From contig JAUCBJ010008915.1 in assembly GCA_032718475.1 (NCBI GenBank), forward strand, positions 1-64,000: DNA of 64,000 nucleotides, in the 5' to 3' direction. Numbering within the stretch: position 1 is the first letter of the stretch; each line of letters begins with the position of its first letter. Shown piece after piece: positions 1 to 64,000 of this stretch. A program made the translations under genes and the position numbers. The notes beneath the pieces are model-generated. The model saw only the letters and a program-made list of their open reading frames with translations, was not told the DNA's origin and searched no databases. This stretch comes from Nemertoderma westbladi (taxonomy: Eukaryota > Animalia > Xenacoelomorpha).

Positions 1-1451
1 CGCAGCGACGCTAGTCCAACTACTACGGAGGACGATGGTCGTTATATCGAACCGCCGATGTCCCAGGAGCAACTTACGCGTGAATTGGACTATCGAAAAT
101 TCACTGCTCGCTATACGCATCGTAATGGTACGCATATGGACTTCTTAACTACTGGTCATCCTATCGATTTACACGATACGGACGATGTCGACACCGAAAG
201 GGAAATGGTACTATTTAAATATCCTACCCAGCGGAGTCGGAATGATAAACTGAAAATCGAATGCGAAAATTCTATTCGAAATCGACTCGAAAGAGAAGAC
301 GTTAAAGAACCGGATAAACGCAGTAACTCCAACGTATATTTGGAATTCTTGAGAGAAACGTTGTAAAACCGAATAAATATCACCCGCGTTTCCCCTACAA
401 GACGTGTGTCTTTGGTATTATTGCGATGAATGCCCAAGACCCAACCAACAAATGGAAAGACATAAACATCCGCAGAGACATTGCTTTAAACACGGTTTTA
501 CTCGCTATATTTACGGGAGTTTCGAGCGAAACTTCTTCGATGTATCACCTACGCTCGCTCGATTCAAACGATCCTTAAATAAACCTATGATCAGAGTTCC
601 GGAATACTCGGTCAGACCTCCTCATTCCCTAGTTAGACCTCAGACTCTTGATCCTCCCGAACTGTACTCACTGTTCAAAGATCTAGTGTTACCCGAACAG
701 TTAGTCGGTGGCACTCCGGTTGTGGGCTCCCTAAATATTCACCCATCTTACCTAGTCGGATTGGGACGCGGACATATAATATCGCCATTCAACCGTATCA
801 TCGTCCCTGTTTAACCCGATACAACCTGTCACCGAGGCGGAGGAGAGAGTTGTACGAAACGCATTGGACACTATTCGTCAAAAGATCGGAAAAGGAACCT
901 ACAATTGTTTAGAGAAACATAAATTGCAGCAGCAAGTCCAAGCGGTAAACAAATTAGCTTTACTCAGTTCGATCAGGAAATCCGGAATCTCTAAGAAGAT
1001 ATCGAACTTGGACGGCTCTACTTTCTGCAAGAGTTTGGACAAATGTTTTCAACGACAAGCGGAGGAAAATCAGCTCGAGGAGAAGCATATCGATTCCGAC
1101 AGAGCCCGAGAACGCGGGTTGGAAAGAATCATCAAACCGAGGAAATTTCTCACTATACACGGTCCACCTACCGCTATCGTTCAGACGACCCGTCAGGGAC
1201 CAGTAAGAGCTGCTGTCTCAAAACGCGATCTCAAGGTTGTTCGACCTCATTCCACTGAGGTTGATACCGATCAACCGGGTACCTCGACCGGCGGATACAC
1301 CGACCGTAACCCTAAACCTTCTGATGCAATTGTATTGCACCCTTCACCCAAGGGTTATAGCCCTCCTAGTAAAGTGGCTCGCCCCAAAGAGAAAAGGACT
1401 CTTGCTAGCCTCAAAAAACTGCGTAAACGCCGTCCGCGCAAGAAAAACTAA
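1..1451 (+). pseudogene. Frameshifted 3' accessory coding region of the LTR element (ORF pieces 1-366, 404-814, 864-1451), unknown protein with basic C-terminus
   Basis: Homologous to 22874-24159. 7 of 17 differences in the first 64 codons are synonymous. Ends KKLRKRRPRKKN*. No recognisable gag/pol/env motif. Confidence 0.6.
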
Positions 1452-1529
1452 CTGTTTAGAGTATTTTTATATTTTAGAAACTGTGATTTTTTATATTTTA
1501 TAGAATTAAATCCCATTTTCTGGGAGCGG

Positions 1530-2694
1530 TGTAAAGGCTTTTGCGGATCTAGCTAGTTATTTTCCCCCGCAAAGTACTCTGTAGGTGTTTTAGCGGACAT
1601 AAAAAGCCGTTTCCTTACTGTACAGGTGTTTTAGTGGACATAAAAAGCCATTTCTTCTGTATGTGTACTTTAGCGGACATAACTAGCGATTTTATGTCGC
1701 AATACGCCAAAATACTCTTGATACAGTGTAGTTCCGATGACGACATCTATCAGCTGATATGTCCACGTGTAACTTTTTCTTTGTTCTTTGTTCGGCTCAC
1801 TCGACCAATCAGAGCGATTTTCTTTGTGTTGGACAGTGCATATAGAAACTCACGCAATTCAGTCAGTGTGTATCTTTCCTAAGCCTAGAACACTGGCTGT
1901 GGAATTATTCTGTGTTTCAGACTTTAGCCAAACATTAGAAGGCTTTGATCATAGAAACGTATAACTGTTATCAAACCAACTCAGTACATATGCATTATGC
2001 TTTCACCGCATTGTTTTACTGCTTTTACTGTCGGTTATTAATTGTATCAGTTGATGGAATATTGTTATATTTGGAGAATATCGATAAATAATCAGAAAAC
2101 CCCAATCTTCTTGATATACTGAAGGTTAGAGAGACCGGTTACAGATAGCAATTGCGACTTACCTTATATTGGTTTTGGAGTGAATTGAATGCTATTTCAT
2201 AGACCCTACATGTATCAGTTGCTGTTCTCCTTATATATGATTAAAATTAGTGAAGGTCGGCAGATCGGTGTGCAGCATTGTGCGGTAGTGTGCATGAGTG
2301 TGATAGATAACAAAGCATCTCCTAAAGAATGCGCTTTATACGTGAATCATTAGCCATCCCGTTGTGTTTAGTGTAAGTCATAACTCTGTTTACATACTTA
2401 GAGCGCCACGTCCTAAAGGAACTGTTAATATTTCCCGAAAGTGAATAATATTTGTCAGAGATTATATATTAACGATCAATCGAATAGTACAGTAGGCCTA
2501 CACCGCAATAAGGTCAGAGCTTCCGAATCCAGTCTCCCGGGTAAATCCAGCGGGTGAATGGTCGCGCATAGGCTGGCTTCGGCTAATGTAGTTTTATGTG
2601 TATCAAATACTTGTCATAGGCTAAAGTCGATTTATAACCTAGAAGACACCTAAATTTGGCAGGTTAAACTGCTAAAGGTCTAAAAGCGCGAACA
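1530..2694 (+). repeat. 3' LTR, subfamily 1 (1165 bp)
   Basis: TGT...ACA termini, upstream PPT, and clear similarity to the LTRs at 16738-17986 and 24238-25486, especially in the 3' half. Confidence 0.9.
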
Positions 2695-2761
2695 AAGGTT
2701 ATACAGCTGTAATGCCTATACACTATTCCATTATAGTTTTTAATTAGTTTAACAAAATTAG

Positions 2762-3040
2762 GTTCAACCTTGGTTTAGTGGTCGCATTGAATTCACATCT
2801 CCTGTAGGTCGTGGGTTCGATCCTCACATGGGCCAGGGCAGTTTTCGTTTCGGCACGAATGCTTTAAAGGGAACAGCCAGGGCGCATTGCCTTGCATCCT
2901 TAAGTGGTAGCTAAATGAGTACTGGAGTTTCCTCTAGGGAGTAAAGTTCTGGGGGGACCGCACTGGAAATAAGTCGTCAGACTTTGTGCGTAATCCCTGG
3001 CCTAGCGGCCGAAGAAAATTTACTTTACTTTTTACTTTAC
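2762..3040 (+). mobile_element. tRNA-derived SINE (central part resembles the Meta-SINE domain)
   Basis: A-box TGGTTTAGTGG, B-box GGTTCGATCC, central GCCTTGCATCCTT...AAATGAGTAC, (TTTAC)n tail. Related copies at about 36790-36922 and 63426-63650. Confidence 0.8.
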
Positions 3041-3059
3041 AATTGTTAGCGATGTCGTG

Positions 3060-3360
3060 TCCTTTCCTAAATTTCGACTGACAGACGGACAGATTGTCTG
3101 ATAAACAGACATTCTGACAGTTAGACAGTCTGGGATTCTTCAAACGTTAAAACTAACATCGGTATTGAAATCACCGACCAGGAAAACGACCATAACCTAA
3201 ATTTCTGTTCGGTAGTATGTTTCCTTAATTATTGACTGACAGACAGACAGATTGTCCGATAAACAGACAGAATGACAGTCTGGAATTCATAAAACTTTAA
3301 AACTGACATCGGAAATGCAATCAGCACCCAGAAAACGCCCATATCAAAAATTTAAGTTGA
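3060..3360. repeat. Two diverged tandem units of about 160 bp with GACA/GACG micro-repeats (probable non-autonomous transposon interior)
   Basis: GACTGACAGAC.GACAGATTGTC.GATAAACAGAC...AAAACT.ACATCGG occurs at about 3076 and 3234. Confidence 0.55.
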
Positions 3361-4440
3361 GAAGTATTCTTCCTTATTTTTTCAATATAATTTGAATTAT
3401 CCCTCCAATTAACATAAAATGGTGGGAAGGTTTGAAATCTTTAAATGGCTTTATCTCAGAATTTTATTTTTCGTTTTTATTTTTCACTCATGTACCTGTG
3501 TACCGTTTCTGTGGAACTACTGGACCCAATTGCATGAAATTTTCAGTATAAGTTCTTCTACTAATCCTTTATAGGTGGTACCACCTTTAGACATGTAGGT
3601 TAGAAATTTAAAAGGTTACATCACAAAAAACGGCCCAAATACGTGTTTTTTTCACTTTTTACAAATAACATTTTTCACTTTTACAAATTTATGGTGATCA
3701 CAATAGTTTTTTTTTATTTATTCTGCTACCACCTCTGAGACACATGCAAAATTAATTCCCCTCCAAATTTCAAGCCATTCTGTTGAACCAATTCCTCAGA
3801 AGAGGTACTGTACATAAGCTTAATAGTCAAATGTGTGGACAAACACGTGCCCTTAACTTCCAGTATGTTTTGGCCTTCTAGGGGGTCAGTGTTTCGTATG
3901 GCATAAATCAATAGTACATTAAGTTTATATTATTGATTTCAGCAATGATGTCATAGCTGGCCTTTCTGTCAAGTTGTATATCAATGAAAAGTTTTTAATA
4001 ATTTTCATAGAATTGCTCTGGTAAGCTAGATTTCTTCTTTTGTTTCTGGGTACAGAAAATCGATTTTTGAAAGTCAATATATACTACACTGTGTAGTGTG
4101 TATACGGTACAATAGGATACGGTGGGGGTGGGCTGCTGACGAAATCAATGCGACAGGAACCCACCAAGGCCTGTATGATTGATTAATTTATGATGAATTA
4201 TCGGTGTCGAATAATAAGGTTAATTTATAATTTTCTATACTATATCTTGTTCAGAAGCGAAGGTACGTCTTGGATATATGGCTTTTAACTTTAATCGTGC
4301 TTTAATTTTATTGCATCTGGTGGAATCTTCAGTGAGTTCCAGGCTTAACTCTGGCGTTAGCGTATCCCTATATTATCGCTATATCGATTCAATAGGAGAT
4401 TATAGACAAATTCCGCGATCGATATGACGCGAGTAATAAT

Positions 4441-5655
4441 TACTACTACAGTACTACTAGGTCGAGCGAACTCGGACAGTGGAAATGAGATCCTTCCAGG
4501 CTTCCCGATTCTCCATAGTTGTCGCAATTTCGTTTCTCCCAAGTTCAGTATCCCTTTCAAGTTGATCTATATATGTTATGGCCGGTCGTCCACGACTACG
4601 CTTTCCATGAGTTGGTTGCCAGAAAAGTAGATCTGGTATGACCTCATCTTTACTTCGCCAGCAGTACCCACTGAATCTTAATCTGCGTTCACGGAGGGTG
4701 GTTGATACAGGTGGTATTGTACCATAAAGCTCGGCGTTTGTCATGTGTTGTCTCCAGCTGATGTTTAGGGCTGCCCTTAGTAGTCTTGTGTAGCAACCAT
4801 CAATTCGTTGTTCAAGTGATTTAGTCAGTGTCCAGGTCTCACCCCCATATAAAAATACACTTTCCACTGTGGCTCGAATGAAGTTAGTCTTCAGGTGCCT
4901 GGAGAGATCTGATTTTCAGATGGTATCCATTTTTTATACAGCTACCCAAGCCTTTGCTTTCCTAACTTCTATGTATTTTTTGCTACTCTCTATCGACCCT
5001 AGGTACTGGAAGTCGTCAACCAAGAAATCAAAAATCAAGTTGATTATTATCAATTGTTGTCAAGTTTACATTAACATTAAAAGTCATGAATTCGGTCTTG
5101 GTAGCATTTATATGCAACCCAACCTCCTTAGCAGCCCTCTCCACTTTATTTAGTAGAAGCTGTGCATCTGCTAGCGTATTAGATAGTAGGGCGATGTCAT
5201 CCGCAAAGTCGGTGTCTGTGACTGTAGTTGCCGGATATCTACTACTTCTGCGTTCTTGTAGTGTGAATCTCAGATCTTTGCCCTTTGTGGCCGTTCTCAT
5301 TGCGTAATCCAGTAGGCCTACAATTACAAATAGTAATGGCGCCAATGTGTAACCTTGCAGTACGCCAGCCATGATTGAGAAGTACCTGAGCTTCTGTGTC
5401 ACATTATAACAATCCAATGCCAGCCACAATTACCTCTGGTACTCCATAAGCTCTTAGGATTTCCAGCATTTTACCTCTATGGATGGAATCGAATGCCTTC
5501 TTGAAGTCCACACAAGTCATGACTGCGGGGAGATTCTTTGACTTAATTCCTTCAATCAGTCTCCGTAGTGCAAGTATCTGAGCTATTGTTGATCTACTTG
5601 GTCGAAATCAGCTTTGGCTCTTACTTAGTAGTTTCTCTATGTGAGGCCTAATCCT
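4441..5655 (-). mobile_element. 5'-truncated, degraded RTE-clade LINE (RT C-terminal half)
   Basis: ORF pieces contain GVLQGYTLAPLLF, TDTDFADDIALL, LYGGETWTLTK and RSRGRP. (TAG)n-like 3' tail near 4441-4460. Frameshifts present. Confidence 0.9.
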
Positions 5656-6800
5656 ATATACTGTAGAATCATTTTATTGTATATTTTAATACTCAATAAT
5701 ATTTATACTCAGGTCAGAAAGGGGGGGACTTTCGACCCAATAAAAATTCATCCTTCTCCAGGGGAAATTCGACGCAAATAGCAGCTGATTACTCTCAAAA
5801 ATAAAACTATAACCTGTTCTGTTCTGTTGTGTTGTGTTTAGTTTGTTGTTTTGGTTAAAATAACGCGCCACTGTGACCTGCTCCTTTCCCTAAATGAAAA
5901 ATTTAACATTGAAGCGGGATATTAAATTGCCAAGATGGGATTGGCGTCCAGTCCCCCCCCCCCCCCCCCCCCCCCCTGTCTCACTCAGGTGGAACCCCAT
6001 CGACGCCACAAATTATATTCGTTTCATGTGCAACAAACAGCCTTAACCTCTGATGAAGTTATATCAAGTGTTGGAATATCAGAGAGTACTGCAGTAGTAT
6101 GCCAGGCACAGGACATCCGATGAAGTCATCTGGTAGTGCACTCACATTGTTAGGCAGTTTCTCGAGAAGAAACCAACGTGTGAAAAACCTAACCATCATC
6201 ACTGAAGAAGGCGCAACCGATAATTCGATTATTAATTAGGCCTACTTTGTCCATTACTGGTAGTGCAGATGCAGTTGGATTCTAAAGTATCCTAACTCCA
6301 CGACACCACTAATCCCACATAGTTTGCTATGGGGAGCGAATGAACTCCCAGCCACCTCGCATGATATCGTACTTCCTCAGCACACCTCATTCAGAATTGC
6401 TGAATCGCCACACTTTAACTCTGCTTAAAATTCTTTTGTATTTGAGACGTGTTTAAAAATTGTAATTGTTTTTTTTTCATTTTAGAGATAATTTATATTT
6501 TGCCTTATCGTTAGAAATGAACCCCATCCACCTCAAAATCACAAATTAGGCCTATTACTATTATGAATTTTACTTTAATATTATACATGTACTACATTAA
6601 ATATATGTACTGTACCATAATTTTCTTTGTCACTCATTCTTAAATTTATAGGATTTGTTTTTTTTTGTAGAGTTTGTTGATAACGGTGCAGTCAACCAAC
6701 AAAGAGTCTAGTGCAATGATAATTTTAAATTACAGGCATCTTAACACAACACAAAGAGTCTTAGCGTTAAGAAGAAAGTGCAGTATACCAGTTTTGAGGT

Positions 6801-8459
6801 TTACAGTTCATCACTTCCACCTGGACAGTTTTTTATTCCATCCCCAACTTTATTAGCTTTAATGCAAACCAAGGTATCCGGACATTGAAACACGGTTGAA
6901 GGATCTTCGACGTCACAACATGCGCCATCCAGCGTCATATCCCCGCAACGATCTGGCCCTTTACACATTTTGTAGTTTTTGAAACAGTTCCCGTTTGGAC
7001 AACGAAATTTGCCGGTGGTATCGCAACAAGATGATTCATCACTCCCGTCGTCGCAGTCGTTGATTCCGTTACACAACTTGTTATAATAAATACATTCTCC
7101 GGATCCGCAACGCCAATTGTAAATTGCCTTACAAGGGCACCACTTCTCGTCGCTGCCATCACTGCAATCGCTGACACCGTCGCAACGTTGATCAGTCAAC
7201 ACACATTGAATACCGTCGGCACATTGATGCCCATAAGGAGATACACACGGGCAAACATCACCTTCATCGGAATTGTCACCACAATTATTTTCTTTATTAC
7301 ATTTATCTCCCTTTGGAATACAATGACCATTATCACATTGGAACTCACCAGGTAAACAGTGGTTGCCTCCCTGTCGTTCAGCTGTTTGACATTCTGAATT
7401 ATCTTCTGGACAGACACAATTACAATTCTTATCGATATACGATGGTTCTTCGCAGTGGATGTTCGCGTAATCGCAGTAGGTCCCGCAGTCTGGGTTATCC
7501 TCTGGACAAACACATTGGCAGTCTTCTCCGATGTAACCAGGGTAACGGCAGTGAACACTTTGCACATCGCAATCTCGTTCACATGGCGGATAACCTGGGG
7601 GGCAGTAGCATTGGCATTGGGTGTCTATAAATCCCGGCTCCAGACATCCGGTTTCCTCGGATCGTGGACATGTCCTTCCGCAATCAGCTCCTTCTGGACA
7701 AACACACTCGCAATTCTTATCGAGGTAACCTGGTCGGTCGCAGACAACCGCATCAAAATCGCAATGCGATGCGCAACTGTACATGAGATTGATCTCCTTA
7801 GCGTCGTAAAAAGATAAACCGGGTTTCGTTAATTTTATTCTTCCGTCTGACTTTATATTACTTGGGTCCGCATCCATGGGGACTTTGGGTAAAAACGCTT
7901 TAGAAACAACAGAATAGAAATCGAAAGGCAGATTGAAGTTGTTTCCGCTCTTTTCTATTGGAGTTATCAAACCGTAGCTGAATACCACCCCGTTGTGTTC
8001 CATGTACATAAATCGTTCGCGATCCATTCGTTGATATTCGTGTGCCATCCCTAGTAAATGGGATAACTCATGGAGAACGTTATTCTTGCTGTAACATCCT
8101 ACAGACATGGATACCTTGTTGATTCCTTCGCTATAACCTCCAACCGACCAACAACCATTCTGATCTACAAACATCATTTCACCTGTGTAACTAATTTGCG
8201 CTAATACCGCATCCGTTTTTGGAATAACTTCTACGCACGTTTTTTCCTTTAATTCATCGATCGCGCTGTACACGAAATTTTTTCTCGTTTCTGTAAAAAC
8301 ATCAGACACATCGAAAGAGTATGGTATAACGACAACTGGCTCCTTCCCTGCATACAACAAATACTTCGGCCAACGTTTTTCCATGTCTATATCTCCTTTT
8401 CCTCCAACACCAATTACAATGGACATCGCTACAAGCAACCATGGTGCAATAACTGTCAT
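6801..8459 (-). CDS. Secreted astacin-family (M12A) metalloprotease with four Cys-rich EGF-like repeats and about five LDL-receptor class A repeats; intronless
   Basis: 552-aa ORF with hydrophobic N-terminal signal, GCWSVGG, zinc motif HELSHLLGMAHEYQRMDR and LDLa motifs C..G.CI.....C....DC.DGSDE. Confidence 0.9.
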   Translation of the reverse strand: MTVIAPWLLVAMSIVIGVGGKGDIDMEKRWPKYLLYAGKEPVVVIPYSFDVSDVFTETRKNFVYSAIDELKEKTCVEVIPKTDAVLAQISYTGEMMFVDQNGCWSVGGYSEGINKVSMSVGCYSKNNVLHELSHLLGMAHEYQRMDRERFMYMEHNGVVFSYGLITPIEKSGNNFNLPFDFYSVVSKAFLPKVPMDADPSNIKSDGRIKLTKPGLSFYDAKEINLMYSCASHCDFDAVVCDRPGYLDKNCECVCPEGADCGRTCPRSEETGCLEPGFIDTQCQCYCPPGYPPCERDCDVQSVHCRYPGYIGEDCQCVCPEDNPDCGTYCDYANIHCEEPSYIDKNCNCVCPEDNSECQTAERQGGNHCLPGEFQCDNGHCIPKGDKCNKENNCGDNSDEGDVCPCVSPYGHQCADGIQCVLTDQRCDGVSDCSDGSDEKWCPCKAIYNWRCGSGECIYYNKLCNGINDCDDGSDESSCCDTTGKFRCPNGNCFKNYKMCKGPDRCGDMTLDGACCDVEDPSTVFQCPDTLVCIKANKVGDGIKNCPGGSDEL

Positions 8460-9747
8460 ATTGAAACCTTATTGGAAAGTGTTGTGTTGAAAAATGATAA
8501 TTATTGATGCAACTATGTAATATATATTAATAAACACAAAGCTCAAAAATCATTAAAGGAAAAGGTAATTTACGTACTATTATTATGATGATCGAAGTAA
8601 ATAGAAACTAATGCTAAATGTTGTCTTATTTTATATCGTATTTTATTTCATTTTAGGTTTGTTGAAAAACAATTAAAACTATCTGTGAATGTTATTTTAT
8701 TTTCGCGAGCTGCCCAGAACCCTAGTAATAAATATAATTAGGCGATTTTTTCTCTCGGGATGCGGGTAATGTTGTATCTTTCAATAATCCAAACCCAATC
8801 TGTCAAACTATTGTGCTATTTGTAACTGTATAGCCTGTGGTCTAGCAACCTTGCAACCTTTCTCAACTAGGAAGTGCACAACACACGTACTTCCATGGTT
8901 AATCGCCTTGGCTTAACATTGACTCTGGAAATGCGATTGTTGGTGAAAAAAAAAACTTAAAAAAAACGATCTTTGTTTAATTACATATGTATAATAAGCA
9001 TCTATTATCTATACTATTATTTATTAAGCTCTCTTATCCACATCTTAGCAAAGACATCATTGACGTCCAGATGGGATCGAACTAGTGACACTATGGCCAG
9101 GTTGGAAGTCTGGTGTAGCAACCATTCCGATAGCAACTCAAACAAAAGGAAAGACCTGGAAATATCACCGGATATGCTGTGTTTGTCATTTACGTGCCCC
9201 ATGGGCTTCCAACTGTCAATAATCCTAATACTTAGCTTTACCAAGTGCGATTTCAATACTATATAACAATAATTTTAACAAGTAATGCCTTCAAACGTTG
9301 ACAGTCTAACAAAATATTCCGTTATCACAAAACACTTTGAAATTTAGGGTATATATATACTAACGGTATTCTGGAAGGTGTATTGTTATAAATGCTCTGA
9401 TTGGCTAAAACTAAATGTGTAATTCCCATTACAGTAAAACACCCTAAAATTGTATTGGACAATGAAAAAAGTGATTTGAAAATCGTATAAACAATGTGTG
9501 TGGTTCGCCATTTAGTGGTTATGCTGTGAACATAATGCGGATAGCTTCCCATGTTTTTATATGGAATAGTTATTGTAGGCTTAGTTCAACTCCAACAGTC
9601 GGTCTTTCAAAAAATTCATTAAAAATTTACGGAATGGATCATGTTACAGTTGAAAGGAACATGTTACAGTCAGTAATAAACCCATTACACAAAACAGTAT
9701 ACTAAAATAAACATCGGTTTGCATTGATAATACTGTTTTAATTGGTC

Positions 9748-9825
9748 TAGGCTAAAGTCGATTTATAAACAAGAAGACAACTAAAATTGGCAGGTTAAAC
9801 TGCTAAAGGTCTAAAAGCGCGAACA
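9748..9825 (+). mobile_element. Isolated 3'-terminal fragment (about 78 bp) of the subfamily-1 LTR
   Basis: TAGGCTAAAGTCGATTTATAA...GGCAGGTTAAACTGCTAAAGGTCTAAAAGCGCGAACA is nearly identical to 2617-2694. Confidence 0.85.
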
Positions 9826-9934
9826 GTGCATTCATTCATGCATTACTGTAAAAGCGTATACAATGAGGGCGATACACCCTTCCCACAAATAAATAATATA
9901 AAATAATATATAAAAAATAATAATATGAGTAGGT

Positions 9935-10290
9935 ACAATTATGTACGTCTGATGGGTACATAATGTACAAATACATACGTAGTAACGTATGGTACGACGT
10001 ACCAACATTCAGTAATTTACACATGCCGGGTCAATGGGACCATACATAAGCACTAACCAATTACGTACGTCTGATGGGTACATAATGTACAAATACATAC
10101 GTAGTAACGTATGGTACAATGTACCAACGTACAGTAATTTACGCATGCCGGGTCAATAGGACCATACATACGCACTAAACAATTACGTACATCTGATGGG
10201 TACATAATGAACAAATACATACGTACTAACATATGGTACGACGTACCAACGTACAGTAATTTATGCACGCCGGGTCAATGGGACCAAATA
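9935..10290 (+). repeat. Tandem repeat, 3 units of about 122 bp
   Basis: Units start CAATTA.GTAC.TCTGATGGGTACATAATG at about 9935, 10058 and 10180. Confidence 0.9.
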
Positions 10291-10294
10291 CCGA

Positions 10295-11376
10295 ATCAAC
10301 GGGAATAATGACTAGAATAGTAGGACGAGACTTTAGACGGATCTCACTGACATGATGTACACATGCGTGGGACCCGATGAGAGTGAGGAGAGTGGCAGCG
10401 GGGAAGTATGGGAAGGAGGTGTTGGCATGTGAGGAAGTGAAAGGAGTGCGATTCAAGTGTGGGGAGCGAGCATGGAGGAGAATGAGTCCCAAGGGACTGG
10501 TGAGAGAGGAAGGGACAGCGAGGTCCGTGAGGAAGTGTAGAGGAAGGTTAGAGGAAAATTGTGTGGAGAGTGAGCACAATGGTCTCAAACAGAGACACCA
10601 GATACCTCGCGACATGGCTCATAGCCACATAGTGCAACATAGCTCGCGATTGCACCAAGGATGGGTAATAACAACGGACCCATGGGGGCCGGTCTGGAAA
10701 GCCGACCCTGAGAAGAAAACTCCACCCCACATCCAATATTAGATTGGGTTCCAGCGGAATTGAAGCGCACTTGAGGTTGATGCTATCTTCTCACCGGGAA
10801 GATAACATGGGGGGGAGTGTAAGCGGATTCAATTCCCTTACATTACCCACCCGAAAATGGGACCAGTGGCATTTTACCAATATAGTTGGCGATACGAGAT
10901 TACCAATAATAATCTCGCCTCATAACCAACTCGGGGGGGCGACAAACGCCCTAAGCCACAGAGAGAGGTGAGAGGTCAAACCACCTCAGAGGGAGAAGCC
11001 AGCTAGTCGAGGCTAGTGGCAGGGGGTAAAAGCATCCATTGGGTAACAAAGGCCAAAGTAGAGTAGAGGTGAAACCAATATGTATGTGTATCAATCATAT
11101 ATTTACTCTGATTACTGGTTTACCAATCACACAGTTAGGGACCGGCAATAGTTTCGACCGTCATTTCATACACTGCTGTCATCATTCTGTATTGCAATTT
11201 CTACTATTATTTGTTATACATACTGTGCTATTATCATTGGAACATTAACAACGAGAAACGCAAACTCTGTTATTTTCCCGATGGCCTTCGGCCAAAGATA
11301 CTAGTTCAGCAGCCCAGCAGCAAAGTGACGCGTACAACCTAACCCGGTCGGGATCATTGAACTCAATCCCGTCACA
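10295..11376 (+). mobile_element. Probable solo LTR (Gypsy-like)
   Basis: Ends ...ATCCCGTCACA, with a degenerate inverted match ACGGGAAT at the start. Purine-rich 5' half, TATA-like GGGTAAAAGC near 11024, no credible ORF. No TSD seen. Confidence 0.45.
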
Positions 11377-11779
11377 GACGAAGTGAAGTACGATGAAGTA
11401 TATAACGATACTGAATTTTATTGAGTTCTACTGAGCCACTACAGGGCATTTTAAATCGTCTCTAAAATATTGGGAAGAGATCCTTAGATCCGTATTCATT
11501 TTCAATTTTTTTACTAGCTATTTTTATCCAGATTTTGACATAATTAATGTTCAAAAGCATCCCGTGCAAAAATATATAGATTTTTTATGGTAGCTATTAT
11601 TCTTGGTCTAGCTAGCTATTACTTAAGTTATTTATTATTATTTAAAGTCGTGGGTTTTGTTTTGTTCTCATCCTTTGCTCAGACGTAATAAAAATAAATT
11701 AAATTGATCTTCCATTCACATATGATCATATTTAACTGATTGACCTGTTAGCTACCGGTCCGGAACTGAATTAAACTTT

Positions 11780-11957
11780 CAGTTTAGGATAAATTGTACC
11801 TTAAATTATTAAAGTGGCCACTTAGTTAAGTGCTCGTTATCTTTTTATGAGAAACAACACTTAACTTAAACTAAGTGGCCATTTAACAAAGTGGGCATTT
11901 AAAATTATTAAGTGGCCATTTTAGGATAAATGGGCACTTAGTTTGAGAAACCGGGCG
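11780..11957. repeat. MITE end fragment with TTAAGTGGCCA-type subterminal repeats
   Basis: Repeated AAGTGGCCA/AAGTGGGCA and terminal TTTGAGAAACCGGGC. Partner terminus not found. Confidence 0.4.
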
Positions 11958-12536
11958 TTCTATCTAAATCGTTCAATTATTTATTAATGAATTGAGCAAC
12001 AAAATCGTACCGATTTAAGAATAAAATTGCATATTATCTGGAAAAAAACTTAGATCCTTTATTAACCTCGCTGAAGCTCGGTAAAATGTCTCGAGAATAG
12101 TGAAAAAATTTCTACTTTTTTCTCTTGCAATTATTTTTCCTTTAGCTACATAGATTCCAGACCTGGTATACTGTATATAATATTCTAGAAGTCCATGCCT
12201 TAATTAATATATCGTGAAGTTTTTGATATATTTCAAAATTTGATGCGACTTCTAGTTTCCGAGATATAGCAATTAATGTGTAACACGCCAGTGTAAATAT
12301 TACTAATTTCCCATTGAATCAAAGCTTATTGTGAAATTAATTAAATTATTCTGTAACATCACCAATTTGCTACTTACTTTTCCCTACTGTTCCATTTGTT
12401 AGGCTTGTGTTTTGCAAATTTACGCCGAATTTCCATGAATAAACAAATGAACCGCAAAATAAAATTTTATAGACTATTTTTGGTGATTAATAAGGTAATA
12501 TAGAACCCAAAATATGTGGTTCGCATTGATTGTGAA

Positions 12537-13482
12537 GGTACTAGTGTGTTTTGTGCACACCCCCCCCCCCCCCCTCAAATTTTTTATACTAGCTATTTTT
12601 TGTTACTTTTTTTAAAAAAAAATGTTCTACAACATATAATCCATTCATTTAATATAAACATTTTGTTCTAAAACAAATATTTTTTGTTCTAGAACAAATA
12701 TTTTTTGTTCTAGAACAAATATTTTTTGTTCTAGAACAAAAAATAGAAAAAACAAGCTAATTTGTTTATCTTTTTCATTTTTATTGTATGTTATCTTTGT
12801 ATAAATTTTTTTCAACTAGCTAGTTGTTTCCTTTTTAAAAATAATGTTCTACCGGTAGAGCATATTATCTATTCATTTAATATAAAAATGTTCTTCTAGA
12901 ACAAATATTGTTTGTTAAATGAATCAATAACCGATAATGATAATGAATTATTAAGTTGAATGAAATATTAAACAAATATTATTTGTTCTAGAACAAAAAA
13001 AACACAAAAAAAACTAGCTAATTTGTAAATTTTGTTCATTTTTTATTCTATGTTATCTTTGTATTATATATTTAATAAAAATCACTAGCTACAATGAAAA
13101 TTTGTAGTTGTTAGTAATTGTTTTTAACACTTACTAATCAAATAAATAACACCACAAAATAACATTTTTTTTAATGTTCTAGAAAAAAAATATTTGTTCT
13201 AGAATACTACTTTTTACAAAAATAAATAGACGAAATGTTCTAGAACATTTAAAAAAAAATTAAATAAAAACTAGCTTTAATAACAACTAAAAAAATAATA
13301 ACTAAAAAATACCTAATTACTTAATTTTGTTCTAGAAAAATAATTATTTGTTCTTGAACAAAATTAATAAAAAAAAATAATAGACAAAATGTTCTAGAAC
13401 AATTTTTTTTTTAAAGTAACAAATACTACTGTAGCTAGTATAAACAATTTGAGGGGGGGTATGCACAAAACACACAAGTACC
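12537..13482. mobile_element. Mutator-like MITE with GTTCTAGAAC internal repeats
   Basis: TIRs GGTACTAGTGTGTTTTGTGCA.../...TGCACAAAACACACAAGTACC with 9-bp flanks GATTGTGAA/GATTGCGAA. It interrupts a copy of the MITE family seen at 44926-45573. Confidence 0.85.
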
Positions 13483-13663
13483 GATTGCGAAATACTTATG
13501 GGTTTTTTGCTAGATTGATTCGACTATTAAAATGACTGCAATCGGAAGAAAATAACTGTGATGCATATGGGGGGGGGGGGGGGGGGGGGGGGTGCTGTAT
13601 CAAAAATGAAATATTACAGTAATTACTATAAAATATTATGTTACTTGTTATATTATCTTCTAA

Positions 13664-15154
13664 TTAACCGACAGTGACCATCCCCATAGGATCTACGAAC
13701 TGATTGAAACGGAAATCAACTCCGCTAGCTTTTATCTTATCATTCCATTGACGGTTCAGGATACTCAATTCAACCCCATTATCCGCACCCTCGAAGGCGA
13801 TGTGACACTTCTTTAATTCTGGAATAATTTCTTGCTGGAACTTCAGCTCACAGATATCAGTTACAACTTCCGTTTTGAGAGACATGTCCGTAATTGTGAT
13901 GCTCTCCAGCTTCTTACACTCTCTTACCATCGAAACGAAGTCAACACGTATTTCTTCATCCTGCCCGCACTCCATTACCAACTCTTTCAGACATTGGTCC
14001 ATGTGATCACCTAGATAGCGGAATAGTATAGATAAGCCGTCGACTGTTTCCATCCAAGCTGCAAATAATTCGAACTTAGTCAGAGGAGGTCGTCCTTTTA
14101 TCAAGCGAATCAGCGAATGGAGTTCAACTGTCTCGAAGTCGAACAGCATATGAACCGAAAGCTCGGGGTTCGCTTTTCTCCACGGGCTGTTGTTATTATC
14201 AGCAACAGGTAGAACATTATCAGATCCAGTCAAGCAGAGGCGGAGTACCAATAATATTAGATGGGGACTGTTAGTCAGAATTCTTTCTAATATATCTGGA
14301 TTCAAGTAGTTATAATGGATATCCAGGTTCGTCAACGCCTTCAATGAAGTGAGCGGTCCCATAGCAGATGATATAGGCCTCGCAGTAGATGCGGCAGATG
14401 GATGAATTAATTCATCGATTTTGATCTTCCTAAGAGATCCGCGGTTGTGTCTCACCAAACTTTCTATTAATCGAACACCGTCAATTAAAGGCTTTACTTG
14501 CAAATTTATTAGTGTCACGTCTTCTAACTCTTTCTGTGACCGGAAGAATTCATTTAAATGCTGATAGAACAGCGATATTGTTGTGTCATAGATACCGAGG
14601 GAAGCCATCCCTTGAAAGCCCCCTAATAGACCGAATAGACTGAATTGTTTTAGCTGGGATACCTTAAGATGATCCACTGATTGGCTGAGGTGCCATAACA
14701 TCTGTTGTCTATTGCTTAGCCTCCCATTGCAACGGATTTCAACTTTTTCCATATGAACTCCGTATTGTCTAAATACTTCAATCTCTTTCTTATCGTGATG
14801 CCGTTCTCCACTGATGGTAATATCTCTCGTTCTCCAAAGCCCCGCATCTTTCTGGGCCTCATTCCATTTGAGACAAGTTCCGCCGGCTGACAACCGATCG
14901 CATTCTGGTAAATGGCTGAACAATTTAAAAATAAGTTCGTGTGGGAGCGCTGCCCAATCACGGCATTGGGTTGATGTTGACCCTTCGTTATCTGGTAGTT
15001 CTTTGGAGATCTCAATGACTTCATCTTCGCTATCACCACCGGGGATATAACGTTTATGTCCTAAGTCGTTGTCGCTCTCACTATCTGATCCACACGGGAG
15101 ATGTCGCTTCAGTGAAGACTGTTTTCTGGAAGGGCCACGTTGATCTCCCATCAT
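13664..15154 (-). CDS. F-box / leucine-rich-repeat protein (FBXL-like), intronless
   Basis: 496-aa ORF with F-box motif WAALPHELIFKLFSHLPECDRLSAGGTCLKWNEAQKDAGLW followed by LRR-like segments. Confidence 0.85.
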   Translation of the reverse strand: MMGDQRGPSRKQSSLKRHLPCGSDSESDNDLGHKRYIPGGDSEDEVIEISKELPDNEGSTSTQCRDWAALPHELIFKLFSHLPECDRLSAGGTCLKWNEAQKDAGLWRTRDITISGERHHDKKEIEVFRQYGVHMEKVEIRCNGRLSNRQQMLWHLSQSVDHLKVSQLKQFSLFGLLGGFQGMASLGIYDTTISLFYQHLNEFFRSQKELEDVTLINLQVKPLIDGVRLIESLVRHNRGSLRKIKIDELIHPSAASTARPISSAMGPLTSLKALTNLDIHYNYLNPDILERILTNSPHLILLVLRLCLTGSDNVLPVADNNNSPWRKANPELSVHMLFDFETVELHSLIRLIKGRPPLTKFELFAAWMETVDGLSILFRYLGDHMDQCLKELVMECGQDEEIRVDFVSMVRECKKLESITITDMSLKTEVVTDICELKFQQEIIPELKKCHIAFEGADNGVELSILNRQWNDKIKASGVDFRFNQFVDPMGMVTVG

Positions 15155-16737
15155 GAGAATAACTTCCGGTACTTAAATATGTTTAAATAAACTACTGGGA
15201 TGATAAGTTATGCTACTGTAGAAAGAGGTAATTGTTTTTAAGTGAGATTCAGTTTTAATTGTTACTTTTAAATAATTGTTTATTAATTAGCTTCTAATTA
15301 CATGATACTAGTATATTATTTGTGAGCTAGTAATGATGTACGGACAAATTAGTTTCTGGAATAGACACTTGCGCAATTACATTGGAAACACAGTTCTATA
15401 GCAATAAATAACTGGTATTTATGTATATATCTACTGTAGGTATATATTTAGTAAGGCATGTAGAACGTCTGATTTCTACAGGGCTATCATTATTATTTTC
15501 CGCTACAGTATGCAGTTTAGTAAAATCGGAACATTTGAATTCTTGCAGTCTAAGTTTCTAACTTTCTCCATAGCAGTACAGGCAAACGGTAGGCCTGGGA
15601 ATAACACTGTTGATGAATGTGTTGTATGTCCTCAATACACGTCATTATGCTATGTACAGCACCTCCCAGGCCCAGCAATCCTACAGATCACCTACACATA
15701 CATTATTTTTCCAACGATATTGAACTTGACCCTCGATTTATATTCTCACATTTAGTCTGTTAAGTCAATATAATTGTTTGGTGATACGGTAGTATTTCTA
15801 ATTTATTGGTCATTGTCTTAATTTAGTGGTGCAGTTTTGTTAGAGTGGAGGTGGGGTTCGTGGCACACTGCTGATGAGGAGAACCACGAATCCCAGGGTT
15901 CAGTGTTTAAATCTCCGAAACCCTTTTATTTTTATAAAATTTATTACTTAGACTTACCTTTTCGGCGAACAAAATGTCCTATATTTTTCGTAATTTATGG
16001 GATAGCCTATTTCGTGCAAAACAGTACTTACCGGAACCTGTAGTTACTGTATGGTTTGGTGTAATTTTTCTTGTGGTAGTTGGTTGGGTTATGTAGCACA
16101 AAATCGATTTGGTATTTTGTTTTTTAATGGGCCTTAGTGCCTGAGTACTAACAGTGACCCAAGTGGCCCTTAATGCTAGGTAGTATCTGAGGGAATAAGA
16201 CCCCATGTCCTATTTTATTGTTTTCATATCAATATAAAGGGGATCGACCAAGCAGCAATTCGCAATCCCTGCAAAATAAATTAGTTGAATTATACATCGT
16301 CGTGAGAAATTCTCAAAATGTCTATTAAAATATTGTCTTCTTAAATTGTTACTTTTTTGCTCGAATATCCGAAATCGGGAGAAAAAATTCCTTTTTACAT
16401 ATGGTAAAACAGGTAACCCAAAGGTTTGCATTGATAATACTGTTTTCCAAATAAAACTAGAAGGGGTTACAGTTACGTGTCTGGATAACTCAATGTTGAA
16501 AATACCCCCTTGGTCTATGCAGGGGACACGATGGGGCCGTTGGAAGGGGCAAGGGGTGCCCCCTACGTTGCTCAGTAACGCCCCCTTCCAGGGAGGGACT
16601 GTTGCTATAGACTGAAGGCGGTCTCCAGGAACGCATTCCATCCCGCCGACTCCAAGTTCGTCTACCATCTAGAGGTCGCCGGTCCTATTCTTCCTTCCAA
16701 CCTCCATAACATCGTCCACTTAATAACCAACAGCGGT

Positions 16738-17986
16738 TGTAAAAGCCTTTGCTGAATTGCCCCGTTATTTTTATTATCTTTTACATTAAAATACTCTGTA
16801 GTTGATTTAATAAGTGTAAGAGACCGTATTATTGCTGTATCGGTGTTTTTAGAGGATCTAAGACCTATTTCCTCCGTATGTGTACTGTGAAAGGCATATT
16901 TTATGATTCTATGGCAATTCGTGACGCAAAGGGGTGATAGCTACTCTTGAACAGTAGTTACTATGACTACGGTTAACAGCTGACATTCATACGTGTTGAT
17001 TTCCTTTGTTCTACGGCGTCTCTCAGTTCAGTCAGCCAATTAGAGCGTTTTTGTGGCTCCTTGTACAGAAAATTTCCGAGAAATGACGCAATGCCTATGT
17101 GCAGTGTTTACATTCAGTCCTGAGCCAAAGAAAGAACGGCTTGGAAGTATTTTTGTGCTTTACTGTTTTTTAGTCTTACACTAGTAGGTTTAATTATAAA
17201 GGGCATATATCCTTTAACCTAACGACTACCTGACTCATGGAATCACTGCTGACTGGTCATACATGCTGACTGCTGAAACATTGCAAACTCATAACAATCA
17301 GTGTTTTCATTGTTGTTTTATACTGCTATTTACCGTCGGTTCTTCATAATATGGTTGATGAATAATTATATTTGGAATAACGATAAATGACCCCGAAACC
17401 CAATATTCTTGATATACCGAAGGTAAGAGAGAAGGGTTACAGATAAACGATTGTGACTTATGTTGAAGTGGTTTGAAGTGAATCTAATGTTATTTGATAG
17501 ACCCTACATGAGTCAGTCTGTGTTCCTTTTATATGTGACTAAAATCAGTGAATATTGGCAGATTAGTGTGCAGTATTGTGCAGCATTGTGTATGAGTGAG
17601 TCTGTTAAAGAAGCAATTCCTAAAGAATGCGCCATATATGTGAATTATAATTAAGCCATATCGTTGTGAGTAGTTTAAGTCATAACTCTGTTTATATAGA
17701 TAAAGCGCCACGTCGTAAAGGAACTGTTAATATTCCCGAAGGTAAATAATATTGTCAGAGATTATATAATACTGTCAGTCGAATAATACATTAGGCTTAC
17801 ATAGCAACAAAATTAAACCGTCGAACCCAATCTCCCGGGAATATCCAGCGGGTGAATGGTCGCGCACGGATTGGTTTCGACTAGTGTAGTGAATCAAATA
17901 CTTGTCATAGACTAAAAAGCGATTTATTATCTAGAAGACATTCTAATTTGGCGGGTTAAACTGCCAAAGGTCTGAAAGCGCGAACA
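16738..17986 (+). repeat. 5' LTR
   Basis: Direct repeat of 24238-25486. CCAAT near 17036 and Inr-like TCAGT near 17117. Confidence 0.95.
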
Positions 17987-17998
17987 TTAAAGGATATA
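17987..17998 (+). promoter_or_regulatory. Primer-binding-site position, complementary to the element's own LTR (candidate self-priming site)
   Basis: TTAAAGGATATA is the exact reverse complement of TATATCCTTTAA at 17206-17217. No TGG (tRNA CCA complement) follows the LTR. Confidence 0.6.
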
Positions 17999-18284
17999 GC
18001 TTCTTTGTTGCAGTAAGCAATAAAGTTGAAAGTACCGGTCAACCGGTAAACCTGAACCGGTACATTCTGTAGGTCAGTAGGCCTAGCTGTCCTTCCTAAC
18101 CGGTGCTTCCGTATAAGTACACTAGTATTATTCGATTTGATTGTTGTATACCGGTAGGCTGTTTGAGGGATTAGGGATTGATCACCCCTTATTCCTTTAT
18201 ATGGTTTACTTATTTCTGTCAAGTTTTATTTATTTGTAGGCCAGTATTGAACAGAAGGCGTGTAAGCCTGATCAGATTGTACAG

Positions 18285-18840
18285 ACAATTTGTAGGCTGA
18301 GCTGTTGTCTGATTGCTGTTAAGTCTGAACGGATTACAGTGTGTGTAGAGCACTTGTCCGATTAAGTACGATTAGGCAGTAGGGGCAGCGAACGCTGTAA
18401 GGTAATCCCCCAACTAAAGAATAAGTCGCACTACTGGGTTAGAGCGCATACTCCCTAATCATTTCGGAGTCTGCATGTCCTGTGGTTTATTTAGGCTTGA
18501 GAGTGGTCTGCCATCGTTTAGTCTGTACTTTGTTTGTGTAAGTCTGTACGGGTAGCGTATAATTTTATTTAGATAATTTGTAGGCTGGATAGTTGTCTGG
18601 CTGTTATTAGGTCTGAACGGATTGCCGCGTGTGTAGATCATCTGTCCGATTAAGTACGATTAGGCAGTAGGGGCAGCGAACGCTGTAAGGTAATCCCCCA
18701 ACTAAAGAATAAGTCGCACTACTGGGTTAGAGCGCATACTCCCTAATCATTTCGGAGTCTGCATATACCGTAGTTTGTTTAGGCTTGATAGTAGTCTGTC
18801 AGTGTTCGGTCTGTATTTTGTTTGAGTAGTTTGTACGCGT
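18285..18840 (+). repeat. Tandem duplication (288-bp period) in the element leader with an identical 122-bp structured core
   Basis: 18355-18476 equals 18643-18764; flanks are diverged. Confidence 0.9.
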
Positions 18841-19789
18841 AGCGTAATATTTATTATTCAGAGTTTATGCGATTATCCGCAACATTCATTCCCCAAGTTT
18901 GTTCCTACAGTAATTGTGTTTGTTATACATACCGCTATAGTTAAATTAACCCCGGTACTACACGGGCTGCTCGGCGTAGGTAAAGACTGGTGATTTTGTG
19001 CATCGGTCACTCCAGCAGATGCCGTGGTTCTTTTAGCTGTTCAAGTATATTTAATTACTGATTATCTGTTGTACAAGTACTCGTACCTAATTTAGGGTTT
19101 AGTGTACAGTGCTTTCCGAAAATAATTAGTGTAGGCATTATATTTGTGTTGTAAAGTGGTTGATAGGCACATTCGATTAGCTCTATTAACTTCTAGGTAG
19201 GAACACTCCGTGATACATAACGTAGAACCTATAGCGATACGGCTATAGGTCGTCAGGCGGTGGTATTTTCCTATCTAGACAACGCAGTGTATTTACTACT
19301 ACTTATTATTTCCAATACCGTAGTACCCTGTCCGCTGTAATAATCAGTTTTCTAACCCTTTGTTAGGCTGGTTTGTAGACTTCTTGTAAAATTACCCTAA
19401 AAATTCGTATTTGTGTTTTTGTAAAATTTTTTGTGTTTATTTAGAGATTGTAATCTCACCCGAATTGTACGTAATTTGTAGTATTAAGTAACTTAGGTAA
19501 ATTAGTATTATTTGTTTTAGTGTCCTATACGTAACACTTCACTGAAAGCGTACCGCTTTGTGTAGTGATTACTCCCCAGAAATAATAACATTTATTTCAA
19601 ATATTGACAAAGCCCATTAAAACGGGTATATATATATTATAAATCAAATCTAACGATTTATAAATAGTAGGCCTACCATAAAACCATTAGGTCTCAATAT
19701 CAGTTGGACTACTGTTCAAATAACGGTAATAAAGTAAGTAAAGTAACAAGTAACCCTTGAAATTCAGAAATTCAGTTATTTAAAATAAT

Positions 19790-20210
19790 TGATATACCGG
19801 TATTTACAGTAGGCTTATTATATTTATTTCTATAAATTTTAGGTTGAAATCATACCGGTATTCTGTAATTAATTCTAGTTTGTAATTATACTTATATATA
19901 TACACTATAAGTGTAAACTGCATACCGGTATTTACGATAGGCCTATTATCTTTATTTCTATAAATTTAGGCTGAAATTATACCGGTACTTGTAATTAATT
20001 CTAGTCCAGAATTATATATGCTACAAACTGTGAGCTGTATACCGGTATTCCGATAGGCCTGTTATATATTTATATATATTTGTGCTAAAATTATACCGGT
20101 ATTCTGAGATAAACCTAGTCTGTAATAATACTTATATATACTATAAGCATACCGGTATTCTAATATATTATATATATATCACGCTACACTGAGTAGCAGT
20201 ACCGGTAATT
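19790..20210. repeat. AT-rich tandem repeat, about 120-bp units each with two TACCGGTA palindromes
   Basis: ATACCGGTA recurs about every 60 bp with alternating spacers. Confidence 0.75.
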
Positions 20211-20295
20211 AATTACTAGGCTAGCAGTTAATACTGAGTTACTAGACTTGCTCAGACTGTAATACAGCAGTAGACATTCAACTGTACACATAAGC

Positions 20296-21084
20296 ATGTC
20301 TGACGCAAAGCAGAACCTGTCAGACAGTCTACTAGATACAACCGAGAGTGAAGAGACATTAGAGAAACGACCTGCTCAACCGCAGCCACTACAGACCTAT
20401 GCGGTAAGAACTAGAGTAGGTTGGTACCTTACTGGACCTTCCCGTAGAACGCTCAGGGAAAGACTGCTTCAAGATCGCGTCTGCCAGGTGAGTGAATGGG
20501 AAGATGATACTAGTGAGGGAGACGACCCAACTGAGGGAACACCACACTCCTCAGATAATGACAATCTTAGCTCCAATGTAGATCAATGGAGATATTGCCC
20601 CAAGAAGTTTAATCCAACGGACATCGCTTCCAGAGGAGCAACTCCTCAAGAACTGACAGATACTATAGACCGGTTAGGTGAACCCGACTTCCTGAGTAAG
20701 GAGAATGAATGGCCTCCCCATCTTACTCCGACTGAGATTAGACCAGCCAAGGGAGCGGAGAAAGTCGAACCTGAAACCCGGACGGGTGGATCGGAGTTAT
20801 TTGAACCCGGGATAGATCTGTCGGTATTACATGTTGCCAGGGACGACGCCGTGGATCTGGGCCTCCCCTCCGCGAGTGGATCCTTCATGAAGATCAGAGA
20901 GAGCGATTGGAGCTCTGGAACATCAGACGTCTCGCAGGGACTCTCACCTCTCCTGCAGAGAGCGACGGACCACTATAGCTCCTGGAATCGGCTTTGTGAC
21001 GCCGTCATATACTTTGAGCGATGTTTCTATCGTCACTATTCCAGGACGAAGAGGAAACCTGGAATTGTATTCAGGATGCAGTGA
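20296..21084 (+). CDS. Internally deleted BEL/Pao pol remnant (262-aa open frame)
   Basis: YAVRTRVGWYLTGP (pre-RT motif), QWRYCPKKFNPTDIASRG...EPDFLSKENEWP (RNase H C-terminus) and YSSWNRL (post-RNase H motif). Confidence 0.8.
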   Translation: MSDAKQNLSDSLLDTTESEETLEKRPAQPQPLQTYAVRTRVGWYLTGPSRRTLRERLLQDRVCQVSEWEDDTSEGDDPTEGTPHSSDNDNLSSNVDQWRYCPKKFNPTDIASRGATPQELTDTIDRLGEPDFLSKENEWPPHLTPTEIRPAKGAEKVEPETRTGGSELFEPGIDLSVLHVARDDAVDLGLPSASGSFMKIRESDWSSGTSDVSQGLSPLLQRATDHYSSWNRLCDAVIYFERCFYRHYSRTKRKPGIVFRMQ

Positions 21085-21744
21085 CTCAATCACCCAGTCG
21101 GTCGTTTGTGTTTATCGGAAGGGAATGGAGGACTCTCCGGAAACTGTGGAAGGCAAGATTCTCTTCCCACGACCACCTCCCTAATCCTTCCAACATCTAG
21201 GGACTCCATAACGTAACAACATATGGAGTGGGTGTGTGACTCTATTATTTTATATTATTTTATTATTTTTATATTTATGTATGTATTACTATGTAATTCT
21301 ATTATAATCGTTTTCTTTAATTTTATTCAGTAGAATGTTATTTTAGCGATTATTTAGTAGATTAGTGCAATATATATTCGCGTTTATTACTTAATTACGT
21401 ATATATTATATTTAATGCGACGGCAAGAAATAATTCTTTTCCTTCTTCCTTACTGTCCGTATTACATTACAAATACGTAACTACAGTAAGATGAAATGTC
21501 CGTACTTATTAAAGTACAATAAAGCCACTACTATATTCAAGTATTATTGGTAGGCAGAGTATTAGGAATGCAAAGTTCAGATCCTCGTGTCTCGGCTAAA
21601 CCAAGCTCTGGGTAGACCTTGGAAACGACTTGCCTCTTCACACTGACATTGCTTCGTGCGATATTGCTCTCATACCGTATATTAAATAATACATATAGTA
21701 GCGTGATGTCCCTTTAACAGTAGCGTATAACGCAAAATAAATCT

Positions 21745-22045
21745 GTTAAACCCTTTGACCATCTGTAATTCTAGTCGATTAAGATATCGTGGCACCCACC
21801 GATATACTTGAAAGACAAATTATAGAATCAGTGGTTAACGTCACCAGACAAGTTCTGGAATAAATCGGTGCCCATCTCAAATATTAATTATTTAATATTT
21901 GCAAATCTAATACGTCAAAATCTGTAAAATTCAGATCCTTCAACAATTCTAGTCAATTAAGATATCGTAGCATTTACCGATATTCTTAAAAAAGACAATT
22001 GTCATAGAATTAAGGATCTTGTGTCCCTAGACATGTTCTAGAATC
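21745..22045. repeat. Diverged tandem duplication (about 178-bp period) inside the LTR element
   Basis: AATTCTAGTC.ATTAAGATATCGT.GCA...ACCGATAT.CTT at about 21767 and 21945. Confidence 0.7.
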
Positions 22046-22873
22046 AAAATATGTCCATTTAATTATCAAATAATAAAATTTCAGGGAATAAATTTAAATT
22101 CATGCCTTTTAATGAATTTAATAAATTGCCATTTTTACGCAATTTATAAAGTTCCCAAAATTCCATTAATTAATAGATCAAGGGAGCGGAGATTTGTCTT
22201 ATTATGCATATGAGTGTGCGAAAGTCTCCCAAACATAGTCAATAGCCGATAAAATTCATAAAGTCATGTATAAAACAGAACATTGACTATTAAAGAATAC
22301 TATTAAATAACATCCCAGATCTGTATGCATTGGAATCACCCTAATTCTACCGCTAGCTTTGCATAATGTCACCATAGCAACAACCACGCTAGAATTAGAA
22401 TTGAGTTAAAAGAACAATAGAAAGCTTGTCCCATTGAATAGCATAGGGAATAAATAGCGCACTACTAGTATCCAAGGATACATAATAATACAGTGACATT
22501 CTGGAAGGCATTGACTAACGGACAAATGGCCCGAATGTGTGTAATTTGTGACAAGTTGTGTGTGTGGTATTTGTGAGTTTATAGGTGAATGTTACTGCTA
22601 AGGTGTGTTTACAGTAGCTAGTCGCAATCGTAAAGTAACCTAACTCTCCAAGGAAAACCTGAAGTACATCTAAGCCTTTGGGACGGACAGTCGAGTGACT
22701 TGTGCCGGTTGTCGTTGTCGTTGTGCGGCTACGTCGTTGGCGAAAGTACAGCGGCGACGACACATCGGCGCTGAGGATCTCGTACTGTCCGGGGGTTAAT
22801 TGGAGTAGGCAGCGACGTTCGCTAGCCTAAATATAAACTCCTTATAATATGGATAAACTCATATATAGCAGAC

Positions 22874-24159
22874 ATGACGGAGTTGATAGAAGATGGTCTT
22901 GGTATCGGGGAGCGATATACTCTACTTTTACAAGCGTTTGTTGATAGCTTAATACGCGGCGACGTTAGTCCAACTGCTGCGGAGGACGATGGTCGTTATA
23001 TCGAACCGCCAATGTCCCAAGAGCAGCTCACGCGTGAGTTGGACTATAGAAAATTCGCTGCTCGATATACGCAGCGTAATGGTACGTATATGGGCTTCTT
23101 AACTACTGGTCATCCTATCGATTTACACAATACGGACTATGTCGACTATATATCCTGCCCAGCGGAGTCGGAACCATAAACTGAAATTCGAATGCGAAAA
23201 TTCTATTCGAAATCGACTCGAAAGAAAAGACACTTAAGAAACAAATGGACGCGGTAACTCCAACGTATATTTGGAATTCTTGATAGAAGCATTGTAACAA
23301 CAAATAAATATCACCCGCGTTTACCCTACCAGACGTGCGTCTTTGGTATTATTACGATAAATGCCCTAGACCCAACTAATAAACGGAAAGACATAAACAT
23401 CCACGTAAACCGAAACTTGTTGACGTATCACCTATGCTCACTCGGCTCGAACGATCCTGGAGTAAACCTACGATCAGAGTCCCGGAATACTCGGTCAAAC
23501 CTCCTCATTCCTTAGTTGGACCTCAGACCTGCGATCTTGGTGGTGTCGCGGATCCTCGCGGACTGTATTCACTGTTCAAAGATCTAGTGCTACCCTAACA
23601 ATTAATCGGTAACACTCCGACAGTGATTTCTAGCTAGCCGCCCATCTTACCTAGCCGGATTGTGACGCGGACACCTAATATCACTATCCAACCGTATGGT
23701 CGTCCACGTTTAACGCGATACAACCCCTCATCAAGGGGAAGGAGAGCGTTGTACGAAACGAGTTAAACGCTATTTTATAAAGATCAAAAAGGAAACCTGC
23801 GTTTGTTCAGATAAACGTAAGTTATAACAGTGAGTCCAATCGATAAACGAATTGGCCTTATCTCAATTCGATTGGGAAATCCAGAATCTCTAAGAAGTTA
23901 TCGAACTTGGACGATCCTATTCTCTGCGAGAGTTTTTGGATGAACGTATCCAGCTACGAGCGGAGGAAAATCAGCTCGAGGAGAAGCATATCGAAACGGC
24001 AGATACCTCGACCACAATCCTACACCTTCTGATGCAATCATATTGCACCCTTCACCCAGGAGTTATGGCCCTCCTAGTAAAGTGGCTCCCCCCAAAGAGA
24101 AAAAGACTCTTGCTAGCCTCAAAAAACTGCGTAAACGCCGTCTGCGTAAGAAAGACTAA
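22874..24159 (+). pseudogene. Decayed 3' accessory coding region (second copy)
   Basis: ATG at 22874 after TATA-like sequence. Aligns with 1-1451 with deletions and extra stops. Ends KKLRKRRLRKKD*. Confidence 0.6.
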
Positions 24160-24237
24160 CTGTTTAGAGTATCTTTATGTTTTAGAAACTGTGATTTTTA
24201 TATTTTATAGACTGAAAATCCCATTTTCTGGGAGCGG

Positions 24238-25486
24238 TGTAAAAGCCTTTGCTGAATTGCCCCGTTATTTTTATTATCTTTTACATTAAAATACTCTGTA
24301 GTTGATTTAATAAGTGTAAGAGACCGTATTATTGCTGTATCGGTGTTTTTAGAGGATCTAAGACCTATTTCCTCCGTATGTGTACTGTGAAAGGCATATT
24401 TTATGATTCTATGGCAATTCGTGACGCAAAGGGGTGATAGCTACTCTTGAACAGTAGTTACTATGACTACGGTTAACAGCTGACATTCATACGTGTTGAT
24501 TTCCTTTGTTCTACGGCGTCTCTCAGTTCAGTCAGCCAATTAGAGCGTTTTTGTGGCTCCTTGTACAGAAAATTTCCGAGAAATGACGCAATGCCTATGT
24601 GCAGTGTTTACATTCAGTCCTGAGCCAAAGAAAGAACGGCTTGGAAGTATTTTGTGCTTTACTGTTTTTTAGTCTTACACTAGTAGGTTTAATTATAAAG
24701 GGCATATATCCTTTAACCTAACGACTACCTGACTCATGGAATCACTGCTGACTGGATCATACATGCTGACTGCTGAAACATTGCAAACTCATAACAATCA
24801 GTGTTTTCATTGTTGTTTTATACTGCTATTTACCGTCAGTTCTTCATAATATGGTTGATGAATAATTATATTTGGAATAACGATAAATAACCCCGAAACC
24901 CAATATTCTTGATATACCGAAGGTAAGAGAGAAGGGTTACAGATAAACGATTGTGACTTATGTTAAAGTGGTTTGAAGTGAATCTAATGTTATTTGATAG
25001 ACCCTACATGAGTCAGTCTGTGTTCCTTTTATATGTGACTAAAATCAGTGAAGATTGGCAGATTAGTGTGCAGTATTGTGCAGCATTGTGTATGAGTGAG
25101 TCTGTTAAAGAAGCAATTCCTAAAGAATGCGCCATATATGTGAATTATAATTAAGCCATATCGTTGTGAGTAGTTTAAGTCATAACTCTGTTTATATAGA
25201 TAAAGCGCCACGTCCTAAAGGAACTGTTAATATTCCCGAAGGTGAATAATATTGTCAGAGATTATATAATACTGTCAGTCGAATAATACATTAGGCTTAC
25301 ATAGCAATAAAATTAAACCGTCGAACCCAATCTCCCGGGAATATCCAGCGGGTGAATGGTCGCGCACGGATTGGTTTCGACTAGTGTAGTGAATCAAATA
25401 CTTGTCATAGACTAAAAACCGATTTAATATCTAGAAGACATCTTAATTTGGTGGGTTAAACTGCCAAAGGTCTGAAAGCGCGAACA
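24238..25486 (+). repeat. 3' LTR
   Basis: Direct repeat of 16738-17986, preceded by the PPT and followed by TSD GCGGT. Confidence 0.95.
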
Positions 25487-26016
25487 GCGGTGCCAATAGC
25501 GACGCTATTCTAACTACCTTCGGCAATCATTTCACTACGGCGTTTAACGCTGACTTTTATTAATTAAATTATTTATTTGCAATAAAATATAATATAATTA
25601 AATAATATTAATTAAATAATATATCTTTATAGAATGCCATGGTTTTACCTTCACATAAACTGAAGCTTTAGGCCTACCGTTACTTGTTATTATCATCACC
25701 AAACATCGCATTGTACAGCACGCCCAAACGTCAGACCATAAGTACAAGTACAGTCATTAGTCAGACAGTACAAGCATGTTAATTAATTGTACCCTACCCA
25801 GGTACCTGTACAATTAATAGGCTTACTTGGTAACCCTGCTTCGGTACTTAATCACAAGTTTGCAGCACTTACCCAAACTTGTGCCCCTACTGTCCTACAG
25901 CAGCACTAAGTATGTAATAGGCCTACCCTACAGCAGTACAGGCAGTTGGGCAGACAGGTAATATCATTTTGTATTTCATATTTTATTCACTTGTTGCGAC
26001 AAAAATAACATAAACA

Positions 26017-27764
26017 ATGCCTCGCGAGATTATAACCCTACAGATGGGCCAATGCGGGAACCAGATCGGCATGGAATTCTGGAAGCAGCTGTGTACGGAG
26101 CACGGAATCAGTGAACAGGGGATTCTGGAAGATTTCGTAACCGAAGGAACCGACCGCAAGGACGTGTTCTTCTACCAGGCCGACGACGAACACTACATCC
26201 CGCGAGCGGTGTTGTTGGACTTGGAGCCCCGAGTAATAAACAGCATACTAACGAGTTCCTACAAGAAACTCTACAACCCGGAGAACATCTACATGTCCAA
26301 GGACGGGGGCGGGGCCGGGAACATCTGGGCCTCCGGGTTGTCCCAAGCCGAGAAACTCCACGAAGAAATATTCGATATAATCGACCGGGAGGCTGACGGT
26401 TCCGACTCGCTGGAGGGTTTCGTTCTGTGCCACTCGATAGCGGGAGGTACCGGTAGCGGGATGGGTTCCTTCATTCTAGAACGGTTGAACGACCGATACC
26501 CAAAGAAACTCATCCAGACCTATTCGGTGTTCCCCAACGTCCAGGAGGTCTCCGACGTCGTCGTCCAGCCCTATAACTCGCTACTAACTCTCAAACGACT
26601 CACCCTGCACGCCGACTGCACTATCGTGTTGGACAACACCGCGTTGAACCACATAGCCTCGGACCGTCTCCACATCGATAAACCCTCCTTCTCCCAGATC
26701 AACCAGCTTGTTTCCACGGTTATGAGCGCCTCCACCGCCACTCTCCGCTATCCCTCTTACATGAACAACGATCTGATTGGACTAATAGCGCCTCTGGTAC
26801 CGACTCCAAGGTTACACTTCCTAATGACCGGGTACACCCCGCTAACTACAGACACCATGAAGGTTAGTGTGTGTGTGTGGGGAGAGGGGGGGGGGGGGGG
26901 GGGGGGGTGATAATACCCTAGACTAGTTCCAAAATATTATCGTATCATCTATCCCGTTTGATACATTTCAGTATGTTACCTAAGCACCCATTGATATTTG
27001 GTTTGCTGTTTTGGTTGTTCAGTCATCAATCCTACTTAAAACTTTCATGACCATAAACTTTCATACGGACATCTGGTCTAGATGGCAATAAAGTCAGAAA
27101 TTCCGCTAATTAAGGTTGGGGTTGAGTTAATTAGGGTTGAGGCCGCCACACTAACCTGGGTCCTGGGAGATTAACAAAATTGATCACATGGTGGTTAGTC
27201 TATAACTGCACGTTGATATTCACTAATTAATATTATTAGGTTTCGGCTGTCCGGAAGACGACGGTATTGGACGTTATGCGACGACTTTTACAACCCAAGA
27301 ACATAATGGTCTCGACCCCCCACCACCGACACGGCAACCACTGCTACGTGTCTATACTCAACATAATACAGGGGGAGGTGGACCCGACGCAGGTCCACAA
27401 GAGTCTACAGCGGATCCGAGAACGTAAACTCGTGGAGTTTATACCCTGGGGACCGGCCACCATACAGGTGGCCCTCTCCCGGAAGAGCCCTTACGTACAG
27501 TCAGCCAATCGGGTGAGCGGGTTGATGCTGGCTAATCACACTAGCATAGCCGAGCTGTTCCAACGCACGCTGGATCAGTACGATAAGTTGAGGAAGAGAG
27601 AGGCCTTCCTGGATCAGTACAAGAAGGAGGCGATATTCCAGGACGGCTTGGAGGAGTTCGATAGTTCCAGGGAGATAGTTCAGGAACTCATCAATGAGTA
27701 CCAAGCAGCAACAAGACCCGATTATATACAATGGGGTGTAGGTGACGAAACAACTGGACAATAG
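26017..27764 (+). CDS. TUBG1: Gamma-tubulin; exons 26017-26862 and 27240-27764 (456 aa)
   Basis: [18 protein letters not shown] and GGTGSGMG motifs. GT-AG intron 26863-27239 joins TTDTMK|[21 protein letters not shown] in frame. Confidence 0.97.
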
Positions 27765-28083
27765 ATAGTCAACTTACGGGATGTACTTAATCCATTTAAT
27801 CTATGTCAAAGAGTCCTTGATATCGGAAAATCCGTCTTTATTTAATAATACTCAATACCTTTTTTTTCATTTAATATCGTTTAGTTTTGTATTGAACTTA
27901 TTGCTCGCCTTTTCGAAAATAATGTTTGTAATATTCTTTAACTTTAAATATATTTGTAAAAGTGTAAATAAAGTATTTCATGCAAAAGATTAATTATTTA
28001 ATTGAAAAGTGTTACACCAGGAAAAGCTTCTAAAAAGGTGCTTGTGAGTCATTCCTGTCACTCGTTCCCTATTGCCTAACTAT

Positions 28084-29798
28084 TTAAAGCATCTCCTTTA
28101 CATTATTTGAGATCAGTTTTACTTGTTCCGTATTAACTCTTCTTCCTATGAACTCTTTTTCTCGACGCAATAGATAATATTGGCTGACGCTCGCAGGGAC
28201 TCCGTCCATCGCCAGCACCCTGTAATCCTCACCCTCGATCCGGTATGGGATCCCCACCTTCCGATTTGTCTTGCGACCTCCGCATGGGATTTTTAAGCCA
28301 AGTTCCAACGATGTAGCCAGAGATTTACCGTGGGTTTTCCTCATCGTCAACTCCCCATCGTCTATGGGATCGGCTAAGTCGTATTTACAACTGAAACAGC
28401 TGACCAATCTGTTACACCATGACAGGTTACGCACCTCACCACTGAACGGTTCTACTTTGTTGGCATCGCCCTCACGCACCGGTTCTACTTTGTTGGCATC
28501 GCCCTCACGCACCGGTTCTACTTTGTTGGCATCGTCCTCACGCACAGGTTCTACATTGGCTTGTTCGTCTCTCAAACTCTTAATTTTCTTGATTTCCTCC
28601 TTCAGAAAACCATCAGCAATTTTCAATCGCCTGTTATCGAATTCGCATTCGATGTTATGTTCCATTAGTTTCTTTAAATCACTAATCTTTTTAATACACT
28701 TCATTTCGGTGTCATAAATATCTTGCCTTATCTGCCATAGCGCTGTTTTGTTTCCAGGGCACCTTAATATAGGCGGCATATAAGAATCCCTTTCGTTGTG
28801 GTGTACACTCGCAGATTTATTGAAAGCCTCTAATTTTTCTTGAAACTCTGGCGATATAAAATTAACTTGCAGTTCAACTTTCACATCAAGTATTGTATAT
28901 TTTATGTCCAATAACATCAAACTATATTTTTTTGAATCAGTGATGCCAACGGGTGTATCTCCAAAAAATTGAACTATATAAAACATAAATTCGAAAAACA
29001 TTTTTCTAAAATGAAAAATTATAACATTCCCTAAAAATCATTATCGGAACTTATTTATATGAACTTATTTATAGCTCCGTTAAGTACCTACATTTGTTGA
29101 ACAATCAATGGGTCTGACAATTTATAATATAAATTATTAATGATAGTAACTGTACGTAAAAGTAACTAGCAACTTTCTGAAATATTTAGTTAATAAAATA
29201 TAATAATTATAGTTAATAAAATCTAATGATTATGTATAACTGACCTATAAATTTGATAAATTTTCTGCACAACCGCGTACAGCAGAATAAATGTTCAGTG
29301 TTGCCACACATTTGCTCTATAATCGTGTAAAAACCTTTCATTTTGTAAGTCTAAACTGTAAAACTCTGCAAGTGCTTGGCAAAAATGTTACACTAGGTTT
29401 TCGCCAAATTTGGAGTTACGCGTCCGCTCAACTGTTTCAATTTACCTCTCCAATTGTTGAACAATTTTAGGAGTAATGTTGCGATTGTCTTCCATTAGAG
29501 ATTTAACACGTGGATCAATTTCACTTATATGTTTATCGAGACAAATCATCATCTCCTCTATGGTTGATTTACAATCATCTAATTTGGAACTCCATTCAGC
29601 GACCACCTCTAGTTCATTTTCATAAAGAGACTGCCTGTCCACAGATCCAGCCTTCGTACCATTACCATCACCGAGGTAACCACTACTGTCACGATCACAG
29701 TTGTTGTCAATAGCAATACCCTCAGTAGTAATATTACTATTTTCAACTGATTTGCGCTTATTCAGACCAACATTTATTCCAAACCCGGATTCATCCAT
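28084..29798 (-). CDS. Unrecognised helical/coiled-coil protein; exons 29798-29446 and 29005-28084 (424 aa), with an 11-aa repeat
   Basis: Donor AG|GTAAAT and acceptor TTTTCATTTTAG join the two ORFs in frame. VEPVREGDANK repeated about 3.5 times. Confidence 0.65.
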
Positions 29799-30208
29799 TA
29801 CCGGTAGTTAAAAATATTACACACATTACATAATTTGACAATATTACATTGATTAAAAGCGGCAGGCCTATGGTACTACATATTACATGATAGACTTGTA
29901 CACATACTGTCTTGAAAAAAAGTACCGCATATTTTTGGTTTTGGTCATTTTATAATTTTGGTCTAATATTTGTACAGTAATCAGCCCCAAATTTTGTTCT
30001 TTCTGTTATATTTTTTTTTCCATAGTTAGGGTCTTACTGAGTAGTAGAGTTTCCATAGTAGTTACTGTTTTCGTTGGTTGCTGGTGTTTTTTTTTTTCAT
30101 TATACCGGTAGTTATAAAAAATGTATTTTGTATAAATTATTTAAAAAATAAAATAGATTTTTCGGTATATTTAAAAAGAAACACTAGCTATGCTATATAT
30201 GGAAACAC

Positions 30209-30804
30209 GGCTAGAGTTCCGCCCGTCCCTCCATTTTAATTTTATACCAAAATGTAAACAAGTTTACAAGCAGTTACACCTTTTAGTGTTTGTGTAAAGT
30301 AGAACATTTCATAATAGTTATTTTTAATTATGATCTAGAACAAGTTATATTTTGTTCTAGAACATTTTTAAAAAGTGGAAAATTTTTATTTTTTTTATTA
30401 ATTCAATGATGAACTCTTTTAAATTTAAAAATTTTAAATTAAAAAAACTAGCTTGTATAAAAATTGTTCTAGAACAAAAAATATTTATTCTCGAACATAA
30501 CTTTTTATTATAATCAGTAACTGGCATGTTCTAGAAGATTTAAAACTACAAAAAGTGAAAACACTAGCTAGTATAAAAGTACAGTTAAAAATCCAAAAAT
30601 GTAGCCGCGGGAGGAACTGACCCCAAAAATAGCTAAGTTAATTTTTTAAAACACTAGCTAGACAAAAAATACTAGCTACCACAAAATATAAATATATTTT
30701 TGGGATACAGGGATATGTTTTAGAACAATAATATATGTAAAAAAAACTGCTTAAAAATAGCTAGAAAAAAATCTGAATATGGGGAGACGGGCGGAACCTT
30801 TGCC
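30209..30804. mobile_element. MITE (Mutator-like family with GTTCTAGAAC motifs)
   Basis: TIRs GGCTAGAGTTCCGCCCGTC/GACGGGCGGAACCTTTGCC; flanks GGAAACAC/GAAAACAC. Confidence 0.75.
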
Positions 30805-31164
30805 GAAAACACTACCTACCGGAACCGGTACTAGCTACCAAAAAATGTAACATATAACGAGTTAAAATATTATGTTCTCTAATATAAATGAATAGGCAAA
30901 ACAGAATTAAGAAAGGCATGTTATTGGAGACACGTGCTACAAGTACCAGTAGTAGCTAGTACCAGCAAAATAAATAAAGATATGTTCTAGAATCGTAATC
31001 ACTAATAAACTTTTATAATTATGACTTCGTTTTCAGCACTGTGAGAACGAGGTGATAGCGTTGTCAAAGTGCGTTCAAAATACGACGCAAAACCACGGCC
31101 CTAAAGTATATGTGAATCGGATTATATTTTAAAATTAATTTTCAATCTTGCAATTTTTTATTAC

Positions 31165-31320
31165 CACTTGGGTCCGTGTTCAGTTAATCTGCCACCATGT
31201 GGGACCGTGTTCAGTTAATCTGCCACCATGTGGGACCGTGTTCAGTTAATCTGCCACCATGTGGGACCGTGTTCAGTTGATCTGCCACCATTTGGGACCG
31301 TGTTCAAGAATCTGTCATCA
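31165..31320. repeat. 31-bp minisatellite, about 5 units
   Basis: GGGACCGTGTTCAGTTAATCTGCCACCATGT head-to-tail with no spacers. Confidence 0.9.
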
Positions 31321-34231
31321 TTTTAATCTTACATAACATTATGCACTCTGGTCCTCACGGAGAAAGCAATGTCCTACAAAGCGGAGGCGGCTCCGTTAAA
31401 GTGTCAAGCTAGGGGAGATTAATGTAACACCTCCAATGCTGTTTAGAGTCTGTATGGAGATGTGTTCATTGTACTTGACACAGTGAACCCGGCGCAGCAT
31501 TCAAGTGCCGTCCAGAGATTTGGTATCTCTACATTTAGAGCCCAGCATGGACTCATAAAGTGTACATGTACAGGTTCTACTGCTGCCCTACGTTAAAACG
31601 TTTAAGGACTCTAGCGTACCCAATAAATAAATATAAAAGCGGAATCCATATGCCTAATCTCTACTAAACTATATAACGGATAATTATTGGTATATTGATT
31701 ATTATTGGTAAAAGTGAATTTTAAGCTGAAAACGTAGGCTACTGTAAACCTGCCCACGTAAGGGCGAGAGGAGGGGGGGGGGGGGGGGGGGGGGTAATAT
31801 CACTTTGGCGTATGAAAATAAGTTTTGGTTTTCTGGGCTGGCCCTTAACAATTTTATAACCTACTGTACGATGGCTGATCTATCTTTGCCAATTAATCTC
31901 TTAATTCTCCATGACGTCATAATTTATGTTCGAACAAAAAATATTTTTTGGTTGACCATAAATTAATTTCTGAAAGCTTGAATTTATCGGTTCCTTGTGG
32001 GGCGAGCTTTGGAAAGGCCATTCATTGGTTAGGGTAGTGAGTGGTATTCCATCCAATTGCACGTTTATTTGAATGTAGCCTAATTACTTAAAGTAAGTAG
32101 GCCTACAGTAATGAATGCCCTGTCCAAATGGAAATATAAAAATTAATAGTATACAGATAGAGCTGATAAAAACATAGGCCTACAGAAAGCAGAAAAATAA
32201 AGATAACGTATTAAATAATCAAGTGAAGAACAGTAGTGCTGATGAAGGAAACATACAGTAGAAATAAAATAAAATAACTAGGATTATTATATATATACAG
32301 TATATATATAATATAATATATTATAACAGATAAAATCAATTCAATTAAGTTTAATAGAGGTTAGAGTTTGTGTTAACACGTTATGGTGCCAATACATGTA
32401 CAACTTATTTAAAAGCATTATTTTAAAACAATATATACATACAGTATCTGAGTATGTACCCACCTTCAGTAAAAAAAATTAGCGAAAAAAAGGACAGCCA
32501 CTGCAAAGTGGGAACGTGGGCAACTTAAAAAATGAGTTCATGTTCAAAAATGTGTTCAAGTGCATATACAATTAAATTTATATTAAAACGCACTCCGTTA
32601 CGTTATTATACTAAATTTAGGGGGAATTTTGAATTACTGTATATGTATGTACTACATTAGGCCTACTACTGTATGGTACCGGTACCGTATTTGTTGCAGT
32701 CTATCAGAACATGTTCAGTAGTTCTAAGCTAGGCTACTTAATTTCTGTACTTCAGATAATGTTTGTTGTCTTACCGGTCGTCTTTCACTAGCTAATTATG
32801 TTAATTGTATTATTCATTGTATTATTCAGCTTCTCCAAAGTCTACTTTTTAGATGAAAAGTCGAATGTCAGAGTTTCAATGTCTTACTAACAGTGTGACT
32901 TTAATAATAGGCCGCTAAACAATGTAGCCATATACCTATATATCAGTAGGCACCGTTCTGCCGTTATATATAGGCTGCTGATATCGTTATATTATTGTTA
33001 TAATTAAGTTGATTATCATGGCTGATCGGCAAGTTTCGTAAAAATATAACTACAGTACCGGTACTATAATAAAAAGTTACGAACATGGACTGATGCAACA
33101 AAGTATCATGCTGTGGCTGCATTCCAGAATAAAGAGTACTCAAGTATTAAGAAATGTGCAGAAGCTCATTTTATGTCTGACTAAAAGTAATCTACAACAA
33201 TGAAGATGACATTACAAACGATATTCTCTCACGTCATATTTATAACTTAGATGAGACGTCTTTCAGTCATGACCCTCGCCCAGGAAGAGTACTTGGAGCA
33301 ATTGGAGAAAAAACATATGCACATCGGAGTGGAGAAGGTCGGAAAGCGACAAGTGTTCTGGCTTGTGCCAAAGCTGATGATGTGCTTCCACCTCTCGTAG
33401 TGTTTAATCTTTAGCGGGGGCCATCTGAAACTATCCTTGATGGTTGCATAGATGGTATGGATATGGACATCAGTGAGAAAGGTTGGATGAGGATGACATC
33501 GGATGTTTTTGCCAGATGGTTTACAAACTTCTGCAAAAATATCAAGGAACGTCCCCATTACTTCTAGGCCTACTTTATGATGGATTGTCAAGTCATGCTA
33601 CTGTTAAGGCCATTGAGCTAGCCATGGAAGAGAACATTACAATATTGTTGTTTCCTCCACATACCACCGATGTTTTACAGCGGCTGGATGTTATTCAGTT
33701 CTCTCAAGGCACACTGGCGAAACAACATAGAGAAATCTATTAAGGAAGGTAATCGAGGTACGGCAATGACTCTAACAATTTTGTAACCATTTAAGTGATT
33801 TATGGCTGACCCACTTTACCCCCAGTGTTGTCAAATCGGGATTTTCTAGTTGTGGAGTCTTTCCTGTTGACCCATCGACATATCCTGTATCTCGATTTGA
33901 TAAATCTCTTCTTGTAAAGTAAAATAAATGGAATGAGTCAGGTGCAGTGGAGCTTACAGATCTTCAATATGAAGAATTGGTGCTCCAGACACCTTCTAAA
34001 TCTAAATCACCAAAATCTATACAGAAGACAGAAATGTCACCCAAGTACACCAAAACAATCAGGATTAGGCTCCAACAAATGTTGTTCTTTGCCAGCTGAT
34101 TCAATACAAATTCCAAAGAAACCATCTGGAGCACCAGTGCCCCAATACCCAAATCCTGGAAGAGATTTTGAAGCACAGTGGCAACTGGTATGGACACCAC
34201 TGTGGCACTGTGGGTATTAAAATCAGAAGTA

Positions 34232-35182
34232 CTACTGTCTACTACTACTACTACTAGGATCGGCATGCTGCATTGCAGCTGCATTTTTAAGAATGCTGTG
34301 CCGGCTTGTCAACAAAATTGCACCGCCACAACTCCCTATCACCCATGACATTTGCTAGATCATCCGCATCTTTAAGGCCAGTGTCCTTTAAGGGGGGGGT
34401 ACACCATTTTCGGACAACTCTTCGATTTATCACTCTCAGCGTTTCAAAATTGTTTGGTTGTGGCTATAATTTGGAATATAGGTGCCTAAGATGCTATTCT
34501 ACATGACAGGTTAGAAAATTTTTATTTTTCGCTATTTAATATTAGTTAATACTAGTTAACAACAAAAAAAACTTGGTTGCGCTTAAAACCCTAAGGCTTT
34601 TACAGTTTTGAATCTAATCACATGAAAGTTTTTTTATATGATAGATGAAAGATGGGGCAACATAACTATCAGGCGAAATTTTGTAAAAATAATTCTGCAC
34701 CACTAGGTGGCGCTGCAAATTCATGCCTAATTTTTAGGTTTGTTATAAATAGTATTAAATTTTATTAACAAATAATTTCGAAAAGTTGTCTGATACTTTT
34801 ATGCAGGGTGGCTATGTGGACACCCACAGAAAGTTTCAGACTAATTGCTCAAAAATTGTAGAAGTAGTAGGGTTTTGAAGTTGACAATTTCATAAAAAAA
34901 ATATTTTGAGATAATCGACTTTTCATTATATATAGTAATAGTAATTTCAATAGGAATCCCTAAATGGAAATTGTTATAACATAAAAACTAAAAGAGCTAT
35001 TAAATAGCGGTTTTCAGATTTAGAAACACCATTCAATGGTGCATTATAATAGATAATAAAAAAAAATTGACATATTTTTGACCAAAATGGTGTACCCCCC
35101 CCTTAAGATGCGTCTCAAGAAAGTCATGGGCTGTCCACCATGCTTATTCACTCCATGAGGCTGCCAAAGTACAAGATTATGC
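34232..35182 (-). mobile_element. 3' fragment of an RTE LINE (family of 42030-42790), split by a MITE
   Basis: Reverse-complement match to about 42540-42790, (TAG)n tail, flanking duplication ATTAAA(A)TCAGAAGTA at 34216-34231 and 35183-35197. Confidence 0.85.
34392..35102. mobile_element. TTAA-targeting MITE (Kolobok-like termini)
   Basis: TIRs GGGGGGGGTACACCATTTT/AAAATGGTGTACCCCCCCC with TTAA on both sides. Removing it restores the RTE sequence. Confidence 0.9.
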
Positions 35183-36789
35183 ATTAAATCAGAAGTAGCA
35201 ACAGCAGAAACAGCAACCAGGATTGACACATGTGGTGATATTGGAAAGAAGTAAAGAACACCAGAGGAGAGGGAAGAAGAGTTCCATGTCCGACTTCTAA
35301 CGCACATTGGTGCAACAAAACAATTTAAAAAGCGTAAGTTATCGATGAAATTGACAACAACTGAAGTCTTAGAAAATAAGCGACGGAAGATAGCAGAAAA
35401 AAATTCAAAAACGGAAGTTAAACGAGGTCCTAAGAAAAAAGTTGCTGCTAAGAAGGTAATAGATCTTCAAGCTGAACCCTCAACCTCAACTCCAGTATCG
35501 ATTTCCATTGAAGTTGGGAAGCACTATGCAATATATTTTGATGCTAACTTTTACATTGGACGATTGCTCAAAGTATTTGGGATGGAAAAGGTGCAGGTCA
35601 GGTGGAACTACTGTACAAGGTTTATAGGCGACCAGATATATGAACCTCGCAAAGATGACGTCGATATATTACTGTAGAAACGAAGTTTATTCTATATGGG
35701 CCAATGGAAAGAACTCTTACCGGCAAGAAAGGATACAAATTCGAACAATATGAACTGCAAATAATCAAACAAAAGCAAAAACTTTTCAAATAAAGACTAG
35801 TAGTAAATGCCAATAGTGCCTAATTTTAAGTTTGAGTTGAAAATTTTGATTTTTGCTTTGAACTGGGAAAACTACGAGACTAGCCTACTATAGGCTTATA
35901 TATACAATGATACACAGATCAGTTAGTCTTTCTGAATTTATAATATATATATTTTTTAATCAGACATTCTAACAAACATGTTGGGCTTGAAATGTCTCTA
36001 ATGAAACACAGACAATGATAATGATAATACTGAACAACTTCGGCTGATGAATTCCACCTAAAATGTACAAAATGTACAAAATTACAGATAATAAATAATT
36101 TTAGTGTCTTACTGTATAATAACAGAGCATTTGATGTTTTATCTTTAAAGGTACCATACACACCCACTATCATCATCACAAATTTTATTTTATGCAGTAT
36201 ATATCAATTATATACATAAATAAGTATACTTTTTTTTCGCTAATTTATCCTTTTTTTTCCAAAATGTTAGCGAAAAAAGTTTGAACTTTTTTTCTCCAAA
36301 ATTGTCCCTATAATAGCTGTTGGTCAAATATTTTTTATGATGATAGGTGTATGTCGATTCTGGCCTATAGAGAACTAGTCCTTGTACAAGCTCCATTTAA
36401 TATAGCCTAATGTTTGTTTTCCTTTTTTTTACTGAAGGTGGTATTGTAAGTACTGTAAATAAGTCGGCCTAAGCAATTAAGTAAAATAGTATTAACTAAA
36501 GTAAAACAATGTAAATAAAGCATTATTATTAATCGTACTAGTAAATAATTAAAAAATATCTCAATGGCGATATCTCAAAAAAATATATATACAGAAACAA
36601 TTATTAATCAGTTTAAAAAAGATAGTGTCAAAAACCATATAAATAAAGTTGACACGTTCTATTGTGGATATTCCAAATTAAAATAGTGCGTTTTCATTTG
36701 CTTTTTAAATTGGGTAATACGTACAGTAGATGTACACGAGCGAATCTGTTGTGGGCGGCCACTCCATATAATGCAGTAATGGGGGCATT

Positions 36790-36922
36790 AATGCGTTGCA
36801 TTGAATTCACATATATCATGTGGTTGTGGGACTGTGGGTTCTATCCCTGACCAGGGTCATTTTCGTTTCGGCACGATCGCTTTGAAGTAACTAGCTACGG
36901 CGCATTTCTTACTTGCATCCTA
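36790..36922 (+). mobile_element. Degraded copy of the tRNA-derived SINE
   Basis: GCATTGAATTCACAT...GTGGGTTCTATCC...TTTTCGTTTCGGCACGA...TTGCATCCT matches 2784-2900. Confidence 0.7.
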
Positions 36923-37180
36923 CAATTCTGAAATATGCCAAGTCATAGTACAGCAGTAACAGATAGCAAATCTCTGTCATTCTGTACTGGAACTGGACTG
37001 GTCAGCTGGTGTATAGCTCAGTCTGTCAGCAGCTGTATACAGGTATACGTTACGTTACGTATAGCCGTATAGGCCTACAGAGCCCCGGGGCCCAACCATA
37101 GTCTGATAGTTAAGTAATATACAGACCGACTCGTACCACTGTACCAGCGTACGGTCTGATGGTATTGACAAATAATTACA

Positions 37181-40100
37181 ATGGCAACTGTTACAACAAT
37201 GAGTTACCTTTCCTCAGCCGTCCCGTTTCTATCGCTGTTGGCCGAACCGGAAGACGAATGCAAAGCATTTGCGCTCAACAAACTGAACGACCTTGTGCAC
37301 TCCTTCTGGCCGGAAATCTCTGAGAACCTAATGGTAGTGGAACAGTTATCCGAGGATGGAACCTTCCCACATCGGAACATAGCGGCACTACTCGCCTCTA
37401 AGATCCACTTCTATCTCGGCTCCTTTGATGACGCGCTGGATTACGCGTTGAAGGCGGAGACGGCGTTTATGACGGACTCGCAGACAGAATACGTACAGAC
37501 CATGGTAACGAAATGCATCGATCGGTACATACTGATAAAGAGTAGGTTGGTAGGGCAGGAGGGGGAAGGCCGAATGGATGACGTCAGACAAAGCGACCGT
37601 CTAGAAGAACTTATTAAGATGATGGTCGAACAAGCTCTAGTAAAGAAGCAGTTTAAGTATGTCGCGGGGTTGGCCATGGAATCTCACAACCTGGATTACC
37701 TTAAACTCGCGATTATTCGCTGCCCCGATAAGTCGGATATCCTGCTCTACTGCTTCCGTATCGGCACCACACTGATCGGGAATCGCGGCTTCCGCAACAA
37801 AGTTCTCAACGTTCTCGTCTACTTCTACAGCCAGTTGGGCCAGCCGGACTACCTCAGTCAGGTCCAGTGCTACATCTTCCTGGACCAGCCGGAAAAGGTC
37901 GCGGACATCCTCAACAAGCTGATGCTGGGTTCGGAACGGGACCAACTGCTCGCCCATCAGATCGCCTTCGACCTGTACGACAGCGCGACGCAGCAGTTCC
38001 TATCGCTCGTGGAATCCCGTCTCACCTCTTCCGGGAGGGACTCCACCGTATCACCGCCCCCCTCCTCCGCTGAACCTTCTTCCGCCGTCTCACCTCCTAG
38101 CGACGAGCCCATGGACGTCGACGCCGGGGAGGCAGCTGATTCATCGCCCTCTAGCGCGGTCGCTGATAAAGCCCCCTCAGTATCGCTGGAGCCGCTTAAA
38201 GCGATACTAAGCGGGGAGACGACCATCGGCCTTTACTTGCAGTTCCTGATCCGGAATAACAAAGCCGATATACAGGTAGGAGCGCTGTGTTGTTATGATA
38301 TAATGATTACCGTACAGTCCATCCATCGCGATTGTACCGGTAAAACTCTTTAATTCAACTTATATTTTTATTGAAACTAGAAATTCAGTTGAAATTGTTT
38401 ATATAAGTATATAATTAATTAATAATAATTATTATAAAATAACGGCCTAATTATTTTATGGCAAATTGCAAATTTTATGTTTATCTTATAATCAATATTG
38501 CCGACACATCCTGTTTATACGTTTAACTCTATTGTCTGTACACTTTACGGAACTGATTCTTGGGTACATTCTGCATTCTAACTAAACCACAATGGTCTAT
38601 TTAGTTAGTTAGTGTTATATTATACGAAATAAACCGTCAAAACAATATAAGGGCGGTTGCGGTGCGACATGTGGGGATCCAAACTCTTTTTAATTTCCCC
38701 GCCATACGTGGTGAATTAATAAAAAAGATATAATATAAAGATATACTCGTCTTCGATCTTGTGAATCTATTCTTGGTTTGAAGGTATCGGCTACATCAAG
38801 CAAGTCGAACAAAGCGGTTCGAATGAGCTTAAAATGAGCTCCGTGACGACTACAGAGTATGAAGTTGTATCAGTTGCTATATCAATCAGAAAAAGGATAT
38901 CATTCTTGTACCGAATTTTTTCAAATTATTTAAGTTTATATTATTGAGTTTATCTGGACACTATTATGTGTCGTTTCGATTACAATTACAACTTCGATTA
39001 CAACACTAATGATTTCAAAGTCTATAATATCGTATGTTTATAAATTTATGAACCAATTAAATTTAATGTTATCCTATTTTTTAGGTATTAAAATCGATAA
39101 AAGACACAGTGAGGAACTCTGTGTGCCACACGGCCACGGTGATGGCGAATGCGTTCGCTTCACTAGGGACGACCAGCGACCAGTTCCTCAGGGACAACCT
39201 CGAGTGGTTGGCGCGCGCCAACAATTGGAGTAAGTTCACGGCCACCGCCTCCTTGGGCCTCATCCACCAACGGCACGAACGGGAGGCCCTCCGACTGATG
39301 GAGACCTACCTGCCCAAGGATTCCTCCTCCTCGTCCAGCTACTCCGAGGGCGGCGGGCTGTACGCCCTCGGGTTGATCCACGCCAACCACGGCGCCGGGA
39401 TCACGGAGTACCTGATCGCCCAGCTGGGCGCCGCGTCCACCGAGGCGGTGCGACACGGCGGCTGTCTGGGGCTGGGTCTCGCCGCCATGGGGACCGGACG
39501 CGGCGACGTCTACCAGCTGCTGCGCTCCCAGCTGTACCAGGACGACGCGGTGACCGGGGAGGCAGCCGGCATCGCTATGGGTCTCGTGATGGTCGGGTCT
39601 AGGGATCTATCCGCTATCAGCGATATGCTCAACTACATGCGGGATTCCGAGCACGAGAAGATCCATCGGGGACTCGCGTTGGGTCTCTCGTTGCTGTGCT
39701 ACGGTGTGCAGGACGACGCGGACGAACTAATAGCGACCTTGTCCCGGGATAAGGACCCGTTGATACGGCGATCGGCGATGTTCACCATCGGGATGGCCTA
39801 CTGCGGGAGCGGGAGCAACGCGAGCGCCCGTCGGTTGCTGCACCACGCGGTGAGCGACGTGAACGACGACGTCCGTCGGGCGGCCTGCGTAGCGATCGGG
39901 TTTGTGCTGTGCCGACACCCGGACCAGTGCCCCAACGTGGTCCGTCTCATCGCGGAGAGCTACAACCCCCACATGCGGGTGGGCAGCGCCTACGCCTTGG
40001 GCATCGCGTGCGCCGGCACCGCTAATAAAGAGGCGTTGGCGCTACTCGAGCCGATGTTTACCGACTCGGTTAACTACGTGAGACAAGGTTCCCTCCTCGC

Positions 40101-40929
40101 CGCCTCCTTTATTCTCGTTCAGCACACCGAGGCGATGACAAGTAAAGCCAAGGATCTAAGAGACGTTATTAATAAGATTATCAACGATAAACACGAAGAC
40201 GTTATGGCTAAGTTCGGCGCCATTCTCAGTCGCGGCATCATTGACGCTTCGGGTAAGAACGCGACTATCTCCCTCGTCTCCCGAACCGGCCATTTAAACA
40301 TGCCCTCGGTCGTGGGTATCCTGGTTTTCACTCACTTCTGGTACTGGTTCCCCGCCGTCCACTTCCTCTCGCTCGCCTTCATCCCTTCCTGCATCATCGG
40401 CCTCAATAAGGACCTCCGGATGCCCAAGATCGGTTTCCGCAGCAACGCGAAACCCTCGCTCTACGCCTACTCCGCGCCAATCGAGGAGAAAAAGGGGAAG
40501 GAGAAAGAGAAAGTCGCCACCGCCATTCTCTCGATAACTAATAAGAAAAAGAAGAAAGAGAAAGATGATACCGCTGATGAATCTGTTAAAGACGTTGATA
40601 TGGAGGTTGTAGAGGAGACAACCGATGAGACAACGACGAAACCGAAACCCGAGGCCTCCTTCTCGTTGCTAAGCAACCCGTGTAGAGCGTTGCCATCGCA
40701 ACTGAAGGTAGTCGTCGCCGAAGGGTCTCGGTATTCCCCGATGAAGCCGTTGAGTAACGGAGGTATTATAATGCTGTGCGATGGTGAACCGAACGCCGAG
40801 CCCGAGATGGTGGAGGATGTGGCGCCGGCGGCTGGCGGTGGCGGTGCCGAAGGGGGGGCCACCGCCGGTGAGGGAGGGGCCGAGGAGGTGGAGCCCGAAC
40901 CTCCGCTACCGTTCGAATGGAGGGAGTGA
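37181..40929 (+). CDS. PSMD1: 26S proteasome regulatory subunit Rpn2; exons 37181-38275 and 39085-40929 (979 aa)
   Basis: [35 protein letters not shown] repeats, C-terminal [10 protein letters not shown]. Phase-0 GT-AG intron 38276-39084. Confidence 0.97.
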
Positions 40930-42029
40930 ACCGATTAGGGGTCCGTCGTCTGTCTGTTTGCGATTAACTTTTTCACGTAACTTATAAAACGCCCATCAAT
41001 TAATTCACAAACATAAACCTTATTTACATTGGAACTCTACTGATTTTGGTAACTCTACTGATTTTTGAGAAATGTTTTATTTGTAGCCGAATTTTGTTTC
41101 CTTTGAATGAAAGGAATCGGTTTAATTGGGAAATTGATCCAAATTTGTTTTATATATTTAGGAGAATCGGCGAGTTACGGGGGCGTAACGAGGTAAAGTT
41201 TGTTCAGTGGTGAATCCAATTAATTTGTTGGTAAATTCAATAATCTAATACAAATCATTGCAGGTAACATCAACAAGAGGTACCGTGGCCTTCACCACCG
41301 CATCAAAACGTTATTTACAAGCGTTCCGAAAAGGTGTTGCAAAAGTCATACCGCAGTTATATTACGTCATGCCGCAGTTATATTACGTGACTCTTGATTT
41401 GTTGGTATTTGTACTGAATAAACGGATTCCAAATCTGTAAAACAAATCTCTGAGTTTCGTTGTGAATCGCAAAAGATACAATTAGTCTCGCGTAGATGCA
41501 AAAACATACCACTTTCAAAGTAAAAATTCAAATTAAAGTTTTCTTCGGCTGTTGGGACAGCATTTCCAGTTGTTCCCCAGAACTATTAGTTCCCCGGAGG
41601 AAATACAGTTATTTAGGTACCATTAAAGGAGTTGGTGTAGTGAATCGTCTAGAACAAACATCAGACAAACAAACAGAATAACTCCACCAAAGGTTCAAAG
41701 CCAAATAGTTACCATTGGCGAATGTATCCACCAATGACGACTCTCGATCACCACACCTCGATTTAAGGTAAATCATTAATTAATGAAAATTAAAGTTTTG
41801 AGATGGGGTACTAGAGGTAAATCCCATCTCGGAGAATTAATATATCTTTATATCAATTAAGGGAAAAGAGCAGGTTAAAGTGGCACATAATTAAATGATT
41901 GCAGCTTTCAGATCACTGTACGATGGTTCCACCACATTTGTGTCTACCGCTGATGGTGATACAGATCCATGATACGTATTTTGGGGAGTCCTTCAAGGTG
42001 ACACACTTGCACCATTCTTATTCGTAATT

Positions 42030-42790
42030 GTGGTTGATTATGTTCTACACATGTCCTTCCACCATCTTAAATAAATATGGGGTGTTGGTAACACAAGAAG
42101 TAGAGGAAATCCAGCTAAGTACCTAACTGATCTAGACTTTGCTGATGACTTAGGGGTACTGTCAGAATCACTAGAGGGGGCCCAAAGGCTTTCTGCTCAT
42201 TGGAGCAGGAGCAATCTTGACTTCTTCTACTTGGGATCATGGATCAGAAAGTTAGATGAAGACCTTCGGATACGTAATGGGAAGGCATGGGCAGCGTTAA
42301 ATAGTCTGTCCAAAATTTGGAAGTCCCATAGAATAAAACGGTACCTTAAGGTTCGATTATTTATGGCAACAGTAGTACCAGTGCTCCTATATGGGAGTCC
42401 ATGATGGGCTCTAACTGCAGAGGATACCAAATCTCTGGATGGGACTTTTACAAGAATGCTTCGCCGGGTTCATTATGTCTCCCCCTAGCTTGACACTTGA
42501 AAGGAACCGCCTCCGCTTTGCAGGACATTGCTTTTGCCGTGAGGGCCAGCCAGTGTATAATCTTTTGCTTTGGCGTCTAATGGAGTGTGAATAAGCATTG
42601 TGGACAGCCGGTGACTTGAGTCGCCTCTTAAAGGACACTGGCCTTGAAGATGCGGATGATCTAGAAAATGTCATTGGTGATGGTGAATTGTGGCGGCGCC
42701 ATTTTGTCGACAAGACGGTACAGCATTCTTAATATATTTGTAACATATATAATGTAGCTGCAATGCAGCAGGCCGATAGTAGTAGTAGTA
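42030..42790 (+). mobile_element. Degraded, internally deleted RTE-clade LINE
   Basis: Encodes LTDLDFADDL, YLGSWI and VLLYG fragments. Ends in (TAG)n at 42777-42790. Confidence 0.8.
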
Positions 42791-44100
42791 GGCACCCAAC
42801 CAAAACAAACAGAGGCGTAGCAAGCCCTTGTGGCGCCCCGGAGAATGAAGCTGAGATAGCGCCCCCCGTCTTCAAAATAATTTTAACTTTTCATTTATGA
42901 CGTTTTTTCTTAAATATTATATATATCTAACAGTATATAACTATAAGTATGTATCACACTAGTTTGATATAGTGCACTAGTGCATCTCATTGAATGGCGA
43001 GGGGAGCGAGCAGATAAATTGTTCCATATTTTCGCTTATGGCACATGTCCTCTATATGGGTGAGTAGGCCTACGCCCGGGAGACTTTTTTTTCCTACAGA
43101 TGCTTCGATGACTCTTATTATACAGTAGTTGGGCGACCCGCAATATCCAAATACCTAGCATAGGGAGTCTTTTACGTAAACGAACCAATAAACCCGCTTC
43201 CGCATTGAAACGTAAACTCTTAATTCATTACATATTATACCACCACATTCAGCTGTATAAAAAATGTGCATGTTGCCATGGTAATTAGGTATACAACATA
43301 CAACAATTATTTCATAACATTTAACTTTAGCAGTTATAGGCCTACTCTACCGTAACTATACTACTGCTGTACTGTAATACAAGTATTCGGTTCAGTAATA
43401 AATCAGTGTAACATTACGCGCCTTTATTTTTGAATCAAACAGTATGGCCCTACCGGTAGCTCGTATATATTAACTTCACCGGTTGCCTGTAGGTCCCCCT
43501 CCACTTTTCACTCTCAGCCATTTCACACGAACAGCACCCTCTCCATCTTTTTGGGCTCTATCTTAGTCGTACGGTAACAAACTTAACTTTTTTAGTTGTT
43601 TGCAGGCTTACCGGTTCTTTCCTGCTGCAGTTGCAGTTAAGTCATTCAGTGGTTTGACTGTATCCCTGGTTGGTTTCCTGTTGTGCTAGTGTGCATTGAT
43701 CAGGCCAAAACTCTCATTAAAACCATACTGCTGTATCAAAACTGTAATTTAACACTATGTCCCCCCTTGCCATAACCGCAAAGGCGCAAACCCTATGTCA
43801 TGAGGCCCTAATATAATAGGCCTAGACTATACATTATTGTTGAATAGGTTAGGAACTACTGCAGTACTGTATGAGAGACTACCCTAGTAACCTAATGTAG
43901 TCCATGAGACCACCATATGCTATACCAGCATGCTGCATCAGTCATACTCAATTACATTTGGAGTTAGGCACCTTTGTTACTAATTACTGAATTAGGCCTA
44001 TTCGGAGTCGGAGATCATTTCGGTTGCCGTGCAGAGGTATCTGCCTGTTATTCCTGGTATTATTAGAATTTGGTTTGATTTAGGATTCTGTTTTCGCGAC

Positions 44101-44736
44101 ATGGATATGGAATGTACCACAACCTCTGCCGATACAAACAAGTGTTTGCATCTTTGCGATACGGCGAATCTACGTATTAGTGAGAACAATGAGCGGGGCG
44201 CCGAGACCAGCGCCGTTTCATCGAGTCAGGGAGAGTTGACCCACAATGGAGCCACCGGAGATTATCTGAAACCGTTCGAAATCGCTCCCAACCCATTCGA
44301 TCTGGACCTACAAGATGAATCGTCTAGCGATGATTCCGCCCAATTCGACATCGTTATAGGTCATATCGAGGATATTGTGTTAGAACCATCTTTCAATGAA
44401 CTCAAGTACAAATTTATCGATAAATATTACGCAGAATTTGACGATTCGGAAGAAAACAAATTTATTTACACTGACATATTTAAAGAATACCAAGAATTGT
44501 TTGAGAATTACATAGAAAACCAACTGAGGTTAAGAATCCCGGGATTTTCTATGGAGGAATTTTCCAAGGAGATACAACTCCGGAAAAGTGAACTGGATGG
44601 AGAGATATTCGAAATCTTGTATTCTTTATCTGACTTTATTGTTTTCAAAGAATTAATGTTAGATTACAAAGCAGATAAAGAAGGTAGTTGTGTTGACTTG
44701 AGTTTTGCTCTCACAGTTACATCATTGCAACGCTAA
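44101..44736 (+). CDS. ARL2BP: ADP-ribosylation factor-like 2-binding protein (BART domain), intronless
   Basis: FDIVIGHIEDIV...EFDDSEENKFIYTDIFKEY...GEIFEILYSLSDFIVFKELMLDYK. First ATG at 44101. Confidence 0.9.
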   Translation: MDMECTTTSADTNKCLHLCDTANLRISENNERGAETSAVSSSQGELTHNGATGDYLKPFEIAPNPFDLDLQDESSSDDSAQFDIVIGHIEDIVLEPSFNELKYKFIDKYYAEFDDSEENKFIYTDIFKEYQELFENYIENQLRLRIPGFSMEEFSKEIQLRKSELDGEIFEILYSLSDFIVFKELMLDYKADKEGSCVDLSFALTVTSLQR

Positions 44737-44925
44737 CGGCTAATGGTTACTGCTACCTTTATTCTGTTATTGTTCATTCCATAATTTTGTTTTTTGCTAC
44801 AACAGTAACCTATGATTGACAGTATTCTCAGTTCGTAATATAGTTACGTTTTCAGTGTTGTAACTTAATCAATATTGTATACAAAGCATGTTGTATGTCG
44901 GATGTGTGTGTGTGTGTGTGTATTA

Positions 44926-45573
44926 GACGAGTCAATCTAGCAAAAAAAAAACCATAAGTATTTCGCAATTATTCCGAACCACATATTTTGGATTCTATAT
45001 TACCTTTTTAATAAAAAAAAGTGTGTAAAATGTTATTTTTCACATAGATTTCATATAGATTTTTACAAAGATTGTCCACATAATAAAATTGTGATTGCTC
45101 TATTGATTTTAAGTGTAATTTATTTAATTGTTTTAGTGTAAAAACCACAGAAGTTTATAATATAACAAATTAATTCTTTGGGGATAGTTATACATCGACC
45201 CGTTTAGTAGTGAAGTTGTGTTAATAAGCTCTCTGTATTGTACCAGCAAAGTTGGTATTAAAAATGGTTTAATTATTAGACAAATTTCCGTTGCTCTGGA
45301 AACTAAATTGGTAACTATCTAGAAGTGCATACTTCTGTAAATCGATAGTCATTAGAGTAAAGTTTGTCTGTACCAAATTTGGAGAAAATCCCACCAATAG
45401 ACCCCTTGTTGCTAAGTAAAATCCATGTTGCTAAGGAAAGAAACAGGAAATTGAAAGTGATCCGCATAATATATTTTTGTAGAATTTTTAGGGGTATTAA
45501 CAAGGTAATGTAGAATAATAAATAGTTGGTTTGGATGAATGTTGACCCCCTTTTTTGGTTAGATTGACTCGAC
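44926..45573. mobile_element. MITE with TA/TWA flanks
   Basis: TIRs GACGAGTCAATCTA/TAGATTGACTCGAC. Its left end is also present inverted at about 12490-13525. Confidence 0.75.
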
Positions 45574-46068
45574 TAATGATGTATGTGATATTGAATTGCC
45601 AGCGTGTTTGTCTATTAATACAATATTTACAGGTCGTCACTTTCCGTTATTTAATAAAGAGTTTTTATAAGTTTGTCTGAGATTACAGTGATCTCTGTTT
45701 AATTAGGCTTCGGTGCCTATTTATTATATATTCTCGAACTTGTACCGGTAGTCAAGGCAGGATGGCATAACGAAACAATTTTAATTTTATTTAGTTTCAT
45801 TTTGTCAAGTCCTGATCAAATTCTCGTTTCGTTTCCTACTTTTTTAATTATTTACATTATCGTGTGTAAAATATAACTTTTCATCGATATGACCCGCGTG
45901 TATTTATATATCGGAGGTTTACATACACAATGTCCTGGAATATAGTGTCGTTATTCAGGTACCTGTCCCCGTTGGCCCCCAATTCAGCCAGAATTGCTTT
46001 CAATCTTTTGCTACAATCGTTTGATATCGACATCTATGCGAGGTTATTTTATTCCTTTTAATAAATAC

Positions 46069-46769
46069 TAGGGATGTTGCGAATGTCATATTTTTAACAT
46101 CCGCGGATGCGGATGCGGATGTCTATTAAAACATATATATTTTTGCCTGGCCTCCCTTTTACATCGAGGTTATACCAGCATTTTAATATTATATTCTAAT
46201 CTTATATTAATAAACTAACAAGAGTCTAAGGTTATAGAACAGAATGGGACATAATATAACAAAACAATAATACAACAAACATTTTTTATATTGTTCCCGT
46301 GTATTAGTGTATAACCTGTATGGCCTACAGCTTACGCAGTATTGCATTGCAACATTGTACCGATTCATGGGCATAGGCTGCCCAGTAATGCGTCGTAGGT
46401 CATGTGAGTGGTCGTTGGGTCCTGGTCCTGGCCTTCGTCATGAGGTTTTGGGACATTTGGTCCTGGCATAATACAGTACAGTAGTTTATTTTGCATCTGG
46501 CCAAGTTGATATAAGAAATAATTTTGATATTTAATACTTTGATAATTTTAAGATAAAATAAAAAAAATTTCATAAGGGAAAAAGTAATTATTATTGAAAA
46601 TTTAATTCAGTGGTTGCTGGACCTTCAGACAGGATGCTTGAATAGTGCAGGTAACATCCGCATGTTACATCCGCATGGCATGGGTGCGGATGCGGATGCG
46701 AAAAATCATGCGGATATCCGCGGATGCGGATATCCGCGGATGCGGATGCGGACATTCGCCACATCCCTA
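46069..46769. mobile_element. hAT-type MITE
   Basis: TIRs TAGGGATGTTGCGAATGTC/GACATTCGCCACATCCCTA, perfect 8-bp TSD ATAAATAC, subterminal GCGGAT repeats. Confidence 0.92.
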
Positions 46770-48528
46770 ATAAATACAGCATATTCTGGAACATTTGTTT
46801 ATATCATGAGTAGCTGGGGAAAATACATTACATCTGTTTAATCGTATTTACGTAGCTATTAAAATGTATTCATATATTATTAGCAAGTCGTTAGACTTGA
46901 TTACTGTAAGAAAAAACGGCTACTGGCTACTGACTACTGGCTACTGACTACTGACCTAGAGCAAAAACTGCTCTAACGATTTCGATGAAATTTTGCATGA
47001 ACCATGAAAATGGATTTCTAAGGGTACTTGTGAAATCGCGGTTTAAATTGAAACATCTCAACTTGTTTTATTTCGACAAATAGCCCCTAAACACGAAAAT
47101 TGCCATAGGCGCAATGATAAAAACACCAGCTGGCACTCATGAAAAATGTATAGAGATGGCCAGGTAGGTGTAAAACGCGGATCCGGATACGGATTCCAAA
47201 ATTATCAATTAAGGGAAAGGAGCACGTTACAGTGGCACGTAATTTTAACCAAAACAATAAACTAAAGTCAATGGAACAGGTTATAGTTTTATTTTTGGGA
47301 GTTATAAAAATGTAAAAAAAAATCGACTTCCGTAGGGACAACGTTTCCTTTTTTCTCTAGTCTCTCGACTCTATTAACCTGGCTTGAGCACGGCAGGTAA
47401 AATACATCTGGAATAGTTATAATAAGTTATACACTTTTCCCATGTAATAAATAGTTAATTTTTAATATAACGAAACCAAACAAATTACGAAACTAAACAT
47501 TTCGTTTCATTGAGTCATTTTAATGAATTGTTTATTTATTTCCGCGTAAAGTTTTTTTCGTTACGTTCTTGTTTTCGTTTGGTTATAATTGCATTCCTGC
47601 TTGTGCGTGAAATACACTGAGTGATATTCACAGTTTGCAGTAAATGGGTATTGTGTTGCCAGGAAAAGAAATATAAATTTCGTAATCACTTAATTTGCTG
47701 TGAATATTAGTGGCAGACGTTCACGGCAATTACTTAATTAAGAATTATTATTAAGTTTTTGTTGTGAAAACGAATTAAAGGATCACAATCGTAATATTTG
47801 ACCACCACCATATATGGGCTAGGCTCTTATGGTGGATTACTTGTGGCCTCGATAATAGCGGGATACAGGATAGTTGATGGTGCAGCCAAGTAAGTCTATC
47901 ATATAGTCAATACAATATCAGATATTATTAGCCTAGCTGATTTTAACGTCGTGTTATTAACTCCGAGAACTTTTTGGTATCACGAAGTTACTTTTAAATT
48001 TGTAATGTTTGAAACCCCGAGGTCTTGTACATCTCAAGTGGAACTCCATGGTTGTGATGTTCATCTGCTTTTATCATTTAATTTACTACGGCCGTAACCC
48101 GCAACCTCTGCAAAATCACCAATAAGAATACCAGAGGGGACCGGTACCATAACCTACACAGAGTCGCGCAGCACGCACTAATTACTGGATAGTAATTACC
48201 GTAGTTTCTTTCTGTGGCAGTTGGACAACAACTCTTTCATGCAGAGAGCAGGTTTACTTCATGCCATTGTACACATTGCGCTGCTCATTGTAGATCGATG
48301 TAGAAAGACAATTAGGATACCCTAATTATATTTACGCGAACGACAATAAATTAATCCTAGTCTTATTTAAAGTGTTTATTGTTAGATTTGGCTCCTTGTA
48401 ACATGTAAACTGGTGGAGGGTCTTAAATTGACGTAAAATAAAACAATTTAAGCAAAATCTCTTTAGTTACTGAATTAGTAAGTGGTAAATAATACATTTA
48501 CAAGAAACACAATATTTTACTGTTCAAA

Positions 48529-51042
48529 TTATTGTAAAATTGGTGCAATTCTACTTTTTCTCATCTTAGCAAACTTTTTTTCGAACACAACTTTCTCCTG
48601 AAATGGGTCATACGGGAAACATTCGGACTTGGATATCAAAACGCCGCGTTCCCCCTCTCTCGTTTTCTCTGTGTCGTTTGGTGTGCGATATTCTTCCTTC
48701 ATCGACTTGCAACTATCTCCTCCCTTTGTCTTGCGATTCTTTGAATGAATTGGACTCTCTTTATGTGCCGATGTTGGACTCTTTGGAGTGTCCCTGCTCC
48801 TCAAACTCGGCTTGCCATGTGTCCCGTCCATAGGAAGATCTTTCAGAACGTTGGGGAAAAGACTTTTCGGGGCACCAAATTTATCATCTTTTCCTATGCA
48901 TTTTCTCACACCCTCCTGCAGGATATGCATATCCTTAGGAGATACTTTGTCTAAAGACAGATGACCATTCACAAATTGCTTCACCAAGTCCATGCACCTA
49001 TTCTCTATTGTCACTACCCACGGTTGTCCACTAACTGAAGTCTGGGCTGTTGCATCTCTAGTTCTCACCTTCTGGCATCGCACGCAGCATATGCGCTGGA
49101 GACTGGCGTTATCTCTCTTGAGCCAAGCCTCATTTCGTCTCGCCCAACCCGGTAAACTGGCGGGAGTTTGTTTCACGGAATACGGCAGGCCATCCGACGC
49201 AGACCCATTCATCTTCCGCAAATGCGATATAGCACGCGGTGATTCACTGAGAACAGCACCTTCTTCTGATAATCTTACATGATCATTCGTTTGTCGATCA
49301 TATTCGCGAGATTTCCCATAACAAGTCTGAGATTGGTCTCCGACATTTCTCTCTAATCTTTCAATTCTCCTCTTCATTTTTGCATTTGTAGCGCGAAGTT
49401 GCTCGTTAATAATCCGTTCCGTCAAATGACGACTTAACAACTTGCCAGCCATCACATGTATGTCTCCGACCTCAATGGCCCCGGGGGTGTCTGGTGAACA
49501 CTCATACTCACTGAGATCGAGAGGGTTTATTTGATATTCTTTGTCCAGCGGCGGTGATTCTTTGTCCAGTAGAGGCTGGACGATTTCCACGATGTTTCCG
49601 CAATTGGAGTTGGCCTTGCTCTTCCATTCCGCTAACTGAAGGCTCTGAATTTCTATCTTCTCTTTAAACTCAAGATTTTGCAACGTTAGACTTCGATTGC
49701 GTTGTTGGAAGTCACTCTGAATGAAACTTAGAGCTTTTAAAGCCAAGTGCTGTTGAAGTGAATCGTTTTCCAAATCGCATTTCATGCGCTTCATAATTTT
49801 TTCAATATCGCGAACTCTCACAGGGACTTTTTGAAGGTGCGCCTCGTTTGTATACTGTAGGATTTTCTCCGCAGCTTTGGTCCACATATTCTCCTGTTCA
49901 GCTAAAATACCCAGAGAAGCATCATCGTGGAGTTTTGCAATCTCGGCGACACTCCCTCTTATCTCGGTAAACAACTTTTCTCTCTGCCCTACGCCTGTCG
50001 CTTCATGTTTACCTTCATCGGACGTGGCGTCGGATGACTTCATTTTCCTGAGACCACGCTTGAGTTTTATTAAAGCTTCCCGCACCTTTTCTTCAATGTA
50101 ACCAACTCTGACATTGTCTTCTTTCAGTCCCTCCAGTTGCTCTAAGCCCCTTTCCTCTTTGTCTCTAAACCAGTCATGGAGGGACGTTATTAGTTTTTCC
50201 TCCTGTATGTGTCTGCGTTGAAGTTCTGTTGCTTGGTTCCAATACTTAACCATAATAGCCTCTATCGATGACGACAGGCCCTGATCTTCAGTGCTTTCTC
50301 CTTCGACTCCTAGATCGCAAAAATAGCTCTTGATACCATCTGATTTTTTAGACAAATCCCTATGAAAAAAAACAACCTAGTAAGAAGGGAAAAAATAGCA
50401 AGGGGGAACTTTTACATTAATAATAATTTATTGTGTTGTAATTGCACTTTTTTGAATTGAAATTATTCTCTATTGCAGTAACCGCATTTAGCAAATAAAT
50501 AAATTATTGACCATCAATTTTACTCACCTTGAAATCCTATCCAATTCGGCGATGACATCATCCATGGAATTGATTTTAATATCAACGACGACTTCCACAT
50601 TATTTTCAGGTGGACCGGATTTTTTTTCAGTTTCCTTACTGACCAAAAATAAATCAAACGCAGTTTCTTCAGCAATAGACCTCATACTTGCACTTGGCAT
50701 GGTAACTTTACTGCAACCACTGGTCACTTTGGCCCTATGTATGGACGTGGATTTAACATGAATCGTTGAACTTTCCTTGCTGCTGTATGTGTTTGACCAA
50801 GAACCTTGACTGCTGACAATCTGTGAACTTTCTATTGACATATCTTTGGAGCTCGGTACCATAGACCTACTTTGTGATTGTATTAGCGAAACAGATCGAC
50901 CTTTCTTGGGAGATGCACTGCCGATATCCGAGGGTGTTTTATCTTTCGTGATTGAAACTGTAACATTGCGACGGGATTCCACACTACGTCGACTGTGTAT
51001 GGAGGGAGTGTGAGAGTTACTGGAATCACTGTTACACATCAT
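48529..51042 (-). CDS. Unrecognised coiled-coil protein with Ser-rich N-terminus; exons 51042-50528 and 50359-48529 (781 aa)
   Basis: Donor AG|GTGAGT and acceptor TTTTTTCATAG join the 172-aa and 608-aa ORFs in frame. Confidence 0.75.
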
Positions 51043-51189
51043 CTTAGTATTTTGATCGAAGGTTTACAAATTTACAATCCAGTAGTTAATAGTTATTTGT
51101 GATCTAATCATTTACCACCACCAATTCAAGGTCTGTAAATAAATAAAGCGGACCCTCTCACACTGAGTAACATTTGTCGTGTCTGCCAC

Positions 51190-53380
51190 TTGCGTCTGCA
51201 ACCTGTGTCCACAACTTGTGTCCACAACTTATGTCTGCACCTTGTATACACAACTTGTATCTGCAACTTGTGTCCACAACTTGTGTCTGCAACTTGTATC
51301 CACAACTTGTGTCTGCAACTTGTGTCCACAACTTGTGTCTGCAACTTGTATCCACAACTTGTGTCCACAACTTATGTCTGCACCTTGTATACACAACTTG
51401 TATCTGCAACTTGTGTCCACAACTTGTGTCTGCAACTTGTATCCACAACTTGTGTCTGCAACGTGTGTCCACAACTTGTGTCTGCAACTTGTGTCCCCAA
51501 CTTGTCTCTGCAACTTGTGTCCACCACTTGTGTCTACAACTAGTATCCACAACTTGTGTCTGCAACCTGTGTCCACAACTTGTGTCCACAACTTGTGTCT
51601 GCAACTTGTATCCACAACTTGTGTCTGCAACCTGAGTCCACAACTTGTGTCCACAACTTGTGTCTACAACTAGTATCCACAACTTGTGTCTGCAACCTGA
51701 GTCCACAACTTGTGTCCACAACTTGTGTCCACAACTTGTGTCCACAACTTGTGTCTACAACTAGTATCCACAACTTGTGTCTGCAACTTGTATCCACAAC
51801 TTGTGTCTGCAACTTGTATCCACAACTTGTGTCCACAACTTGTGTCTGCAACTTGTGTCCCCAACTTGTGTCTGCAAACTGTGTCCACAATTACAACTTA
51901 TTTCTGCAACTTGTGTCCACAACTTGTGTCAGCAACCTGTGTACACAATTACAACTTGTGTCTGCAACCTGTGTCCACAACTTGTGTCTGCAACCTGTGT
52001 CCACAACTACAATTTGTGTCTGAAACTTGTGCCTACAACCTGTGTCCACAACTTGTGTCCATAACTTCTGTCCACAATTTGTGTCTGAAACTTGTGCCTG
52101 CAACCTGTGTCCACAACTTGTATCCACAACTTGTGTCTGCAACCTGTGTCCACAACTACAATTTGTGTCTGCAACTTGTGCCTGCAACCTGTGTCCACAA
52201 CTTGTGTCCACAAATTATGTCCACAGCTTGTGTCAACAACTTGTGTCTGCAACCTGTGCCTGCAACCTGTGTCCACAACTACAATTTGTGTCTGCAACTT
52301 GTGCCTACAACCTGTGTCCACAACTTGTGTCCATAACTTCTGTCCACAATTTGTGTCTGAAACTTGTGCCTGCAACCTGTGTCCACAACTTGTATCCACA
52401 ACTTGTGTCTGCAACCTGTGTCCACAACTACAATTTGTGTCTGCAACTTGTGCCTGCAACCTGTGTCCACAACTTGTGTCCACAAATTATGTCCACAGCT
52501 TGTGTCAACAACTTGTGTCTGCAACCTGTGCCTGCAACCTGTGTCCACAACTACAATTTGTGTCTGCAACTTGTGCCTGCAACCTGTGTCCACAACTTGT
52601 GTCCACAAATTATGTCCACAACTTGTGTCAACAACTTGTGTCTGCAACCTGTGCCTGCAACCTGTGTCCACAACTACAACTTGTGTCTTCAACTTGTGCC
52701 TGCAACCTGTGTCTACAACTACAACTTGTGTCTGCAACTTGTGTCCACAACTTGTGTCTGCAACCTGTGTCCACAACTACAACTTGTGTCTGCAGCCTGT
52801 GTCAACAACTTGTGTCCACAACTTGTGTCTGCAACTTGTGTCCACAACTTGTATCTGCAACCTGTGTCCACAACTACAATTTGTGTCTTTAACTTGTGCC
52901 TCCAACCTCTGTCCACAACTCGTGTCTGCAACTTGTGCCTGCAACCTGTGTCCACAACTACAACTTGTGTCTGCAACCTGTGTCCACAACTTCTGTCTGC
53001 AACCTGTGTCCACAACTACAATTGGTGCAAGTTGTGGATACAAGTTGTGGACACAGGGTGTCCACAACTTGTGCCCACAACTTCTGTCGACAACTTGTGT
53101 CTGCAACTTGTGCCTGTTACCTATGTCCACAACTTATGTCGACAACTTGTGTCTGCAACTTGTGCCTGTTACCTATGTCCACAACTACAACTTGTGTCTG
53201 CAACCTATGTCCACAACTACAACTTGTGTCTGCAACTTGTGCCTCAACCTGTGTCCAAAACTACAACTTGTGCCTGCAACCTCTGTCCACAACTTGTGTC
53301 CGCAACTTGCGTCTGCAACCTGTGTCCACAACTATAATTTGTGTCTGCAACTTGTGCCTGCAACCTGTGTCCACAACTTT
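51190..53380. repeat. 13-bp-based satellite (ACAACTTGTGTCC / GCAACTTGTGTCT) with higher-order units
   Basis: Continuous array with 143-bp and 272-bp higher-order periods and a short inverted patch at about 53026-53058. Confidence 0.97.
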
Positions 53381-54058
53381 TTAATGGCTGTAGCAACTTT
53401 TCAAAAATGTTGCAGCATGAGCTGTCGGACTTCCAAATACACAGAAACTTTCATCAAACTTTTGTTGCGAAATGTTGCTGAGATAGTCCAGCAACTTATC
53501 GCTGACCCCCTCACACTAGGCACTTTTTGTACCTCACACAGGAACAAGTTGCATCAACAAAAACTTAATCCGTGTGAGGGGGGGGGGGGGGGGGGGGTGC
53601 TAAGTTATTCTTCGAAATATTTGGTATTGTTCTTGACCTATGGTACTTTTGTAGGCCTACATTGTACATTACTCTGGATTGTATTAGTTTCCATAGTACT
53701 ACAGTACCGACACGTGTAGCACTAGTGAACTAAGGCTATCACATAGTAGGTATTTCAAGACAGGCCCGTGGTATGGTCTCCTCTTTGGAAATTAGTCATT
53801 GACTAAAAAACCCGATTGATGCAAAAAAAATTGAGCACCATACTGATTGTGGTGCTTAAAATTAATTCAGACACGATTCCATTTCAATATACATGTAAGA
53901 TATACAAAATGTTCTAAAGTGTTCTTGATGTTAGCTAGTGTTTTTTTCAAGGGTAGCTATAGTGTTTTTGAAAAAAATTACAGATTAAAAAAATAAACTT
54001 TAATGTGTGTTTTGTTATTGATTAATGTTAAGCAACATTGGTAGATATTCATTTTTAT

Positions 54059-54519
54059 GGAACAGTTCCGTATGCAGTCGCATTTTCTAAAAAAAATTTA
54101 TGGAATATATTGGCATAGGCCTATATTATGACTAATTTAGAATTAAATTACCATCATTGACTTCTTCACAACATTTAAAAAAAATATTGCGCTCTAGAAC
54201 ACAATATTAGCTAATTTCAGAACATTAGCTACCGCTAATAAAAAATCAAGGTACTGTATTTTTTTTATTTTTTTTTTATTTTTGTTAACAGTTCCATATA
54301 GCACAACATTTGTATAACATAAATCATTGTAACCATGGCAACAGAGTAGAGTTCTAGAACAAAATATAATTATTAAAACACTATTCTAGAATATAAATAA
54401 AATAAAAAATATAATGTTCTAGAACGCAAAAAAATGTGGTGATATTACTATGCAAAAAGTACATAATTTCATTAATGAATATGAAAATTTCAATTGCGAC
54501 TGCATACGGAACTCTAGCC
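54059..54519. mobile_element. Mutator-like MITE
   Basis: TIRs GGAACAGTTCCGTATGCAGTCGCA/TGCGACTGCATACGGAACTCTAGCC and 9-bp TSD CATTTTTAT. Confidence 0.85.
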
Positions 54520-55539
54520 CATTTTTATGTTAGTTAGTTGTTAAAGATACTTCTTTTCACGAACTGTCAGAATTAACAAGAAAGAAACATCCTGTTTATC
54601 CAATATGAAATGTAATTAATTACTCCATTACTCCAATTACTACTGTTGTTTGGCTTTGCATTATCAATTTTATTCTAGAATTATATATTTTTGTTGCTAT
54701 GGTTACTTACATAAATAAATTAAATTTCAATTTATTTAAATTTCAATTTAATTTCTTATTCTAATGCTTATTTATTTCATATTTCTTATTCTTATTGACA
54801 AATATATTGGATTAAATTACATTTTTAATTTTTTTACAAGCTAATAAAAAGTACTAGCTAAAACAAAATCGAAATTACTGGCTACCATATTACTGTCAGA
54901 TGGACAAAAATATTTGTTCTAGAACGAAAAACCCCAAGATATAAACCGATAATCACTAATAATTTTAATCATTTTTTTTTTAATTTAGGCATAGATACTA
55001 TACTAATGACCTCAATTACTCCACAGAAAAATATTAAATAACTATCTTTTAATAACTAGCTATGTAAATCACTAGCTATACCATAAAAGATAAACCGGTA
55101 GCCATGTTTCAAAACAATAATTCTATCAAAATACAAATTTATTGTTTTTGAAAAACACTAGCTACTGTAGTAGCTATTATAAAAAAAACTAGCTACCGGT
55201 ACAATATAAAAATTATTAGATTCACAAAATTGTATGCCTTAATAACATACATTGTATCGAAAAAGTAACAATTTTAACATTTTAACAATAGGTAACAACT
55301 TAAGCCATAGCATAAGACGTTGTGTATATTTTATGTGAGTTTTTACTTGTAATTTTAAATCGATGATTTTATTGTTCAATCGCTGCTATGACTGTGATGT
55401 CTCCGCGATATCCTAATAATATAATATAATATAATATAATATATATAATCTAAGAATCAAGAGTAATCTATTGACTTTTTGGGCTTCACTCACTCGACAA
55501 ACTTACAGCAGCTTCATGTTTATACAAAATTTAGCTAAA

Positions 55540-58121
55540 CAAGTAGGTCTACAAGTAGGTAGCAGCAGCGTGAGGCTGACAGCAAGTCCCTAAACGATGC
55601 GCTAGATAGGAGCCTACCATATCGTTCAATATTACGACTAGGCAAACCCCGAGAGGATGGATCTCCACGCCCAACCCTTGTGACGTTCTCTTCACCAGAA
55701 GAGGCTACAAATGTTCTTGAGCTAAGATCGTTCATGTACCGAAATATGACTCTTTATTTCGACCGTGACCTTTCGGCTTTTGAACGTGAAATGGCTTTCA
55801 AAGCCCGCCAAAGACGACGTGAGTCAGGATCGAGGCATAACAGAAACTCCACCCTTAACAGAGCCGTTACAACTGAGAAAGTCAGTAATATGGTGACGGA
55901 TCATGATGAGGCTACAGCGATGGATTGACTAGTGGTCCCACATTTTGAGCCCATCTATTACCCAACTGAACTGTCTGAGCCCACCTGTACGTATACACTG
56001 CCAAACCCCATCGACCCTGATGGAAATGAACTGTATAACATGCCATTGGCCCCCTCCAACCCAGACAGCAATCGGACAGAACTCATTGACCGGGACATCA
56101 ATCCATTGGTCCATGCCAACCTCGACAGTTATCTGCCAATCCCCCCCGCCACTCCAATTGTTTTGTCTGACCCTCAAATCAATGGCACTGTGATACGCAC
56201 TGAGTGGATGTCGCTTCCATTTATTATAAACAACAATGTAAATGGGTATGAAGGAAAGCATAAAATACTGCGGGAATGGGTGGAAATATATGATAATGTT
56301 GCTGTAGTTACGATTCAAGAGTCAAAACTAAAAGCTGATGTCTCTGATGGGAGCATTACAATTGATGATTTTTATCTTTTTCGGCTTGATAGAGACATTG
56401 CTAACTTCAAGGAAAATGGGGGTGGAGGTCTAATCACTTATGTAAGCAAAATGTGGTGTAATACAAAACCTAGCATAATTGCTGCTGTCTCCAAGCCTGA
56501 TTGTGAAGCCTTAGCTCTGGTCTGTCGTCCAAGATACCTTCCATCGAAATACAACTCCATTGTTATTGTCAATATCGAATATCTACATACGACCAAATGC
56601 AAAAAGACCAATAGCAAGAAAGGAGCTACGTAAAGTGATGAACACCATCATGGTATCCAAACCAAAAGGATACTTGATTATTATCGGTGATGTAAACCAA
56701 CCAAAAGTGAATTACTTAGACTCTCTTAATCTAGTGAATATGGTCAATGAGTTTACATTTATTCGTTCAGAATCACAATTAGATGTGGCCTATGTCACTG
56801 ATGCCTACCCATATCATTGCTCCACATCAGCTCCTATTGGTAGAGTGGATGATCATAAGTCTATCTTTCTTCAACCAAAAATTGACTGCAGCAATGCATA
56901 TAAACCTAAACCTAGCTACAAAAAGGCTCGTGTTTTCAGCGAGGAAAAAATTGCTGAAGTAAAACAAATTTTTGATGAAACAAATTGGAATGTTTTCCAA
57001 GACACCACTAGTCTAGATAAAAGTGTGGAAGCTACAGAGAGCTATATAAAGTATATCTTTGATCAACACTTACCTCTAACTAAGATGAAAGTACATAACT
57101 TTCACATACGTCAACCTATTCCTGGTGTTAAAGGTATTCTAGCTGAGAAAAAGAAAGCTATTAGCATGTAAGGATAATGTTAAGAGAAATGAGTGCCAGA
57201 GAAAAATCAACAAACTGATCTTTGATAAACGGCAAATGGAATTCACCAATATGCCAAAAACTCAACTGTACAAACTATCTGATACCTGTATAAGGAAAAA
57301 ACACCAAGTTCATAAATTTGATGAAAATGAAGTCGAGAGTCTTAATAATTTCTTCACTAGATTTAACGAGGATGTGAATAAGGATGAGCCTATATATAAT
57401 GGTACCACCTATGATAATGATATTCATGTTGATCCGATTGTGGTTGAGAAATTAATACGTAAATTGAAACCGAATACAGCCCAAGGTAGTAGCATTGTTT
57501 CTGCAATTTGCTATAAAACCTTTGCAAAAGAACTTTCTATACCTTATGCTTCACTATTCAGAGATAGTTTCCATCAACAAAAATACCCGCAATGTTGGAA
57601 TACGTCTTTGACATCTGCCTTACCTAAAAGATGTGATTCATCATTTTCGGATAAAACCAGCTTCAGACCAGTATGTGTTACTCCTTTGAGTTCTAGGTGT
57701 TTAGACAGATTGGCTCTAGATATATTTCGTAATGCAAGTAAATCCACTGACGATATTTTTCAATTTGCATACAAAAAAGGTTATTCTACAGCTGATGCGA
57801 TCTTATACCTCCTTCATCAGATTACAAAAGCGTTAGATGAAAGACACACAATTGTAAAATGTTTATTCATAGACTACTCATCTGCTTTTAACACAGTGTT
57901 ACAAAACAAGTTTTTAAACAGACTTTTAGACGAATTACCAATAGAGATGCGTTGGTTGGCCAGCTGGCTTCACTCATACATGAGTGGTTTCTCTCAATCG
58001 GTTAAATCTGGAAAAAACATATCTTCCTCTATTTCACTGAAAGTTGGTTTTCCCCAAGGGGGTCCTCTTAGTGGACCTTTGTTTACCAAAGACACTGATG
58101 AAATTCGAGCTGACGATGGAT
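55540..58121 (+). mobile_element. Rex/Babar-like LINE: ORF1 end and ORF2 (AP endonuclease plus RT N-half), frameshifted, broken before the catalytic DD
   Basis: TIQESKL, GGGGLITYV..WC, CRPRYLP, IIGDVN, QFAYKKGYSTADAI, LFIDYSSAFNTV and GFPQGGPLSG motifs. Confidence 0.88.
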
Positions 58122-58961
58122 GGATGGTGACCGGAGCGCCAGTACTATCTTTCATTATTATGAAGTAATAAGGGCGGTGGGTGGGGTAGGTGGTGAACAC
58201 TATTTATAGGGTGGAGGGAGGGTCTAGTATATTACTTTAGGATATTTGATTTCTTTGCAATATAGTTTAGCTGCCTCAGTCTTATTTGTAATATGTTATA
58301 CATTATACCAAATTATATCAAGTTTTAACATACTACATTGTCTACCTGTAGGTGAAATATACAATGTAGGGCTCATAATATATTTATAAATAGATTTAGT
58401 ATATTTACATTGTATAACAGAGTTAATTGATACTATTACGGTATTATACTAAAGACGCCGCTTTGATATATCTGATCAAATGTGCAATTTCTTGTATATT
58501 ATCTATTTCATTATCTTGGGTATATCATTCAATTTCTAAAACTATAATAATAAACATTTACTTTACTTCTTGTTTACTCGCATGGATATATTGATATAAA
58601 ACACTTCAGTATAATATCTTATAGGGCCAAACGCAGATTAATGGGAATAATATGTTTAATTATTATTACAATTGGCACATTGAAGTAAGTAGTACATGAG
58701 TTTGATAAAATAATTATGAATCCGTATCTTATTCTACTTTGTCTATATGGTTATGTTATATAATAATGTTACTTTATCACTTTGGTTTAAACCGATCTCC
58801 TTTACTATTACTTACTACTTATACTACTACTACTACTACTATTACTACCACTGCTACTGACTACTACAGAGTTATATATTATAAGAGGATGGGGTTCGTG
58901 ATTATTAGTTATTATACAAGTGCCCCTCGGCTATAGAGAGTCCACCCTCGGTTGCTTACTG

Positions 58962-60255
58962 GGTGTTTAGACAGATTGGCTCTAGATATATTTCGTAATG
59001 CAAGTAAATCCACTGATGATATTTTTCAATTTGCATACAAAAAAGGTTATTCTACAGCTGATGCGATCTTATACCTCCTTCATCAGATTACAAAAGCGTT
59101 AGATGAAAGACACACAATTGTAAAATGTTTATTCATAGACTACTCATCTGCTTTTAACACAGTGTTACAAAACAAGTTTTTAAACAGACTTTTAGACGAA
59201 TTACCAATAGAGATGCGTTGGTTGGCCAGCTGGCTTCACTCATACATGAGTGGTTTCTCTCAATCGGTTAAATCTGGAAAAAACATATCTTCCTCTATTT
59301 CACTGAAAGTTGGTTTTCCCCAAGGGGGTCCTCTTAGTGGACCTTTGTTTACCAAAGACACTGATGAAATTCGAGCTGACGATGGATCCCTAGCAAAATA
59401 TTCTGATGACTCAAGAAATCTACAGGCGATAAGGCATTCCGCAGAAAATGACAAATATAAGTCTAACATACAGCGAATTGTTGGGCTATCACATGGAAAA
59501 AACTTAAAGATAAACGCAAAGAAATCTGAAGAACTATGTTTCATTCCAATGAACTTTAAAGAACAGAAAGTTCTAGATATCGCAGAAGAAATAATCTACA
59601 TAGATGGTGACGTGGTTCCGCGTCCGTCCGAAGTGAAACATCTTGGAATATGGATTGCAAATAATCTATCATGGAAAACTCATATATTTAAACTTATAAA
59701 AAGGGTAAATTACATAGTTCGCCAATTCAGTTTTTTCATCCGGTTTGCAAATAAAGATACAAAAATATTTCTCTTTGAAACTTACATTGTACCACAATAT
59801 ATGTACTGTGCGGTTGCGTGGGTCCCCCTCATTCCAAAGAATCTCAAAAAGAAGTTAAAGAGGCCACTGTCGCTGTTTGCCAAACACTCAAAAATTGAAA
59901 AACAAGTTTACATGAACATTATAAATGATGCGTTTTCCAAACAGTTCACCAACATGGTAAAGAAGATTGTGGACACGCCGAGTCATCCTCTACACGCTTT
60001 CATTACGGGTTGCCAATCAAACTCCACCGTGACTCGCAATAATTACAGAATGCCTGATACACGGACCAAGATGTTTCATAACTCTTTCGCTCCAAGTGCT
60101 ATTAGATATCTAATAAACAATGAGATACCGATTTTCATGCAATGATATTTTATTTATTTTTATGTAATCTGTGTTTGTGATTAACGGTAATTTTCCTATT
60201 TACATTCCTCCATATGTACAGGAAATAAAACGAATTATTCATTCATTCATTCATT
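58962..60255 (+). mobile_element. 3' part of the same Rex/Babar-like LINE (RT with KYSDD, C-terminus, tail)
   Basis: Open frame to 60145, KHLGIWI and PSHPLH motifs, AATAAA near 60223, (ATTC)n tail. First 426 bp duplicate 57696-58121. Confidence 0.9.
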
Positions 60256-60580
60256 CTACCTAAAACCCCGTCGCCGGTCCCAAAGCTAGTCTAAAAACTT
60301 CGACTTCAAATGAAAACTTTCGACGGTACGGCGGAAACTATTTTTTAAAATATTTGAAAGGACAATTAATTAATATCCCGGTTAATAAATACAGTTTCCA
60401 TAGTAACAGAATAGATTAATGAATAGTTTTTATCGACAGATATAATTTATCTTGTATTCTGTAAAGTAACATCAACACAACAGTAGCATTTATAAACGAA
60501 AAATAGGGAATATAAACTAAAATATACGTGACTAATTATAATATATTTAACTTCCTGATTCTTAATTACATATTATTATT

Positions 60581-62797
60581 ATGTCAGAATCACCGGGACC
60601 CTTTGATGTGGACAATATTATCGCCTCGTTGTTGGAAATTCGCGGACACAAATCTATTTCCTTCGCGAGTCTAAGTGAATTCGAGGTACAAAGTATGTGC
60701 ATCAAATCCCGAGATATTTTCCTCAAAGAATCCGCGTTATTGCACGTCGAGGCGCCGATAAAGATATTAGGCGACATTCACGGCCAATATACCGACCTAC
60801 TGCGGTACTTCGATAACGGGGGACACCCACCAGCCTCCAAGTACCTGTTACTTGGTGATTACGTTGACAGGGGTAAACAAAGTATAGAAACTATCTGTCT
60901 CTTATTGGCTTATAAGATTAAATACCCTAGACATATTTTCATGTTGAGAGGGAACCATGAGGCTGCAGCTATAAATAGAATGTACGGTTTCCACGATGAA
61001 TGTAAAAGAAGATACCATATAAGGATTTGGAGATCGTTCATCGATTGTTTCAACTGTCTGCCGATTGCTGCTGTTGTGTCAAACAAGATATTTTGTTGTC
61101 ACGGCGGGATTAGTCCAGAACTCCGTAAGTTGGAGCAGATATCGAGGATCGCTAGACCTACAGACGTGCCTGACTACGGGTTGCTATGCGATCTGTTGTG
61201 GTCCGACCCCTGCGAGGAGCTGAGCGGCTGGGGTGAGAACGAACGCGGGGTTTCATTCACGTTCGGCGCCGACGCGGTCACCAACTTCCTCGAGAGACAC
61301 GACATCGAGCTCATCTGCCGGGCCCACCAGGTCATGGAGGATGGATACGAGTTCTTCGCGGATAAGCAACTCGTTACGATATTCTCGGCACCGAACTACT
61401 GCGGGGAGTTCGACAACGCGGGAGCAATGATGAGAGTTAGCGAGGACCTCACCTGCAGGCATGTGTCTTTATTTTGGCATCAGGCGAAAATAGGCGAAAT
61501 AAAACCCACAACCTGTGATACCTGGATACCACTCAAAAATTAAACAACCAATTTAGTTAATATTATAGATGGCCAAATAATAGAAAAAATAGTATGGTGT
61601 AGCTAAAATAGCTAGCTACAGTAGACCTACTGTACTACTGGTAGATTACTTGAGTAGGTTACGTACTGTGCAGTATGCTGACACCGGCTTATGTTGCGTT
61701 CTTTAAAGTAGCCTATGAATTAAACTAACCTTAACAGGAAAATATATGTATGAAACAATATTATAGGTAATTACAGCCTAATTGCCTACAGTATACAACC
61801 GGAAGGTAATAACTATTTACATACTTACTATTTACTTACTGGAGGTAATACTTTACAGTGTGATGATCCGAGTGGCTTTTGTTACACGAACGAATATTAG
61901 TGAGTGAGTGAAAATAAAGCCACGAGGATCAGAACACTCTAAAGTTCTTTGCAACATGAATGTATGTAGTTTTATTCCAAAATTTTAACATTACGAAATT
62001 ATTCTACATATACATTATAAGTGATAGAAACTGCACAAATTATATTAGTTGCTGTATAAATATTTGTAAAAATGACATAAATTATGTTATAAATAAGTTA
62101 GCTTATATTTATGGTGGCGTGTGGAGCCATGGTATAATAATATAGCTAGGCCCAACTGGTTATTAATAGCTATTCCCCGCCTACCGGTAGGTAGGCAGTA
62201 GGCCTATCTGGCTGTCAGGCAAATTTCCACCTATTGTTTACGTGGTAACCAATGACGGCGTTAAGTAATGTCCACTAAGGGGACATTACTTAACGGATAA
62301 CACCAAATACAATACTAAATGTACAGGCCAATACAATACTGTAATGTCCTCAAAAGTTGTAAAGTGATAAATAACAACTCGCTGTCAATACTATCGGCGT
62401 TGAGTAATGTTACAATTTTGGAATAAAATACATAATAGGTGGTCCTTTTTATATTTTTAACCATGGCAACTTTTACACAGGGAAACAAGTATTTTTTAGA
62501 CAATAATGTAAAAATGGCTTTAAGGATATAGAACTCCACATTTCCGCCTGTAAACGTCTGATGTCACGATAAATAAATAATCCTTGCAGTTTCTACATAT
62601 TGAAACCCAAAGCCGGGACTAGCCAACACAGCTTCTCTAGCCACAACAGTTTCCCTCACCATAACCCCCTGCTGAACATGGGAAACTCGCTGAGCGACCC
62701 CAACTCATTCCAACATACTGGTGGGAAATTCCAAGGCGCCATTCATCACAATTTGAATAGCTTAAACAACAGAGTGGGTTCTCCGCCTCCAATGTAA
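60581..62797 (+). CDS. Serine/threonine protein phosphatase PP1 catalytic subunit-like; exons 60581-61458 and 62590-62797 (361 aa), GC-AG intron
   Basis: GDIHGQY, GDYVDRG, RGNHE and [13 protein letters not shown] motifs. Splicing AG|GCATGT...TTGCAG|T gives [10 protein letters not shown], matching PP1 LMCSFQILKP. Confidence 0.9.
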
Positions 62798-63028
62798 CTC
62801 ATTTAAATAAACCAAACCAAATGTAAATGCTACTGAAAATAAACTAAATTAAAATCTATAATTTATTTATGAATTTCAAAGAAACTGCCACAAGTTGGAT
62901 AGAACATCGACACACGACACACAATCACAGATAATAATGTAGATGTAATGTGAATGTATCTGAGTTGATCAAAGAAATTTCCGCATATCGAAATTTTATT
63001 GATCAAAAAGTAAAATATACTAAAGTAA

Positions 63029-63420
63029 AGGCCTGTTTACACGTGGCAACTTTTAGAGCAACTTTCTCGGCAACTACAGTATAGCAACTTTTAGTGGAGC
63101 AACTTAATTTAATGGTTGTCTACACGTGGCAACTTTACCAGCAACTTTACAAGCAACTTGACCGGCAACTTTTAGAGCAACTTGGCTCGTTTGACTGTAA
63201 AATAGTGGGTCATTTTATATAGTAGTTAGTTTTTGATAATTTAATTTGATTATCCCGCTTTAATTCGCCAACGCAAATTTCTTCAAGTTGCCGTAAAAGT
63301 TGAGCAACTTTTACAGCAACTTTTTTACGTGTTTACACGGAGCAACTTGATCGGCAACCTGGGTTGCTCTACAAGTTGCCGAGAAAGTTGCTCTAAAAGT
63401 TGCCACGTGTAAACAGGCCT
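63029..63420. mobile_element. PIF/Harbinger-like MITE with GCAACTT internal repeats
   Basis: About 47-bp perfect TIR AGGCCTGTTTACACGTGGCAACTTTTAGAGCAACTTTCTCGGCAACT with TAA/TTA flanks. Confidence 0.88.
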
Positions 63421-63425
63421 TTAGG

Positions 63426-63650
63426 CTTTTTTCGACCGACAGGCCAGGGATTACATTACGCACAAAGGGATTACATTACGCTTATTTATTTTCAGTGCAG
63501 TCCCCCCAGAACTATTATATCACCAGAGGGAATTCCAGAGATCCCCTCACCGTAAACGAAAACTGCACTGGCCCATGCGGGGATCGAACCCACGACCTCC
63601 GCACTCCGGTGAGATGCGGACCCATTGCAGCCACCACACCAAAGTGGAAC
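63426..63650 (-). mobile_element. tRNA-derived SINE copy with internal deletion
   Basis: Reverse complement has GGTCGTGGGTTCGATCCCCGCATGGGCCAG.GCAGTTTTCGTTT and GTTCTGGGGGGAC.GCACTG as in 2762-3040. Confidence 0.8.
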
Positions 63651-64000
63651 TTAATTTTTGGATCTATTGATGTATTGTATTATCGAATTAATAAAGAAAC
63701 TAGTCGGCAAGAAATACAGTAACTGTCAGTGTCAGATACTAATAACGGTTCTCATGGGCCGCATTTACAATTAATTTATTTACTATACACATCTACACCA
63801 TGACCTGGAATATAGTGTCCTAATTCTTTGACACCCCCCCTCCGAAATTTTTCTACAAATCGTAATAAGATTGCGTGAAATTTGAATCAGAAATAGTTTC
63901 ACCTCCCGACCACTGACTGGTTGAGCCAGATTTTGTTTTGCTTTCAATCTTTAGCTACAAGCGTTTAAAAAAAGTGTCTCCAGCGATATTACACCAGTTA

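Follow-up and report, generated by a model that had tools for sequence, protein, structure and literature searches.

How does an LTR retrotransposon start reverse transcription when the DNA that follows its 5' LTR offers no place for a tRNA to bind? A locus of Nemertoderma westbladi (Xenacoelomorpha) raises this question. We analysed one window, a stretch of 64,000 nucleotides (contig JAUCBJ010008915.1 of assembly GCA_032718475.1, positions 1 to 64,000 of the forward strand), which contains an element derived from the BEL/Pao superfamily (Table 1). The most likely answer, judged from sequence, is a Tf1-like self-primer, a mechanism already known elsewhere, here in a superfamily whose described mode is tRNA priming.

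The element spans 16738-25486. Its LTRs are 1249 nt each and 98.9% identical (14 differences), its interior measures 6251 nt with a single sizeable open reading frame (ORF; 20296-21084), and a 5-bp target duplication, GCGGT, bounds it at both ends. The intact duplication and the high identity of the LTRs indicate that a copy with a non-tRNA site transposed recently. The LTR differences are unevenly spread: the first 469 nt hold one of the 14 and the last 780 nt hold the other 13, of which five are packed into 34 nt near the LTR end. The boundary of the uneven distribution lies near the RNA start predicted below. Gene conversion might have produced this pattern, as might recombination of two RNAs. 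The 2.3-kb leader carries internal tandem duplications at 18283-18862 and 19793-20179, which comprise two 288-nt units at 87-88% identity and shorter units at about 75%. Splice-donor-like sites occur at 17421-17428 (AG/GTAAGA) and 17740-17747 (AG/GTAAAT; AG/GTGAAT in the 3' LTR), between the candidate primer and its site, and similar sequence occurs in the sister LTR; they could give rise to a spliced RNA that omits the primer site.

Table 1. Features of the element and of its sister subfamily (positions in the window)
Feature	Position	Strand	Remarks
Sister-subfamily 3' LTR	1530..2694	+	79% identity along its final 684 nt; the window does not reach its 5' LTR
Sister primer segment ATAACTGTTAT	1961..1971	+	gapless alignment to 17207-17217; three contigs carry its exact complement after the terminal CA
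LTR 3'-end fragment, 78 nt	9748..9825	+	sequence match to the LTR
Target-site duplication GCGGT, 5' copy	16733..16737	.	repeated at 25487-25491
5' LTR, 1249 nt, TG...CA	16738..17986	+	98.9% identity to the 3' LTR
Predicted alternative partner of the LTR end 17975-17984	17152..17161	+	with RNA starts upstream of about 17165, predicted to prevent the primer duplex
Predicted self-primer, 11 nt	17207..17217	+	17206 pairs too in this copy; RNA start inferred
U5-stem segment, predicted partner of the LTR end 17978-17985	17858..17865	+	forms alongside the primer duplex; p about 0.86 for 17978-17982
Non-tRNA primer-binding site	17987..17998	+	adjoins the 5' LTR end; exact complement of an LTR segment
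Hairpin after the primer site	18003..18025	+	18003-18011 with 18017-18025; from folds and family contigs
262-aa ORF of BEL/Pao polyprotein scraps	20296..21084	+	clear match C-terminal to Peptidase_A17, weak match to a post-protease motif; without reverse transcriptase or integrase
Broken 3' reading frame, kind unassigned by homology	22874..24159	+	counterpart at 1-1451 in the sister copy
Short polypurine tract GGGAGCGG	24230..24237	+	same letters precede the sister LTR
3' LTR	24238..25486	+	second primer-segment copy at 24706-24716; AATAAA at 25306
Target-site duplication GCGGT, 3' copy	25487..25491	.	matches 16733-16737

The 12 nucleotides that begin at the first base after the terminal CA of the 5' LTR (17987-17998, TTAAAGGATATA) are the exact reverse complement of 17206-17217 within that LTR. 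The sequence-only reading had drawn attention to this match and to its primer-like geometry beside the terminal CA, and both observations held. A match of at least 12 nt at +1 arose in 1 of 5000 dinucleotide-shuffled LTRs, and the count was again 1 of 5000 when any position from +1 to +5 was allowed. Apart from 24706 in the 3' LTR, there is no second occurrence of the 11-mer 17207-17217, and 17987 is the one place where its complement is found; in the DNA of both subfamilies compared below, the complement is contiguous over 11-12 nt and matches from +1. Two of the 6213 internal start positions have a 12-nt match to the LTR (17987 and 19708). The duplex of site and segment is A-U-rich, and the best duplex of its 25-mer with the LTR (-20.3 kcal/mol) ranks 38th among 249 internal 25-mers. 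The pairing is thus unusual in its exactness and position, not in its strength. The first TGG downstream of the LTR lies at 18202, 215 nt off, so a site for the CCA end of a tRNA is absent, in agreement with what had been read from the letters alone. No 18-nt site of the BEL/Pao type, for tRNA-Arg or tRNA-Gly, was found here or among the site variants listed.

The beginning of the window (1-2694) holds the 3' end and 3' LTR of a sister subfamily, whose alignment to the present LTR predicts a primer site with changes at positions 1, 5, 6 and 8 relative to this copy. The stretch is present in six public runs from four studies, and contigs from four of these runs were aligned to the junction 17958-18050 (n=992 in run X1, 336 in run X3, and 10 and 8 in the others). 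Three of them (two in X1 and one in X3, from two independent studies), found among the 17 listed of 24 loose-end rows, carry LTR-end sequence upstream of the shared leader hairpin. After the terminal CA, these three read 11 bases that form an exact reverse complement to 1961-1971. Watson-Crick pairing with the sister segment is regained at all four changed site positions (U-A to A-U, A-U to C-G, G-C to A-U and A-U to U-A); the probability that a random four-change variant restores all four is 3.7e-5, or below 1e-3 over the 24 loose-end rows. In this sister form, pairing ends after 11 nt and the twelfth base is unpaired. The covariation of site and segment that had been put forward as a check was thus borne out, with four of four changes of the second form keeping the pairing, in a comparison that consists of two forms of the site on unlinked contigs: the sister-type contigs are short and end before the segment 730 nt upstream, and site and segment stand on separate contigs. 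A few letters of their LTR end differ from 1530-2694, indicating that they come from a relative of that copy and not from that copy itself.

The same earlier reading had predicted GTTATAC in the sister site. Its first five letters are present, and the register is the one given by the LTR alignment at 1961-1971. The stretch 2695-2704 (AAGGTTATAC) does contain GTTATAC and could pair with the sister segment over 8 bp; we rejected it as a primer site and treated it as flank because the adjacent LTR is a 3' LTR, because its register is 3 nt off, and because two contigs link the DNA from 2700 on to different upstream sequence. Across most of the family the site is that of this copy. One listed change inside it exceeds 2% of depth in X1 and X3, namely 17991 A>C, at 25% of depth in X1 and 27% in X3. 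A C at 17991 would mismatch this copy's segment unless 17213 were G, and the sister segment has that G. Among the variants listed from contigs on the sister LTR, none falls inside 1961-1971.

These comparisons bear on two rival explanations. One is that the match arose by chance in A+T-rich, partly palindromic DNA and that the site is a decayed remnant, as the further 12-nt match at 19708 and the ordinary duplex energy would allow. The location at +1, the single success in 5000 shuffles, the family-wide conservation and the four matched changes argue against it; the junction contigs have already largely refuted this explanation, which we regard as extremely improbable. The other concerns the origin of the primer. 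Plus-strand synthesis of LTR elements copies the primer into the primer site. A self-primer would therefore keep the site matched to its own segment, so that several matched changes could appear without paired mutations.

A host RNA (a tRNA half or fragment, or another small RNA) might instead prime, the LTR match being secondary or coincidental. Half-tRNA and internal tRNA primers are known in Copia elements, according to the available parts of two papers (PMC6317226, PMC5445492), and one site sequence prevails in most of the family, as a host primer would cause. However, a constant site would be expected of a host primer, and in the second form 4 of 11 bases have changed in exact step with the sister LTR; four matched changes among 11 bases fit the prediction for a self-primer. 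Rfam gave one sub-threshold match in 16700-18600 and no family near the primer site, and the site motifs are missing from the 7 supplementary files of one paper tabulating tRNA primer sites. Priming by a host RNA is accordingly very unlikely in our assessment. ARAGORN detected 0 tRNA genes in the window, and a scan with the LTR-end pattern returned 0 loci in metagenome contigs and 0 in viral contigs.

How far the predicted duplex extends depends on what lies downstream of the site. In whole-RNA folds, 18003-18011 pair with 18017-18025 at p 0.86-1.0 in four of five folds and 0.58-0.88 in the fifth. At 18007, where this copy has a G.U pair, all four runs show A-U at 91-100% of contig depth, suggesting that the hairpin is kept in the family. 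The sequence-only reading had extended the primer duplex to about 22 nt. Such a duplex can be drawn in a two-strand fold, but its distal half competes with the family-conserved hairpin for the same bases, so an extension beyond about 14-16 bp is unlikely. The solid core of the modelled duplex is 11-12 bp, and about 14-16 bp are possible in this copy.

The folds also point to where the RNA may begin. The predicted duplex has a mean p of 0.93-0.95 for RNA starts at 17180-17208 and of at most 0.05 for nine starts at 17000-17160, such that it dominates the predicted fold only if the RNA starts no more than about 30 nt from the segment. Being nested-structure predictions over about 900 nt, the folds are of modest weight. 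A start near 17117, as once suggested, falls into the unfavourable range: in the fold from 17110 the LTR end is taken up by 17152-17161 and the site has no partner. A TATAAA at 17195-17200 had been named as a possible cause of a downstream start. It is present in this copy, where it could start RNA downstream of the segment, but it is not kept in the sister LTR, which reads CATAGAA. Furthermore, the 11-mer begins with A after T in both subfamilies, a weak indication of a pyrimidine-purine start. On the strength of the folds, the CATAGAA of the sister and the A after T in both forms, we infer an RNA start at or just upstream of 17207. Elsewhere in the predicted fold, both sides of the U5 stem are kept in the sister LTR, the primer segment can form a local hairpin of -8.5 kcal/mol (17180-17235), and a second, weaker LTR partner of the site at about 17611-17621 emerges only with the primer segment omitted (p about 0.3).

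If the main start instead lay downstream of the segment, or if the segment sat far inside the RNA, it might act in trans, cut from a second RNA such as the 3' LTR copy, a read-through RNA or a solo-LTR transcript. The TATAAA just upstream of the segment and the long 770-nt loop would suit this arrangement, and the family, which is very abundant and diverse in contigs aligned to the sister LTR, should make other LTR transcripts plentiful. Yet the TATAAA is missing from the sister LTR, the sister pairing ends at 11 nt as expected of a 5' tip, and the cis fold is favourable with starts at 17180-17208. The complement also runs uninterrupted from +1, so a primer produced by splicing out an LTR intron is not required. 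We hold a trans primer to be unlikely.

It is also conceivable that the pairing is a conserved RNA structure serving packaging, dimerisation, translation control or a switch, with priming accomplished by other means. Matched changes indicate selection on the pair, or copying of it, and not its function; moreover, the site is flanked by other predicted stems (the U5 stem and the hairpin 18003-18025), and the available parts of a study of fungal GalEa elements describe a conserved hairpin site at the primer position whose role is unknown (PMC5445492). Against this stands the fact that the helix begins at the first post-CA base in both forms, precisely where a primer is required, and that no other primer site is visible. 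A structure unconnected with priming thus seems quite improbable.

Self-priming remains our preferred reading. We think it probable, on sequence grounds, that 11 nt located at the 5' end of the RNA, or close to it, prime in place of a tRNA in a Tf1-like manner. Transcription would start at or shortly before 17207. Bridging a 770-nt R-U5 loop, the first 11 or so nucleotides would then base-pair with 17987-17997 (p 0.95 in the predicted fold), and by analogy with Tf1 the RNase H of a reverse transcriptase from a coding BEL/Pao relative would cut after 17217. The freed 3' OH, beside the terminal CA of the LTR, would start minus-strand DNA, and the plus strand would begin from the polypurine tract at 24230-24237. 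In the next cycle, any mutation of the LTR segment would presumably be copied into the primer site. Since this copy lacks a reverse transcriptase, cutting and priming would take place in trans. Of the original proposal of BEL/Pao-derived, Tf1-like self-priming, the BEL/Pao origin and the matched changes stood, the 22-nt duplex and the start at 17117 did not, and the priming itself is what we infer from them. At the level of the family, the balance tips towards a high-copy, tRNA-free BEL/Pao family that is self-primed over a 770-nt loop and whose site is rewritten in each cycle, resulting in private subfamily pairs, with copies that borrow reverse transcriptase and RNase H included.

The assignment to BEL/Pao rests on fragments. 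A homologue search with ORF 20296-21084 found 37 relatives at E<=0.001 (best 1.2e-6), nearly all of which match about residues 90-150. Among the 11 longest of the 37, which were scanned for domains, Peptidase_A17 is present in all 11 and DUF5641 in 6. Pairwise alignment of the ORF to the stretch after Peptidase_A17 gave E values of 2e-12 and 5e-9, and the ORF also aligns weakly to a motif about 600 residues ahead of the Peptidase_A17 stretch. It thus has the appearance of distant parts of a BEL/Pao polyprotein fused in frame, with the reverse transcriptase and most of the Peptidase_A17 region skipped. Pfam gave no match in the 6 internal ORFs scanned, this one included, and no reverse transcriptase or integrase was found in the 64-kb window with 8 full polyproteins as queries. 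The features by which BEL/Pao elements are recognized are therefore found in part: the pair of LTRs and the polypurine tract ahead of the 3' LTR are present, polyprotein sequence of the BEL/Pao type is present as fragments only, and the gag and pol genes (PR-RT-RH-IN order) and a reverse transcriptase phylogeny are wanting in a copy without gag, reverse transcriptase and integrase. To judge from what it encodes, the element is a young non-autonomous BEL/Pao deletion derivative and not a complete member, a classification that follows from the lack of reverse transcriptase and integrase. The broken 3' reading frame (22874-24159; 1-1451 in the sister copy) comprises about 450 codons with a basic tail at its end in both subfamilies, and had no match in Pfam, the homologue search or Atlas.

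Self-priming has been described in other LTR elements. In Tf1 the RNA's initial 11 bases serve as primer, and RNase H cuts between bases 11 and 12, as stated in the available parts of three papers (PMC7175516, PMC4600332, PMC5341516); the pairing length of 11 nt in the sister form equals the Tf1 primer length given in the first of these (PMC7175516). According to the accessible portion of a further paper, self-priming has been shown for Tf1 and proposed for Tj1, Tf1/sushi, plant Tcn1 and plant Copia TAR (PMC6317226). Like Tf1 and Tf2 of Schizosaccharomyces pombe, Tj1 of S. japonicus and the Tf1/sushi group, the present element lacks a tRNA site and has, adjoining its 5' LTR, a site complementary to about 11 nt of its own LTR. 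Unlike the Tf1/sushi elements, which belong to Ty3/gypsy, it is BEL/Pao-derived, its primer and site lie 770 nt apart in relation to a 1249-nt LTR, and this copy lacks a reverse transcriptase, so that cutting and priming would be supplied in trans. Its RNA start and cut are predictions. In place of the Ty3/gypsy (chromovirus) polyprotein of Tf1/sushi elements, it has BEL/Pao-like scraps. The element is not a Tf1/sushi member; at most it works like one.

The earlier reading had treated self-priming as a trait of the Tf1/sushi-type Ty3/Gypsy elements. It was indeed shown there for Tf1, but it has also been predicted in the plant Copia TAR lineage; the Tcn1 and TAR cases, as far as the available text of the source goes, show that self-priming is not confined to a single superfamily (PMC6317226). 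As in the present element, self-priming in Tcn1 and TAR was inferred from a complementarity that replaces the tRNA site, in the same portion of that source (PMC6317226); these elements differ from ours in belonging to other superfamilies and plant hosts, and those cases are predictions as well. The fungal GalEa Copia elements, with their Conserved Hairpin Site, resemble the present element in having no tRNA site and a conserved hairpin just downstream of the LTR. In the part of the source at hand, however, no LTR complement to the site was found in GalEa, whereas here one is present and the hairpin follows the site and does not replace it (PMC5445492).

For BEL/Pao itself, the ICTV profile of the Belpaoviridae describes tRNA priming, with an 18-nt site for tRNA-Arg or tRNA-Gly, and calls replication poorly understood (PMC8742986). 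The element agrees with this family in its TG...CA LTRs, its polypurine tract and its protein scraps with Peptidase_A17 relatives, and its LTR length of 1249 nt lies at the upper edge of the 0.2-1.2 kb range of that profile (PMC8742986). It differs in having no 18-nt tRNA site (PMC8742986), gag, reverse transcriptase or integrase. A survey of BEL/Pao elements contains no occurrence of PBS, primer, tRNA or priming (PMC3118150), and the available parts of five further papers tie self-priming to no BEL/Pao element (PMC5443660, PMC3601003, PMC5445492, PMC6934838, PMC13524379). Literature searches likewise brought up no article about a self-primed BEL/Pao element. The earlier statement that self-priming is undescribed for BEL/Pao therefore agrees with the literature covered, a body of work that has most subscription journals, the Repbase reports and nearly all supplements outside its scope.

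If the element is self-primed, tRNA-free priming would extend to the third LTR superfamily, and such a BEL/Pao family would inform the question of a single ancestral or several separate origins of self-priming. One means of controlling LTR elements is through tRNA fragments aimed at the primer site. Self-primed elements, if they exist here, would evade this control. Elements of this kind would also be overlooked, or called defective, by annotation that requires a tRNA site.

The remainder of the window gives some view of the host genome. Host genes with long open frames (gamma-tubulin-like, RPN2, BART domain and PP1-like) occur within 26014-61543, which suggests few introns. RPN2 is at most 66% identical to animal and other proteins among the 120 matches listed, pointing to a host lineage that is poorly sampled among animals. 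Remains of a non-LTR retrotransposon, with matches to endonuclease and reverse transcriptase, lie at 55929-60145, where the reverse transcriptase part is duplicated 1266 nt apart, and a long satellite array with a 13-bp period occupies 51036-53719.
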